Virus record (IMG/VR): IMGVR_UViG_2850796239_000012 | From: a virus | Lineage: Duplodnaviria; Heunggongvirae; Uroviricota; Caudoviricetes | Length of the DNA stretch: 51,993 bases | Reading direction: 5' to 3' (one strand) | Shown here: in pieces, positions 1 through 51,993 of the stretch | Layout of the letters: every line of letters begins with the position of its first letter | Position numbering within the stretch: position 1 is the first letter of the stretch | The notes under the pieces: generated by a model | Databases searched by the model: none | Told to the model about the DNA's origin: nothing | The model's input: the letters and a program-made list of their open reading frames with translations, nothing else | Made by a program: the position numbers and the translations under genes

Positions 1-20033: not shown

Positions 20034-20486
20034 TTATTCCGCTGGCGGGATGGGCGTCTCTTTGGTAGGGTGTCCTTGCAAAAAATTTCCTAGCGAATCG
20101 GCGACCACCCGCGCCACCAGCTGCAGCATGACCAGCAGGTCAATATCATCAAACATCAGTTCGCCCTGGGTAAATACCGGCACCCATCCGTCCATATGAC
20201 GCCGCGACACCACCGCAAGACAGGGATGAATAATTGCACTGGTGTCATCTTCGGTCAGGGAAGACAGTTCCTCAGCGATACGCGGGAGCATGGTTTCAAA
20301 CACCGGTTTTAACTGCTCGAATTTCACGGTGTCTATTTTGCCGTCAGCAGGCAAACGGGAGCGAATGCTCCCGAAATCTGACATCATTCCTGCCAGCACC
20401 GGCAGAAGTTTGCGGGTCACTTTCAGCTGGTCAAAAACGCTGAGTTTTGCCGCGCGATATTTCACGCCTTTGATTTCGAATTCCAT
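20034..20486 (-). CDS. Tail assembly chaperone (gpG-like)
   Basis: 150 aa between tube and tape measure genes; -1 frame is open from near its 3' end to just inside the tape measure gene. Confidence 0.6.
   Translation of the reverse strand: MEFEIKGVKYRAAKLSVFDQLKVTRKLLPVLAGMMSDFGSIRSRLPADGKIDTVKFEQLKPVFETMLPRIAEELSSLTEDDTSAIIHPCLAVVSRRHMDGWVPVFTQGELMFDDIDLLVMLQLVARVVADSLGNFLQGHPTKETPIPPAE
20079..20085 (-). other. Candidate -1 programmed frameshift site of the tail chaperone (T TTT TTG)
   Basis: Zero-frame codons aaT TTT TTG 14 codons before the chaperone stop; the -1 frame then stays open for ~80 codons to a TAA at ~19837. Confidence 0.45.
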
Positions 20487-20489
20487 GTA

Positions 20490-20930
20490 TTAAAACTCCC
20501 CGAGAACCTGGTCAATCTTGCCGCAGTCAAGCACCCACGGCATCGTATTACCGGTTTTAGCGTTGGCGTTATCCGGTTGTTTCTGGAACGCAACACTGCG
20601 TGCCGTGATGATGTCGCCGCTGACCTTGTTTCGGATCACAATAACGTTATTCCCCCATGTGGCAGAAGACTGGCTCTGTGCGTTATACGCCAGCGACAAT
20701 TTTTTATTTGTCGGTGATGTCTTCAGAAGGTTAACGGTAATCGTCCCGCTTTTATCTGCATGGAGACTGTGCATCACTTCGCCATCAGCACCGATGGTCA
20801 TGGTGTTTTTAGGACCGCCCATCGCAACCACAATCCCCTCTTCAGAACTTGCCGAACCGTACCCGAGGTCAATCGAACCGGTCGGCCCGGTCAGCGTCGC
20901 AGTGACATCCATAAAAGAATAGGTAGACAT
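20490..20930 (-). CDS. Tail tube protein
   Basis: 146 aa, directly downstream of the sheath gene (contractile-tail gene order). Confidence 0.6.
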   Translation of the reverse strand: MSTYSFMDVTATLTGPTGSIDLGYGSASSEEGIVVAMGGPKNTMTIGADGEVMHSLHADKSGTITVNLLKTSPTNKKLSLAYNAQSQSSATWGNNVIVIRNKVSGDIITARSVAFQKQPDNANAKTGNTMPWVLDCGKIDQVLGEF

Positions 20931-20940
20931 TCACTTCCCC

Positions 20941-22086
20941 TTAGCGAACAACGTTAATCTGTACGTCAGCGTAATGAACCGCGCCTGCAAGTTTTATTGC
21001 AGCCTGAATCACCGGAGCCTTACGGGCTTCACGTTCTGATTGTGCCTGTTCATCCCGCGGCTGGGCGTATACGTAATAACCTTTGGGCAGCGTGTCACCT
21101 GATGACAACTGACCAAGGTCGCCACCGTTCCATACGCCCGGAGCAATCAGTCCATTCTGAACGGCCTGATCCAGTGATTTTTCAACACTTGATAACAGTC
21201 GGGTAATACCGGCTTCACTCTGGGGTACTTTCGTGGTGCTGGTATAAAGCAGGTTATAGAGGTTGGTCTGCACATAATTCTGTAACCAGTCCAGGCCGTG
21301 GCGTTCATCAAAGAAATCGCCGTTAGCCATCACTCCCTGCTGGAGGATAGCCGTATCATTCTGGTAGTACACGAATACATTGCAGTTTTTTGCATCAAGT
21401 GCCGATGCCTGGCTGACTGTCAGTGTTTCATACCCGACACCCGGCTCCTGCTTAAACTTGAGCGTAATCGCGGTATTACTGCCATTGAAATTAACCGTGA
21501 ATGCCCGGCCAAATGCAGATAACGCAGCGTATTTATTACCCGATGAATACTGAATAAAACTGCGTGAATATCCGGCGGTTTTCAGTTTTGATGCCAAATC
21601 ATCGCTGGATGCAGTCTGCAGGCATTTCTCATCGCTTGTCGTAATCGCCAGAATACGGCTTACAGAAGAGGATTCGATCGCCGCAGCCACTTTCAGCCAG
21701 TCTGCATCCGGAATATCTGCATCGTCTGCAATCCCCAGCCCATACCATGAAGTATAATCAAGCATGGCATTCACAGCCTGCTCCAGCGTCTCAGGCGTGG
21801 CCTGTTCGCTGTCTCCCTTCGTTTTCACCCAACGACCAACAAAAACCTCCTGAGGTTTCGGTGATTGTGAGAAAAACACCTGCGCAGCCTTATATTCTGG
21901 TGATTCCACGCCAAAATCTTTTCCAATATCTTCCGCAGCAGAATAACGGCGAATGCGCTCACTTACCGGAATGATTGTGGACGGGCCGAGAATGAGTAAT
22001 GCACCAAAATTTCGCCCTGATGCTGCACGCGGCGACATGATCACATCAACATTAACAACGTTTGATACAGGCAAGCCCTGTGCCAT
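20941..22086 (-). CDS. Tail sheath protein
   Basis: 381 aa; first gene of the sheath-tube-chaperone-tape measure block. Confidence 0.7.
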
Positions 22087-22192
22087 AGCTTAATCTCCGA
22101 AAAAGATGACTGGTGCTTCCACCAGCGATTTAGGCTGTGTCCCTTAATCATCTGAGCTATAGTAACTGTCTGTTTACACAACATATTGAACT

Positions 22193-22642
22193 ATGGCTCG
22201 CTACGACCTTCCCGATGAGGCATGGACCATCATCAAGCCCCTGTTACCTCCTGAACCCGCCACACCACGGGCCGGACGCCCATGGGCTGAGCACCGTAAA
22301 ATCATCAATGGCATGTTCTGGGTGTTATGTTCCGGTGCACCATGGCGCGATTTACCCGAACGATATGGGGCATGGAAAACTGTTTATAACCGCTTTAACC
22401 GATGGTCAAAGTCAGGCGTGATTAATATTATTTTCAACAGGTTGCTTTCGCTACTTGATGCAAACGGCTTTATTGACTGGTCTGCCACCGCGCTGGATGG
22501 CAGTAATATCCGGGCGCTGAAATGTGCCGTCGGTGCTCAAAAAAACATCCCGATATCGACGGAGATAATGGGCTGGGTCGCTCTCGCGGCGGTTTTGGCA
22601 CCAAAATCCATCTGGCAACAGACGGAAGTGGCCTCCCGTTAA
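22193..22642 (+). CDS. IS5-family transposase OrfA
   Basis: 149 aa. Confidence 0.8.
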   Translation: MARYDLPDEAWTIIKPLLPPEPATPRAGRPWAEHRKIINGMFWVLCSGAPWRDLPERYGAWKTVYNRFNRWSKSGVINIIFNRLLSLLDANGFIDWSATALDGSNIRALKCAVGAQKNIPISTEIMGWVALAAVLAPKSIWQQTEVASR

Positions 22643-23037
22643 ATATCGTGCTAAGCCCCGGACAAGCTCATGAAAGCCAGTTCGCGCAACGACTTCTGGA
22701 CGGGATTGGCGTTCAGCGTCAGAACGGCAGCATGAAACGCCGTGGACATGCGGTACTGGCTGATAAAGCGTATTCAGGGCGCGCATTGCGCAACGAGCTG
22801 AAAAATAACGGTATAAAGGCAGTAATCCCCCGAAAGTCAAATGAGAAAATGGCATCGGATGGACGTGCACAGCTTGATCGTGATGCGTACCGCAATCGTA
22901 ATGTCGTTGAACGGTGCTTTGGGCGGCTGAAAGAATATCGCCGCATCGCCACGCGTTACGACAAAACGGCGAGAAATTACCTGGCGATGGTGAAACTGGG
23001 CTGCATCCGACTCTTTTATCAACGCTTACGTAATTAA
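22522..23037 (+). CDS. IS5-family transposase OrfB
   Basis: 171 aa; -1 frame relative to orfA; A AAA AAC at ~22539-22545. Confidence 0.75.
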   Translation: MCRRCSKKHPDIDGDNGLGRSRGGFGTKIHLATDGSGLPLNIVLSPGQAHESQFAQRLLDGIGVQRQNGSMKRRGHAVLADKAYSGRALRNELKNNGIKAVIPRKSNEKMASDGRAQLDRDAYRNRNVVERCFGRLKEYRRIATRYDKTARNYLAMVKLGCIRLFYQRLRN

Positions 23038-23616
23038 GGGACACAGCCTAATACCGTACTCGCGCACAACCTTCCGGCGCAGACGCACCGTCATATCGTA
23101 GCGGCGGACCCATTGCTGATTAATAAGTTCAGGGAAGGGAGTCAGACCTGTGTAATCGCCAAGAGACAGCCCCAGCGCATTCAGTGCTGCATTGTTCTGC
23201 GGCACAGATATACCGTCACGAAACCGGGACGCATACACCATCCCCGCCGGACCATAAAACGAAGCCATACACTCAATCGTTTCATGCCGCCAGAGCTGAG
23301 AGCCATCATCGGTCTGTCTGGTGAATGCCGGACTGTCATCACCTGACCATCCGATAACCCCAAACGCACACCAGCTCGTTTCAGCCGGTAGCAGTGGCGG
23401 CTGCTCTTTCTGCCAGCGCGGACGAACCATCCCGGCAGACAGACCGGAAACGTTACGCATCCACTGGCTTAACAGCCTGTCGAGCGCTTCGTCATAATCC
23501 GGATCGCCACTGGTTGGTATCAGCCATCCGCGCTCTGTGCTGGTGTTATTGCTCAACCGGAATTCCCCCATCAAACGGCAGCAACTCACAATGCGCCTGA
23601 ACGAATCCGGCACCAT
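23026..23616 (-). CDS. Phage head-tail joining/neck protein, C-terminus replaced by IS-derived codons
   Basis: 196-aa ORF whose last ~7 codons and stop lie inside the IS; without the IS the frame would continue …KSLVEAPVIFFGD* to a stop 3 nt before the sheath start. Confidence 0.5.
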   Translation of the reverse strand: MVPDSFRRIVSCCRLMGEFRLSNNTSTERGWLIPTSGDPDYDEALDRLLSQWMRNVSGLSAGMVRPRWQKEQPPLLPAETSWCAFGVIGWSGDDSPAFTRQTDDGSQLWRHETIECMASFYGPAGMVYASRFRDGISVPQNNAALNALGLSLGDYTGLTPFPELINQQWVRRYDMTVRLRRKVVREYGIRLCPLIT

Positions 23617-23935
23617 ACGCTGTATACGGGTCGACGAAAGTCACACGATAATCACGGCCCTGATACGTCACGATATCGGCATCACGGCCAGTCTGTCCCT
23701 GCGTCAGTCGCTCAGTCGTCACAATCAGAATTGCACCACTGATTACCTGCCCGGCCTGCATACGACGGTTTTCCAGAGAGCGATCAACAGTAACGACTCC
23801 GGCAAACTGCTTTTTAACTTCGCTGTCGCTGCCGATCCCATCCTCATCCACCGTTTGCACACGGCGTGTTACCCACAAATTGAAGTCGCAAAAATCGGGG
23901 TCAAAAAGCACATCTGTTACATCAAGAGTCGGCAT
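23546..23935 (-). CDS. Phage structural protein (hypothetical)
   Basis: 129-aa ORF in the head-tail connector region. Confidence 0.4.
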   Translation of the reverse strand: MPTLDVTDVLFDPDFCDFNLWVTRRVQTVDEDGIGSDSEVKKQFAGVVTVDRSLENRRMQAGQVISGAILIVTTERLTQGQTGRDADIVTYQGRDYRVTFVDPYTAYGAGFVQAHCELLPFDGGIPVEQ

Positions 23936-24476
23936 CTTTATCCCTCACAACATGGGTAATCGCTCTGCGATATTGCCCGGTGTCAATTAATGGTTTCGCC
24001 AGTTCGGTTCCCGGAGATTCGCCAGCAGCACGCCGGGCAAGTTCCAGTGTTGCCCCCTTGCGCCCCCGACGAGCCCGGGCTTCAACAGTACTGTCAGCAA
24101 GCGGCGTAAAGCCGGTAATGGTCATGTAACGCCTGACGCCATTAGCGGCCAGCGTTCCGGCACGGTTGAGCGCTCTTTCCGCACCCGCCGCATTACCATC
24201 AAGCGCAGCCTGCGCCGCTGCTTTGAGCTGCGGCACTGTCTGTTCTTCTACCGATTTAACGCCGGGGACCAGGTGAGGTCGTGGCGGGATGTTTTGCGCC
24301 GGTGAGCCGTATTCGTTGAGGTAACCGATGCCCGCATTACCAAACGGAACATCATCCCGCTCGCTGTCTTCCGAAGGGATGCCGACCAGCACATCTTTTT
24401 TGGTTAACGACCTGAGCGCATCCAGAATTGCCTGAGCGTTATCCACCCTCGTTGTTACACCGCTTTTGAAACTCAT
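23922..24476 (-). CDS. Phage virion morphogenesis protein (hypothetical)
   Basis: 184-aa ORF, coupled within the structural operon. Confidence 0.4.
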
Positions 24477-24880
24477 AGCTGGCGACCGCCTGCACCGAAC
24501 ATCGTGATCAACTGATAAAATTCAGCGCCATATCGGGTGTTATTCCAGAAACCTGCATCAGGATTCAGCGTCGCGCTGGTGTCATAACTGACGCTTACCT
24601 TATCCACGGACTTTGAGGACTGAACACCATTGGTTGAACCGCCCGGACCACCAGCCAGCATCGCCCGGCTGTCTGCCGCCCAGAGCGTCATGTAGTGCGC
24701 AACGAACAATCCGGCAAAGTACGGAAACAACTTTTTTTCGGTGACGTTTTCGCTCAGCAGTTCATCGGCCAGATTCAGACGAAACTGGATTTGCGCTTCG
24801 GGATATTTGGCAGGGTCAGCAAACTGCGGGAAGTCGCGGCGAAAATCACTTACCGCTGGCAGACTTTGATTCTTTGGCAT
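24473..24880 (-). CDS. Phage structural protein (hypothetical)
   Basis: 135-aa ORF downstream of the capsid gene. Confidence 0.4.
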
Positions 24881-25108
24881 TTTTTACCTCGTTACGCGCG
24901 TCTGTGGCTTTGCCAACGGATACTTCCGCGTGCGCACGAGTGAACCAGTGCGTGGCAACGTCTTCCTCCACTGCATGACGGCCTTTAACAAACTCGCGCC
25001 GCGAACCGTCGGGAAGCGTGAGCACAAACGGGGTATGTACGTGTATTACTGCATTATTTTTTGCCATCGGGTCATCCTTAATGGCCCCGCCAGGGGGCCA
25101 TATGGCTG

Positions 25109-26050
25109 TTAAATGCCATCAACGTACGAAATGGTTTCTTTGTACACTGGCTCGACTGCACCCAGCTTGCCGTAGTAAGTGACGATCTGATACAGACCGC
25201 GATACTGCACCGGCACGCTCTGAAGCGGAACCAGCGGGTAGCGGACGTATTTTTTATCGTTGGTGTACGCAACCATGCGATCCTTATTCCCCACACCACG
25301 GCCTTTCAGCCATTTAACCGCGCGGATATTCAGCGGAACACCGTTCTGGTGATAGCTGATGGTGTTGGTCTGAAGGTACGTCAACAGGGACTGGTTACCT
25401 GCAGATGAAACGATGATGCTGGACAACAGAGCAAACTGCTCAGGCGGGATCAGCAAATCACGCGGAACCACAGAGTAACCAGAAGCGGCCCACGCATCAG
25501 ACAGCACCTGGTTAATGCTTGCGCGGATTTCGTCCGGTGTTGAGGTTGCCCACGTTTTGGCAGCGTTGTTGACAGGCACGCCGTCCAGGGTAACAAGGCC
25601 TTTCAGGTTTAATGCGGAATCGCCAACATATACCTGTTCATCGTTATCCATCTGCCATTTCAGTTGCATACCGTCATACTTCTGCGTATCAATCGGGCGG
25701 CCGACCTGCTGAGCAGCCTGCAATTCTATGACCGTCCAGCCAAGTTCCATCCCCCACAGGTTCAGCGGGTTACCGGATTTGCCGATATCCACGTTCACGC
25801 CAGCAATAGCGGTTGAGTCTTTGCCTACCCAGTTTTTTCCATTCGGATTTGCGCCAGTACCCGCAGCGGCGAAGCTGGTATTCGTCCAGCTGGAAATGTC
25901 ATCTGCGATGGAGACGTCTTCACGCAGTTGAATATCGCGGCTCCAGGTGTACCCCACCAGTGGCAGGTTCAGCGTCTGGTCGAGTCGCTCCAGCTCCCCG
26001 ATGAGAAAGGCACCAGAGCTGTCAACGGTTGCCTGATCAAAAGTAATCAT
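25109..26050 (-). CDS. Major capsid protein
   Basis: 313 aa, downstream of scaffold and decoration-like genes. Confidence 0.6.
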   Translation of the reverse strand: MITFDQATVDSSGAFLIGELERLDQTLNLPLVGYTWSRDIQLREDVSIADDISSWTNTSFAAAGTGANPNGKNWVGKDSTAIAGVNVDIGKSGNPLNLWGMELGWTVIELQAAQQVGRPIDTQKYDGMQLKWQMDNDEQVYVGDSALNLKGLVTLDGVPVNNAAKTWATSTPDEIRASINQVLSDAWAASGYSVVPRDLLIPPEQFALLSSIIVSSAGNQSLLTYLQTNTISYHQNGVPLNIRAVKWLKGRGVGNKDRMVAYTNDKKYVRYPLVPLQSVPVQYRGLYQIVTYYGKLGAVEPVYKETISYVDGI

Positions 26051-26061
26051 TCGTCTGTTCC

Positions 26062-26568
26062 TTAAATCTTCCAGGAAATTTCTGCATTGCCGTCAGCATC
26101 ACCGGCACCTGTGAATTCAGCGTTGGTCAGCACCACGTTTTTGCCACTGACTGACGTGGACATGAATCCACCCAGCGGCACTTTGATGGATTCATCAGTG
26201 GAGACGACAACGTATACCGGATCGCCTTTTTTGATAGTGCTGGCATCAAAATCAGAACCGAGATTAACGGTCACGTAGCCACGCTTCATGGCGTCGCCCG
26301 GGAAGTTCTTGCCACTCCCCACCTGGCGAACCATGTCCGGCTGCGAAGTGGTCGGATAAGGGCGCACGTAGATCCCCTTCACCTTGTCTGCGGTATCACC
26401 ATCTGCCAGCGGCACGAAAAAACCGTCATCATCGTATTTACCAGCCAGGCCATAGGCAGCGAAGGCGTTATCGGATTTAAGGACCACCGGTTCGACGGTT
26501 AAGTCCTGCGGGCGAGAGACAGCCCCGGCAATGCCAACAGGCATCCGGTACAGAAATACATTATTCAT
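26062..26568 (-). CDS. Head structural/decoration protein (hypothetical)
   Basis: 168-aa ORF between scaffold and capsid genes. Confidence 0.4.
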   Translation of the reverse strand: MNNVFLYRMPVGIAGAVSRPQDLTVEPVVLKSDNAFAAYGLAGKYDDDGFFVPLADGDTADKVKGIYVRPYPTTSQPDMVRQVGSGKNFPGDAMKRGYVTVNLGSDFDASTIKKGDPVYVVVSTDESIKVPLGGFMSTSVSGKNVVLTNAEFTGAGDADGNAEISWKI

Positions 26569-26571
26569 TTT

Positions 26572-27792
26572 TTACCCTTTACGGTTTGCCCAGAATTCAG
26601 CGTTTTGTTTGTTCAGGGAAGCGATACTGGTCATGCCCATGTTTAGGCGCTGTGCATCGCCGGTGGTGGCGCGGGTGTTTCGCCCTTTGGCAACCTCAGA
26701 CACGGCATTAAACGCCATGTCGACCGATTGTTTCGGTAATTTGCGGATATCCGCATCACCGACTATCTGGCGAACCAGCGTTTTGTCAGCAGAAGCCAGA
26801 ACCTCGCGTTTGAACGCGGTCGGTTTCATCTTACGGCTCAGATCGATACCCGGAACGATAACTTCGGCACGCCAGGCTGAGTCACCAGTAATCGTGGTTT
26901 CCTCTTCATCGTCCTCGCCGTCACCGGTCGGATTATCGTCAGGCTTATTATCGTTATCGCCCGTGGCATTTCTTTCCAGCTTAGCCAGCAGGGCTTTCAG
27001 TAATGTTTTGAGGTCATCATCACTGTCGCCGGTTGGATCTCCGCCCATCTCTGGTGCTTTGTCCGGTAGTGGTTGCTGCGGGGACAGGTTGATGTTGAGA
27101 TTAACGCCCTGCGGCAAATCCCCCTCATCTCCTGTAACCGATGCGGGAGCCGACTCCACCAGTTCGTTCATGGTGTCGGCATCTCCTGTCTTGATGGCCG
27201 CACGCATGCGGTTCCACCAGTTTTTCTTTTGATTTGCCATTGTGTCTCTATCTCCAATTGCACAACGATTTCCGGCTCTGCCTTTAGGGACAAGAGCCAC
27301 ATGGTTTCCGGTAATATCGACCTGCTCGGCTTTACCTGGCTCGGTCTGCTCGTACTCCGCGTCATAGCCGCACGACACTTCGCGCAGGCCATCTTCGATA
27401 AGCTGAATGGCGCTTTCGTCTTTGACGATAAGGTCAGCCAGCATCAAATCAGACTGCTCACCCGTCCCGCGCCGGACATTCTGGAGGTGCCCGACAGCAA
27501 GCTCTTTCCAGTTCTCGGGATTTACCAGCCGCACATTCCCGTTTTCATCTTCAGGATGCAGGATCGTGATGCTCATCCCTTCGAATGAGGCAAGCGTGGC
27601 CGGATGGAATACCTGCTCAGGAGAACGCGTGACGACTATTTCACCGAACTTATCGGGTTTCAGTTTTGGCAGGTCATCAGCACCATAGAGCTGCTTACCT
27701 GTTCGTCCTATCGGCACGTCTTTGCACAGCAACGAGCCGTCAGCCAGGCGGTATCGGGTTTCCCCGAGCCTGGTCTCAAAAAAGTATTTCAT
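26572..27792 (-). CDS. Head scaffolding/prohead protease-like protein
   Basis: 406 aa with a long acidic Asp/Gly/Thr-rich C-terminal region; between the morphogenesis and capsid genes. Confidence 0.5.
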   Translation of the reverse strand: MKYFFETRLGETRYRLADGSLLCKDVPIGRTGKQLYGADDLPKLKPDKFGEIVVTRSPEQVFHPATLASFEGMSITILHPEDENGNVRLVNPENWKELAVGHLQNVRRGTGEQSDLMLADLIVKDESAIQLIEDGLREVSCGYDAEYEQTEPGKAEQVDITGNHVALVPKGRAGNRCAIGDRDTMANQKKNWWNRMRAAIKTGDADTMNELVESAPASVTGDEGDLPQGVNLNINLSPQQPLPDKAPEMGGDPTGDSDDDLKTLLKALLAKLERNATGDNDNKPDDNPTGDGEDDEEETTITGDSAWRAEVIVPGIDLSRKMKPTAFKREVLASADKTLVRQIVGDADIRKLPKQSVDMAFNAVSEVAKGRNTRATTGDAQRLNMGMTSIASLNKQNAEFWANRKG

Positions 27793-27795
27793 GGG

Positions 27796-28578
27796 TTATG
27801 CTGCCCTTTTCATTGCGAATGGAACGCGAACAAACACGATCTCTTTATAGCAGCGGCAGTTTGGCAGCTCGCCCGCGTGGCCGGTCATGCCGTCCAAAGT
27901 TGGAGGTGAATCCCAGCGGACGAATTTACCTTTCATGTGATCGTGGGAATCTCGGACATCGCCATCATCGGCTGTACGCCAAATATAACCATCCGAGCCA
28001 ATAGCTATCGCTCGGGCCATATCCAGCGCGCCCGTTGCTCTTCCCAGTTCCGTTCGGGCAATCAGATCGGCCCTAGACTTAGCAACATCGCCGGTAGATG
28101 CAATCTCTTTAGCAAACTGCTCCGCCCGACCACCGGTGACAACAGCCTCTATCGCTTTGTTCTGGATGTCGTACACCCTGTCTGCGGCCTCGAGAGGCAG
28201 AGATTTGATGTACTTGACCTGTTCGGCGATGATGGATTGCATCACCTGGCCCACAGGAGCGCTTTCCACAAGATTGCGGAGCTCGCGACTGATGTTCTTG
28301 CTGTGTTGCCGCCAAACTTTCTCGTTCTGCCGGGTTAGGTCCGCAGTAAAGTTTTCCGCGACCTTTGTCGCCCAGGGGGTGATGATTTCACTGTAACGCT
28401 CCAGCGCCGCAATAATTTCCGTGATACTGTCATTTGAACCATCGTAGCGACCATTTACGATGTCTCCGACCGCCCTCGCTATCCTGCGTAGGCTGGTTCG
28501 ATACCGGATTTCCGCCTGACGGCTCCTGCGGTTCGTCATCAGGTTCGCCGATGCCGGGCGGCGCTTCATCTTCGGCAT
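27796..28578 (-). CDS. Head morphogenesis protein (SPP1 gp7 / Mu F-like)
   Basis: 260-aa ORF after the portal gene; its start overlaps the portal 3' end, so the true start may be internal. Confidence 0.55.
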   Translation of the reverse strand: MPKMKRRPASANLMTNRRSRQAEIRYRTSLRRIARAVGDIVNGRYDGSNDSITEIIAALERYSEIITPWATKVAENFTADLTRQNEKVWRQHSKNISRELRNLVESAPVGQVMQSIIAEQVKYIKSLPLEAADRVYDIQNKAIEAVVTGGRAEQFAKEIASTGDVAKSRADLIARTELGRATGALDMARAIAIGSDGYIWRTADDGDVRDSHDHMKGKFVRWDSPPTLDGMTGHAGELPNCRCYKEIVFVRVPFAMKRAA

Positions 28579-29896
28579 TCTCGATGTCCTCGTCGGTAAT
28601 GGATGCCCCGATGCCGGTTACGTCAGAATTTTCTCGCAAATCAGTCATAGCGGCTTTCAGTGTCATCAGACCATCACCCAGCGCCGTACTGATTGCGTTG
28701 GTGGTGTTTAACGCCACCGTTGAGCGATCGACATCAGACATTTGCCAGAGCGGGTTAAACTCAAACGTGAAATCGTCCGGCAGCGGCTTGCCAAGTTCCG
28801 AACGATGCATGATGTCCAGTATCCGCCGCACCGGAAGACGTAAACGCCTCTCCTGCAACGAACTGATGCGATCGTAATAGTTGGCAAGGTCTGCATCACC
28901 GGTAGAAAATCCTTTCGGGGACTGTCCGAACAACCGCACCAGTGGGATACCAACAGCGCCACTAATCTGTTCTGCAAACTGCGAAAGGATGTCATCCAGA
29001 CCACTGAAGCTGTACTGATGGGTTTCAAACTTATCCCGCGAGTCCATGAGCGTCATGCCTTCATTACTCTGGAACTGTCGAATCAGGTCGATATTCTTCA
29101 GCAACGCTTCATACGCAGGACCACCAAGTGCGATAAGCTCGCGTAGCTTCTCCACGCTGTAGGTACGCAAATGCGCCTTGTAGACCAGCTGCGCCGCGCC
29201 GACAGTAGCGCTGTCGAACGCGGTAAGACGATCCCAGATACGCTCTACAACCGACATTCCCCATTCGTTCTCGGTCATCTTCTGCTGAAATGGCAACGTG
29301 ACGCCATCAAAGCGAATCAGGCGACTGTGATGAATGCGCCAGGCAGGAATTCCCGTTGCTGTGGTCACCACATCGTAAAACTCAGGTTTACCCAGGTCCG
29401 GCCCCATATCTTTAATGCGGCGGGTCAGTGCCGGGTCGACCATCCAGCGGTCGAGCGGGAGAATCCCCTTAAACTTGCCCTTACCGATGGTTTCGGGTCG
29501 CAGCGGGGTCATTGGTGCCTGCCCCTCAATCATGATGAAACCCACCGCGCCGCCGTAGAGGCGCGACCATTTCAGCACGTCATTCAGCGCATCCCAGATT
29601 TGCAACTCATCCAGTTGTGATTCGAGAATGCCACGATCTTTTGCATCAATTTCCGAAGTGATGCGAATGCCTTTGCGGGTCATATCATCCGGGATAGCAT
29701 CGACTGCTTCGCCGATGATCCAGGATGAACGATAGGACCATTCCACCAGCATGCGGTTACGACTGGTGAAATTAGCCCGGTAGGTGGATGCTGAGTGCTG
29801 GTTAGGTGTCTGCATCCCTACGCGGGCAATAAAATTCTCATAACCATCAGCTGTGGCCTGCACAGTTCGCCGCAGGGCTTGTTTGTTTCGTGCCAT
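28430..29896 (-). CDS. Portal protein
   Basis: 488 aa, directly downstream of the large terminase gene. Confidence 0.75.
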   Translation of the reverse strand: MARNKQALRRTVQATADGYENFIARVGMQTPNQHSASTYRANFTSRNRMLVEWSYRSSWIIGEAVDAIPDDMTRKGIRITSEIDAKDRGILESQLDELQIWDALNDVLKWSRLYGGAVGFIMIEGQAPMTPLRPETIGKGKFKGILPLDRWMVDPALTRRIKDMGPDLGKPEFYDVVTTATGIPAWRIHHSRLIRFDGVTLPFQQKMTENEWGMSVVERIWDRLTAFDSATVGAAQLVYKAHLRTYSVEKLRELIALGGPAYEALLKNIDLIRQFQSNEGMTLMDSRDKFETHQYSFSGLDDILSQFAEQISGAVGIPLVRLFGQSPKGFSTGDADLANYYDRISSLQERRLRLPVRRILDIMHRSELGKPLPDDFTFEFNPLWQMSDVDRSTVALNTTNAISTALGDGLMTLKAAMTDLRENSDVTGIGASITDEDIENAEDEAPPGIGEPDDEPQEPSGGNPVSNQPTQDSEGGRRHRKWSLRWFK

Positions 29897-31407
29897 CAGG
29901 CCTGTCTCCCCAGCTGTTCCCAGATATCCAGCGATGTATCGATTGGCGCGAAGGCCATAATGAATGCATCAGCAACGTTTGGTGACGGTATCTCGCGTTT
30001 TGCGAGGTCTTTTTTACTTTCGACCATCACACGTCCGTTACGGTCGAAATCACGATGAGGTGTTGTCAGTTCCAGTTTCAGCTTTTCAAGCAACGGACAA
30101 CGAGAATCTATGCTGATCAGCTCATCCACAGGATACTGTTCTCCGTTGTTAATGGCGTTAAACGTATTTCTGAAACGGTCAGCCACCAGCCACCATGCCT
30201 GAGCCTTAAGATTTGCGAAAAAGTCTTTGTTGGGGATGCCGTTGTACTCGTCATCTGGCTCATGCACACCAGCACCGGCGTTAAACCTCTGGTAATTCAC
30301 ACGTCGCGCGTATGCGTTCTCGCTCTTCCGGTCAGCGTTAATTTCAGAGAATTTAGCACCGGCAGACGCACCAACACCGATAGAGTCGTAAACAATATCT
30401 GCTTCACGCTCCAGCGCCGCCTGATAAGTACGCTGGCAGCTCTTCAGTAATTCATCTTCTTTGGCCTTCCATTCGTCGGCCCAGAAAACAACGGATCCGT
30501 GACGGTAAACGTTAGCGCACTTATCTGTACCACTGTCAGCCACGTCAAAGCCAATACGCTTTCTTCCACTGGGTTCGAAATTTAACGTTTTGTGCGCATC
30601 CACTGCGGCTTCTATCCAAGACAGTTTGATGATTGCCGCATCATCATCAGACTCCGGAACGCCCTCATACACATGTTTAAAACCATCCGGATCACGGCGT
30701 CGCGCCGCGTCGATAACCTTAAGCATGGTGTCAGACAGAAACGGATTTTCGTCATAGTTAATTTTGCGGATGAGAGTGCCTTCGGGCGGATCAACAACGA
30801 AGTTGCGCCAGACGAAATCAGTAACAAGTCCGGGGTTGAATATGAACCAGCATTCCGAACCCTCTTTACGGATCGTTGGCTCCAGAATTTTCCACTGGTA
30901 TTCCGTCAGTGCGTGGGCTTCTTCCAGCCACAACACATCGATCCCCTCCAGTGACTTAATTTCTTCGATGTTGCGCCATAATCCATAAAAAACAAATTCC
31001 GAGCCAGTAACCCGGTTAATGATTTTGTTGTTCAGAATACGGAAACGGTGCCGCAGACCAAACCTGTCTATCTGAATTTTGAGCAGGGTATACACCGACT
31101 CTTCGATTTTATTCTGGATCTGACGGGCACAACAAAAACGCAGGGTGTATTTATTCGACAGAAATATGGCAATGCCAGCGGCATCCCATGATTTTGACGA
31201 TGACCGACCACCATAAAGCACTTTGTTACGTGCCCGCATAGTCCAGAAACTACGTAAAGCCGGATTCAGCGTCGATTTGGATGTCAGAGTAGAAGTCATT
31301 GAGGTCACGCTCTCCATTGCCATCATCAATACCTGCATCACGGCGAAGACGATCAGCCTCCAGAGACACCTTATCAGTGGCGGCCTTGCGGTAGGCTGTA
31401 TCAGCAA
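29896..31407 (-). CDS. Terminase large subunit
   Basis: ATPase/nuclease-type product (…GGRSSSKSWDAAGIAIF… Walker A-like; …VLWLEEAHAL…); true start is probably an internal Met near 31300-31340. Confidence 0.8.
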   Translation of the reverse strand: MLIQPTARPPLIRCLWRLIVFAVMQVLMMAMESVTSMTSTLTSKSTLNPALRSFWTMRARNKVLYGGRSSSKSWDAAGIAIFLSNKYTLRFCCARQIQNKIEESVYTLLKIQIDRFGLRHRFRILNNKIINRVTGSEFVFYGLWRNIEEIKSLEGIDVLWLEEAHALTEYQWKILEPTIRKEGSECWFIFNPGLVTDFVWRNFVVDPPEGTLIRKINYDENPFLSDTMLKVIDAARRRDPDGFKHVYEGVPESDDDAAIIKLSWIEAAVDAHKTLNFEPSGRKRIGFDVADSGTDKCANVYRHGSVVFWADEWKAKEDELLKSCQRTYQAALEREADIVYDSIGVGASAGAKFSEINADRKSENAYARRVNYQRFNAGAGVHEPDDEYNGIPNKDFFANLKAQAWWLVADRFRNTFNAINNGEQYPVDELISIDSRCPLLEKLKLELTTPHRDFDRNGRVMVESKKDLAKREIPSPNVADAFIMAFAPIDTSLDIWEQLGRQA

Positions 31408-32013
31408 ATATTTTTCCTACCGTCGCAAGCGTGCCAACGATGGACTCAATACGAACTGTATTGCGCATCATTGCTTTCTCGGCGGCGCTGATATTTTCAA
31501 TCAGCATCTTCCTTTCCTGGTCCCCATTAGCATCTTCCAGCGACACCAACCACCGACCAATATTCTCTGCAGCGACAAGGTTGTTAGCACGAAGGCGAAA
31601 TAATTCGTCCTCGAGCGTCAACGCTTTAGCGTCCTCTATCACCTCATCTTTGAGCAGAAGGCGACGGGCATAACCACCGTGTTTTAATGCCTGCTGGTTA
31701 CCGGGTTGGAATGGGTTAGTCGGGGATCGGTACGCATTCCGCGTATCGGTTTCGTATCCGGTGTAGATTCTGTTTTTAGTTGCGTACTTTTTTGTGTAAG
31801 GCCAGTAATGGCAGGCTTTCTGCTGGTACGCACTTTCCTTTTTTGCGTACCATTTTTGCAAACCTGCGTACCGCCACTGCGTGCCCAACCAAGCTTTTTG
31901 GCCCTCTTCCTGATAGCCCCTTCTGTAACGCCGTATTTCTCGCCTATATCACGGAGGCTAAGGACTCCGGCCCGGTATGCCGATTCGATGGCCTCCCAGT
32001 CCGGTTTTGCCAT
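31250..32013 (-). pseudogene. Terminase small subunit, split across two frames
   Basis: N-terminal HTH ORF (MAKPDWEAIESAYRAGVLSLRDIGEKYGV…, 31684-32013) and a downstream ORF containing the …QQALKHGGYARR… motif (31250-31888) are offset by one base; adding one C to the CCCC run (plus-strand GGGG at 31722-31725) would join them as …TDPPTNPFQPGNQQALKHGGYA…. Confidence 0.55.
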
Positions 32014-32207
32014 GATTATGCTTCCTGTGATTTACTGTTATCGCTGCCTGTCACAATAGGTTGCTTTAATTCTTCCTCATCACTCACTCCTGCGACGCTC
32101 CGTGGCAGGGCCCCCCACAGGAGTACCTTGTAAATGTAAGGTGTTTAAGCCTAAATTAAGTCGTATCACGGTTAAATAGCAAAGAAAAATTCACAGAAGG
32201 AAAGACA

Positions 32208-32720
32208 TTGATGGAGTGGATAAATGCTTTGATGAACTATTTTGTACTTCATCCATATCGCCTATGGGGGCTTCTTTTTATAATAGCGTTCACAAAATCC
32301 ACTTTACTCATTTCGGCGATATTGCCACCAGCATCAATTATGATGGCCACTGTAATTACAGTCAGCAAGACGACTCTTTCACCATGGGAAGCTGGAATCA
32401 CGGTCATGAGTGGCGCATGGTGCGGTACTATCGTTAATTACCATCTTGGTATAATAATTGGGCATATCCCTCAACTTGCATGTATAATATCGAGCCGTTC
32501 CAATACAATAGAACGGGTTCGCCTTCAGTTGCAAAATAACTCTGTGTCAATACTTTTCACTTCGCGCTTTATCGCCGTGCTGCGTTATATTGCTCCTTTG
32601 GTGGCAGGAATGTTGCAACTTCATCCAGTGAAAGTGTATACAGTGAGTCTGATTTCAGCTGCTAGCTGGTCAGCACTTTATGTTGGTAGTTTTAGCTTCG
32701 TGTTGCCTTTTTTTAGCTAA
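32208..32720 (+). CDS. DedA-like (VTT-domain) membrane protein, moron candidate
   Basis: 170 aa, multiple TM segments, …FTSRFIAVLRYIAPLVAGM… resembles the DedA family motif; AT-rich; opposite strand to flanking phage late genes. Confidence 0.5.
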   Translation: MMEWINALMNYFVLHPYRLWGLLFIIAFTKSTLLISAILPPASIMMATVITVSKTTLSPWEAGITVMSGAWCGTIVNYHLGIIIGHIPQLACIISSRSNTIERVRLQLQNNSVSILFTSRFIAVLRYIAPLVAGMLQLHPVKVYTVSLISAASWSALYVGSFSFVLPFFS

Positions 32721-32808
32721 ACTGCCCATAAAAAGCTCTTGCGAATCCAGCTTCCCCCATTCCTCTGACAACAGAATCTGATTTGAAGGATAATGAGTAA
32801 AATTACCG

Positions 32809-33279
32809 CTACCCCCCAAGGCATTGGATCCTGATGTACTCCTGAAGCATTCTCAATGCTGTCTGGTCGCTGATGATTCCGTCCCGGATACCGAGAACGT
32901 TTCGTCCAGCAACTGGAGAGAGTTCGACGGTGGCATCATTGCCCATGCCGGAGGCGCTGGAGGTTTCGGCTGAGGATGGCACAGGGCATTTTCCTTTGAC
33001 GAGCACCCAACCACCATTATCAAGCTTGCGACGAAGAGCATCATTTTCAGCTTTCGCATTGGCTAACTCCTTCGTGTATTTAGCATCGAGTGCATCAGCA
33101 GCACGCTGGCGCTGCTGCATGTCAGTAATGGTTGCGTTCGCCAGCTTCAGTTCTCTTGCGTTTTTGTCGCGCTGCTCTTTGTAGGTAATGGCGTTATCAC
33201 GGTAATGATTAACAGCCCATGACAGGCAGACGATGATGCAGATAACCAGAGCGGAGATAATCGCGGTGACTCTGCTCAT
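32809..33279 (-). CDS. i-spanin (Rz)
   Basis: N-terminal TM segment followed by a coiled-coil periplasmic domain; immediately after the endolysin stop. Confidence 0.7.
32853..33059 (-). CDS. o-spanin lipoprotein (Rz1), embedded in Rz
   Basis: 68-aa ORF in the +1 frame inside Rz with lipobox …LIMVVGCSS… and a Pro-rich mature region. Confidence 0.7.
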
Positions 33280-33773
33280 TGCTGCCCCCACAAACAGACT
33301 TCACGCTCAATCTCACGACGGGTCATCAGCCCTTTCCATTGCTTACCGCCAGCATATGTCCAGCGACGTAGCTGGTCACATGCGCCTTTGATATCGCCCT
33401 GGTTTATTTTGCGAAGAAGCGTCGATGTTCTGAAATTGCCAGCGCCCACGTTGTAAACGAACGAGTAAAGAGCGCCGCGCGTTGTTTCCGGTATATCGAC
33501 TTTGATGTACGGGTTAATTTGTCTGGCGACAGTGGCAAGGTCTTTATTCAGGAGAGCTTTGCATTCTGCTTCGGTATACGTTTTACCAGGCATGATGTCT
33601 TTTCCGGTGTGTCCGTGACATACAGTCCATACACCAATGATATCTTTGTATGGTATGTAGCTGACACCTTCCAGACCATCGTTACCACCTGGGCCAGTGA
33701 TTAACACAGATGCTATAGCAACAGCCCCGCCACCAATAGCAACTGCAACAGCCTTGCGTAATGATGGCGACAT
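33276..33773 (-). CDS. SAR endolysin (phage 21 R21-type lysozyme)
   Basis: 165 aa with N-terminal signal-anchor-release segment [20 protein letters not shown] and T4-lysozyme-like catalytic region; near-identical to recalled R21. Confidence 0.85.
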
Positions 33774-33988
33774 TATTCACCTCTCGCAGCCTTACGCTTA
33801 TCTTCTCTTATTTTGAAATACAGATTCGTCAGATAAGTCAGAAGCCCCAGAAGCAGACTTCCCAGCACACCAATCGCAGCCCACTGTGATGGACTGACCT
33901 GATCCAACCACTGCAAAAACCAGTAGCCGGCACTGCCGGCGGAGGTGCCGTAGGCAATGCCTGTTGATATTTTTTCCATCTGATACAT
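33773..33988 (-). CDS. Pinholin (phage 21 S21-type), dual-start motif
   Basis: 71 aa, [27 protein letters not shown]… with two TM segments; Met1 and Met4 mirror the S21 antiholin/holin dual start. Confidence 0.85.
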
Positions 33989-34017
33989 ATCCCGCCCCCC
34001 GACAGACCTGTGCTATC

Positions 34018-34055
34018 GGAAAGAAAAAAGGCCATCAGCAAAACTCTGATGGCCT
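34018..34055 (-). terminator. Intrinsic terminator upstream of the lysis genes (late strand)
   Basis: On the minus strand: AGGCCATCAG-AGTTTTG-CTGATGGCCT (10-bp stem) followed by TTTTTTCTTTCC. Confidence 0.5.
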
Positions 34056-34099
34056 GAATCACCTTTACCAATATTGTATGAAAAAACACGCACGTCTAA

Positions 34100-34230
34100 T
34101 TGACAATAATTTTCATTTCCATTAAAAAAGATCGCGTAGCATTCTTAATTCATGAGGAACTTTACCCGCCAGCAATCTGAGTAGCGAAAGCTGTTCATCC
34201 CCAATGTTTTTGCTGGCGGGTCCTTTTTTC
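34100..34230 (+). ncRNA. Candidate small RNA gene (promoter + strong intrinsic terminator, no ORF)
   Basis: TTGACA (34100-34105), 17-bp spacer, TAAAAA (34123-34128); perfect 12-bp stem ACCCGCCAGCAA / TTGCTGGCGGGT (34164-34175 / 34210-34221) followed by CCTTTTTTC; the longest ORF in between is 10 codons. Confidence 0.35.
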
Positions 34231-34667
34231 TACGGTCCTCCTCCCCGGAGGGGGCATTTCATTATTTTTCTAATCATTACTGGTGAGAAGGCGGAAGAAA
34301 AAGCCAGTTCTTCGCCCCTAAATAACAGCATGATTCCAGTCCATGCAAAATCTGATTTCCAGCTCACACATACCGAGCACTGTACAAAAAACCGCCAGCC
34401 AAGGCAGTTAAGAGTGTGTTCCCGGGGTTTGCTTAGAATATTTTGTAAGTTGTCCGAAGAGATATTTACAACACCAGAATGATGCATTATCAGTCCCCTG
34501 CCAGAGGTTCACTACGTAACCTGACCGACAATGCACCATTCTGGTGCTGAAAAAAGAGCACTGGAACTGCAACAAAACAACATCACAGAACAGGAGATGG
34601 TAAGGAGTCAGACATTCCCACACAATATTGTGTCAGTGCAAATAACAACCTTCGTCTCAAATCTCGC

Positions 34668-34742
<75 letters not shown>

Positions 34743-34745
34743 ATA

Positions 34746-34821
<76 letters not shown>

Positions 34822-34823
34822 GC

Positions 34824-34900
34824 TGGCCCACCACCGAGGACTCGAACCTCGCACCGTCAACTTAGAAGGTTGATGCTCTATCCGGATGAGCTAGTGGTGG
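34824..34900 (-). tRNA. tRNA-Arg (anticodon UCU)
   Basis: Acceptor stem CCACCAC/GTGGTGG (unusual C1-G72), anticodon stem TCAAC/GTTGA with loop CUUCUAA, T-arm CGAGGTTCGAGTCCTCG, CCA encoded. Confidence 0.7.
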
Positions 34901-34901
34901 T

Positions 34902-34978
34902 TGGTGGCCCTTGCTGGACTTGAACCAGCGACCTGGCGATTATGAGTCGCTCGCTCTGACCAACTGAGCTAAAGGGCC
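34902..34978 (-). tRNA. tRNA with CAU anticodon, body resembling minor tRNA-Ile (ileX/ileZ type)
   Basis: GGCCCTT acceptor stem, anticodon loop CUCAUAA, T-arm GCTGGTTCAAGTCCAGC, CCA encoded; Ile(LAU) versus Met cannot be settled from sequence alone. Confidence 0.7.
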
Positions 34979-35063
34979 GGAGGCAGAATAATAACCATAT
35001 GTCATCACATCTGCAAACTCATCTGACCACCAGCACGTTTAACGTCCTGTGCCGTTTTTCAGG

Positions 35064-35090
35064 TATAAAAAACCCCGCATAAAGCGGGCT
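35064..35090 (-). terminator. tR'-like intrinsic terminator downstream of the Q-like gene
   Basis: On the minus strand: GCCCGC-TTTAT-GCGGG followed by GTTTTTTAT; ~80 bp downstream of the Q-like stop and just upstream of the tRNA cluster. Confidence 0.4.
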
Positions 35091-35167
35091 CTTTCAAATG
35101 TCCATGTCTGCTATTCGCCTCGCGGTACAGCTTTGCGAAGCGTACAAGAATTGAAGCAGTTTTTACG

Positions 35168-35722
35168 TCAAAAAGCAATAACTTTTTTCTCTATACCAAA
35201 AGCCATAACCATTGGTTTGTACAAAATAAATTCTGCCACCTTTAGCCAATGCTCAATGCGTCTTTCACAGGTTCTTAAACTCCATTTCGGGTGTGCATCA
35301 TTCAGCAGTTCAGCCATTTTGCGTTTGGTCATCCCCCGCCCCTCATACCGTTGCCGAAGGACGCTAATCAATCCTGGATGCTCTGCCAGCACCTCACTTA
35401 TGACCCGATCAATACATAACGCCTCTGCATCAGTACAATGCGCCAGCCAGCTCTTTTGCTTACCGTTAATCATATCCCGCAAAAAAGCCTCAAGTTCAGA
35501 CTTGTTCAGACCTGCTTTTTTCATCCTCCGGAGCGCCTCGTTAATTGCCGTTTTTGTCAGCTTTTTAGAGGTCAACATCAGGTTAAACATATTCCCCGTC
35601 TTACCGCCACCAATATACGACCAGCGCCCCCACATACGTAGTTTTCCCTGAATCCAGACACTTTCCAGCGTGGTGAGACGAAGGTGTTCTCCGCTTTTTC
35701 CTGTATTCGTTGGGTAAATCAT
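35168..35722 (-). CDS. Putative late-gene antiterminator (Q-like), assigned by position
   Basis: 184 aa from the internal Met with SD GGAGGG; ATGA overlap with the ybcO-like stop; followed by a terminator, tRNAs and the lysis cassette. Not recognised by sequence. Confidence 0.4.
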   Translation of the reverse strand: MIYPTNTGKSGEHLRLTTLESVWIQGKLRMWGRWSYIGGGKTGNMFNLMLTSKKLTKTAINEALRRMKKAGLNKSELEAFLRDMINGKQKSWLAHCTDAEALCIDRVISEVLAEHPGLISVLRQRYEGRGMTKRKMAELLNDAHPKWSLRTCERRIEHWLKVAEFILYKPMVMAFGIEKKVIAF

Positions 35723-36009
35723 AAATATCCCTCCTTTCTCCAGATTTCTTGTGTGCGAAAAACACCTTCTGCATGCATCAGGCGTAATTCTTCTTTGGTG
35801 TAATCGCTGGTTTTTACCCGCCCGTCGATTAAATCGTGGCACGAGCTACAGGCAATCGCTGCCTGCATATCGTGTGGCTTTATCGCTGTTCCGCACGTTC
35901 CCGCCAGTCGGTAATGCGCCAGCACAGACGTTTCCGGATCGTGATTGCAGTAGCCAGGAATTCTGACGGTGCACATCTGCCCCCGCGCCGCTTTAAGTAA
36001 ATCCACCAT
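35719..36009 (-). CDS. YbcO-like Cys-rich protein (DUF1364, putative nuclease)
   Basis: 96 aa with …RIPGYCNHDPETSVLAHYRL…CGTAIKP…ACSSCHD… resembling E. coli DLP12 YbcO as recalled; nin-region position. Confidence 0.65.
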   Translation of the reverse strand: MVDLLKAARGQMCTVRIPGYCNHDPETSVLAHYRLAGTCGTAIKPHDMQAAIACSSCHDLIDGRVKTSDYTKEELRLMHAEGVFRTQEIWRKEGYL

Positions 36010-36489
36010 TACGCAAACTCCAGCAGCTGCGCGGCCACATTTTCGACTTGTTCCGGAGAGGAAAATTTACGGAACAGAATCCAGTTCCACAGCACATTCA
36101 GTACAGATTTATAAACCTGCTGAAACTCGGTTTCGTCCATATTCGCAAACGCGATAGATTTCGCCCGACACCCACGGCTACCGTCCGGATAAAAATGCTC
36201 GGTGTAAAATCCGGCCTGAATGGCTACCCACTCGCGGAAAGCCTCAAACGACTTTAGCAATGCCGTATCACGGGTTCTGCGTGTCGCAACTGTATTCAGA
36301 TATTGCTCTGCGGCTTCGCTCAGAGCTGGCGTATGTTCCCGGCCTACTGATTCACACAGGTAATCAACGAAACCGGACACCAGTTTTCGTTCGCGAGGCG
36401 TGATCGCCCCACCGACCGGAGTCCAGTAATCGAAACCCAGTTGCAGGAGTTTGAAAAAACGCTTGTGGAATGCGTAGTTGGATTTGCCC

Positions 36490-37395
36490 CTATATTTCCA
36501 GACATCTGTTATCACTTAACCCATTACAAGCCCGCTGCCGCAGATATTCCCGTGGCGAGCGATAACCCAGCGCACTATGCGGATGCCATTCGTTATAATG
36601 CTCGAACGCCTCTGCAAGGTTCTTTGCTGCCGTTAACCCGTCTGGTTTGGGCATGATACTGATGTAGTCACGCTTTATCGTTTTCACGAAGCTCTCTGCT
36701 ATTCCGTTACTCTCCGGACTCCGCACCGCCGTGTTCTTCGGTTCAAGTCCCAACATCCGGGCGAACTGGCGTGTTTCATTAGCCCGGTAGCATGAACCAT
36801 TATCCGTCAGCCACTCCACTGGAGACGACGGAAGATCGTTGCCGAAGCGGCGTTCCACCGCTCCCAGCATGACGTCCTGTACTGTTTCACTGTTGAAGCC
36901 GCCGGTAGTCACCGCCCAGTGCAGTGCCTCACGATCACAGCAGTCCAGCGCGAACGTGACACGCAGTCTCTCTCCGTTATCACAGCAGAACTCGAACCCG
37001 TCAGAGCACCATCGCTGATTGCTTTCTTTCACGGCCACTCTGCCTGTATGTGCCCGTTTCGATGGCGGTACAGCAGGTTTTCGCTCAAGCAACAGCGCAT
37101 TCTGGCGCATGATCCGGTAAACACGTTTGGCATTGATCGCAGGCATACCATCAAGTTCTGCCTGTCTGCGAAGCAGCGCCCATACCCGACGATAACCATA
37201 CGTGGGCAGCTCTCCGATAACATGGTGTATACGGAGAAGCACATCCGTATCATCAGTGTGACGACTGCGGCGGCCATCCATCCAGTCATCGGTTCGTCTG
37301 AGAATGACGTGCAACTGCGCACGCGACACCCGGAGACAACGGCTGACTAAGCTTACTCCCCATCCCCGGGCAATAAGGGCGCGTGCGCTATCCAC
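36490..37395 (-). CDS. insD: IS2 OrfB (InsD transposase catalytic part)
   Basis: 301-aa DDE-type ORF overlapping orfA, typical IS3-family arrangement. Confidence 0.85.
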
Positions 37396-37718
37396 TTTTT
37401 TGCCCGTCCATATTCAACGGCTTCTTTGAGGAGTTCATTTTCCATCGTTTTCTTGCCGAGCAGGCGCTGGAGTTCTTTAATCTGCTTCATGGCGGCAGCA
37501 AGTTCAGAGGCAGGAACAACCTGTTCTCCGGCGGCCACAGCAGTAAGACTTCCTTCCTGGTATTGCTTACGCCAGAGAAATAACTGGCTGGCTGCTACAC
37601 CATGTTGCCGGGCAACGAGGGAGACCGTCATCCCCGGTTCAAAGCTCTGCTGAACAATTGCGATCTTTTCCTGTGTGGTACGCCGTCTGCGTTTCTCCGG
37701 CCCTAAGACATCAATCAT
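37353..37718 (-). CDS. insC: IS2 OrfA (InsC)
   Basis: 121 aa from [26 protein letters not shown]… (internal Met of the listed ORF). Confidence 0.85.
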
Positions 37719-37982
37719 CTGTACTCCAATGACTAGTCTAAAAACTAGTATTAAGACTATCACTTATTTAAGTGATACTGGTTGTCTGGAGATTCAGGGG
37801 GCCAGTCTAGTAGTTACGCACACGCTTAAAGTCTGCGTGTATCCACTCACCTATTTTGATTTGATGCAGAAAATCGCAACTCTCCGGCGTCGCCGGGAGA
37901 AGTAATCCGGAAGAGGTTTGTTTGACCAGTTGTATATGTGCCATCGGCTTTCTCCGGTGGCACGGTGTTACACAGCAGGAGT

Positions 37983-38270
37983 TCAATCCTGCTCAAGATT
38001 GTAGATGAGTTTATTCTTCAGCAAAAGCAGAAAACCAGCCTTAAAACCAATCTCTTTCAAAACCCGTAATGATGTGACAAATTCGTCCTCACGCAAAATA
38101 AAACCGTCCGTCAGAAGTCCATTACAAAAATAAAATAACACAGCACCGCTCTTCCTTTGTTGAGATTGCAAACATCTAATGCGGCAATGGCTGACAATCG
38201 CTCCATTCTCAACGCGCACAGCATAGAGGCCATTTTCACTAAAAATTTCACGCAATTCTTCGATTTTCAT
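37983..38270 (-). CDS. Hypothetical protein
   Basis: 95-aa ORF between IS2 and the hok locus; no recognisable family. Confidence 0.3.
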   Translation of the reverse strand: MKIEELREIFSENGLYAVRVENGAIVSHCRIRCLQSQQRKSGAVLFYFCNGLLTDGFILREDEFVTSLRVLKEIGFKAGFLLLLKNKLIYNLEQD

Positions 38271-38398
38271 CTTCAGAATCCTTCCAGATAAATAGCTCTC
38301 CCCTGTTCGGGGTCCATCCCTCTTCTCCCTGCGCGCTACTTAAGTGAGTCGATTCTATCTGCGAAGGTGCGCGAATCAAATTCACCGGAAATAAACAA

Positions 38399-38452
38399 CA
38401 AAAAACCCGCCGAAACGCTGAGAGATCACAGCGATGGGCGGGTTAAGTGCGG
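38399..38452 (-). terminator. Intrinsic terminator at the 3' end of the hok transcript
   Basis: On the minus strand: AACCCGCCC…(loop)…GGCGGGTTTTTT. Confidence 0.5.
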
Positions 38453-38519
38453 GTGCGTTGAGGATGCCTGACACATCAGAGGTGGGCGGGGATGGGATCA
38501 GCTCCCCGCCCGGTCACTC

Positions 38520-38675
38520 TTACTTCCTGGATTCGTAGTCTACGAAGACAGCGACCTCCGTCTGGCCGGTTCGGATTCGTACCTCACAGAGGTCTTTCCT
38601 CGTTACCAGTGCCGTCACTATGACGGTTAAACAGATGACGATCAGGGCGATTAACATCGCCTTTTGCTGCTTCAT
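38520..38675 (-). CDS. hok: Hok/Gef-family type I toxin (HokD/RelF-like)
   Basis: 51 aa MKQQKAMLIALIVICLTVIVTALVTRKDLCEVRIRTGQTEVAVF…, very close to recalled HokD/Gef; an in-frame upstream extension (to 38732) is mok-like. Confidence 0.85.
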   Translation of the reverse strand: MKQQKAMLIALIVICLTVIVTALVTRKDLCEVRIRTGQTEVAVFVDYESRK

Positions 38676-38902
38676 AGCCTGCTTCTCCTTGCCTTTCGGC
38701 ATGTAAGAGGCTAACCTACATGTGCAAAGCATGAAATTGGCCTCAGATTAATGTTAAGCGTCTTGCCGGACGCGTAATGTTAACTGGGGCTTTTCTCTAT
38801 CTGCCTTTTGGTGTTCATGCCTGAAGCAGATAGCCTCAAGCACCCGCAGTCATTCTACTTACCTCGCCAATATGAAATCAATCAGAAAGGTGCCCCATAA
38901 AA

Positions 38903-39589
38903 TCACTCCTTCTCTTCTTTACCGTAGTGGAGTTGACCAATTTTGATAAGAGGGCGTCCCTGAGATTTGCGGTGTAGATTGGTATCGCGCAGAGAATACA
39001 CACAGCCACAATATTCCTGCTGATAGAATTTTTCGCGCTTGCTGATTTCAATCATACGGGACGAGCCGCCCTGCTTGCGCCAGTTATAATCCCAGTACAC
39101 CATGCCCGGATAATGCGCGACGGCTCGCCGCCCACAGTCGTTAACCTGCTGCATATTTTTCCAGCGTGAAATGCCCAGTGAACTGCTGATCACACTGAAA
39201 CCATTTTCAGCGGCGTACAGCGCTGTCCGCTCAAAACGCATGTCAAAACACATGGTGCAACGGATCCCTCGTTCGGGCTCCCATTCCATTCCTTTGGCTC
39301 GTTCAAACCAGTTGTCTGTGTCGTAATCAGCATCAATAAACGGCACGCCGTGTTGTTCAGCAAAGCGAATATTCTCATCCTTACGAATTAAATACTCTTT
39401 CTGAGGATGAATGTTCGGGTTGTAGAAAAAGATGGTGTAGTCGATTCCCGAAGCCTGAAGCGCCTCCATCACCTCACCGGAACATGGAGCACAGCAAGAG
39501 TGCAGTAGTAGTTTGTTTGCCCCGTTTGGGAGCTCCAATTTGGGCCGTTTGAAATCAGCAACTGTCATAAATATGTTTATTGGGGTCAT
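38903..39589 (-). CDS. QueH-like (DUF208) Cys-rich protein, putative epoxyqueuosine reductase homologue
   Basis: 228 aa with …[11 protein letters not shown]… and …CTMCF… / …CGC… cysteine motifs characteristic of DUF208/QueH as recalled. Confidence 0.55.
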
Positions 39590-39736
39590 AAAAATATCAA
39601 AGAGTGTAGCATTAGAACGGGGCTATCGGAAACAGATGTGTGACTGCTCCCCGCCCTTTCGGGCGGTCTCCTGATGATTTGAGGGTGCAGAAATCCCTCC
39701 GGTTAAGGATTAAATTTTTAACAGTGCTAAATTTAA

Positions 39737-40150
39737 TTATTCAGTTCTGGATTTTGTCGCCCTGCGTATCCGCGCTTTCGCGTTACGCTCAATCTGTATC
39801 AGCTTTTCTATATTTCTCCGCCTTTCCTGTTCCTCCTGGCGCAATAGCCTTACATCATCTGCCAGTCTGGTTTCTCTTTTTGCCACAGAGAGCATCCAGT
39901 CAAACGGCTCCACAACCGCACCGCAGATTTTACAGCGGACCTGACGCTCTTTTTCGTCAACCCGTACAGAGGCGTGATGGCAATATGGTCTTTCCGATGG
40001 CTCATAAAGAAAATTAACCTGATTACGAGGGTCATCCTCTTTTATCGGAAATAAAACGATATTGCTTAACTCATCTTCTGGTTTTATTTCCATGCTCCTC
40101 TCCTTTGATGCGAATGCCAGCGGTAATTGAAGCCTGATAGCTAATTTCAT
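39737..40150 (-). CDS. Hypothetical protein with C-x(17)-CxxC zinc-ribbon-like motif
   Basis: 137-aa ORF (true start may be the internal MEIKPEDE… Met) in the replication/nin region. Confidence 0.35.
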   Translation of the reverse strand: MKLAIRLQLPLAFASKERSMEIKPEDELSNIVLFPIKEDDPRNQVNFLYEPSERPYCHHASVRVDEKERQVRCKICGAVVEPFDWMLSVAKRETRLADDVRLLRQEEQERRRNIEKLIQIERNAKARIRRATKSRTE

Positions 40151-40573
40151 TCACAGTATCGCCTCCTGAAAATTACCCTGATAGAAAGCCAGTACACGCT
40201 GCATAGCTTCGCTCTTCCGGCACTCGCGACAGATTATATTCAGGCGCCTGTCGTAGCGGCGTATTTCTCCGTCAGGTAATGACCAGATAAGGTCCGGATC
40301 AACAACAACCGGTTTCCTCACCTTTACTCTCGAGAGTTTTTTGCGGGCGCTTTGCCAGTCCTTGCGAGCCTGTTCAGACGGGAATAAGCCGTAGCCAGAA
40401 TTATATACATCACCACTTGCGACCAGTTCCATGCATAAGCGACCGACAGACGCACGACTGATACCTGTTTCATCTGACAACTGCCGAATCGTGACCCGAC
40501 CGTCCTGATGCACGAGTTCCACAATTCGCGTCTTCAGTTCTTCCCGCTGTTCGGGAGTAAAAGGTTTCGCCAT
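40151..40573 (-). CDS. Hypothetical HTH-containing phage protein
   Basis: 140 aa; …RQLSDETGISRASVGRLC… HTH-like segment; downstream of the DnaC-like gene. Confidence 0.4.
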   Translation of the reverse strand: MAKPFTPEQREELKTRIVELVHQDGRVTIRQLSDETGISRASVGRLCMELVASGDVYNSGYGLFPSEQARKDWQSARKKLSRVKVRKPVVVDPDLIWSLPDGEIRRYDRRLNIICRECRKSEAMQRVLAFYQGNFQEAIL

Positions 40574-40587
40574 AAATCCTCCTGAAA

Positions 40588-41334
40588 CTACTTAACAACC
40601 CTCGAATGGCTAACATTCGGACGCCAGCTCTCCCAGTTAAAATTCACCCAGCGCCCGCCGTTCATGACCATGCGATCCATCACCCGCTCGCCGAGCAATG
40701 TTTTCATCACCTCATAGTTCAGGTTTGTCAGCATCCCCACGCTGCGCATCGACGCTGTCCGGCGATCAACAATCTGGTGCAGCACCACCTGCTCGTTTTT
40801 CGTCTCGCGCTGAATGCCAATTTCATCAAGAACCAGCAGATCCACTTCGCACAGCTCCCGCAAAAATTTTTCGCCTGACTGCCCGTCGTCATAGCTGGCG
40901 TGCAGGGCGCTCATAACATCAGCCACGGTAACCACAATCACTGTCTGACCGTCTTTCAGCAGGCGATTCCCGATAGCTGCCGCTAAGTGATTCTTCCCGG
41001 TACCAGGTTTTCCGCTGAACGCAAAATTTGTACACCCGGTCATCAGTTCATCGGCGATGGATTTCGCCTGGCTTAACGCGTATCGCTGGCCGTCGTTCTG
41101 CACCTGGTAATTCGCAAACGAGCATTTACGGTGCAACGGCTGGATGCCTGAGCGATTCAGAATTTTTTCCACCCGCAGCTGGCGATTCAGGCGGTTGATC
41201 TCCTCGCTACGTTTCTGGCCTTCAGCAAGTTGCCACTCGCGCCACTCCGCTACCGTTCTGAATGGGGCGGTTACATGTGGCGGGGTCAGTCGGCGGATGC
41301 GTTCCAGAACGCCGCCTGTCGCAATATTTTTCAT
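40588..41334 (-). CDS. DnaC-like replication protein (helicase loader, IstB-type ATPase)
   Basis: 248 aa with Walker A …FSGKPGTGKNHLAAAIG… and Walker B …DLLVLDEIG…; follows the O-like gene. Confidence 0.8.
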   Translation of the reverse strand: MKNIATGGVLERIRRLTPPHVTAPFRTVAEWREWQLAEGQKRSEEINRLNRQLRVEKILNRSGIQPLHRKCSFANYQVQNDGQRYALSQAKSIADELMTGCTNFAFSGKPGTGKNHLAAAIGNRLLKDGQTVIVVTVADVMSALHASYDDGQSGEKFLRELCEVDLLVLDEIGIQRETKNEQVVLHQIVDRRTASMRSVGMLTNLNYEVMKTLLGERVMDRMVMNGGRWVNFNWESWRPNVSHSRVVK

Positions 41335-41340
41335 GGTCCG

Positions 41341-42123
41341 TTACCCCCTGAAGCCTGGCGGGATCGCACTGTCCGGCAACGAGACGGTGTTAACCTGTCG
41401 GAGCAACGTCTCAGGCCGAACACCTTTCGGCGCGAACAGGCCCTGGTATTCATTGGCGATGCTGTGTCGAATCACCTGCTCAGGTGTAAAACCCTGCTGA
41501 CGGAATTTTTCCAGTTCCCGTATCGCCCCGTTAGCGCCCTGCTCCGTTCGAATCGGTTTTCGCAATGCCTGTCTGAACCGGACCCACTCATGCCAGAGTG
41601 TTTCCGGCAACCAATCGGGCAGCTCAATAGCCTCCGGCTCGAATTTTTTAGACGCTCGTTTTTGGCGAGGGGGATTTAGGGGGAGATCAGTATTTAGATC
41701 TTCCTCTTCCTCTGGTAACGCTTTTTGATCCGTTTGTGTAACGCTGGCAGCGTTACCTTTTCGTTTCAGTTCGCGTATTTTTGTTACTCGCTCGTTTGTA
41801 ACCGCCCGTTTTTTAGAGCTTTTTCCGTTATGACGTTCAAAGTTAGGTAGAGAAAGCCCACCGTCATTTTCGACCAGCCATCCAACCTGAATTAACGCAT
41901 CAGCAAAACCAGACATAAAAGTGATGCGATCTATTGCACTTTTTGTAACGCCGCGAGCGTTACAATCTGCATTACCGTCTATCATTTGTTGATCCGCCCA
42001 TGCCCAGAAGCGAATAACCTTCCCTAATGCGGCATCTGGATCAATATTCAGAATCTCAGCAAGCCTGAATATTTCCGGCTTATCCGGCGTAATAACCTCG
42101 AGCTTTATCCAGTTTGAAGCCAT
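41341..42123 (-). CDS. Replication initiation protein (lambda O-like position)
   Basis: 260-aa ORF between the switch region and the DnaC-like gene, with a Lys/Arg-rich central linker. Confidence 0.55.
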   Translation of the reverse strand: MASNWIKLEVITPDKPEIFRLAEILNIDPDAALGKVIRFWAWADQQMIDGNADCNARGVTKSAIDRITFMSGFADALIQVGWLVENDGGLSLPNFERHNGKSSKKRAVTNERVTKIRELKRKGNAASVTQTDQKALPEEEEDLNTDLPLNPPRQKRASKKFEPEAIELPDWLPETLWHEWVRFRQALRKPIRTEQGANGAIRELEKFRQQGFTPEQVIRHSIANEYQGLFAPKGVRPETLLRQVNTVSLPDSAIPPGFRG

Positions 42124-42200
42124 TTGTTTTCACCTTGTAACGCTCGCAGCGTTACATTTAACTGATACCGAACAAAACAATCCGGCACGATTAATTTCAA

Positions 42201-42623
42201 TCAATGCACTACGACAGAATCGCCGGGCGACCCACCACCGCTGAAATGTGCTTTCCGGTAAACGGCCTGGACAGCATCATCATGCGCATCAATTGCCGTA
42301 CTCAACGCTTCCTGCGCCGCCAGTAATGCACGGCGTTCCAGGGTATCGAAGATACAGAGTCGGTGACGCAGCTCACGCGGAAGAATTGCCAGAACCGCAG
42401 GGATCAGTTTCTGAATTTTTTCCCTTTGCGCTTTCGTTTCACCTTTCAACCAACGGTGATAGATATTCTGCTGATTGTTCCAGTCCTTGCCTGGTACCAG
42501 AGGCAATTCGCCGCCCCCCTGCCGCAGATATTCTTCAGTAATTGCGTTAGCGACCCACGCCTGCCCTTTTTCGGCTGCCAGGGCTAACAGCACTGATTCG
42601 ATGTGCTCATGCCTGATTTTCAT
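42201..42623 (-). CDS. YdaT-like protein (cII position)
   Basis: 140-aa ORF immediately downstream of the cro-like gene, as in the Rac racR-ydaS-ydaT arrangement. Confidence 0.45.
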   Translation of the reverse strand: MKIRHEHIESVLLALAAEKGQAWVANAITEEYLRQGGGELPLVPGKDWNNQQNIYHRWLKGETKAQREKIQKLIPAVLAILPRELRHRLCIFDTLERRALLAAQEALSTAIDAHDDAVQAVYRKAHFSGGGSPGDSVVVH

Positions 42624-42626
42624 GAA

Positions 42627-42833
42627 TCACCTTCCCAGGTCGTTTTGCCTTACGATATTCGTCATAAACTTTGGGGTCGTACTGAAGTTCCCCGCCAGAT
42701 GCCTCTTGCAGGCGCATCGCGCGACCTTCAGGAACCAGTTCCCCCATGCAGCAATGCTTGCCAGCCTAACTCCTGCGGCATTGGCAAGCTTTGTTTTGCT
42801 GCCAAAAAACGCTATAGCATCAATTTTCAACAT
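42627..42833 (-). CDS. Cro/YdaS-like HTH regulator
   Basis: 68 aa with HTH …FGSKTKLANAAGVRLASIAAW…; divergent from the repressor gene across an operator region. Confidence 0.6.
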   Translation of the reverse strand: MLKIDAIAFFGSKTKLANAAGVRLASIAAWGNWFLKVARCACKRHLAGNFSTTPKFMTNIVRQNDLGR

Positions 42834-42909
42834 ATCGAGCTCCTTAGATTTTCCTAAGGAAACTAGATCGTAGAGAAACCTAAGTCAAGAAAAATTAGAA
42901 TTCCCTAAT
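42834..42909. promoter_or_regulatory. Immunity switch intergenic region (OR-like operators/promoters)
   Basis: Palindrome TCCTTAG-ATTTTC-CTAAGGA at 42841-42860 and a further CCTAAG half-site at 42879-42884, between divergent cro-like and cI-like genes. Confidence 0.45.
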
Positions 42910-43317
42910 ATGAAAAACGAAACCTTCGGTGCTCGCCTCTTACATAGGCGTAAAAAATTAAAACTGTCTCAGGCCGCATTAGGTAAGCTGGTCAAAGTGG
43001 CTCACGTAACAATTTCTCAATGGGAAAGAGATGAAACACAGCCGGCGGGGAAAAGATTATTCGCACTGAGCCAAGCGCTTCAGTGCTCACCGACTTGGCT
43101 TCTTTTTGGGGATGAAGATAAACAACCAGGCGAACCGATCCCGGATAATCAGCCAGCCATTCTGACAGAAGATCAAAAAGAGTTACTTCAACTGTTCGAC
43201 GCACTGCCTGAGTCAGAGCAAAAGGCCCTGTTGTCAGAGATGCGTGCTCGAGTTGAAAATTTCAACAAACTTTTTGAAGAACTACTCAAAGCTCGCAAAA
43301 GAAGCGCAAACAAATAA
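42910..43317 (+). CDS. Phage repressor (cI/RacR-like, HTH, no peptidase domain)
   Basis: 135 aa with N-terminal HTH …LKLSQAALGKLVKVAHVTISQWE…; divergent from the cro-like gene. Confidence 0.7.
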   Translation: MKNETFGARLLHRRKKLKLSQAALGKLVKVAHVTISQWERDETQPAGKRLFALSQALQCSPTWLLFGDEDKQPGEPIPDNQPAILTEDQKELLQLFDALPESEQKALLSEMRARVENFNKLFEELLKARKRSANK

Positions 43318-43384
43318 TCCCCTTTTTTCTCCACACCCTGTAATAAAAAGCACAAACTTTCAAACACTTGTGTTTTTTACATCA

Positions 43385-43445
43385 AAAAACTTAGGTTTTT
43401 CTACATAAAAATCTTGACCATCCACCTTAGGTTATTCTAAATTTC
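43385..43445. promoter_or_regulatory. OL-like operator region
   Basis: CTTAGGTTTTTCTAC (43390-43404) and CCTTAGGTTATTCTAA (43425-43440) repeat the CTTAGG/CCTAAG motif seen in the OR region; contains a possible TTGACC -35. Confidence 0.35.
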
Positions 43446-43676
43446 ATTCATCAAGACACCGCACGGTGTTCTCAGCAAACAGTTCCGCTACCCCGGCGTT
43501 AAGGGGAAATGGGGTCAACATGAATACTATCGATCTTGGCAACAACAAATCTCTGGTGTACGGCGTGTTCCTCAACCAGGACGGCACATTCACCGCCATG
43601 ACGTATACCAAAAGCAAAACGTTTAAAACCGAAGCTGGCGCACGTCGTTGGTTGGGAAGACATTCAGGTGAGTAAA

Positions 43677-43880
43677 ATGAACGAGACAGAATTAAAACAC
43701 GTTATCGCTCTACTCCCAGAAGATGCAAAACGCCTCCAGCAACTGGAGCCAAATGCAGGCACTGGGGCACGCATCTGGCTGGCTAAAGAAGCGCTGGAAT
43801 CTGGCGATTATGATAGCGAAGAAGCCTTCTACAAAGCAGAAGGCCGTGCAGGATATTCACCGGGTCTTGGCGGGGTATAA
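43677..43880 (+). CDS. Hypothetical early-left protein
   Basis: 67 aa from ATG 43677 preceded by SD AGGTGAG; a 51-aa ORF (43520-43675) lies just upstream. Confidence 0.3.
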   Translation: MNETELKHVIALLPEDAKRLQQLEPNAGTGARIWLAKEALESGDYDSEEAFYKAEGRAGYSPGLGGV

Positions 43881-44153
43881 ATACCATGCGCATTGACTGA
43901 ATTCGCAAACAAAAACAGACGCGCGATACCCGGATAGTCGGTCTGCATAGTCAGATATCTGGCTGCGAATTTGATAAATATCACCGCCCTTTTCGGAAAC
44001 ATAAGTTCCGTCCGGGAGTTGATTATACGAACCATCTCCATGGGGGATCGTTCTCCTGAATCCTAGTGAGAGCATATATTTATGAAGCCCTTCGTAATCC
44101 TCTGGCTCAGCATTATATAGTTCTACTCTGGCGAGATACGTTGGCATATTCAT
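43857..44153 (-). CDS. Hypothetical protein, antisense to the early-left operon
   Basis: 98-aa ORF with SD AAGGAA; converges on and overlaps the 3' end of the 43677-43880 ORF. Confidence 0.35.
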   Translation of the reverse strand: MNMPTYLARVELYNAEPEDYEGLHKYMLSLGFRRTIPHGDGSYNQLPDGTYVSEKGGDIYQIRSQISDYADRLSGYRASVFVCEFSQCAWYLYPAKTR

Positions 44154-44383
44154 TTCCTTACTGGTTGTGTGAGAACTTCAGTAAAGATACCACCAAAGCC
44201 CGGAGGTGGTGAAATAAAACCGGGCACAACACGAAGGCGCATTTCCGGTATCCATAAAGAGTCGGTCTTGTCTGTGAAATTTAAATGGTGGGAGTGCGCT
44301 TCCGGTTGTAAATAACGACATTGCTGTGTGAAGTACCAGTTGGCGGCATCGGTTTAATTGCTGGCTGATGTCCGCCCTTTTTA

Positions 44384-44405
44384 AAGTGAATTTTGTGATG
44401 CGGTG
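44384..44405. repeat. 22-bp inverted repeat, left arm
   Basis: AAGTGAATTTTGTGATGCGGTG; exact reverse complement at 44517-44538. Confidence 0.8.
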
Positions 44406-44516
44406 AATGCGGCTAAGCCCACGCGGCACAGTTAAAAGTCATGTTAGTCCTTATTGGTTTGGGTGGGAAAGCCGACTGTAATTGTTAACTGGTTAACGTC
44501 ACCTGGAGGCACCAGG

Positions 44517-44538
44517 CACCGCATCACAAAATTCACTT
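44517..44538. repeat. 22-bp inverted repeat, right arm
   Basis: CACCGCATCACAAAATTCACTT; 111 bp spacer containing GTTAACTGGTTAAC. Confidence 0.8.
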
Positions 44539-44560
44539 CGGTGATGAAAGGTGAGAGAAA

Positions 44561-45409
44561 ATGTTGAATGTAGCTATTGAAAACCAGAACGGGTGGAATT
44601 ATAGTGCACCTGCACCTCATAAAACGGGTGCCGGGATTGCTACCCCGACGATGACTACTGCGCATAACCGCGCTCAGGCGGTTTTTTTATGCGTCAAGCA
44701 CAGCCACATTCAGATTATGGTGGGGCGTGCAGGGCAGCCGCAAGGCTGGCCGGTTTCGGTAGTCACCGGTTGTAGCAACCCTGTGCGTCTCACCACCCAT
44801 GAGATTGCTACCTCTGGTGGTGAGTTATTTAAACTGACTATCGAGGCTGCCATCATGGCTACTATCCTTACCCTTTCTCACCCTGACGTAACCATCGAAA
44901 ATGGTCGCGCTGTCACTACGTCTGTTGCGGTTGCGGAGTTCTTCCGGAAAATGCACAAAAACGTTATTCAGAAGATCGAAACTCTCGAATGCTCGCCGGA
45001 GTTTAACCGGCTTAATTTTAAGCCCGTCACCTATACCGACGCCAAAGGCGAAAAACGCCCAATGTACCAAATCACCAAAAACGGCTTCGTTTTCCTGGTG
45101 ATGGGCTTCACTGGCAAAAAAGCCGCCGCATTCAAGGAAGCCTACATTGCTGAGTTCGACCGCATGGAGGCCGAACTGCGCCAGAATAACACCCCACCTG
45201 CTGACAAGATGATTCCGGGTGATGGTCGCACTCTGGTTGTTCACTTCGACAAATTCGGCAATGTCGAATTCACCGAAACCGTTCCTGATGGCGCACTGGT
45301 CTGTACCCTGGAGACTTTCCGGTTTTATCTGGAAAAACAGGGATGGACTCTTGTTAACCGGGGCGCAATTAAAAATATGACTGTGGAACAATTACTTTCT
45401 TTAAAATAA
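44561..45409 (+). CDS. Rha-family phage regulatory protein (antirepressor-like)
   Basis: C-terminal 184 aa (from Met at 44855) carry the Rha-type region …TSVAVAEFFRKMHKNVIQKIE…FNRLNF…MYQITKNGFVFLVMGFTGKKAAAFKEAYIAEFD…; the upstream 98 codons are in frame with a good SD at 44561 and may be an extension or a separate small ORF. Confidence 0.6.
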   Translation: MLNVAIENQNGWNYSAPAPHKTGAGIATPTMTTAHNRAQAVFLCVKHSHIQIMVGRAGQPQGWPVSVVTGCSNPVRLTTHEIATSGGELFKLTIEAAIMATILTLSHPDVTIENGRAVTTSVAVAEFFRKMHKNVIQKIETLECSPEFNRLNFKPVTYTDAKGEKRPMYQITKNGFVFLVMGFTGKKAAAFKEAYIAEFDRMEAELRQNNTPPADKMIPGDGRTLVVHFDKFGNVEFTETVPDGALVCTLETFRFYLEKQGWTLVNRGAIKNMTVEQLLSLK

Positions 45410-45425
45410 AAATGGAGCTACGGAT

Positions 45426-45707
45426 ATGAACCCTATGCTTGATTATTGTTTTACCTCTGCACCTCAGCAGACCATAACACACACCGGAATCAAAAAATTG
45501 TTATGGATAATCAAAAAAACCCTCCAGCAGAAAGGTGATCCCGATTTAATTCCCTGTGCTTATGGCCTGTGTGACAGACAAGTAAGCCCTGATAAGGCTT
45601 ACACTGCTGAACTTATTTACATGCACGGAACCATGATGAGGAAAAAGAAACGCAAATATTGTAGTGAAATCTGCGCCGAAAAAGACCAGATGGCACACGA
45701 ACTTTAA
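45426..45707 (+). CDS. Hypothetical small Cys-containing protein
   Basis: 93-aa ORF in the early-left operon. Confidence 0.3.
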   Translation: MNPMLDYCFTSAPQQTITHTGIKKLLWIIKKTLQQKGDPDLIPCAYGLCDRQVSPDKAYTAELIYMHGTMMRKKKRKYCSEICAEKDQMAHEL

Positions 45708-45781
45708 TTAACTGACTATTCGAAACTGAATTTATGCCAGCAATGGCAGGGATTCGCTCAACCTTAATTAAGGAGAAAAAC

Positions 45782-46027
45782 ATGAACACCAATTATGAAG
45801 CCACTGTTGCAACTACTGATAACATTGTTCACGAGGTTTACCTGGAAGGAAAGCATATTGGCTACGTAATTAAAACAGAAAATAAAGAAACCCCATTCAC
45901 TGTGGTTGATATCGACGGTCTATCAGGAAACTTTAAAACTCTTGTTGAAGGTGCCACAAAAATGTGCCTGGTTTACATCGGAAATAATCTGCCCGCAGAA
46001 AAAAAGCCGAATTTCTGGCAACTCTGA
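45782..46027 (+). CDS. Hypothetical protein
   Basis: 81 aa from internal Met with strong SD AAGGAG. Confidence 0.35.
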   Translation: MNTNYEATVATTDNIVHEVYLEGKHIGYVIKTENKETPFTVVDIDGLSGNFKTLVEGATKMCLVYIGNNLPAEKKPNFWQL

Positions 46028-46155
46028 TTGCAATGAAATTAAAAGGTGAAATCTGAAAAAAAGAAAGCCTGCACAGTGTGCAGGCCTGAGTGAAGAACCT
46101 GGGACATTTATTCATCACTCGCAGTAATTTTAATCTGAGTTGAGGTTAAAAAACA

Positions 46156-47982
46156 ATGAGCACAAAACCACTCTTCCTGTTACGGAAAGCGAAAAAATCA
46201 TCCGGTGAACCTGACGTCGTCCTGTGGGCAAGCGACGATTTTGAATCGACCAGCACCACTCTGGACTATCTGCTCGTTAAGTCAGGTAAAAAACTGAGCA
46301 ACTATTTTAAAGCTGTTGCCACAAATTTTCCTGTCGTTAATGACCTTCCCCCTGAAGGTGAGATCGATTTTACCTGGAGTGAACGCTATCAACTCAGCAA
46401 AGACTCCATGACATGGGAACTAAAACCGGGAGCAGCGCCAGACGACGTTCACCACCAGGATAATGCTCAAGAAACCAAAGAACTGGCGGGAGGCCAGGAA
46501 GAAAACGCGCAGGCAGACGCCCACGAGGATTGCCAGGATTGCGAAGTCTCTGTAGCCACTTTGCGGTTCACACAGCGTCTTCTGCACATTTTTACGTATG
46601 CTGCCGGGGATCGGAAATACCTGCATCATGCCACCCGTGAACAACGCAAACACATTACTGCTCTTGAGATGGATCAGGAAAACAGCTATGTCCAGAATCT
46701 GCTGTTGGCCATACGCGGCATGGCAGAACCGACAACTCTGGATAATGCCGCCCTGCTCCGCCTGACTGATGCAATTAAGGCAGTTTTCTCTATCACGAAA
46801 AAACATCAGCCCTATGAATTTAAGAATTTCATTTCAGCCTGGCTGGATACCGAACACATTGATCGCGGTCTTCTGACAAAAGAATGGCGAAAAGGGAATC
46901 GTGTTTCACGCATCACTCGCACGACTTCCGGTGCTAATGCTGGCGGCGGGAACCTCACCGATCGCGGCGAAGGTTTCGTCCACGATCTGACGTCACTGAC
47001 GCGCGATGTAGCCACTGGCGGGCTGGATTATTCCCGCGCCATCGTGGTTGCGTCCGTGAAAGAAGCACCAATTGGGATCGAGGTCATCCCCGCACACGTC
47101 ACTGAATATCTGAACAAAGTACTGACTGAAACCGATCATGCCAACCCTGATCCGGAAATCGTGGATATTGCCTGCGGTCGCTCCTCTGCCCCGATGCCGC
47201 AGCGAGTAACAGAAGAAGGAAAACAGGACGATGAAGAAAAACCACAACCATCTGGCGCAATGACAGATGAACAGGCAACGGCTGAAACAGTGGAACCGAA
47301 TGCAACTGAACATCATCAGAACACGCAGCCGCTGGATGCTCAGTCACAGGTAAATTCTGTTGATGCGAAATATCAGGAACTGCGGGCAGAACTCCATGAA
47401 GCCCGGAAAAACATTCCGCCCAAAAATCCTGTCGATGCAGACAAATTACTGGCTGCCTCTCGCGGAGAATTTGTTGAAGGGATTAGCGACCCGAATGATT
47501 CGAAATGGATTCCCGGTCATCATATCTCCTCAAATGAAGTCAAAAAAACGGAAAATGAAGTGCGACAGACTGAAGATAAACAGCACCAGAACAGCGAACC
47601 GGAGGAGGGAACACCCTGCAATCAGACTGGCGAGGATAACTGCCCTGACTGTGGCGCGGTGATGGGAGACGCAACTTATCAGGAAACTTTTGACGAAAAA
47701 AAACCAGATGAAGCACAGGAAGAAGAGCCGAAGAAAACGGAAAAAGCTGATGATTTGTTACCGGAGAACGCTGGCAGCGATCAGCATAATGATAGCAATA
47801 ATGAAACTGGCGAAGATGAACTCAACTGGAAAAAACAGGTGTTGATTGCGGCGGTTTACGGTTTATGTGCGAATCCTGCGTGCATAGCCTATGCGCCTGC
47901 AATCCCTGACATCGCAATGATGATTGCCAACAAGCTTGAAAATTTTGGAGTGACCAGTGATGAGCGCTTACCCGATTTTTGA
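46156..47982 (+). CDS. Large acidic protein of unknown function with Cys pairs and a hydrophobic C-terminal tail
   Basis: 608 aa; CQDCE and [13 protein letters not shown] motifs, Glu/Asp/Gln-rich low-complexity centre, C-terminal …[33 protein letters not shown]…; SD GAGG. Confidence 0.45.
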
Positions 47983-48256
47983 TCGTATTGAAGAAATGGC
48001 ATGGGCTCGCCACTACCAGCAGATCGTTCGTGAAGAAAAAGAAACGGAACTGGCGGACGACCTGGAAAAAGGTCTGCCTCAGCACCTGTTTGAATCGCTC
48101 TGCATCGACCATTTGCAACGCCACGGTGCCAATAAACAGGCAATCAGCCACGCATTTGATGATGATGTTGAGTTTCAGGAGCGCATGGCAGAACACATCC
48201 GGTACATGGCTGAAACCATTGCCCACCACCAGGTTGATATTGATTTGGAGGACTAA
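47957..48256 (+). CDS. Hypothetical acidic protein
   Basis: 99-aa ORF overlapping the end of the 608-aa gene. Confidence 0.3.
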
Positions 48257-48261
48257 AATCT

Positions 48262-51993: not shown

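Follow-up and report, generated by a model that had tools for sequence, protein, structure and literature searches.

An antisense DedA-family cargo gene with an unusual active-site variant in the Rz-terminase slot of a Shigella-type prophage

The window analysed here is a 51,993-nt stretch of DNA (IMG/VR record IMGVR_UViG_2850796239_000012), and the element that hosts the locus described below is a defective Shigella-type 'ipaH island' prophage. Between its small-terminase-like gene and its lysis cassette lies a gene for a DedA-family membrane protein, located on the plus strand, whereas all of the genes adjoining it are on the minus strand. The features of the locus, in window coordinates, are as follows.

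From 29896, minus strand: large terminase.
31249..32013, minus strand: small-terminase-like gene with an N-terminal HTH (HTH matches weak, below Pfam thresholds), divergent from the DedA gene and frameshifted.
32016..32135, no strand: left junction segment; homology with the DedA-less prophage PEC148 ends at 32015.
32136..32210, plus strand: leader of ~75 nt that travels with the gene (DNA alignments with orthologues, sequence).
32142..32158, plus strand: PhoP-box-like direct repeat TGTTTA-agcct-AAATTA, matching 9/12 consensus positions (motif scan).
32172..32177, plus strand: -10-like hexamer TTAAAT (5/6), 13 nt downstream of the direct repeat; no -35 hexamer.
32197..32201, plus strand: Shine-Dalgarno sequence AAGGA (sequence).
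32211..32720, plus strand: coding sequence of the DedA/VTT-family inner-membrane protein (ORF, Pfam VTT_dom, PGAP annotation, conserved ATG, dN/dS).
32721..32780, no strand: right cassette end and short junction; Citrobacter homology stops at ~32739.
32809..33291, minus strand: Rz i-spanin, which ends the lysis cassette and converges with the DedA gene (Pfam Phage_lysis, 100.3 bits).
32853..33059, minus strand: candidate Rz1 o-spanin embedded in Rz (lipobox ORF).
33276..33773, minus strand: lysozyme.
33773..33988, minus strand: P21-type holin.

An earlier note on this DNA had described a DedA-like gene encoded opposite to the surrounding late genes, between the terminase and lysis modules and in an AT-rich stretch. 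This description holds in each respect: the Rz, lysozyme, holin and terminase genes all occupy the minus strand, the DedA gene sits between the small-terminase-like gene and Rz, and the GC content is 0.41-0.44 over positions 32000-32750, compared with ~0.49-0.52 on either side and 0.493 for the window as a whole. The DedA coding sequence itself has a GC content of 0.42 and a GC3 of 0.39. The small-terminase-like gene has lost 1 nt near 31721, as judged against WP_001118113.1, an intact protein of 254 aa.

The 170-aa open reading frame of the earlier note does exist (32208..32720) and corresponds to RefSeq WP_011069285.1, which begins at the TTG codon at 32208, but the conserved start is the ATG at 32211, yielding a protein of 169 aa; in the comparison with six orthologues, three of them have TTC or CTG in place of the upstream TTG. 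Both the profile search and the topology check that the note had proposed bear out its view of the product as a multi-pass membrane protein of the DedA/VTT type. The Pfam model PF09335 matches with 52.4 bits (gathering cutoff 33.9 bits; E 9.3e-14) over profile positions 3-121 of 123 (119/123) and is present in all 19 of the close homologues (19/19), the RefSeq/PGAP name is already "DedA family protein", and hydropathy and an AlphaFold2 (AF2) model agree on a multi-pass helical topology. The DedA core fold consists of two re-entrant helices, each packed against a transmembrane helix and each preceded by an amphipathic helix (PMC7818093; PMC10127716). In the AF2 model, built from a 46-sequence alignment (pLDDT 77.5, pTM 0.74), helix breaks at residues 31-41 and 121 coincide with the expected re-entrant tips, with the first of these loops having a pLDDT of only 51-54. 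A previous model based on 17 sequences reached a pLDDT of 56 and was discarded as too poor, and a search for a solved DedA structure for comparison found none. Values of dN/dS for the coding sequence are 0.11-0.25 against six orthologues, which argues that the plus-strand frame at 32211..32720 is coding, and codon comparisons of this kind indicate that the gene is under purifying selection.

The gap between Rz and the terminase genes is a variable cargo slot among lambdoid and E. coli prophages, holding borD in DLP12 and DUF1398/YlcI or Gp49/DUF2560 genes in others. In the related prophage PEC148, which is 98.8% identical across the terminase genes, the gap measures 57 bp and contains no antisense gene. 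The same cassette is found at the corresponding position in a lambda-like prophage of Citrobacter that is unrelated and has a GpA terminase and a GH19 endolysin, and homology with that prophage is confined to ~600 bp (about 32136..32739) comprising the leader and the DedA frame. This leader is common to the C. youngae prophage copy and to chromosomal Citrobacter copies. The occurrence of the same cassette in an unrelated prophage, together with the existence of chromosomal relatives, strengthens its status as a moron. The DedA gene is an extra gene in its slot with a composition unlike that of its neighbours, two of the attributes by which a moron is recognised, the others being a promoter and terminator of its own and expression from the repressed prophage. 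The moron position proposed by the earlier note is borne out by the variability of the slot, the sharing of the cassette and its distinct composition.

At the junctions, the left segment (32016..32135) was found in five E. coli genomes only, every one of them a DedA carrier, and on the right side homology with common E. coli Rz regions restarts at 32765-32780. An inverted-repeat arm at 32743..32756 is complementary to positions 32386..32399 of the coding sequence. We found no flanking direct repeats at the cassette ends and no intrinsic terminator in the DedA region. A DLP12-type junction was ruled out, as the essD-rrrD-rzpD homology (89%) stops inside Rz at 33031. The PEC148 lysis cassette also differs from that of the window.

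Our literature search returned no report on DedA proteins in prophages or as morons. When 50,697 phage records were searched with the region, megablast gave no match, and tblastn gave nine distant matches of 24-30% identity, which may be host-derived, since a draft bacterial genome and short records lacking annotation account for several of them. Two further candidates for mobile copies were rejected. A C. freundii 'plasmid' copy resides not on a phage-plasmid but on a chromosomal-type segment with icd, rluE, mnmA and purB, in which a DinI-VTT pair adjoins icd, and in IMG/VR contig L107 the DinI-VTT module lies just outside the apparent end of a Mu-like prophage and does not represent a third intra-phage slot.

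By sequence comparison, the window protein is placed in a small and distinct DedA subfamily that is restricted to the Enterobacterales and is of the COG0586 type, whose members are putative PMF-driven UndP flippases (Todor et al., PMC10127716). The subfamily profile gives 58 bits with YqjA (COG0586), 11.5 with YdjX, 8.4 with YqaA and -1.3 with YdjZ; with representatives of COG0398 and COG1238 it does not exceed 11.5 bits. More specific models are not reached: with the NCBIfam UptA equivalogs (NF052604/NF052605) the window protein scores 19.5 bits where 250 are required and 16.0 bits where 300 are required, and with PRK10847 it scores 30.7 bits (cutoff 236). When YqjA is aligned with the window protein (170-aa numbering), S52 corresponds to S43, E39 to K30, D51 to A42, R130 to R120 and R136 to R126. 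Among the residues that define COG0586, the arginine pair is thus kept, and the acidic residues are replaced by lysine and alanine. Residues at these DedA positions are functionally important (bioRxiv 10.64898/2026.09.20.752871; PMC7818093; PMC11474028; PMC10127716). None of these five residues of the window protein varies within the subfamily, whose members go down to 36% identity. At the E39 position, glutamate is found in 126 of the best 146 library-wide matches that cover it, with lysine confined to the 19 subfamily members.

The leader was inspected for elements that might drive the gene. A consensus scan of the leader preceding the DedA gene found no sigma-70 promoter, and an Rfam scan of 31800-33000, in which a Mg2+ riboswitch was considered on account of the MgtE neighbours of the orthologues, revealed no riboswitch or leader RNA, its single match being a chance snoRNA. 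The PhoP box has the form (T/G)GTTTA-N5-(T/G)GTTTA, in direct orientation and ~12 nt upstream of the -10 element (PMC8355897; PMC3335776). Taken alone, the similar repeat in the window is not significant (p ~0.43 by shuffling), and its second half-site is the most degenerate among all of the copies. In position it corresponds to the proximal box that every Citrobacter and Enterobacter orthologue has; this box matches 9-10 of 12 positions in nearly all of them (8 in one) and lies exactly 12 nt from the -10 element, compared with 13 nt in the window. Perfect distal boxes exist at 22 Enterobacter-clade loci, all at one orthologous site, with none elsewhere in the 988 kb scanned, and the geometry of proximal and distal boxes fits PhoP promoter architectures I and II (PMC3335776). 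The perfect distal box was found only where an MgtE-like gene is present and may therefore serve that gene instead. No PhoP box was seen upstream of the Arsenophonus, Morganella or Kosakonia orthologues. Collectively, these patterns are consistent with the DedA gene of the window possibly being PhoP-regulated.

The chromosomal neighbourhoods of the orthologues also point towards Mg2+. An MgtE-like gene adjoins the DedA gene at 25 of 30 Enterobacter-clade loci and at 6 of 22 Arsenophonus loci, and a CorA gene does so at all eight Morganella loci (8/8); no Mg2+ channel neighbour is present at the Kosakonia, C. amalonaticus and most Arsenophonus copies. The presence of these channel genes and of a PhoP-type promoter architecture, perfect in Enterobacter and degenerate in the window, suggests that the subfamily may act in a low-Mg2+/PhoPQ envelope response.

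The DedA gene is an ordinary kind of element, a cargo gene, with an unusual active-site variant. We favour, at a probability of roughly 55%, the reading that it is a moron captured as a cassette into the Rz-terminase slot and that its product is a COG0586-type lipid-phosphate DedA protein lacking proton coupling, from a possibly PhoPQ-linked subfamily. The gene would probably act in lysogenic conversion, as a source of an atypical, proton-uncoupled protein of the lipid-phosphate/UndP type, and is a plausible modifier of the host envelope. According to this proposal, the ~600-bp cassette would have been captured from a Citrobacter/Kosakonia-type lineage and placed antisense to the Q-dependent late operon, such that the gene would be driven by its own leader in lysogens and would be read in antisense when the phage grows lytically. 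The arginine pair R120/R126 and S43, on the re-entrant helices, would bind a lipid phosphate headgroup, and the protein would most likely bind an anionic phosphate-bearing lipid and equilibrate it between the two sides of the inner membrane in a proton-uncoupled manner. UndP would be the first candidate lipid, because the proteins most closely related to the subfamily are fusions of a DedA domain with a PAP2 lipid-phosphate phosphatase. A lysogen could thereby gain a capacity for envelope-precursor recycling or membrane homeostasis. Alternatively, the loss of the glutamate and aspartate could mean that transport activity is lost or changed rather than uncoupled.

A more elaborate version of this proposal is doubtful: the undescribed Enterobacterales subfamily, with lysine in place of the otherwise universal proton-binding glutamate, might constitute a constitutively 'charged', proton-uncoupled scramblase of lipid phosphates (UndP or similar) in the PhoPQ/low-Mg2+ response, captured by lambdoid phages for PhoP-inducible envelope remodelling in Shigella and Citrobacter lysogens (e.g. 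support of lipid A/O-antigen modification, cationic-peptide tolerance in host cells), and dedA(Ecl) might also be a gene of this subfamily.

The association with Mg2+ channel genes could instead mean that the subfamily works with or regulates these channels, or affects Mg2+/Ca2+ flux or membrane potential, in which case the prophage copy would alter the Mg2+ homeostasis of the lysogen. We regard such a divalent-cation role as unlikely. Two unrelated channel families, MgtE-like and CorA, adjoin subfamily genes in three lineages, and a perfect box for PhoP, the low-Mg2+ regulator, lies in the shared Enterobacter intergenic region. The phage cassettes, however, travel without a Mg2+ channel gene, several of the chromosomal copies noted above are likewise without one, and the Morganella corA-rarD adjacency resembles what we take to be ordinary enterobacterial synteny, judging from E. 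coli gene order, into which the DedA gene has been placed. Moreover, the arginine pair and the lysine make the binding site cationic, which fits an anionic ligand and not a metal cation. Studies of other DedA proteins can be counted in favour of the role, as Mg2+/Ca2+ rescues the phenotypes of K. pneumoniae yqjA/yghB mutants, in which Ca2+ uptake is lowered, and Xanthomonas XdfA is required for Mg2+ maintenance (PMC10846249), but the same source reads these effects as indirect, acting via membrane polarisation (PMC10846249).

We consider it a little less probable again that the gene is a functionless passenger, a remnant in a decaying cryptic prophage in which the missing glutamate and aspartate mark an inactive DedA protein. 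The prophage is indeed defective, with the small-terminase-like frameshift, an ipaH gene that looks truncated and insertions of IS3 and IS66, and other prophage copies carry IS1/IS2/IS600; the window copy has drifted AT-rich in its GC3; and D51A or E39A inactivates YqjA (bioRxiv 10.64898/2026.09.20.752871; PMC7818093). The K30/A42 pattern, however, is not a product of decay, being invariant throughout the subfamily, and numerous Enterobacter species retain subfamily members, as do Arsenophonus endosymbionts whose genomes are <1 Mb. Purifying dN/dS values apply to all pairs, both prophage copies included (0.24 for the window copy versus the Citrobacter prophage copy), and the DedA frame is intact in 18 of 18 prophage copies while adjoining genes are broken. 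Intactness within Shigella is only weak evidence of selection, given a defective prophage whose copies in Shigella and E. coli are near-clonal; contigs with the exact window protein nonetheless number at least 1000 and represent three Shigella species.

The gene might instead serve the phage itself, by tuning membrane potential for holin triggering or lysis timing, or by superinfection exclusion at the inner membrane. Holins are triggered in a way that depends on how the membrane is energised, and exclusion is the role of many cargo genes that prophages carry in slots of the late region. This last reading is the least probable: although the gene adjoins a holin-endolysin-spanin cassette in two unrelated prophages and DedA loss changes membrane polarisation in K. 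pneumoniae (PMC10846249), its opposite strand means that it is not co-transcribed with the lysis genes, most subfamily members are chromosomal with no phage context, no PADLOC defence model matches it, and none of the nine phage-record matches is a close relative.

Cassette mobility, purifying selection, the Lys/Ala residue pattern, the Mg2+ channel neighbours and the occurrence of PhoP boxes are new here. DedA proteins have recently emerged as lipid/undecaprenyl-phosphate flippases behind polymyxin resistance, alkaline tolerance and virulence, and a subfamily that keeps the arginines and exchanges Glu for Lys represents a natural test case for the proton-coupling model. The window prophage also carries an ipaH effector gene; if expressed under PhoPQ-inducing conditions, the DedA protein would be a phage-delivered envelope modifier in an intracellular pathogen. 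The perfect Enterobacter PhoP box and the Mg2+ channel neighbours provide a concrete, testable link between a DedA protein and the low-Mg2+ response, one that may also be relevant to the colistin heteroresistance of the E. cloacae complex. In Enterobacter, dedA(Ecl) has reportedly been linked to colistin heteroresistance. Should none of these readings be true, the locus is no more than a cryptic prophage's cargo gene with a DedA-family annotation.

Several known systems offer comparisons. In lambda and DLP12, Bor and BorD are, like the window gene, encoded antisense right after Rz in the same slot (borD in DLP12), and Rz-terminase cargo genes such as Bor likewise have their own upstream leader and a composition unlike that of the late genes. 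Bor is an outer-membrane lipoprotein, whereas the window product is a polytopic inner-membrane DedA protein with no sequence relationship to Bor/BorD, and, unlike in Bor/BorD-type cargo, no terminator was detected for its gene. PhoP-activated horizontally acquired genes (e.g. mgtA, pmrD, virK, ybjX) have a direct repeat in place of the -35 element, and a similar repeat lies 12-13 nt from the -10-like element in the window and the orthologues; a second, perfect box further upstream gives the Enterobacter orthologues the layout of architecture II. The candidate box of the window matches only 9/12 positions, with a degenerate second half-site.

Among proteins of known function, YqjA is the best E. 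coli match (24% identity, E 1e-8, shared VTT/DedA domain), and the arginine pair on its second re-entrant helix and the serine beside its D51 position are kept in the window protein, whose predicted helices appear compatible with the two broken (re-entrant) helices of YqjA and COG0586. YqjA/YghB, B. subtilis UptA/YngC, P. aeruginosa PA4029 and Burkholderia DbcA, however, are ~200-220 aa long compared with 169 aa, and by alignment the C-terminal ~40 residues of YqjA are missing from the window protein, which also differs from COG0586 DedA proteins in being carried on a prophage. The essential glutamate (YqjA E39 / UptA E32) is an invariant lysine in the subfamily and the essential aspartate (D51) is an alanine; as both essential acidic residues are absent, phenotypes of the YqjA/YghB/DbcA type (polymyxin, pH, temperature) are not simply transferable to the window protein. 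A library-wide profile search identifies DedA-PAP2 (and DedA-PAP2-LssY_C) fusions as the nearest relatives outside the subfamily, and such fusions have been used as an argument for UndP transport (bioRxiv 10.1101/2022.02.03.479048). They possess the same arginine pair as the window protein, and their D51 position is also non-acidic (A/S/T/V), but they are multidomain proteins of 450-700 aa with glutamate at E39, whereas the window protein is a stand-alone VTT protein with lysine at this position.

The plus strand of the window carries an ORF at 32208..32720 that begins with TTG and encodes 170 aa. Its product matches Pfam PF09335 (VTT/DedA) at 52.4 bits against a cutoff of 33.9, with nearly the entire profile covered, and the identical protein, WP_011069285.1, is named "DedA family protein" in RefSeq. 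An earlier note, made by inspection of the sequence, had proposed a 170-aa DedA/VTT membrane protein here; the profile search bears out the family and the ORF is present, but its start needs correction, as alignment with six orthologues places the conserved start at the ATG at 32211, one codon after a TTG that is TTC or CTG in three of the six. The setting that the note described, antisense to the late genes in an AT-rich stretch, likewise holds: the ORF listing and Pfam matches put all genes around it on the minus strand, with lysis genes on one side and terminase genes on the other, and GC is 0.41-0.44 over 32000-32750 versus about 0.49-0.52 nearby.

Late genes around the DedA ORF
from 29896, minus strand, large terminase
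32809..33291, minus strand, Rz spanin (Pfam Phage_lysis, 100 bits)
33276..33773, minus strand, lysozyme
33773..33988, minus strand, P21-type holin
35168..35842, Q-like antiterminator, upstream of the lysis genes

Because the antiterminator lies upstream, the late transcript must cross the DedA ORF antisense. An Rz1 o-spanin candidate of 68 aa (32853..33059, minus strand; lipobox VVGC, Pro-rich) is embedded in the +1 frame within Rz, and the lysis cassette is complete.

Profile searches, both word-based and exhaustive, together with a scan of species-representative genomes, define a small subfamily around this protein, comprising members of 148-185 aa found only in Enterobacterales: Enterobacter (many species), Lelliottia, Huaxiibacter, Kosakonia, Citrobacter, Hafnia, Morganella, Proteus myxofaciens, Entomohabitans and Arsenophonus, including Arsenophonus endosymbionts with genomes of 0.85-0.93 Mb. 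In the profile search E fell below 1e-30 for just 12 cluster representatives out of 1.84 billion, and the nearest matches beyond the subfamily are VTT domains at the N-terminus of DedA-PAP2(-LssY_C) fusions of 450-700 aa. Since the subfamily profile favours E. coli YqjA (COG0586; 58 bits) over YdjX/YdjZ (COG0398; at most 11.5) and YqaA (COG1238; 8.4), the subfamily is classed by sequence as COG0586 type under the scheme of Todor et al. (PMC10127716), in which that class includes UndP flippases. The window protein scores far below the cutoffs of the NCBIfam DedA and UptA equivalog models, and we therefore assign it to the DedA superfamily as a COG0586-like member and not as a YqjA/UptA equivalog.

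A DinI-VTT tandem pair was observed in C. freundii (locus L091, 6584..7510), in C. meridianamericanus and in an IMG/VR contig (L107, about 5590..6513); further coordinates for such pairs are 7584..8510 in loci L082/L083. The C. freundii pair adjoins icd, a classic attachment site of lambdoid phages, and has Ail/Lom and ars genes close by, in a record that is labelled an 82-kb plasmid yet has chromosomal housekeeping genes. In L107, candidate resemblances are to Mu for ORFs on one side of the pair and to SRAP, macro-domain and DUF4433 (DarG/DarT-like) proteins for ORF N-termini on the other.

Alignment with YqjA pairs the residues important for its function as follows.

Residues of YqjA and their counterparts in the window protein
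YqjA R130, R120 in the window protein
YqjA R136, R126 in the window protein
YqjA S52, S43 in the window protein
YqjA E39, K30 in the window protein
YqjA D51, A42 in the window protein

Each of these YqjA residues is required for function (bioRxiv 10.64898/2026.09.20.752871; PMC7818093), and the equivalent E32, R112 and R118 of UptA add to C55-P binding (PMC11474028); according to Todor et al. (PMC10127716), the acids bind the proton and the arginines the UndP phosphate. All five window-protein residues are invariant in the subfamily, even between members that share only 36% identity. Of the 146 top library-wide matches covering the E39 position, 126 have Glu and 19, exclusively subfamily members, have Lys, while the D51 position already lacks an acid (A/S/T/V) in the PAP2-fusion clade. 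The Glu-to-Lys swap is thus, as far as sequence comparison goes, the hallmark of the subfamily, and the predicted site contains three basic residues and zero acid. An AF2 model from a 46-sequence alignment (pLDDT 77.5, pTM 0.74) is all-helical, with predicted helix breaks at the expected positions of the two re-entrant tips. A search for a comparable solved structure found none, in agreement with the literature, in which an experimental DedA structure does not exist.

As a whole, the reading that we favour, with a probability of roughly 0.55 and with much higher confidence in its descriptive parts, is that the gene is lysogenic-conversion cargo and that its product is an atypical DedA protein of COG0586 type. 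This protein would bind an anionic phosphate-bearing lipid, with UndP as the first candidate, and would move it without PMF coupling, which we propose because the proton-binding acids are missing; the lysogen would gain extra capacity to recycle envelope precursors or to maintain membrane homeostasis, perhaps when PhoPQ is induced. Others have cited the fusion of the nearest relatives to PAP2 lipid-phosphate phosphatases as evidence of UndP transport, since the two domains would act in successive steps (bioRxiv 10.1101/2022.02.03.479048).

Genes for Mg2+ channels recur beside the subfamily. The DedA gene adjoins an MgtE-like (CBS+MgtE) gene in most Enterobacter-clade loci (25 of 30) and in some from Arsenophonus (6 of 22); the MgtE-like genes of these two groups are 58% identical orthologues in differing orientations. 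In all eight Morganella loci the neighbour is CorA; the DedA gene looks vertically inherited in these lineages.

Comparison loci with Mg2+ channel neighbours or PhoP boxes
L020-L048, about 6880..6915 (e.g. L024)
L005, 6611..7612
L008, 9034..10050
L062, 7520..8470

DedA proteins of Klebsiella and Xanthomonas have been linked to Mg2+/Ca2+ homeostasis (PMC10846249). A role centred on Mg2+ homeostasis is the rival that we rate highest, and we consider it unlikely.

A perfect PhoP box, TGTTTA-N5-(G/T)GTTTA, occurs in 22 Enterobacter-clade loci within the intergenic region shared with the MgtE-like gene, in direct orientation and some 100-124 nt before the ATG, with a spacer that differs among species; all 22 lie at one orthologous site, and the 988 kb scanned contain no other perfect box. 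A proximal direct repeat, (T/G/C)GTT(G/T)A-N5-nATT(T/G/C)A, is present in every Citrobacter and Enterobacter-clade copy and is followed, after exactly 12 nt, by a T(T/C)(A/T)AAT hexamer, with no -35 element; PhoP promoter architectures I and II have this proximal-repeat/-10 geometry (PMC3335776; consensus, PMC8355897). Given the Mg2+ channel adjacency and the sole perfect-box site in 988 kb, we predict a previously undescribed PhoP-regulated DedA/MgtE locus in Enterobacter, at which PhoP control is likely, though the distal box could act on the divergent MgtE-like gene. The window retains the proximal element only.

Putative promoter elements in the window
32142..32158, plus strand, proximal repeat TGTTTA-agcct-AAATTA
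32172..32177, plus strand, hexamer TTAAAT, 13 nt after the proximal repeat

This copy, at 9/12, has degenerated furthest and by itself does not reach significance (p about 0.43), and PhoP control of the prophage gene is only a tentative possibility. As reviewed elsewhere, one dedA paralogue of the E. cloacae complex is required for PhoPQ-linked colistin heteroresistance and is up-regulated on introducing Ecr, proposed to act via PhoPQ.

The closest relative of the window protein (78% identity) is encoded in a C. youngae prophage of another type, with a lambda-like GpA terminase and a GH19 endolysin, where the gene is likewise antisense with lysis genes on one side and terminase genes on the other. 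DNA homology between the two prophages is limited to about 32136..32739, consisting of a leader of about 75 nt, the ORF and about 15-20 nt past the stop. In PEC148, a related E. coli prophage without the DedA gene, the terminase genes are 98.8% identical, homology stops at 32015 and only a 57-bp gap is present; on the right, homology to the common E. coli Rz region restarts 28-44 nt beyond the Rz stop. Other prophages carry borD (DLP12), DUF1398/YlcI genes or Gp49/DUF2560 genes in the same slot, and in the genomes searched the 120-nt left junction was never seen apart from the cassette. The dN/dS ratio is 0.11-0.25 in every orthologue pair (0.24 for the two prophage copies), and the ORF is intact in 18/18 Shigella/E. 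coli element copies examined; an apparent break in locus L092 was rejected as an offset artefact. Cassette mobility in a variable cargo slot, purifying dN/dS and an intact ORF thus make the moron reading of the earlier note well supported. The same dN/dS values, with subfamily-wide conservation, argue against a functionless passenger, which we regard as improbable. A phage-serving exclusion or lysis-timing function is less probable still, given the strand opposite to the lysis genes, the mostly chromosomal distribution and the lack of a PADLOC match.

Just beyond the right end of the cassette, 32743..32756 forms a 14-nt inverted repeat, 13/14 complementary, with 32386..32399 inside the DedA CDS. 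The repeat may be a recombination scar from the placement of the block, or it may have arisen by chance (rough expectation about 0.07). A conserved 50-aa ORF overlaps the Rz stop codon, 3' of Rz, in about 1,800 E. coli genomes; homology of the window to it ends 28-44 nt past that stop, where the DedA block starts, and the 49-aa ORF at 32670..32819 (minus strand) is therefore a chimera.

The carrier, a prophage of Shigella type, is inserted between pgl and ybhA and is a Shigella 'ipaH island'; its near-identical copies have an ipaH effector gene at their tail-fibre end. In the near-identical copy of FDAARGOS_944 this gene is an intact ipaHb of 608 aa next to pgl (L110, 18261..20087). The ipaH ORF of the window looks truncated: it is 461 aa, with a T3SS LRR N-terminus and no NEL domain match, and is followed by IS66-family genes.

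Region of ipaH in the window
2849..4234, 4999..5673 and 6037..7638, plus strand, ipaH ORF and IS66-family genes

The window prophage is visibly decaying. Relative to the intact 254-aa WP_001118113.1 of FDAARGOS_944, a 1-nt deletion near 31721 frameshifts the small-terminase-like gene (31249..32013, minus strand; N-terminal HTH), splitting it into ORFs 31684..32013 and 31250..31888; the prophage is probably packaging-defective, or the missing base is a sequencing error. A DUF1367 gene (36009..36515, minus strand) is interrupted by an IS3-family transposase ORF (rve domain, 36490..37395). Four tRNA genes (34668..34978, minus strand; Gly-TCC, Thr-TGT, Arg-TCT and one with a CAT anticodon that ARAGORN assigns to Met and PGAP to Ile) sit inside the late operon leader, between the Q-like antiterminator and holin genes, and with a QueH epoxyqueuosine reductase gene (38903..39589, minus strand; Pfam 220 bits) constitute tRNA-modification cargo. 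The DedA region is present in only 6 of 5,426 complete E. coli genomes, and the exact protein occurs on at least 1,000 contigs of S. flexneri, S. sonnei, S. dysenteriae and E. coli.

The DedA-family annotation and the cargo slot of a cryptic prophage are already known, and the element is of an ordinary kind. What goes beyond annotation is the evidence for cassette mobility, the definition of a distinct DedA subfamily in which Lys replaces an essential Glu, and the association of that subfamily with Mg2+ channel genes and with PhoP boxes.

Follow-up and report, generated by a model that had tools for sequence, protein, structure and literature searches.

A candidate small RNA gene antisense to the late operon of a lambdoid prophage, in the slot before the holin

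The late regions of prophages in pathogenic E. coli are a nursery of Hfq-dependent small RNAs (sRNAs) that rewire host regulation, among them AgvB, AsxR, StxS, HnrS and PasA-D. To our knowledge, the characterised examples all come from EHEC or EPEC. Does the lambdoid prophage analysed here, a stretch of 51,993 nucleotides that we call the window, carry a further gene of this kind, and if so, which of the known sRNAs does it resemble?

The late genes of this prophage lie on the minus strand and include a Q-region gene (35168-35842), four tRNAs (34668-34978), a class II holin (33773-33988), an RrrD-type lysozyme (33276-33773) and a spanin (32809-33291). The first-pass annotation of this DNA, made from its letters, had pointed to a candidate sRNA on the opposite strand, in a gap of ~600 bp between the tRNA cluster and the holin, and had likened this place to the slot in which Stx phages carry their toxin genes. 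The unit indeed sits between the end of the tRNA-Gly gene and the holin, in a gap that measures 679 bp and not ~600; it is on the plus strand, against the holin and the tRNAs, and in Sakai Sp5 the stx2AB genes fill the equivalent place after the tRNAs. As a whole, the proposal of an sRNA that runs against the late operon and occupies the moron slot ahead of the holin was supported on every point that could be tested computationally.

The tRNA at 34902-34978 (minus strand) is called Met (anticodon CAT) by ARAGORN and tRNA-Ile by RefSeq; ileZ of Stx phages offers an analogy, and the tRNA probably decodes as Ile once it carries the lysidine modification. Upstream of Q, the DUF1367 gene is interrupted by an IS3-family element (36490-37763, minus strand; orfA of 136 aa and orfB of 301 aa) that is missing from the otherwise identical region of strain FDAARGOS_944.

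A promoter-like element and a long-looped hairpin

Read directly from the plus strand, the unit opens with a −35 hexamer, TTGACA (34100-34105), followed by a 17-nt spacer, ATAATTTTCATTTCCAT (34106-34122), and a −10-like hexamer, TAAAAA (34123-34128). When compared with the sigma-70 consensus (TTGACA, a spacer of 16-18 nt, TATAAT), the −35 matches in six of six positions, and the candidate −10 in four of six, without the T at position 6 (−7). The description of this element as a near-consensus promoter therefore stands for the −35 and the spacer but is overstated for the −10, and a promoter scan of the region did not call it. Promoter-like sites occur in this region at chance density (4 found by the scan versus 3.0 expected). 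The TTGACA hexamer is unchanged in all 27 distinct copies of the conserved module that surrounds the unit (see below), as well as in PasA, PasC, EcOnc32 and a unit in Sakai Sp5. The string TTAAAAAAG also stands ahead of the northern-validated EcOnc33 unit, while TAAAAA recurs in the Sp5 unit and appears as TAAAAG in a copy from a UPEC island (L008).

The likely start of the RNA can be placed by comparison with PasA and PasC, two sRNAs validated in EPEC E2348/69 by northern blot, RNA-seq and RIL-seq (Pearl Mizrahi et al. 2021, PMC8550237). The published ends are 743499 to 743415 for PasA (85 nt) and 1290909 to 1290832 for PasC (79 nt), and both 5' ends fall exactly 30 nt past the last base of their TTGACA. 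Promoters with an atypical −10 are therefore active at these loci and start where expected. By the same rule the candidate RNA would start at ~34135 and, with its 3' end in the U run, would be ~95 nt long (34135-34229, plus strand).

The RNA at 34135-34230 (plus strand) has a predicted fold energy of −30.9 kcal/mol (z = −3.6). Its 5' domain (34135-34163) is predicted to be largely unpaired, and this mostly single-stranded stretch, which is variable between copies, is a possible seed region. The remainder forms a hairpin (34164-34221) that was found both by fold prediction and by an inverted-repeat search. The outer stem, which begins 35 nt past TAAAAA, pairs 34164-34175 (ACCCGCCAGCAA) with 34210-34221 (TTGCTGGCGGGT) over 12 bp with 100% complementarity, leaving 34 nt between the arms. 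Within these, fold prediction places an inner helix of 8 bp (34178-34185 with 34190-34197) closed by a GAAA loop (34186-34189), and a C-rich bulge of 12 nt, UCCCCAAUGUUU (34198-34209). The hairpin is followed by a CC spacer and a U6 tail (CCUUUUUUC, 34222-34230; T6 at 34224-34229, read directly), which is presumed to be the point of termination and the site for the proximal face of Hfq. This T6 run is unchanged in every one of the 27 distinct copies.

Both the perfect GC-rich stem and the U6 run reported downstream of the promoter in the first-pass annotation were thus read at their positions, and the features of an intrinsic terminator are all present: a 12-bp GC-rich stem, a 2-nt spacer and U6 on the transcribed strand. 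Only five inverted repeats of at least 11 nt within 60 nt occur in the entire 52-kb window, the candidate stem being one of them. A terminator scan missed this hairpin because it permits loops of 3-8 nt, and the "loop" here spans 34 nt. The terminators of the validated relatives carry equally long loops, so that the odd hairpin of the candidate is typical of the class. Directly after the terminator lies a G/C-rich palindrome, CCTCCTCCCCGGAGGGGG (34237-34254), whose G-run varies from 4 to 6 G among copies; this tract is therefore slippage-prone.

Comparison with known prophage sRNAs

In many Sakai prophages, the moron region that follows Q has been noted to contain convergent sRNA genes (Tree et al. 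2014, PMC4104026). PasA and PasC, named as "pathogenicity associated" sRNAs, have many trans partners in RIL-seq (PMC8550237), and the EHEC homologues of PasA are EcOnc51 and EcOnc52. The genes pasA, pasC and pasD1 directly adjoin the holin/lysozyme operon (Zhu, Shabalina and Storz 2026 preprint, 10.64898/2026.05.13.724894). Like PasA and PasC, the candidate is located in a lambdoid late region beside the holin-lysozyme operon and is oriented against the late genes, and a late-direction terminator separates it from the holin. It also has in common with them the TTGACA, the 17-nt spacing and an A-rich −10 that lacks T at −7, as well as an RNA, predicted here, of ~80-95 nt with a long-looped GC-rich hairpin, GCCAGC in the 5' arm and a U run of at least 5. 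In PasA the GCCAGC arm is the proposed seed (10.64898/2026.05.13.724894).

The same order of elements was found, antisense to the late genes, at the PasA, PasC and EcOnc32 loci: a late-direction terminator by the holin, TTGACA, ~17 nt, an A-rich −10, the RNA body, a hairpin with GCCAGC in its 5' arm, and a T run. In our locus coordinates these units span L005 3916-4035 (PasA), L006 3333-3445 (PasC) and L012 2581-2707 (Sakai Sp3), the last of which coincides with the Hfq peak EcOnc32 (901574-901662, minus strand). At these three loci and at a fourth (L010), the antisense position between the Q/moron genes and the holin is the same as in the candidate.

This likeness lies in the layout and not in the body of the RNA. 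We could not find any BLAST-level similarity of the candidate to PasA, PasC or EcOnc32, and blastn with a word size of 7 against L005, L006 and L010 returned no similarity except at the start of the holin. The candidate hairpin is also larger than those of PasA and PasC, with its 12-bp outer stem, 8-bp inner helix and C-rich bulge. Whereas PasA and PasC are found in LEE-positive strains, the candidate occurs mainly in ExPEC/APEC plasmids, cryptic prophages and Shigella. The blastn survey in the 2026 preprint reported only 12 plasmid matches, compared with 574 plasmids that carry the candidate here; the candidate would have escaped that survey.

Two further sRNAs of this kind were detected in EHEC by Hfq CRAC and northern blot: EcOnc32 from Sakai Sp3 (~112 nt) and EcOnc33 from Sakai Sp6 (~71 nt) (PMC4104026, Table S2). 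EcOnc32 resembles the candidate in its promoter start, TTGACAATAAT, and its GCCAGC stem, and EcOnc33 in the −10 string noted above; both occupy the antisense slot between Q and the holin, and both end in long-looped terminators with U runs. Their bodies are unrelated in sequence to that of the candidate, neither has a described function, and EcOnc33 lies directly after the nanS-p esterase gene and not beside the holin.

Very close to the candidate in promoter and stem is the unit in Sakai Sp5, an Stx2 phage, which together with a relative from IMG/VR has TTGACAAT..TTTTCATTAAAAA and a CCGCCAGC stem in common with it. This unit (L004 7588-7702, minus strand) is flanked by an IS629 insertion and ECs_1210 and precedes the lysis genes. 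The Hfq peaks published for Sakai (PMC4104026) do not include it, perhaps because annotated CDSs lie within 100 bp of it. Another unit of promoter and GCCAGC hairpin was seen directly downstream of PasA in E2348/69 PP2 (L005 3768-3867, minus strand). The terminator of this second unit falls at the minor 3' end published for PasA (743264, giving a 236-nt form), and the unit may be a separate, additional sRNA gene.

The availability of these units allowed the layout to be searched for as a covariance model. The model (R1) was trained on PasA, the unit downstream of PasA, PasC, EcOnc32 and the Sp5 unit, with no copy of the candidate. On both strands of the 52-kb window, with filters off, its best match was the candidate itself, at full length (34100-34230, plus strand; 29.5 bits), with an E-value of ~0.0014 that is of the order of 1e-3 under a rough calibration. 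The first-pass annotation had named such a search as a check, and the model recovered the unit as the top match of the window. The copies in the other three lineages scored 30-39 bits. Over 343 kb from 70 holin loci (both strands), R1 returned four matches at E < 0.1, all of them antisense and upstream of the holin: three copies of the candidate and one new Sp5-like unit. As a positive control, EcOnc33 (Sakai Sp6), which was outside the training set, scored 28.1 bits, assuming that the +142 coordinate shift seen at Sp5 also holds for Sp6. In the mixed alignment, which was fitted to the model, 95% of stem cells were paired and five pairs were changed on both sides. Among the candidate's own lineages the stem is nearly invariant, so there is no covariation to back it. 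Used as a covariance model, the promoter-to-terminator layout offers a practical finder for genes that BLAST surveys miss.

None of the identities we considered fits the candidate. Searches against Rfam 15 returned no family for the plus-strand unit, either over the whole window at the gathering score or over 33950-34700 with E up to 10; within the gap there were only weak matches to generic sRNA and terminator models on the minus strand and miRNA-like ones to a nearby hairpin. Elsewhere in the window, Rfam matches at the gathering score were isrK directly followed by a C4 antisense RNA (44612-44800, plus strand), a sok antitoxin (38670-38845, minus strand; hokD is annotated in the matching genome) and a RalA antitoxin (49416-49594, minus strand). 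AgvB and AsxR, which are Hfq-bound sponges of core sRNAs, resemble the candidate in occupying a prophage moron slot downstream of Q (AsxR being antisense to stx2AB) and in combining a conserved 3' with a variable 5' domain. However, they are only 51-60 nt long (RF02702/RF02703), their conserved 3' region of ~42 nt (GTATCTCATGC..GCCCGAACCCA.TCGGGC) differs from that of the candidate, as do the sequences in the 2014 supplement (PMC4104026), and the candidate matched neither RF02702 nor RF02703. HnrS (EcOnc10-12) is likewise a multicopy sRNA of prophage late regions with an intrinsic terminator, associated with Hfq, and regulates the host gene hha (Poudyal et al. 2026, PMC13502914); it is 66 nt long, lies in a different place, downstream of the lysis cassette (after Rz), and is unlike the candidate in sequence. 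PapR of UPEC was considered because one copy of the unit sits 2 kb from papI, and its ends, as derived from the PapR primers, differ. PasB and PasD lie in different places or on the other strand. In the DLP12 region of K-12, nmpC is antisense to essD; the candidate is not a remnant of the nmpC/lc porin promoter or IpeX from this region, as neither BLAST nor R1 gave a match. A literature search by sequence strings and for sRNAs of ColV plasmids found nothing relevant. The unit is thus outside the PasA/PasC family in the narrow BLAST sense and outside any Rfam family. Its layout suggests that it probably belongs to the known class of Hfq-type sRNAs antisense to prophage late regions, as a member that has no name as yet.

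Distribution and conservation of the unit

A search of 5,426 complete E. coli genomes detected the 141-nt unit in 1,427 (~26%), at 89-100% identity and with 642 of its places on plasmids, and it is conserved in ~1,500 records. In PLSDB it is carried by 574 plasmids, mostly conjugative, including 21 from Klebsiella, 17 from Salmonella and 5 from Shigella. None of the deposited phage genomes that we searched carries the unit; prophage contigs in IMG/VR do.

The unit is part of a conserved mosaic module of ~370 bp (34003-34375), of which we aligned 27 distinct copies. These fall into four lineages with different neighbours to the left and right. In the lineage of the window the module lies between the tRNAs and the holin, and a second lineage is of the DLP12-like prophage type. 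The third is found on ColV-type plasmids, beside iss and a truncated Rz, and the fourth on a UPEC island, near pap, between IS fragments and ~2 kb from papI; the holin is absent from both. One plasmid copy (pEND_Eco 18006, L007 5004-5134) travels with iss (bor-like) and truncated Rz/Rz1.

Variation among the four lineages is unevenly spread over the module. Variable columns number 6 of 66 in the hairpin and T run (34164-34229), 5 of 29 in the promoter, 14 of 35 in the 5' body (34129-34163) and 32 of 66 in the 66 nt just downstream. No part of the module is better conserved than the 3' hairpin: compared with the remainder (100 of 304 columns variable), the difference is significant (Fisher p = 4e-5), in a sample of few lineages (four) and with high copy numbers that stem from clonal spread. 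The same 3' fold is predicted in the other three lineages. A conserved 3' domain next to a variable 5' domain is the pattern of a transcription unit, and is suggestive without being proof of selection. The whole module, including stretches with no assigned role, is 85-90% conserved, so hitch-hiking is possible. The slot itself is highly mosaic, as a strict GCCAGC pattern searched upstream of 77 related holins had no match outside the lineages of the candidate; the sequences upstream of this holin family form 18 different clusters among the 77 loci where enough of them is available.

The left part of the module contains a late-direction intrinsic terminator with a 10-bp stem and a U run (34019-34055, minus strand), ~40 nt upstream of the holin start. 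Analogous hairpins adjoin the holin at the PasA, PasC and EcOnc32 loci. This hairpin probably stops Q-independent read-through into the lysis genes. We also considered it, at 34055-34029, as the end of a separate minus-strand sRNA; the sole decent −10 for such an RNA (TACAAT) has no usable −35 and is absent from the L002 lineage, and the hairpin is better read as a read-through stop before the holin. In the copies from ColV-type plasmids and the UPEC island (PAI), disruptive changes break the stem of this terminator, and the plus-strand hairpin of the candidate is intact or has a single mismatch (A-C in the outer stem of the ColV-plasmid copy) and still folds.

Just outside the module, a second terminator-like hairpin in the late direction (34390-34409, minus strand) is followed by TTTTT and contains CCGCCAGC; it may be a relic of another unit. 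Further on, between the module and tRNA-Gly, there is an imperfect inverted repeat with arms of ~30 bp (34463-34555), which gave only weak matches to miRNA-precursor-like Rfam models (at most 33.6 bits, where the gathering score is 70). The repeat is to the right of the module, which ends at ~34375, and in this place the L002, plasmid and island lineages have unrelated sequence.

Possible roles and alternative explanations

Could the unit encode a peptide instead? The longest ORF wholly between promoter and terminator has 10 codons, as the first-pass annotation had noted. This ORF (MRNFTRQQSE, ATG at 34152) is open in all four lineages, which would suit a micropeptide, but it has no Shine-Dalgarno sequence upstream, half of it lies within the terminator stem, and five of the six differences among lineages are non-synonymous; we regard a peptide product as so improbable that it can be set aside. 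The list of ORFs also included one of 26 codons (34100-34180) whose TTG start is in the −35 box and one of 92 codons (34204-34482) beginning within the terminator, neither of which is kept in the L002 lineage. A "hypothetical protein" of 63 codons annotated in one relative is broken in the window. No ORF on either strand is conserved between lineages: indels break the frames, and changes in the length of a nearby G-run shift every one of them.

We favour, with modest confidence and on the strength of its layout and conservation, a free-standing sRNA gene carried by the prophage or its remnant. The unit might instead be a non-functional relic of mosaic recombination, conserved through recent ancestry and hitch-hiking with the holin or iss. 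Such a relic would fit the small number of lineages at 85-90% identity, copy counts that come from clonal plasmids and cryptic prophages, the chance density of promoter-like sites, the mosaic region upstream of the holin and the deposited phage genomes that lack the unit. It does not account for the uneven variation, in which conservation is significantly higher in the hairpin and T run than in their flanks, with the promoter next, nor for the recovery of the unit by a model of validated sRNAs at full length and with the right spacing, with essentially no other matches in 343 kb; we therefore think it unlikely that the unit is a relic. An RNA that works in cis and nowhere else, as a safety device for lysis and not as a trans-acting regulator, is a rather unlikely alternative in our estimate. 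Here convergent transcription or pairing with the leader would dampen read-through into the holin in lysogens, or would trigger cleavage of the late mRNA. Indeed, the leader of the late transcript is exactly complementary to the predicted RNA at 150-240 nt ahead of the holin start, the late-direction terminator between unit and holin suits an insulating module, and the loci of PasA, PasC and EcOnc32 combine these two elements as well. Yet the RNA does not overlap the translation start of the holin, PasA and PasC have their many trans partners, and the unit with its hairpin has been kept on ColV-type plasmids and the UPEC island where holin and late operon are gone, which argues that an effect in cis on holin read-through is not its sole role.

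The hairpin could also act on the other strand, as an element for processing or stability of the late mRNA, or in the DNA as a protein-binding palindrome, with the TTGACA being incidental. The minus strand does fold the 12-bp stem (z = −3.2), and the hairpin lies within the late transcript. However, the inner GAAA helix is predicted only on the plus strand, it is only there that the hairpin has the conserved T6 on its 3' side (no T run follows it on the minus strand), TTGACA is invariant at a fixed distance in all copies and in the related validated sRNAs, and the unit is retained where no late transcript exists. These points make an other-strand or DNA-level role improbable.

For the free-standing sRNA gene that we prefer, the following course of events can be proposed. 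Sigma-70 RNA polymerase would start at ~34135 from the perfect −35 and the weak −10, and transcription would run away from the holin, against the late operon, to end at the hairpin and U6 (34224-34229), giving an RNA of ~95 nt. By analogy with PasA, PasC, EcOnc32 and EcOnc33, this RNA would be made in the lysogen, be bound by Hfq through the U-tail of its terminator, and act by base pairing with host or prophage mRNAs or with other sRNAs. The seed may be the variable 5' domain, the conserved C-rich bulge and GCCAGC arm, or both. Pairing in cis with the late mRNA after induction is also possible, given the exact complementarity of the RNA to the late leader. In the translation start regions of the window, duplex prediction for the candidate was no better than for shuffled controls. 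Exact complementarity within the window amounted to two 12-mers and two 11-mers, about the number expected by chance; both 11-mers, when checked, lay inside ORFs.

The unit is unsurprising in kind, but it is widespread and unannotated: it has no name, Rfam family or annotation, yet about one complete E. coli genome in four carries it. On hundreds of conjugative plasmids of the ColV type, now also found with the unit in Klebsiella and Salmonella (PLSDB), it adjoins iss, a serum-resistance gene, and it occurs in a UPEC island. A bolder reading, which we put forward tentatively and consider doubtful, is that of an sRNA gene that has outlived its phage, captured with a bor/iss lysis remnant onto ColV-type plasmids and onto UPEC islands beside pap, and serving as a riboregulator of ExPEC virulence or as a sponge of core sRNAs. 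If this were true, the unit would be to ExPEC what PasA, AgvB or HnrS are to LEE-positive strains. If expressed, the candidate would add an ExPEC/APEC, plasmid-borne member to the class, and would provide a ready-made test of whether such sRNAs persist for the benefit of the host after the death of the phage.

What the first reader, a model, noticed from the sequence alone, without database searches (positions are those of the whole stretch)
38395..38760. hok/mok-type type I toxin locus with 3' terminator; sok antisense not located
The 51-aa Hok/Gef-family toxin is preceded in frame by a mok-like extension and followed by a long structured 3' region ending in an intrinsic terminator. The expected antisense Sok RNA should be encoded on the plus strand around 38680-38760, but I could not pin its promoter or terminator. 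The locus could stabilise the prophage or act in abortive infection.
Basis: partly seen in the sequence, partly recalled or inferred. Interest (0 to 1): 0.45.

Follow-up and report, generated by a model that had tools for sequence, protein, structure and literature searches.

The report
Intact prophage hok/mok/sok toxin–antitoxin locus

Summary
On the minus strand there is a 51-aa Hok/Gef toxin ORF (38520-38675; Pfam E 1e-22), an in-frame 70-aa mok ORF starting at 38732, a structured 3' UTR and an intrinsic terminator (38400-38442).

The locus is larger than reported.

The full-length mRNA folds with its 5' tac element paired to the 3' fbi element (z = -8). Removing fbi makes the 5' end refold locally, as in plasmid R1 hok.

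I placed Sok by homology with the annotated sokW of phage 933W and sokC of K-12. Its promoter is TTGCCT-17-TAACCT (38689-38717, +). The RNA is 38724-38794 (+): a 15-nt free 5' tail, a long hairpin and a U-tract. It covers the mok Shine-Dalgarno and start codon.

Hok is 50/51 identical to HokW, which has been shown to be a toxin. The same DNA is annotated hokD in RefSeq. Relatives occur in 4713 of 5426 complete E. coli genomes.

Verdict: already known, low interest. One by-product: the Sok 5' tail is more than ten times as variable as the rest of the locus among phage relatives.

The parts
38852..38881 (-). hok mRNA promoter: -35 TTGATT (38876-38881), 18-nt spacer, -10 TAGAAT (38852-38857)
   Evidence: Consensus scan, 9 of 12 matches. 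The -10 and the start region are conserved in 933W and GB089; homology to other phages breaks within the spacer/-35.
38400..38845 (-). Full-length hok mRNA (about 446 nt), from GGGUGCUUGAGG to the terminator U-run
   Evidence: The 5' end equals position 1 of the Rfam RF01794 model and lies 7 nt after the -10. MFE -191.5 kcal/mol, z = -8.07 against shuffles. Ends are inferred, not mapped.
38834..38845 (-). tac (translation-activator) element at the mRNA 5' end, GGGUGCUUGAGG
   Evidence: Pairs with fbi in the full-length MFE fold and refolds into a local hairpin (with 38817-38827) once fbi is removed.
38797..38833 (-). ucb (38824-38833) / dcb (38797-38806) stem-loop of the leader
   Evidence: Paired in the MFE fold. 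One pair shows compensatory changes among relatives: AU 26, GC 13, UA 1.
38741..38744 (-). mok Shine-Dalgarno (GAGG), 8 nt before the mok AUG
   Evidence: Read from the sequence. Lies within the region complementary to Sok.
38520..38732 (-). mok ORF, 70 aa, in frame with hok and sharing its stop
   Evidence: ORF list. Same layout as the annotated mokW/hokW and mokC/hokC.
38685..38690 (-). hok Shine-Dalgarno (AAGGAG)
   Evidence: Read from the sequence. Invariant among relatives.
38520..38675 (-). hok ORF, 51-aa membrane toxin
   Evidence: Pfam PF01848 E 9.8e-23; phrog_251 E 1.3e-32; 50/51 identical to HokW; identical DNA annotated hokD in RefSeq.
38451..38463 (-). fbi (fold-back inhibitory) element, CCUCAACGCACCC
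   Evidence: 12 bp plus one bulge with tac, -21.1 kcal/mol, reached by 7 of 5000 shuffled 3' UTRs. Invariant in 52 phage relatives.
38400..38442 (-). Intrinsic terminator: CCCGCC...GGCGGG stem with an inner CGCUG/CAGCG stem, then U6
   Evidence: Fold -22.8 kcal/mol. It is a variant of the CCCGCUUCGGCGGG-U terminator of K-12 hokD with about 23 nt inserted in the loop.
38689..38717 (+). sok promoter: -35 TTGCCT (38689-38694), 17-nt spacer, -10 TAACCT (38712-38717)
   Evidence: Both hexamers are identical in all 57 relatives found through the Hok protein in which the Sok gene could be parsed; a further 116 loci agree, but they were retrieved with a pattern spanning this promoter, so they agree by construction. 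The R1-type plasmid has TTGCCT-17-TAATCT at the same place. TAACCT is the element changed by the 'pro-less' mutagenesis primers of PMC8621323.
38724..38794 (+). Sok antisense RNA, 71 nt: 15-nt single-stranded 5' tail, 24-bp hairpin, U-tract
   Evidence: Aligned position for position with the annotated sokW of 933W. The +1 G matches the annotated start of K-12 sokC. Fold -28.6 kcal/mol, z = -4.7. The 3' end is good to about +/-3 nt.

Best explanation
This is an intact hok/mok/sok type I toxin-antitoxin module of the hokW/hokD lineage. It sits in the nin region of a Rac/lambda-like prophage, between queH and the late-gene activator, in the same orientation as the early-right operon.

Mechanism, inferred from the R1 hok/sok paradigm and the sequence anatomy:
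1. A constitutive promoter makes a stable mRNA of about 446 nt. Its 5' tac element is locked to the 3' fbi element, so neither mok nor hok is translated and Sok cannot bind well.
2. Slow 3' trimming removes fbi. The 5' end then refolds into a local tac hairpin and the mRNA becomes translatable.
3. The short-lived 71-nt Sok RNA, made from the opposite strand, pairs through its free 5' tail with the mok Shine-Dalgarno/AUG region. This blocks mok translation, to which hok translation is coupled, and the duplex is destroyed by RNase III.
4. When Sok synthesis stops, Hok is made. It inserts into the inner membrane and collapses it.

Most likely role, by analogy with hokW-sokW of Sp5: the module is silent in the lysogen and is activated when the prophage is induced, which speeds up lysis and release.

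What is shown here is every sequence and structure element. What is inferred is transcription, RNA processing, toxicity and the biological role.
For: - Toxin: Pfam HOK_GEF E 9.8e-23. Hok is 50/51 identical to HokW, and the locus is 92% identical in DNA to the 933W locus, where mokW, hokW and sokW are annotated.
- Leader: Rfam RF01794, 117 bits.
- tac-fbi: they pair in the full-length MFE fold, z = -8.07. The duplex of -21.1 kcal/mol is reached by 7 of 5000 shuffles. Deleting fbi makes the 5' end refold locally.
- ucb/dcb stem: one pair shows compensatory changes.
- Sok: classic shape of free 5' tail, hairpin and U-tract, with a promoter conserved from R1-type plasmids to phages.
- Experiments on hokW-sokW: HokW is toxic and localises to the inner membrane; sokW neutralises it from its own promoter with partial dependence on RNase III and Hfq; sokW disappears on mitomycin C induction; deleting the locus halves phage release (PMC8621323).
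- Orientation: same as cro-ydaT-ydaV-queH.
Against: - There are no expression or toxicity data for this exact allele.
- The sok -10 (TAACCT) matches the consensus at only 3 of 6 positions, and the promoter scan missed it.
- The MFE fold of the truncated mRNA shows the 5' refolding but does not open the mok initiation region.
- NCBIfam Hok subfamily score is 55 bits, below its cut-off of 73.
- The terminator carries a loop insertion about twice as stable as the common form, which could change the 3' processing clock.
- An IS2 sits about 600 nt downstream, in the neighbouring nin gene. The prophage may therefore be defective, in which case an induction-linked role would not apply.
- Chromosomal hokA, hokB and hokC loci did not mediate post-segregational killing in earlier work, as summarised in preprint 10.1101/2025.08.07.668861.
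Confidence: 0.88

Rival explanations
1. The module is functional but serves mainly as an addiction (post-segregational killing) device. Cells that excise or delete the prophage lose the unstable Sok, keep the stable hok mRNA, and die.
For: This is the textbook role of R1 hok/sok, and all R1 regulatory elements are present. hok genes are about four times enriched in prophages (preprint 10.1101/2025.08.07.668861).
Against: No stabilisation has been shown for prophage hok loci. Deleting hokW-sokW did not affect growth of the lysogen, and the phenotype found concerned lysis and release. Chromosomal hok loci that were tested did not give post-segregational killing.
Confidence: 0.3
2. The module is functional and acts as an abortive-infection or exclusion system against superinfecting lytic phages. 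Host transcription shut-off depletes Sok, and Hok kills the infected cell early.
For: R1 hok/sok on a high-copy plasmid reduced T4 plating efficiency and plaque size (cited in PMC8621323). Prophages often carry defence genes.
Against: hok genes are not enriched near defence systems. The effect reported for R1 was modest and came from a high-copy plasmid. Nothing in this window tests the idea.
Confidence: 0.2
3. The locus is a sequence-intact but physiologically silent relic, like most K-12 chromosomal hok loci. It is carried along by nin-region recombination without any function in this host.
For: K-12 hokD in the Qin prophage has lost its whole leader and sok. The prophage here carries an IS2 nearby. 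Earlier tests found chromosomal hok loci inactive.
Against: Every element is intact. The hok ORF, both promoters, tac, fbi and the Sok hairpin are nearly invariant across dozens of independent phage contexts with unrelated flanks. That argues for purifying selection on the whole module. The 92%-identical hokW-sokW is active.
Confidence: 0.1

Closest known systems
hokW-mokW-sokW of Stx2 phages 933W / Sp5 (VT2-Sakai)
   Same: 92% DNA identity over the locus. Hok is 50/51 identical. The 70-aa in-frame mok, the sok promoter hexamers and the 55-nt Sok hairpin plus U-tract are the same. The position in the nin region of a lambdoid prophage is the same.
   Different: There are 7 substitutions, all within the first 16 nt of Sok, that is, in the recognition tail and mok start region. 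Hok residue 50 is R rather than E. The -35 region and upstream neighbour differ (queH here). This locus has a canonical hairpin terminator after fbi, which the 933W-type 3' end lacks.
hokD (relF) of the Qin cryptic prophage, E. coli K-12
   Same: Hok is 46/51 identical. The coding region, the 3' UTR hairpin, fbi and the core terminator are shared. RefSeq names the identical protein HokD.
   Different: K-12 hokD has lost everything upstream of the hok Shine-Dalgarno (tac, ucb/dcb, mok, sok), which is replaced by relBE. The window copy is complete. The terminator here has a loop insertion of about 23 nt.
hok/sok of plasmid R1 (compared here through an R1-type IncFII plasmid locus, CP021777)
   Same: The order of elements is the same: tac, ucb, dcb, Sok hairpin, mok SD/AUG, sok promoter (TTGCCT-17-TAATCT), hok SD, hok, fbi, terminator. 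tac and fbi change together: GGCGCUUGAGG/CCUGAAGCGCC against GGGUGCUUGAGG/CCUCAACGCACCC.
   Different: Only 41% Hok identity. mok is out of frame with hok in the plasmid (58-nt offset) but in frame here (57 nt). The Sok hairpin here is about 20 nt longer. One is on a plasmid, the other in a prophage.
hokC (gef)/mokC/sokC of E. coli K-12
   Same: mok is in frame and shares the hok stop. The annotated sokC 5' end falls at the same aligned G as Sok here. The tac sequence is identical.
   Different: It is a chromosomal locus disrupted downstream by IS186. The Sok hairpin is shorter. The Hok sequence is more divergent.

Membership tests
[quoted passage not shown] | Hok/Gef-type membrane toxin of about 50 aa (PF01848) | tested here: met
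   Pfam E 9.8e-23, 79.9 bits against a cut-off of 22; phrog_251 E 1.3e-32.
[quoted passage not shown] | Overlapping mok ORF, with its own Shine-Dalgarno, upstream of hok | tested here: met
   70-aa ORF at 38520-38732, with GAGG 8 nt before its AUG. Same layout as the annotated mokW and mokC. Translational coupling itself was not tested.
[quoted passage not shown] | Cis-encoded antisense Sok RNA with its own promoter, complementary to the mok initiation region, built as a free 5' tail plus a terminator hairpin | tested here: met
   Promoter at 38689-38717 and RNA at 38724-38794 on the plus strand, placed by position-for-position homology with annotated sokW and sokC. Fold -28.6 kcal/mol, z = -4.7. 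Promoter hexamers are invariant in relatives.
[quoted passage not shown] | Long-range pairing of the 5' tac element with the 3' fbi element in the full-length mRNA | tested here: met
   12 bp with one bulge in the MFE fold, z = -8.07 for the whole mRNA. The duplex energy is reached by 7 of 5000 shuffles. The pair co-varies with the R1-type locus.
[quoted passage not shown] | ucb/dcb stem in the leader, and alternative tac hairpin after loss of fbi | tested here: met
   Both folds are predicted. One ucb/dcb pair shows compensatory changes: AU 26, GC 13, UA 1.
[quoted passage not shown] | Match to the curated covariance model of the hok leader/sok region (Rfam RF01794) | tested here: met
   117 bits against a gathering score of 59, full-length match to positions 1-157, E 4.5e-26.
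[quoted passage not shown] | 3' exonucleolytic activation of the mRNA; RNase III cleavage of the Sok-mRNA duplex; unstable Sok against a stable mRNA | not testable with these tools
   Needs RNA half-life and processing experiments. Partial dependence on RNase III and Hfq was shown for sokW (PMC8621323).
[quoted passage not shown] | Toxicity of Hok and neutralisation by Sok | not testable with these tools
   Shown for HokW/sokW, where the toxin is 50/51 identical. Not shown for this allele.

The most novel reading that the evidence does not exclude
The free 5' tail of Sok, which is also the mok start region on the other strand, may be under diversifying selection. That would create specificity classes, so that the several hok/sok copies an E. 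coli genome usually carries do not silence or rescue one another. Placing the module in the sense orientation inside the early-right operon may also let read-through transcription at induction occlude the convergent sok promoter. This would explain the still unexplained RecA-dependent disappearance of sokW.
Probability: 0.25. Interest if true: 0.45.

Novelty: already known. Interest (0 to 1): 0.12.

Why it matters
The finding adds little. It is a correctly recognised copy of a textbook module, already annotated as hokD in identical RefSeq sequence and present in most E. coli genomes. The useful outputs are practical: exact coordinates for the Sok gene and for the full mRNA, which automated annotation leaves out, and the note that the Rfam 'sok' hit lies on the hok-mRNA strand. 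The variability of the Sok tail, and the orientation of the locus within the early operon, give cheap testable ideas about how many hok/sok copies coexist in one genome and how Sok is lost at prophage induction.

Tried and rejected
- The promoter/terminator scan did not report the sok promoter (its -10 matches only 3 of 6) or the hok terminator (loop longer than 8 nt). Both had to be established by homology and folding.
- An exact-pattern scan of species-representative genomes for the terminator-insert variant found nothing. The variant was later found in 8 sequences: the window, one E. coli chromosome and six IMG/VR contigs.
- NCBIfam gave only sub-threshold Hok hits.
- Folding 3'-truncated mRNAs reproduced the refolding of the 5' end, but not an opening of the mok initiation region. 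That step of the R1 model is therefore not supported by MFE prediction here.
- I tried to test whether copies in the same genome carry different Sok tails. Only four parsable pairs were available, three with different tails and one identical. That is too few for any conclusion.
- I considered whether the Rfam hit on the minus strand meant that Sok is on the minus strand. I rejected this because the model consensus starts with the tac sequence and ends at the hok AUG, so it models the mRNA leader.
- I considered a decayed locus of the K-12 hokD type. I rejected it because the whole leader is present.

Full report
**Observation**

The features lie on the minus strand. The ORF list gives a 70-aa ORF at 38520-38732, whose last 51 codons start at the ATG at 38675.
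- The protein matches Pfam HOK_GEF (PF01848) at E 9.8e-23.
- It matches PHROG 251, 'MokW-like host killing', at E 1.3e-32.
- The leader 38670-38845 matches Rfam RF01794 over the full model, at 117 bits against a gathering score of 59.

These scores rule out chance. The interval, however, is cut short on the 5' side.

**Anatomy of the hok mRNA**

A sigma-70-like promoter, TTGATT-18-TAGAAT, occupies 38852-38881. Seven nucleotides after the -10 comes GGGTGCTTGAGG (38834-38845). This is position 1 of the Rfam model and the tac element of hok mRNAs.

The 450 nt from 38845 to 38396 fold to -191.5 kcal/mol, with z = -8.07 against dinucleotide shuffles. In that fold:
- Nucleotides 1-12 pair with CCUCAACGCACCC at 38451-38463, the fbi element. 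This is 12 bp with one bulge.
- Taken alone, the duplex is -21.1 kcal/mol. Only 7 of 5000 shuffled 3' UTRs reach that value.
- Nucleotides 13-22 (ucb) pair with 40-49 (dcb).

When the 3' end is cut back past fbi, the 5' end refolds into a local hairpin. This is the switch described for R1 hok. MFE prediction did not, however, show an opening of the mok initiation region.

The terminator at 38400-38442 is CCCGCC...GGCGGG followed by U6, at -22.8 kcal/mol. It carries about 23 nt inserted in the loop relative to the CCCGCUUCGGCGGG terminator of K-12 hokD and most phage copies, which folds to -11.8 kcal/mol. That insertion is why the simple scan missed it.

**Locating Sok**

Phage 933W (AF125520) carries annotated mokW, hokW and sokW, and its locus is 92% identical to this one. 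Aligning the annotated 71-nt sokW position for position places Sok at 38724-38794 on the plus strand.

The +1 G lies in the same aligned context (ACATGTG) as the annotated 5' end of K-12 sokC. Upstream are TTGCCT (38689-38694), a 17-nt spacer and TAACCT (38712-38717).

Three observations support this promoter:
- Both hexamers are identical in all 57 relatives retrieved through the Hok protein in which the Sok gene could be parsed. A further 116 loci were retrieved with a pattern spanning the promoter and so agree by construction.
- An R1-type plasmid has TTGCCT-17-TAATCT at the same place.
- The primers Takada et al. used to build their promoter-less sokW change exactly TAACCT. That last point is my reading of their primer sequences.

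The RNA folds into a 15-nt free 5' tail, a 24-bp hairpin and a U-tract, at -28.6 kcal/mol and z = -4.7. It is complementary to the mok Shine-Dalgarno (38741-38744) and the mok AUG (38730-38732).

The Rfam 'sok' hit is on the hok-mRNA strand. The model consensus begins with tac and ends at the hok AUG, so the strand of the hit must not be read as the strand of Sok.

**Relatives and context**

- Identical DNA occurs in two complete E. coli chromosomes, where the ORF is annotated hokD. Relatives at about 93% identity occur in 4713 of 5426 complete genomes, with a median of 2 and up to 9 places per genome.
- Hok is 50/51 identical to HokW, 46/51 to K-12 HokD and 41% to an R1-type Hok.
- K-12 hokD has lost everything upstream of the hok Shine-Dalgarno. 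The window therefore holds the complete form of that locus.
- mok is in frame with hok here, as in mokW and mokC. It is out of frame in the R1-type plasmid.
- The locus lies in the nin region of a Rac/lambda-like prophage, directly after queH. It has the same orientation as cro, ydaT, ydaV and the late-gene region.
- An IS2 sits about 600 nt downstream, in the neighbouring gene.
- A recent survey found hok genes to be about four times enriched in prophages (preprint 10.1101/2025.08.07.668861).

**Mechanism and role**

The sequence elements fit the R1 paradigm: an inert full-length mRNA, 3' trimming, refolding, and Sok blocking mok and so hok. For the 92%-identical hokW-sokW, Takada et al. (PMC8621323) showed that:
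- HokW is toxic and localises to the inner membrane.
- sokW neutralises it from its own promoter, with partial dependence on RNase III and Hfq.
- sokW is lost rapidly after mitomycin C, and HokW production then requires RecA.
- Phage release is halved when the locus is deleted.

I therefore take help with lysis after induction as the most likely role. Prophage addiction and phage exclusion are rivals, and a silent relic is the least likely reading given how strongly the whole module is conserved across unrelated flanks. None of these roles can be tested with sequence tools.

**By-product: the Sok tail is a diversity hot spot**

I compared the distinct phage-borne relatives segment by segment.

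| Segment | Pairwise diversity per site |
|---|---|
| 17-nt Sok 5' tail | 0.33 |
| 53-nt Sok hairpin and U-tract | 0.025 |
| sok promoter | 0.022 |

- There are 20 tail alleles among 173 loci.
- Only the +1 G, the CAT that encodes the mok AUG, and two further positions are invariant.
- All 7 differences between this Sok and sokW fall in the first 16 nt.

This could reflect selection for Sok specificities that do not cross-react among co-resident copies. It could equally be the only unconstrained stretch in a locus otherwise locked by RNA structure on both strands. The four co-resident pairs I could examine were too few to decide.

**Verdict**

The thing is already known and annotated. Interest is low.

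Noticed in passing
window 38724-38740 (+), which is also the mok start region on the minus strand: The free 5' tail of Sok is a diversity hot spot among phage-borne relatives: pairwise diversity 0.33 per site against about 0.025 in the Sok hairpin and promoter, with 20 alleles in 173 loci. It could mark specificity classes, or simply be the only unconstrained stretch.
   Followed up: partly
window 38406-38442 (-): The hok terminator carries an insertion of about 23 nt in its loop, forming an inner CGCUG/CAGCG stem. It folds to -22.8 kcal/mol, against -11.8 for the common form. The variant is in 8 sequences: the window, one E. coli chromosome and six IMG/VR contigs. It might slow the 3' processing that activates hok mRNA.
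   Followed up: partly
L004 (phage 933W) and 17 other phage loci, just downstream of fbi: 933W-type hokW loci lack the canonical CCCGC..GCGGG-U terminator straight after fbi and continue into unrelated sequence. Their mRNA 3' end must therefore be formed differently.
   Followed up: no
window 38670-38845 (-): The Rfam RF01794 'sok antitoxin' model is built on the hok-mRNA strand, from tac to the hok AUG, and not on the Sok strand. Automated annotation from this model would put Sok on the wrong strand and make it too long.
   Followed up: yes
window 38534-38537 (-): The Hok Tyr47 codon is UAC followed by G. This is the TadA A-to-I editing motif reported to recode the equivalent Tyr to Cys in hokB, hokC, hokD and hokE mRNAs (preprint 10.1101/2025.08.07.668861). 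No tRNA-like hairpin around the site was checked.
   Followed up: no
window 38352-38379 (-) and ORF 37983-38270 (-): Directly after the hok terminator there is a second promoter-like site with the same hexamers as the hok promoter (TTGATT-16-TAGAAT). It lies upstream of a 95-aa ORF of unknown function (phrog_340). The layout of terminator, promoter and small ORF resembles a moron.
   Followed up: no
window 38903-39589 (-) and 34668-34978 (-): The prophage encodes an epoxyqueuosine reductase QueH immediately upstream of hok, and a cluster of four tRNA genes: Met-CAT (annotated as Ile in RefSeq, presumably read as the lysidine-modified CAU isoacceptor), Arg-TCT, Thr-TGT and Gly-TCC.
   Followed up: no
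window 44612-44800 (+): Adjacent Rfam hits to isrK (61.5 bits) and C4 antisense RNA (75.7 bits) lie inside the 5' part of the 282-aa Rha-family ORF at 44561-45409. This suggests a P1 immI-like or IsrK-like RNA control leader and a mis-called start codon.
   Followed up: no
window 49416-49594 (-): There is a full-length RalA sRNA hit (213.6 bits), the antitoxin of the Rac-prophage RalR/RalA type I system. The prophage therefore appears to carry a second type I toxin-antitoxin locus. I did not identify the RalR ORF.
   Followed up: no
window about 36490-37770 (-): An IS2 (InsC-like orfA at 37353-37763 and orfB at 36490-37395) interrupts the DUF1367 nin-region gene, which is intact in E. coli FDAARGOS_943/944. 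No complete E. coli genome in the collection has this exact arrangement.
   Followed up: partly

Follow-up and report, generated by a model that had tools for sequence, protein, structure and literature searches.

The window analysed here is a 51,993-nucleotide stretch of viral DNA (Caudoviricetes; IMG/VR record IMGVR_UViG_2850796239_000012) that is collinear, at >99% identity, with a prophage found in E. coli FDAARGOS_944. This prophage has inserted next to ybhA and carries an ipaH gene at its other end, and the window differs from it by four insertions only, all of which are IS elements. On the minus strand, a cro-like gene is followed in order by ydaT, an O-like gene, ydaV (DnaC/IstB-like), a DUF977 gene, a gene for a hypothetical protein of 137 amino acids, a gene of the queH family, and hok/sok. 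Beyond hok/sok lie a gene for a 95-amino-acid hypothetical protein, a DUF1367 gene with an IS3-family insertion, DUF1364 and DUF1133 genes, four tRNA genes, and genes for lysis and morphogenesis. By this gene order, in which ydaT, the O-like gene, ydaV and the DUF977 gene precede queH, the gene occupies the replication-to-nin region of a lambdoid (Rac-like) prophage, where a sequence-only reading of the same DNA had already placed it. The coordinates of all features are given in Table 1.

Several neighbouring elements can be recognised. Directly 3' of queH is a complete hok/sok type I toxin-antitoxin locus (38520-38845, minus strand), which is a linked neighbour of queH and not part of the enzyme. 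A promoter-like site on the hok/mok strand may be the hok/mok promoter. The hypothetical 137-amino-acid protein encoded upstream of queH has two CxxC pairs and a weak, sub-threshold match to a zinc ribbon. Between its gene and queH is a GC-rich hairpin (CCGCCC-GAAA-GGGCGG) without a T-run.

The IS3-family element is IS2-like, with HTH_Tnp_1 and rve frames. It is inserted in the DUF1367 gene, whose remaining frame matches only profile positions 38-198 of 198, whereas the corresponding gene of the FDAARGOS_944 prophage is intact. The other three insertions include one IS66-family element with three reading frames, and two copies of a ~0.9-kb IS with a DDE_Tnp_1 transposase, which lie in opposite orientations inside morphogenesis genes. 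The prophage is probably defective. Just beyond its tail-fibre end, a frame encodes a product with the NEL (novel E3 ligase) domain known from type III effectors of the IpaH type. Combined with the IS load, this frame is indicative of a host that is Shigella or Shigella-like. The four tRNAs have the anticodons CAU, UCU (Arg), UGU (Thr) and UCC (Gly), where the CAU tRNA is assigned to Met by ARAGORN and to Ile by RefSeq. None of the four is a queuosine substrate.

Table 1. Features of the queH region and of the surrounding prophage, in window coordinates
Feature	Position	Strand	Evidence or remark
queH, longest reading frame (from Met1)	38903..39589	-	ORF list of the window
queH CDS from its probable start, Met8	38903..39568	-	ORF; Pfam PF02677; Thermotoga 7lc5; homologue N-termini; RefSeq
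HSCCAPC motif, His30 to Cys36	39482..39502	-	read from the translation; 32-sequence alignment
ATG codon of Met41	39467..39469	-	
CTMC motif (Cys111, Cys114), with invariant Arg110 before it	39248..39259	-	32-sequence alignment
CGC motif (Cys194, Gly195, Cys196), near the C-terminus of the domain	39002..39010	-	32-sequence alignment
Leader, ~70 nt, that travels with queH	39569..39639	-	homology edge at 39639
GC-rich hairpin between the 137-aa gene and queH	39650..39668		
Gene for the 137-aa hypothetical protein	39737..40150	-	
Promoter-like site	38881..38852	-	
sok antitoxin RNA region of hok/sok	38670..38845	-	Rfam RF01794, 117 bits, E 2.2e-27
hok/mok toxin frame, immediately downstream of queH	38520..38732	-	Pfam HOK_GEF, E 9.8e-23; hokD in near-identical RefSeq prophage
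IS3-family element	36479..37810		
Remaining DUF1367 frame	36009..36515		
tRNA cluster	34668..34978	-	
Further insertion relative to the FDAARGOS_944 prophage	22132..23049		
Further insertion relative to the FDAARGOS_944 prophage	14321..15236		
Further insertion relative to the FDAARGOS_944 prophage	4915..7671		
NEL-domain frame	3808..4674	+	

The ORF that contains queH begins with ATG and encodes 228 amino acids. Its ends and length agree with the sequence-only reading, which left the strand unstated. However, this is the longest possible reading frame, and the likely CDS is shorter. In an alignment, the N-termini of 29 close homologues begin at or near Met8 of the product, and a near-identical gene in RefSeq (WP_012421537.1) is called from Met8 with a length of 221 amino acids. 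Because the homologue N-termini and the RefSeq call agree, we rejected Met1 as the start in favour of Met8 (position 39568), which gives a predicted protein of 221 amino acids. There is no clear Shine-Dalgarno sequence before either of these two methionines.

A third candidate start, Met41, is implied by PHROG 3217 and by older gene calls. We rejected it, since it removes the invariant Cys32 and Cys33 as well as Cys36. A Shine-Dalgarno-like sequence, GGTGAGGTG, is located just 5' of the Met41 ATG, and probably misled gene callers. The PHROGs profile phrog_3217, which is labelled 'unknown function', begins at Met41 and lacks the CCAPC cysteines. An older call, 'putative prophage protein' in CAKLQH020000001.1, also begins well inside a queH homologue, near the position of Met41. 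The queH ORF itself is not a chance reading frame, as is evident from its Pfam score, from the intact state of 79 of 80 copies fetched from IMG/VR, and from dN/dS ratios of 0.02-0.05, all of which are described below.

Amino acids 27-201 of the product match positions 1-174 of the 175 positions in Pfam profile PF02677 (QueH, formerly DUF208). The score of 220.6 bits (E 1.9e-65) compares with a curated cut-off of 23.5, and this full-length match bears out the QueH/DUF208 identity that had been proposed from the sequence. By sequence, the protein matches no solved structures other than those of Thermotoga maritima QueH, among which 7lc5 gives an E-value of 5e-22 over 175 residues. A search of the NCBIfam profiles with the protein gave no match, and the RefSeq name 'epoxyqueuosine reductase QueH' presumably derives from another evidence source.

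Residue conservation was assessed in an alignment of 32 sequences, consisting of the prophage protein, Thermotoga QueH, and a diverse set of 30 full-length representatives that an exhaustive HMMER search had returned. At all columns with 90% conservation or more, the prophage protein has the conserved residue. Six of its cysteines (Cys32, 33, 111, 114, 194 and 196) are invariant in all 32 sequences, and the position of a seventh, Cys36, is Cys in 31, the exception being Asp13 of the Thermotoga enzyme. Thus, the HSCCAPC motif noticed in the original reading is present, and all conserved cysteine ligands are found on alignment with diverse homologues and with the Thermotoga protein. Cys32, 33 and 36 align with Thermotoga Cys9, Cys10 and Asp13; Cys111 and Cys114 with Cys87 and Cys90; and Cys194, Gly195 and Cys196 with Cys169, Gly170 and Cys171, with the residues of the latter two groups conserved in 32 of 32 sequences. 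Other family-invariant residues are also present, namely Asn57, Asn59, Glu65, Arg69, Glu106, Arg110, Lys144, Gln191, Gly195 and Ser199. Among the QueH entries in the PDB are C9S and D13N mutants, altered at the positions of Cys32 and Cys36. The conserved cysteine set, with its CC..C/D, C..C and CGC motifs, presumably holds a [4Fe-4S] cluster and an extra iron.

An AlphaFold model of the prophage protein, built on 30 sequences, has a mean pLDDT of 74.6 and a pTM of 0.76. Its top five matches in the PDB are the five Thermotoga QueH entries (target-normalised TM 0.80-0.83, rmsd 2.7-4.1 Å, E down to 1e-11), which clearly outrank other adenine-nucleotide-hydrolase-like folds. Next come TtuA, LarE and argininosuccinate synthetase, with E-values of 3e-5 or worse, six orders of magnitude behind QueH. 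By all family tests run, on the sequence and on this predicted fold, the protein classifies as a clear member of the QueH/DUF208 family.

Signals that might control queH separately from its neighbours were sought around the gene. Upstream of queH, the coding strand shows no consensus sigma-70 promoter; we also found no intrinsic terminator for the gene, and no Rfam element or riboswitch (preQ1 or cobalamin) in the upstream region. queH is co-oriented with the early-right operon, and expression after induction is the default expectation. In 61 of 80 IMG/VR loci, homology to the window begins abruptly at 39639, ~70 nucleotides upstream of Met8, and the same edge is seen in L002, L011 and L013. 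The hairpin described above is just outside this boundary. The gene for the 137-amino-acid protein is present in only ~14 of the 80 loci, but hok/sok follows queH in ~65 of them, and queH with an identical upstream junction is kept in prophages whose neighbouring genes differ. Given the sharp edge, the seldom-kept upstream gene and the usually kept hok/sok, queH and its short leader behave as a cassette that is in most cases linked to hok/sok and has been reshuffled between lambdoid backgrounds. With regard to the features expected of a moron, a self-contained cassette for lysogenic conversion, a promoter and terminator belonging to the gene were not detected, yet its upstream boundary at 39639 is sharp and conserved, and its prophage backgrounds are varied.

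A megablast search found queH in 995 of 5426 complete E. coli genomes (18%), nearly always in a single copy, and 985 of the copies cover at least 80% of the gene. All E. coli records listed carry the RefSeq annotation 'epoxyqueuosine reductase QueH'. The gene is also present in at least 188 IMG/VR contigs. Given these numbers and the RefSeq name, the sequence-only reading overstated the case when it called a prophage copy unexpected. The same reading held that enterobacterial hosts normally use QueG for this step. For E. coli this is correct, since queG is present in all 5426 complete genomes, but it does not extend to the order as a whole, where many Enterobacterales have a chromosomal queH. 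Because queG is universal in E. coli, queH is always a second epoxyqueuosine reductase gene in this species.

In all contexts inspected in E. coli, Shigella and E. albertii, queH resides in one lambdoid slot, after the replication genes and the DUF977 gene. The same slot after DUF977 is used in an ST131 strain, an O157:H7 strain, a bird isolate and FDAARGOS_944. What lies downstream varies, and can be hokD, a cytosine methylase with an NgoMIV-type endonuclease, or other genes. Among isolated and sequenced phages (INPHARED), Escherichia phage HannyBb is the only real phage with queH, where the gene is annotated as hypothetical. The other INPHARED matches are mostly short, unannotated contigs of faecal origin, and the matches labelled as Staphylococcus or Listeria 'phage' are unannotated records, one of which is 282 kb in length. 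We also rejected 'Acinetobacter phage MD-2021a' (CAKLQH020000001.1, 328 kb) as a phage, because it is a bacterial chromosome fragment with soxR, tadA, cynX and transporter genes. This record was misfiled as a phage, and the surroundings of its queH homologue (78% identical) are not those of a phage.

The prophage alleles are under strong purifying selection. When the allele of the window was compared with four other prophage alleles by the Nei-Gojobori method, dN/dS was 0.02-0.05 at dS values of 0.16 to 0.38. All seven cysteines are present in the 79 intact IMG/VR copies.

Outside of Escherichia and Shigella, the closest proteins are 79-92% identical to prophage QueH. They are found in Enterobacter, Scandinavium, Kluyvera, Serratia, Kosakonia, Erwinia, Pantoea and Pectobacterium, with further relatives in Rahnella, Proteus, Providencia, Photorhabdus and a few other Proteobacteria. 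Among 80 species-representative queH loci, only those of E. albertii and S. flexneri have lambdoid neighbour genes, and 78 do not. Chromosomal copies with inspected contexts, whose proteins are 84-92% identical to prophage QueH, lie between a purL-like gene and a sensor kinase gene in an Erwinia-like genome, beside a tmcA-like gene in Providencia, in an ordinary chromosomal context in Photorhabdus, among metabolic genes in Scandinavium, and among metabolic genes next to a small tyrosine recombinase in Enterobacter hormaechei. As the nearest non-prophage relatives are ordinary chromosomal queH genes, the prophage probably acquired its gene from the chromosome of a different Enterobacterales bacterium. 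At the DNA level, the Erwinia-like, Providencia and Photorhabdus genes are ~76% identical to the prophage gene, and therefore none of these three is the immediate donor; Enterobacter, Scandinavium and Kluyvera were compared as protein only. In E. hormaechei B56, queH (positions 4181-4885 of locus L099; 92% identical) is immediately 3' of a gene for a 234-amino-acid tyrosine recombinase of the Phage_integrase family. This pair could be a tiny integrative island and represent a mobilisation step.

We consider it quite likely that the gene encodes a working, cobalamin-independent QueH that is carried as prophage cargo and provides the host's tRNAs with a second, B12-independent route from epoxyqueuosine (oQ) to queuosine (Q). 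As an iron-sulfur and cobalamin-independent enzyme, it would convert oQ to Q at position 34 of tRNA-Asp, -Asn, -His and -Tyr. In E. coli, tgt and queA are core genes that make oQ-tRNA, and the species has no de novo synthesis of B12. An E. coli or Shigella host of this lambdoid (Rac-like) prophage would therefore already make oQ-tRNA and already have QueG, which requires B12. When B12 is lacking, its tRNA would stay at oQ, and a queH gene in the early-right region of the prophage could supply a B12-independent finish to Q. Action of the enzyme would be expected during transcription of the early operon, and also in the lysogen should the gene be constitutively expressed to any degree. The beneficiary could be the host, or the phage itself during lytic growth.

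Published observations bear on two steps of this proposal. In bacteria grown without B12, oQ34 persists (PMC6850298, citing Frey 1988). In Shewanella, phage infection raises Q via queG expression (bioRxiv 10.64898/2026.03.05.709803), so the step from oQ to Q can be limiting during infection. We found no paper that describes an assay of this particular protein. To our knowledge, E. coli queG mutants, which keep oQ, have no strong phenotype, and any fitness benefit of queH may thus be small. A more ambitious reading is that prophage queH is a genuine viral auxiliary tRNA-modification gene, and the first virus-encoded enzyme of the Q-specific branch, whose B12-independent Q shifts NAU/NAC decoding in lysogens or lytic growth in B12-poor niches and measurably affects phage yield or host fitness. 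We regard this extension as possible but somewhat doubtful.

The QueH fold might instead be put to a non-routine use, either in changing anticodon modification so as to alter sensitivity to anticodon nucleases or other tRNA-targeting defences or toxins, or on some other epoxide or deazapurine substrate. The Shewanella result ties Q levels to phage infection in one system at least, and queH usually adjoins hok/sok in a region where exclusion and defence cargo is plentiful. However, the protein's 84-92% identity to chromosomal QueH encoded in housekeeping contexts includes invariant positions without prophage-specific changes, and its basic C-terminal tail is common to the chromosomal orthologues. 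A specialised use of this kind thus has no specific support, and we think that it is unlikely.

The gene could also be a functionless passenger, gained by illegitimate recombination and hitch-hiking with a successful prophage. This idea would fit with its redundancy with the universal host queG, with the lack of a detected promoter of its own, and with its location in a slot of variable cargo, which in other prophages holds a restriction-modification system or different genes. Yet a passenger would not be expected to show the low dN/dS (0.02-0.05) seen across alleles with dS up to 0.38, nor the retention of every ligand cysteine in 79 of 80 copies, nor a cassette and upstream junction kept amid different neighbouring genes, and we consider it very unlikely.

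The sequence-only reading had also raised the possibility of a phage 7-deazaguanine pathway, in which QueH would serve Dpd-like modification of phage DNA against restriction and not tRNA. We know of no oQ or Q base in DNA. Phages do divert the preQ0 pathway to modify their own DNA (PMC6884629), and QueH belongs to the same broad pathway, but this role is unsupported and in our estimation extremely improbable: no DpdA/TGT-like transglycosylase is named among the 62 features (58 protein-coding, 4 tRNA) of the FDAARGOS_944 prophage, no FolE, QueD, QueE or QueC is annotated in that >99% identical and collinear element, the four IS elements are the only DNA specific to the window, and none of QueA, QueG and QueH was found in the deazaguanine-modifying viruses analysed by Hutinet 2019 (PMC6884629).

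The role that we favour, a B12-independent completion of Q in host tRNA, would involve an enzyme family, a chemistry and a protein name that are already in databases. The gene is an accessory gene and not a new system, and is best described as an uncharacterised QueH member in an unremarked vehicle. Our literature search found no paper on phage-, prophage- or virus-borne QueH, and a frequently cited survey (PMC6884629) did not find QueA, QueG or QueH among the viruses that it analysed. The vehicle appears to be under-appreciated, in that lambdoid prophages bring queH, which is under strong purifying selection, to about one in five complete E. coli genomes. If active, prophage QueH would uncouple the completion of queuosine from B12 supply in E. 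coli and Shigella. It would then offer a simple, testable example of a temperate phage that tunes host tRNA modification and bypasses a vitamin requirement.

Among characterised proteins, Thermotoga maritima QueH (7LC5, 7LC7, 9DEU) is ~31% identical to the prophage protein over the whole domain. The two have in common the full-length profile match, the fold (predicted for the prophage protein), and all invariant cysteines and polar residues. They differ in that the prophage protein has Cys36, the usual family residue, in place of Asp13 in Thermotoga, and in that it carries ~19 extra N-terminal residues and a basic C-terminal tail of ~25 residues, both of which are absent from the Thermotoga enzyme. 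The N-terminal extension and the tail are common to gammaproteobacterial orthologues and prophage QueH. Because chromosomal orthologues have them too, these extensions are, as judged from sequence comparison, features of the clade and not phage inventions. The chromosomal queH genes of other Enterobacterales encode proteins with 79-92% amino acid identity to prophage QueH over the whole length, terminal extensions included, but adjoin housekeeping or metabolic genes, whereas the prophage gene is prophage cargo.

QueG (YjeS) of E. coli catalyses the reaction of QueH on the same tRNAs, as known from the literature, but its fold is unrelated, and it is cobalamin- and [4Fe-4S]-dependent and so needs B12. 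Published work describes QueG as cobalamin-dependent and QueH as cobalamin-independent (PMC11906303; PMC13443448), and QueH also as iron-dependent. In E. coli, queG is a core gene (5426 of 5426 complete genomes), whereas queH is accessory (18%). Phage DpdA clusters, with FolE, QueD, QueE and QueC, likewise are borne by phages and drawn from the queuosine/archaeosine pathway. However, these clusters act on DNA via the DpdA transglycosylase and stop at preQ0-type bases, unlike the QueH step, which comes two steps after insertion of the base into tRNA.

Follow-up and report, generated by a model that had tools for sequence, protein, structure and literature searches.

The dicBF and Rac kil regions of Escherichia coli K-12 are classic systems: they encode the cell-division inhibitors DicF, DicB and KilR, which repressors, Rho and NusG keep silent. 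In both prophages, Qin and Rac, some 150 nt between the sRNA and the toxic gene are unannotated. RNase III stalks are known from the helices that flank 16S and 23S rRNA, from the early sites of phage T7, from the lambda N-leader site and from the adhE leader, and a 22-bp RNA helix is a canonical substrate of this enzyme. By comparison, RNase P is the enzyme that matures the C4 RNA, which acts on its own operon through base pairing. The literature on STnc100 and the PasD RNAs describes Hfq-dependent sRNA behaviour and offers no mechanism (PMC8550237; bioRxiv 10.64898/2026.05.13.724894). For the Qin operon of K-12, the accessible text of two papers reports that RNase III yields a 72-nt DicF, as against the 53-nt terminated form (PMC9438474 and PMC5069750, citing Faubladier et al. 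1990); there, the site past DicF figures only as a processing event from which an alternative 3' end of DicF results, and not as the stalk of a folded RNA. In the open-access literature we found neither the dicF-dicB spacer nor the kilS-kilR spacer described as a folded RNA of STnc100 type.

Here we analyse a 51,993-nt stretch of Caudoviricetes DNA (IMG/VR record IMGVR_UViG_2850796239_000012; hereafter the window), in which a perfect inverted repeat lies between an sRNA and an ash-rha gene. It is very probable that the 155 nt bounded by this repeat (44384-44538, + strand) constitute a folded + strand RNA homologous to STnc100-type RNAs, namely a long-stalk, type-B variant of the STnc100/PasD family. 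With STnc100, PasD1 and PasD2, which are found in Salmonella and in E. coli prophages, the element shares the order of its helices, residence in prophages of Enterobacterales and a series of motifs: GGUGAAU, a P2 loop of the form CUNNGCG, a P4 loop that pairs with the strand following P2, CACCNGGAGGCACCNGGCACC, and a helix P1 that closes the whole. It departs from STnc100 in its P2 stem, which is GCG/CGC and not CCCC/GGGG, in the length of P1, which is 22 bp and not 5-12, and in being without both the 5' leader and the 3' tail with its intrinsic terminator (model positions ~155-206). The settings differ as well, since the element lies in an early-left operon directly before a ribosome-binding site, whereas STnc100 is free-standing in a late or tRNA region.

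The Qin site past DicF is homologous to the element, with an alignment over the full length at ~82% identity; one base differs in the 5' arm and two in the 3' arm, and both elements follow a DicF-type terminator. In the window the element follows a KilS-like sRNA and precedes ash-rha, with isrK and C4 ahead of the Rha domain, where Qin has dicB. Like the known RNase III stalks, the element has a helix of about two turns formed by the sequences that flank a folded RNA, and like the phage stalks among them it is situated in an early operon, with an RNA element upstream of it and, downstream, a gene whose ribosome-binding site cleavage could unmask. The known stalks are nevertheless unrelated to it in sequence, and those of T7 and lambda are simple hairpins with internal loops that have no pseudoknotted domain. 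The C4 antisense RNA of P1 and P7 (RF01695) and isrK resemble the element in being phage regulatory RNAs placed before an antirepressor-type gene, and the internal hairpins of C4 are in addition enclosed by a long stem (17 bp), but neither shows any similarity to the element in sequence or motif, and most relatives of the element occur without C4 or isrK.

The inverted repeat and the fold of the 155-nt RNA

The + strand of the window is the early-left direction, in agreement with the initial annotation of this DNA, as the - strand genes of cro and cII/YdaT type are opposed by a cI-like gene (42910-43317, +). A DUF1391 (ydfA/ydaF-type) gene has a promoter-like site (43414-43443) upstream, and the antisense 98-aa ORF that had been described upstream of the element is indeed present (43857-44153, - strand); Pfam gives no match to it, and it is unannotated in a RefSeq genome of 99.9% identity. 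Three further features had gone unmentioned. A KilS/DicF-like sRNA with an intrinsic terminator (~44287-44382, +) ends 2 nt ahead of the left arm of the repeat; it was recognised from a sub-threshold match to Rfam DicF (28.6 bits), from a terminator scan (stem 44345-44372, U-run to 44381) and by comparison with K-12 KilS. The other two are matches to isrK (44612-44688) and to C4 RNA (44713-44800), both above the Rfam threshold and both between the element and the Rha domain. The position of the element ahead of a Rha-family gene also stands. A purine-rich ribosome-binding region (44546-44563, +) comprises GAAAGG (44546-44551), AAGGUGAG and an ATG at 44561, 22 nt past the 3' arm, and the ORF that begins at this ATG is the annotated ash-rha gene (RefSeq CDS; Pfam Phage_ASH and Phage_pRha). 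The ORFs neighbouring the element are DUF1391, ash-rha, ydaE-like and exonuclease VIII. A retron msr-msd RNA was rejected as a candidate, there being no reverse transcriptase among these ORFs or beside the K-12 copies (dicB, kilR).

A repeat search of the window recovered the two 22-nt arms, AAGTGAATTTTGTGATGCGGTG (44384-44405, +) and CACCGCATCACAAAATTCACTT (44517-44538, +), which are 100% complementary and enclose 111 nt, exactly as had been claimed. When other copies of the 22-mer were sought with up to three mismatches, just the two arms matched in the 52-kb window, and 0 of 100 shuffled windows gave any 22-mer match at the same tolerance. In the structure predicted for the element (-65.2 kcal/mol, z = -5.3), the arms close an interior with several branches.

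To collect the family, we searched public collections of viral sequences and of genomes for the 3' motif CACCNGGAGGCACCNGGCAC. From it we drew alignment A2, which holds 21 type-B sequences with a structure drawn by hand, and alignment A1, which holds 104 sequences of less than 85% identity. Read from 5' to 3', the element consists of P1, AAU, P2, the pseudoknot strand X, a variable P3, P4, P5 and the 3' strand of P1, all on the + strand. The linker J1/2, AAU (44406-44408), belongs to the sequence GGUGAAU, which is invariant or nearly so family-wide in both alignments. It is followed by the P2 hairpin (44408-44425), in which 44408-44411 pair with 44422-44425 around the loop GCUAAGCCCA; all of the P2 cells (100%) are paired in A2, and the stem covaries between CG, GC, UA and AU family-wide in A1. 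Strand X, CAGUUAA (44429-44435), forms the 5' half of the pseudoknot and is 99.3% paired in A2, its partner X' (44485-44491) lying within the loop of P4. The P3 region (44436-44473) varies in length and sequence among relatives and holds the type-B motif GGGUGG.

P4 (44474-44500) has its 5' strand at 44474-44481, the loop UUGUUAACUGG at 44482-44492 and its 3' strand at 44493-44500. The segment GTTAACTGGTTAAC, to which attention had been drawn between the arms, was found at 44484-44497 and corresponds to the P4 loop from its third base on together with the first five bases of the P4 3' strand. The palindromic GTTAAC pair inside the element coincides with a conserved RNA loop and a covarying stem in A2. 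P5, CCUGG-AGGCA-CCAGG (44502-44516), directly abuts the 3' strand of P1, and its middle pair covaries, being U-A in 13 and G-C in eight sequences of A2; the P5 motif served as a search key, so that its invariance is partly imposed by the search pattern and constitutes no evidence.

The fold is supported by covariation. In A2, 96.4% of cells pair, compared with 33-42% when the partners are slid, and 19 pairs have changed on both sides: 13 of the 22 pairs of P1, five of the eight of P4 and one in P5. Neither the pairing nor the covariation observed was matched in any of 500 shuffles, which ignore relatedness. RNAalifold analysis of the 104 sequences of A1 likewise revealed many double-sided changes in P1, P2 and P5, and the P4 hairpin is present in 103 of the 104, with 84 distinct 5' strands. 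Across the family, strand X matches the P4 loop of its own sequence over a mean of 5.80 nt and the loops of other sequences over a mean of 4.34 nt, a specificity equalled in 0 of 2000 permutations (which again ignore relatedness).

The exceptions to Watson-Crick pairing are informative as to the strand on which selection operates. Positions of P1 that are not Watson-Crick pairs in 19 distinct long-stalk variants number 29 G-U, three A-C and one other. As G-U on the + strand is A-C on the other strand or in DNA, it follows that selection acts on the + strand RNA. The window copy alone among these 19 variants has 22 pure Watson-Crick pairs, the helix of the other 18 being maintained by means of G-U pairs or a one-base bulge.

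Homology to STnc100 is also detected by the Rfam model of that RNA (RF02076), which matches the element with 30.3 bits (E = 1.8e-4 in a 1.2-kb search) over model positions 21-154; the match spans the whole interior and the inner part of the arms, and the consensus architecture of STnc100, with P1 enclosing P2, P4 and P5, is present together with the conserved junction and loop motifs. The gathering score of the model is 47 bits, and the element lies below it and goes unreported in an Rfam scan at gathering threshold. The same model gives 131 bits to a type-A copy, and among type-B copies 43 bits to that of P7, 35.2 to L041 and 34.4 to that of Qin; with scores of 30-43 bits against a threshold of 47, type-B copies are missed by Rfam-based annotation. 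A family model of our own, R1, scores the window element at 70.7 bits, the window sequence being part of the R1 seed. Searches of the window, the K-12 loci and P7 with R1 returned just the single copies expected, and a look-alike in P7 at ~2652-2800 went undetected.

Relatives of the element and the two length classes of P1

The matches to CACCNGGAGGCACCNGGCAC that were listed are overwhelmingly from Enterobacterales and include the genera Escherichia, Salmonella, Citrobacter, Enterobacter, Klebsiella, Kosakonia, Pantoea, Erwinia and Rahnella, among others. They follow a common plan, which begins with P1 (..GGUG/CACC..), AAU, a P2 stem of 4-5 bp and the loop CUNNGCG, and continues with X, a variable P3, GCGR, a P4 whose loop is complementary to X, UCA, and P5, which family-wide reads CCNGG-AGGCA-CCNGG and abuts the 3' strand of P1. 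Two types of P2 can be distinguished: type A, CCCCC...GGGG, is STnc100 proper, and type B, GCG...CGC, comprises the copies of the window, K-12 and P7.

In K-12 MG1655 there are two copies: that of Qin (NC_000913.3:1649442-1649593) has the arrangement dicF-[element]-dicB, and that of Rac (1418236-1418391, - strand) the arrangement kilS-[element]-kilR. The dicF-dicB spacer of Qin is filled by the element. Thus the spacer between sRNA and toxin in K-12 is a conserved pseudoknotted relative of STnc100/PasD, of a kind that BLAST finds in 4642 of 5426 complete E. coli genomes (~86%), almost always unannotated, and in 39 phage records. Where relatives are annotated, they lie in an early-left operon directly 5' of kilR (Rac-type), dicB (Qin-type) or other small genes; the copy of P7 belongs to the ban operon, with tRNA genes on one side and terB on the other. 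Among the matches listed, many type-A copies are found on the same strand near phage tRNA clusters, or in tandem arrays. A tRNA-like RNA was considered, the stacking of P1 and P5, the 4-bp P2 and the tRNA neighbours being reminiscent of one, and was set aside as neither ARAGORN nor the Rfam tRNA models made a call.

The length of P1 is bimodal. Among the matches listed it is either 5-12 bp or 18-30 bp (a bulge being allowed), with none between, and the 39 distinct long-stalk copies are without exception of type B (39/39). None of the 39 is followed by a terminator within 100 nt, again among the matches listed. Instead, a ribosome-binding site and start codon follow after a median of 15 nt over the 39 copies (15 nt for DicB and 31 nt for KilR), within a range of 13-31 nt, and the genes concerned are dicB, kilR, ash-rha, ydaE-like genes and genes for unrelated proteins of 64-96 aa. 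Of the type-A copies among the matches listed, by comparison, 65 of 131 are followed by a terminator-like hairpin, and in a separate count among the matches listed 98 of 162 type-A instances had no ORF within 400 nt, the remainder being followed by diverse, distant ORFs.

The long stalk exists in at least three unrelated sequences of equal length, AAGTGAATTTTGTGATGCGGTG, CAACAGACCTTGCAATGCAGTG and AAGCAGGTTTTAAGGTGTGGTG, which indicates that it is a helix of about two turns that is conserved, and not its sequence. A double-stranded RNA helix of about two turns (at least 20 bp) is what qualifies a substrate of RNase III, and the stalk in the window has 22 Watson-Crick pairs.

Proposed RNase III processing and competing explanations

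We propose a model in which P1 serves as a processing stalk for RNase III, and we consider it reasonably likely to apply in full at this locus. According to the model, the + strand RNA would be made upon read-through of the KilS/DicF-like terminator (44345-44381), by early-left transcription or from a KilS-type promoter. When the module lies inside a polycistronic early transcript, directly 5' of a ribosome-binding site, P1 would be lengthened to about two turns (22 bp), and being of that length it would become a substrate of RNase III. A double-strand cut in P1 would then divide the transcript into the KilS/DicF-like sRNA, the core and the ash-rha mRNA. The upstream sRNA would thereby acquire an alternative 3' end, of the sort that the accessible text on DicF reports for K-12 Qin; a core of ~110-130 nt would probably be released; and the ash-rha mRNA (elsewhere that of dicB or kilR) would be left with a short 5' leader, its ribosome-binding region freed from the pyrimidine run of the terminator. 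Such a freed leader might in turn change the translation or stability of the ash-rha mRNA. A promoter-like site of isrK was found at 44577-44605, and the downstream genes may therefore be partly independent of read-through.

For the Qin homologue, published experiments bear on the model. As far as the accessible text of PMC9438474 and PMC5069750 goes, the 3' end of the 72-nt DicF, 19 nt past the 53-nt end, falls at position 2054 of the Qin locus (L006), within the 5' arm of P1 (2042-2063), and the cut stays in that arm even if the U-run is counted in the 53-nt form; the reported RNase III cut past DicF is thus placed, within the limits of that text, in the closing helix of the element. By homology, the 5' arm of P1 in the window would be cut at ~44396-44401 and the 3' arm at a staggered position. 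An rnc-dependent peak of RNA-seq coverage has been listed at NC_000913.3:1649470 (26 reads versus 0, in a noisy list; PMC5371410 Table S1), a position that falls within the Qin element, 7 nt past the arm; the authors equated the peak with the classical DicF site. We examined whether the classical RNase III site for the 190-nt DicF could itself be the element and rejected this, as that site is upstream of dicF, in another long hairpin (bioRxiv 10.1101/2023.04.14.536235).

A contact between the terminator and the ribosome-binding region is predicted by the fold of 44286-44585, in which CCUUUU (44376-44381) pairs with GAAAGG (44546-44551) and so extends P1. Similar extensions, to 28-30 pairs, are predicted in the Qin and Rac types and are absent from L041, L129, L142 and L149.

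The processing-stalk model offers a concrete way of separating an sRNA, a folded RNA and a toxin or antirepressor mRNA from one transcript, and would connect an sRNA family about which little is understood with a definite route of processing. More speculatively, the STnc100-type core could represent an unrecognised class of RNA (a binder of protein or ligand, or a self-processing RNA), whose long-stalk form would be an RNase III-gated device that, in K-12 and most other E. coli, couples read-through of the DicF or KilS terminator to expression of the division inhibitors and antirepressors of prophages (DicB, KilR, Ash-Rha); we offer this wider reading tentatively and think it doubtful.

It is formally possible that the element is a trans-acting or protein-binding stable RNA whose function resides entirely in the core, with the long P1 acting as a clamp or nuclease barrier and the neighbouring genes being incidental. 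This is what might be expected from the type-A relatives, which are free-standing RNA genes with terminators, without an ORF within 400 nt in 98 of the 162 listed, and often situated near phage tRNA clusters or in tandem arrays. The conservation of junctions and loops across genera points in the same direction, as does the fact that PasD1 and PasD2 are Northern-verified, Hfq-dependent sRNAs (PMC8550237). However, a stable RNA of this kind would leave unexplained why P1 jumps to ~22 bp only before a ribosome-binding site, and why the long-stalk copies lack the 3' terminator and U-tail of STnc100/PasD, and we regard it as rather improbable. It should be noted that a stable core is compatible with release by RNase III, such that it competes with the processing-stalk model only in part.

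Alternatively, the element might act in cis as a leader without any involvement of RNase III, by occluding the ribosome-binding site or by blocking decay from the 5' end, possibly in response to a ligand, a protein or temperature. The long-stalk copies do end 13-31 nt ahead of a start codon, in the window as in the Qin and Rac types pairing is predicted between the upstream U-run and the ribosome-binding region, and the core, with its pseudoknot and invariant junctions, is reminiscent of an aptamer. Against this, a helix of 22 Watson-Crick pairs is too stable for switching and in vivo should undergo cleavage by RNase III, the pairing of the ribosome-binding site is not universal, and unrelated downstream genes, together with type-A copies that lack any gene nearby, do not resemble the setting of a riboswitch. 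A leader of this kind is therefore unlikely; a riboswitch or gene-specific leader in the narrower sense was rejected because the downstream genes are unrelated or absent and no Rfam riboswitch model matched.

The initial annotation had suggested a long RNA hairpin that attenuates rha. The part of this proposal that survives is structure at the level of RNA, on the + strand (29 G-U versus three A-C), but the structure has several helices and is not a plain hairpin. In favour of a transcriptional attenuator or terminator of rha, which would stop or pause RNA polymerase, the structure is very stable and stands between rha and a promoter upstream. Such a role is nonetheless very unlikely, since no U-run follows the 3' arm after 44538 (CACUUCGGUGAUG), the terminator scan finds 44345-44381 and 44666-44690 and none at the element, and a multi-branched interior of 111 nt is unlike an intrinsic terminator. 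Nor is the element specific to rha, as it also precedes dicB, kilR, ydaE-like genes and terB or stands alone. An antiterminator resembling the put sites of HK022 is presumably disfavoured too, given that type-A copies carry terminators of their own and that the element comes after the DicF/KilS terminator.

A feature that operates as DNA, whether a miniature inverted-repeat transposable element (another of the initial suggestions), a cruciform or a protein-binding site, has in its favour the perfect 22-bp inverted repeat, the GTTAAC palindrome pair and the occurrence of relatives in a median of two and a maximum of nine places per E. coli genome (BLAST), but is most improbable, as the flanks TTTTA and CGGTG (...CCCTTTTTA and CGGTGATG...) contain no target-site duplication, and neither do those of the K-12 copies in Qin and Rac, the arms covary and allow G-U but not A-C, which is the signature of RNA from one strand, a conserved folded RNA makes up the interior, and there is a single copy in the window, the others being divergent and occupying equivalent slots in prophages. 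It had also been argued in advance that dispersed copies would denote a repeat element and not regulation; copies in up to nine places do exist, as anticipated, whereas the conclusion does not follow, for they are homologous RNA modules of different prophages.

Peculiarities of the window copy

Although P1 is perfect in the window, the P4 of this copy has two internal mismatches, and base 44419 of the P2 loop is C, where 20 of the 21 type-B relatives have G. With a near-invariant loop base deviating and P4 mismatched at two positions, the core of the window copy may be impaired. The mismatches arise because the 5' half of P4 is of Rac type and the 3' half of Qin type. Indeed, as read from A2, the window copy looks like a recombinant that is Rac-type up to the conserved P4 loop and Qin-type beyond it, and a chimera of this make-up would account for the combination of a perfect P1 with two mismatches in P4.

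Flanking genes and RNAs in the window

Matches to the sok (38670-38845, minus strand; 117 bits) and RalA (49416-49594, minus strand; 213.6 bits) antitoxin RNAs, together with an exonuclease VIII gene (46156-47982), mark the window DNA as a Rac-like prophage. Directly upstream of the folded RNA element (44384-44538) we located a KilS/DicF-like sRNA gene on the plus strand (44287-44382) that ends in an intrinsic terminator, with its stem at 44345-44372 and a U-run extending to 44381. This sRNA is a homologue of K-12 KilS (b4833), from which its presumptive seed differs; its score against the Rfam DicF model is sub-threshold (28.6 bits), and it carries no annotation in the 99.9%-identical RefSeq genome. 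Further upstream, a 98-aa ORF (43857-44153, minus strand) lies antisense to the early-left operon and occupies the slot held by sieB in K-12 Rac. It gave no match in a Pfam search, and the near-identical RefSeq genome likewise leaves it unannotated.

Downstream of the element, three assignments compete for the same plus-strand bases (44561-44885). Rfam places isrK (61.5 bits) and C4 (75.7 bits) here, the encoded ORF matches Pfam Phage_ASH at residues 14-108 (E = 4e-21), and RefSeq assigns the segment to the N-terminal part of a 282-aa CDS named 'Rha'. In that CDS the Rha domain begins at residue 119, and initiation at the ATG at 44856 would yield a typical Rha N-terminus. Either a real ORF is overlapped by RNA genes, or one of the annotations is spurious. 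A plus-strand promoter-like site, TTGAAA-17-TATAGT (44577-44605; 10/12 matches), directly precedes the isrK match, so that transcription of isrK and the genes downstream may not depend on the element.

Processing and arrangement of related elements

An RNase III site labelled 'known, dicF-dicB' is listed at NC_000913.3:1649470 in E. coli K-12 (PMC5371410, Table S1). This position (2071 in L006, the Qin locus) falls within the Qin copy of the element, approximately 225 nt downstream of the classical RNase III site that yields the 190-nt DicF. The order is reversed in certain prophages (L008-type loci, for example L008 3500-3650, minus strand), where a type-B element with a short stalk is found upstream, rather than downstream, of a DicF/KilS-like sRNA; the positions of the two RNA modules are thus shuffled with respect to one another.

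Among the matches listed, type-A copies (STnc100 proper) form tandem arrays of two to three divergent units and often lie 100-700 nt from phage tRNA clusters, on the same strand (L223 3738-4824; also L018, L201, L034, L052, L009, L019 and L032). In L223 one copy ends 4 nt upstream of a tRNA-Met gene, a spacing that suggests co-transcription and common processing.

A look-alike in phage P7 and other inverted repeats

Phage P7 (L001) carries a tRNA-like sequence with a terminal CCA (2804-2888) that lacks annotation and scores 46.6 bits against the tRNA-Sec model, for which the gathering score is 47. Just upstream, at approximately 2652-2800, is a segment with the general layout of the element. 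A helix of 10 bp (GTTGTGGTGG/CCACCACAAC) closes it, one hairpin follows AUU, and another directly adjoins the 3' strand; a search with the family model R1 did not detect the segment.

The window contains further inverted repeats. One, imperfect and of 31 nt (34465-34553; 84% complementary, 27-nt loop), lies near four clustered tRNA genes (34671-34978, minus strand), at a distance of approximately 120 nt. Another, of 22 nt (41944-41965 and 42135-42156; 95%, arms 169 nt apart), is composed of palindromic TGTAACGC..GCGTTACA and could represent operator- or origin-type sites. The pair extends across the end of a 260-aa ORF in the replication region and the beginning of the YdaT-like gene.
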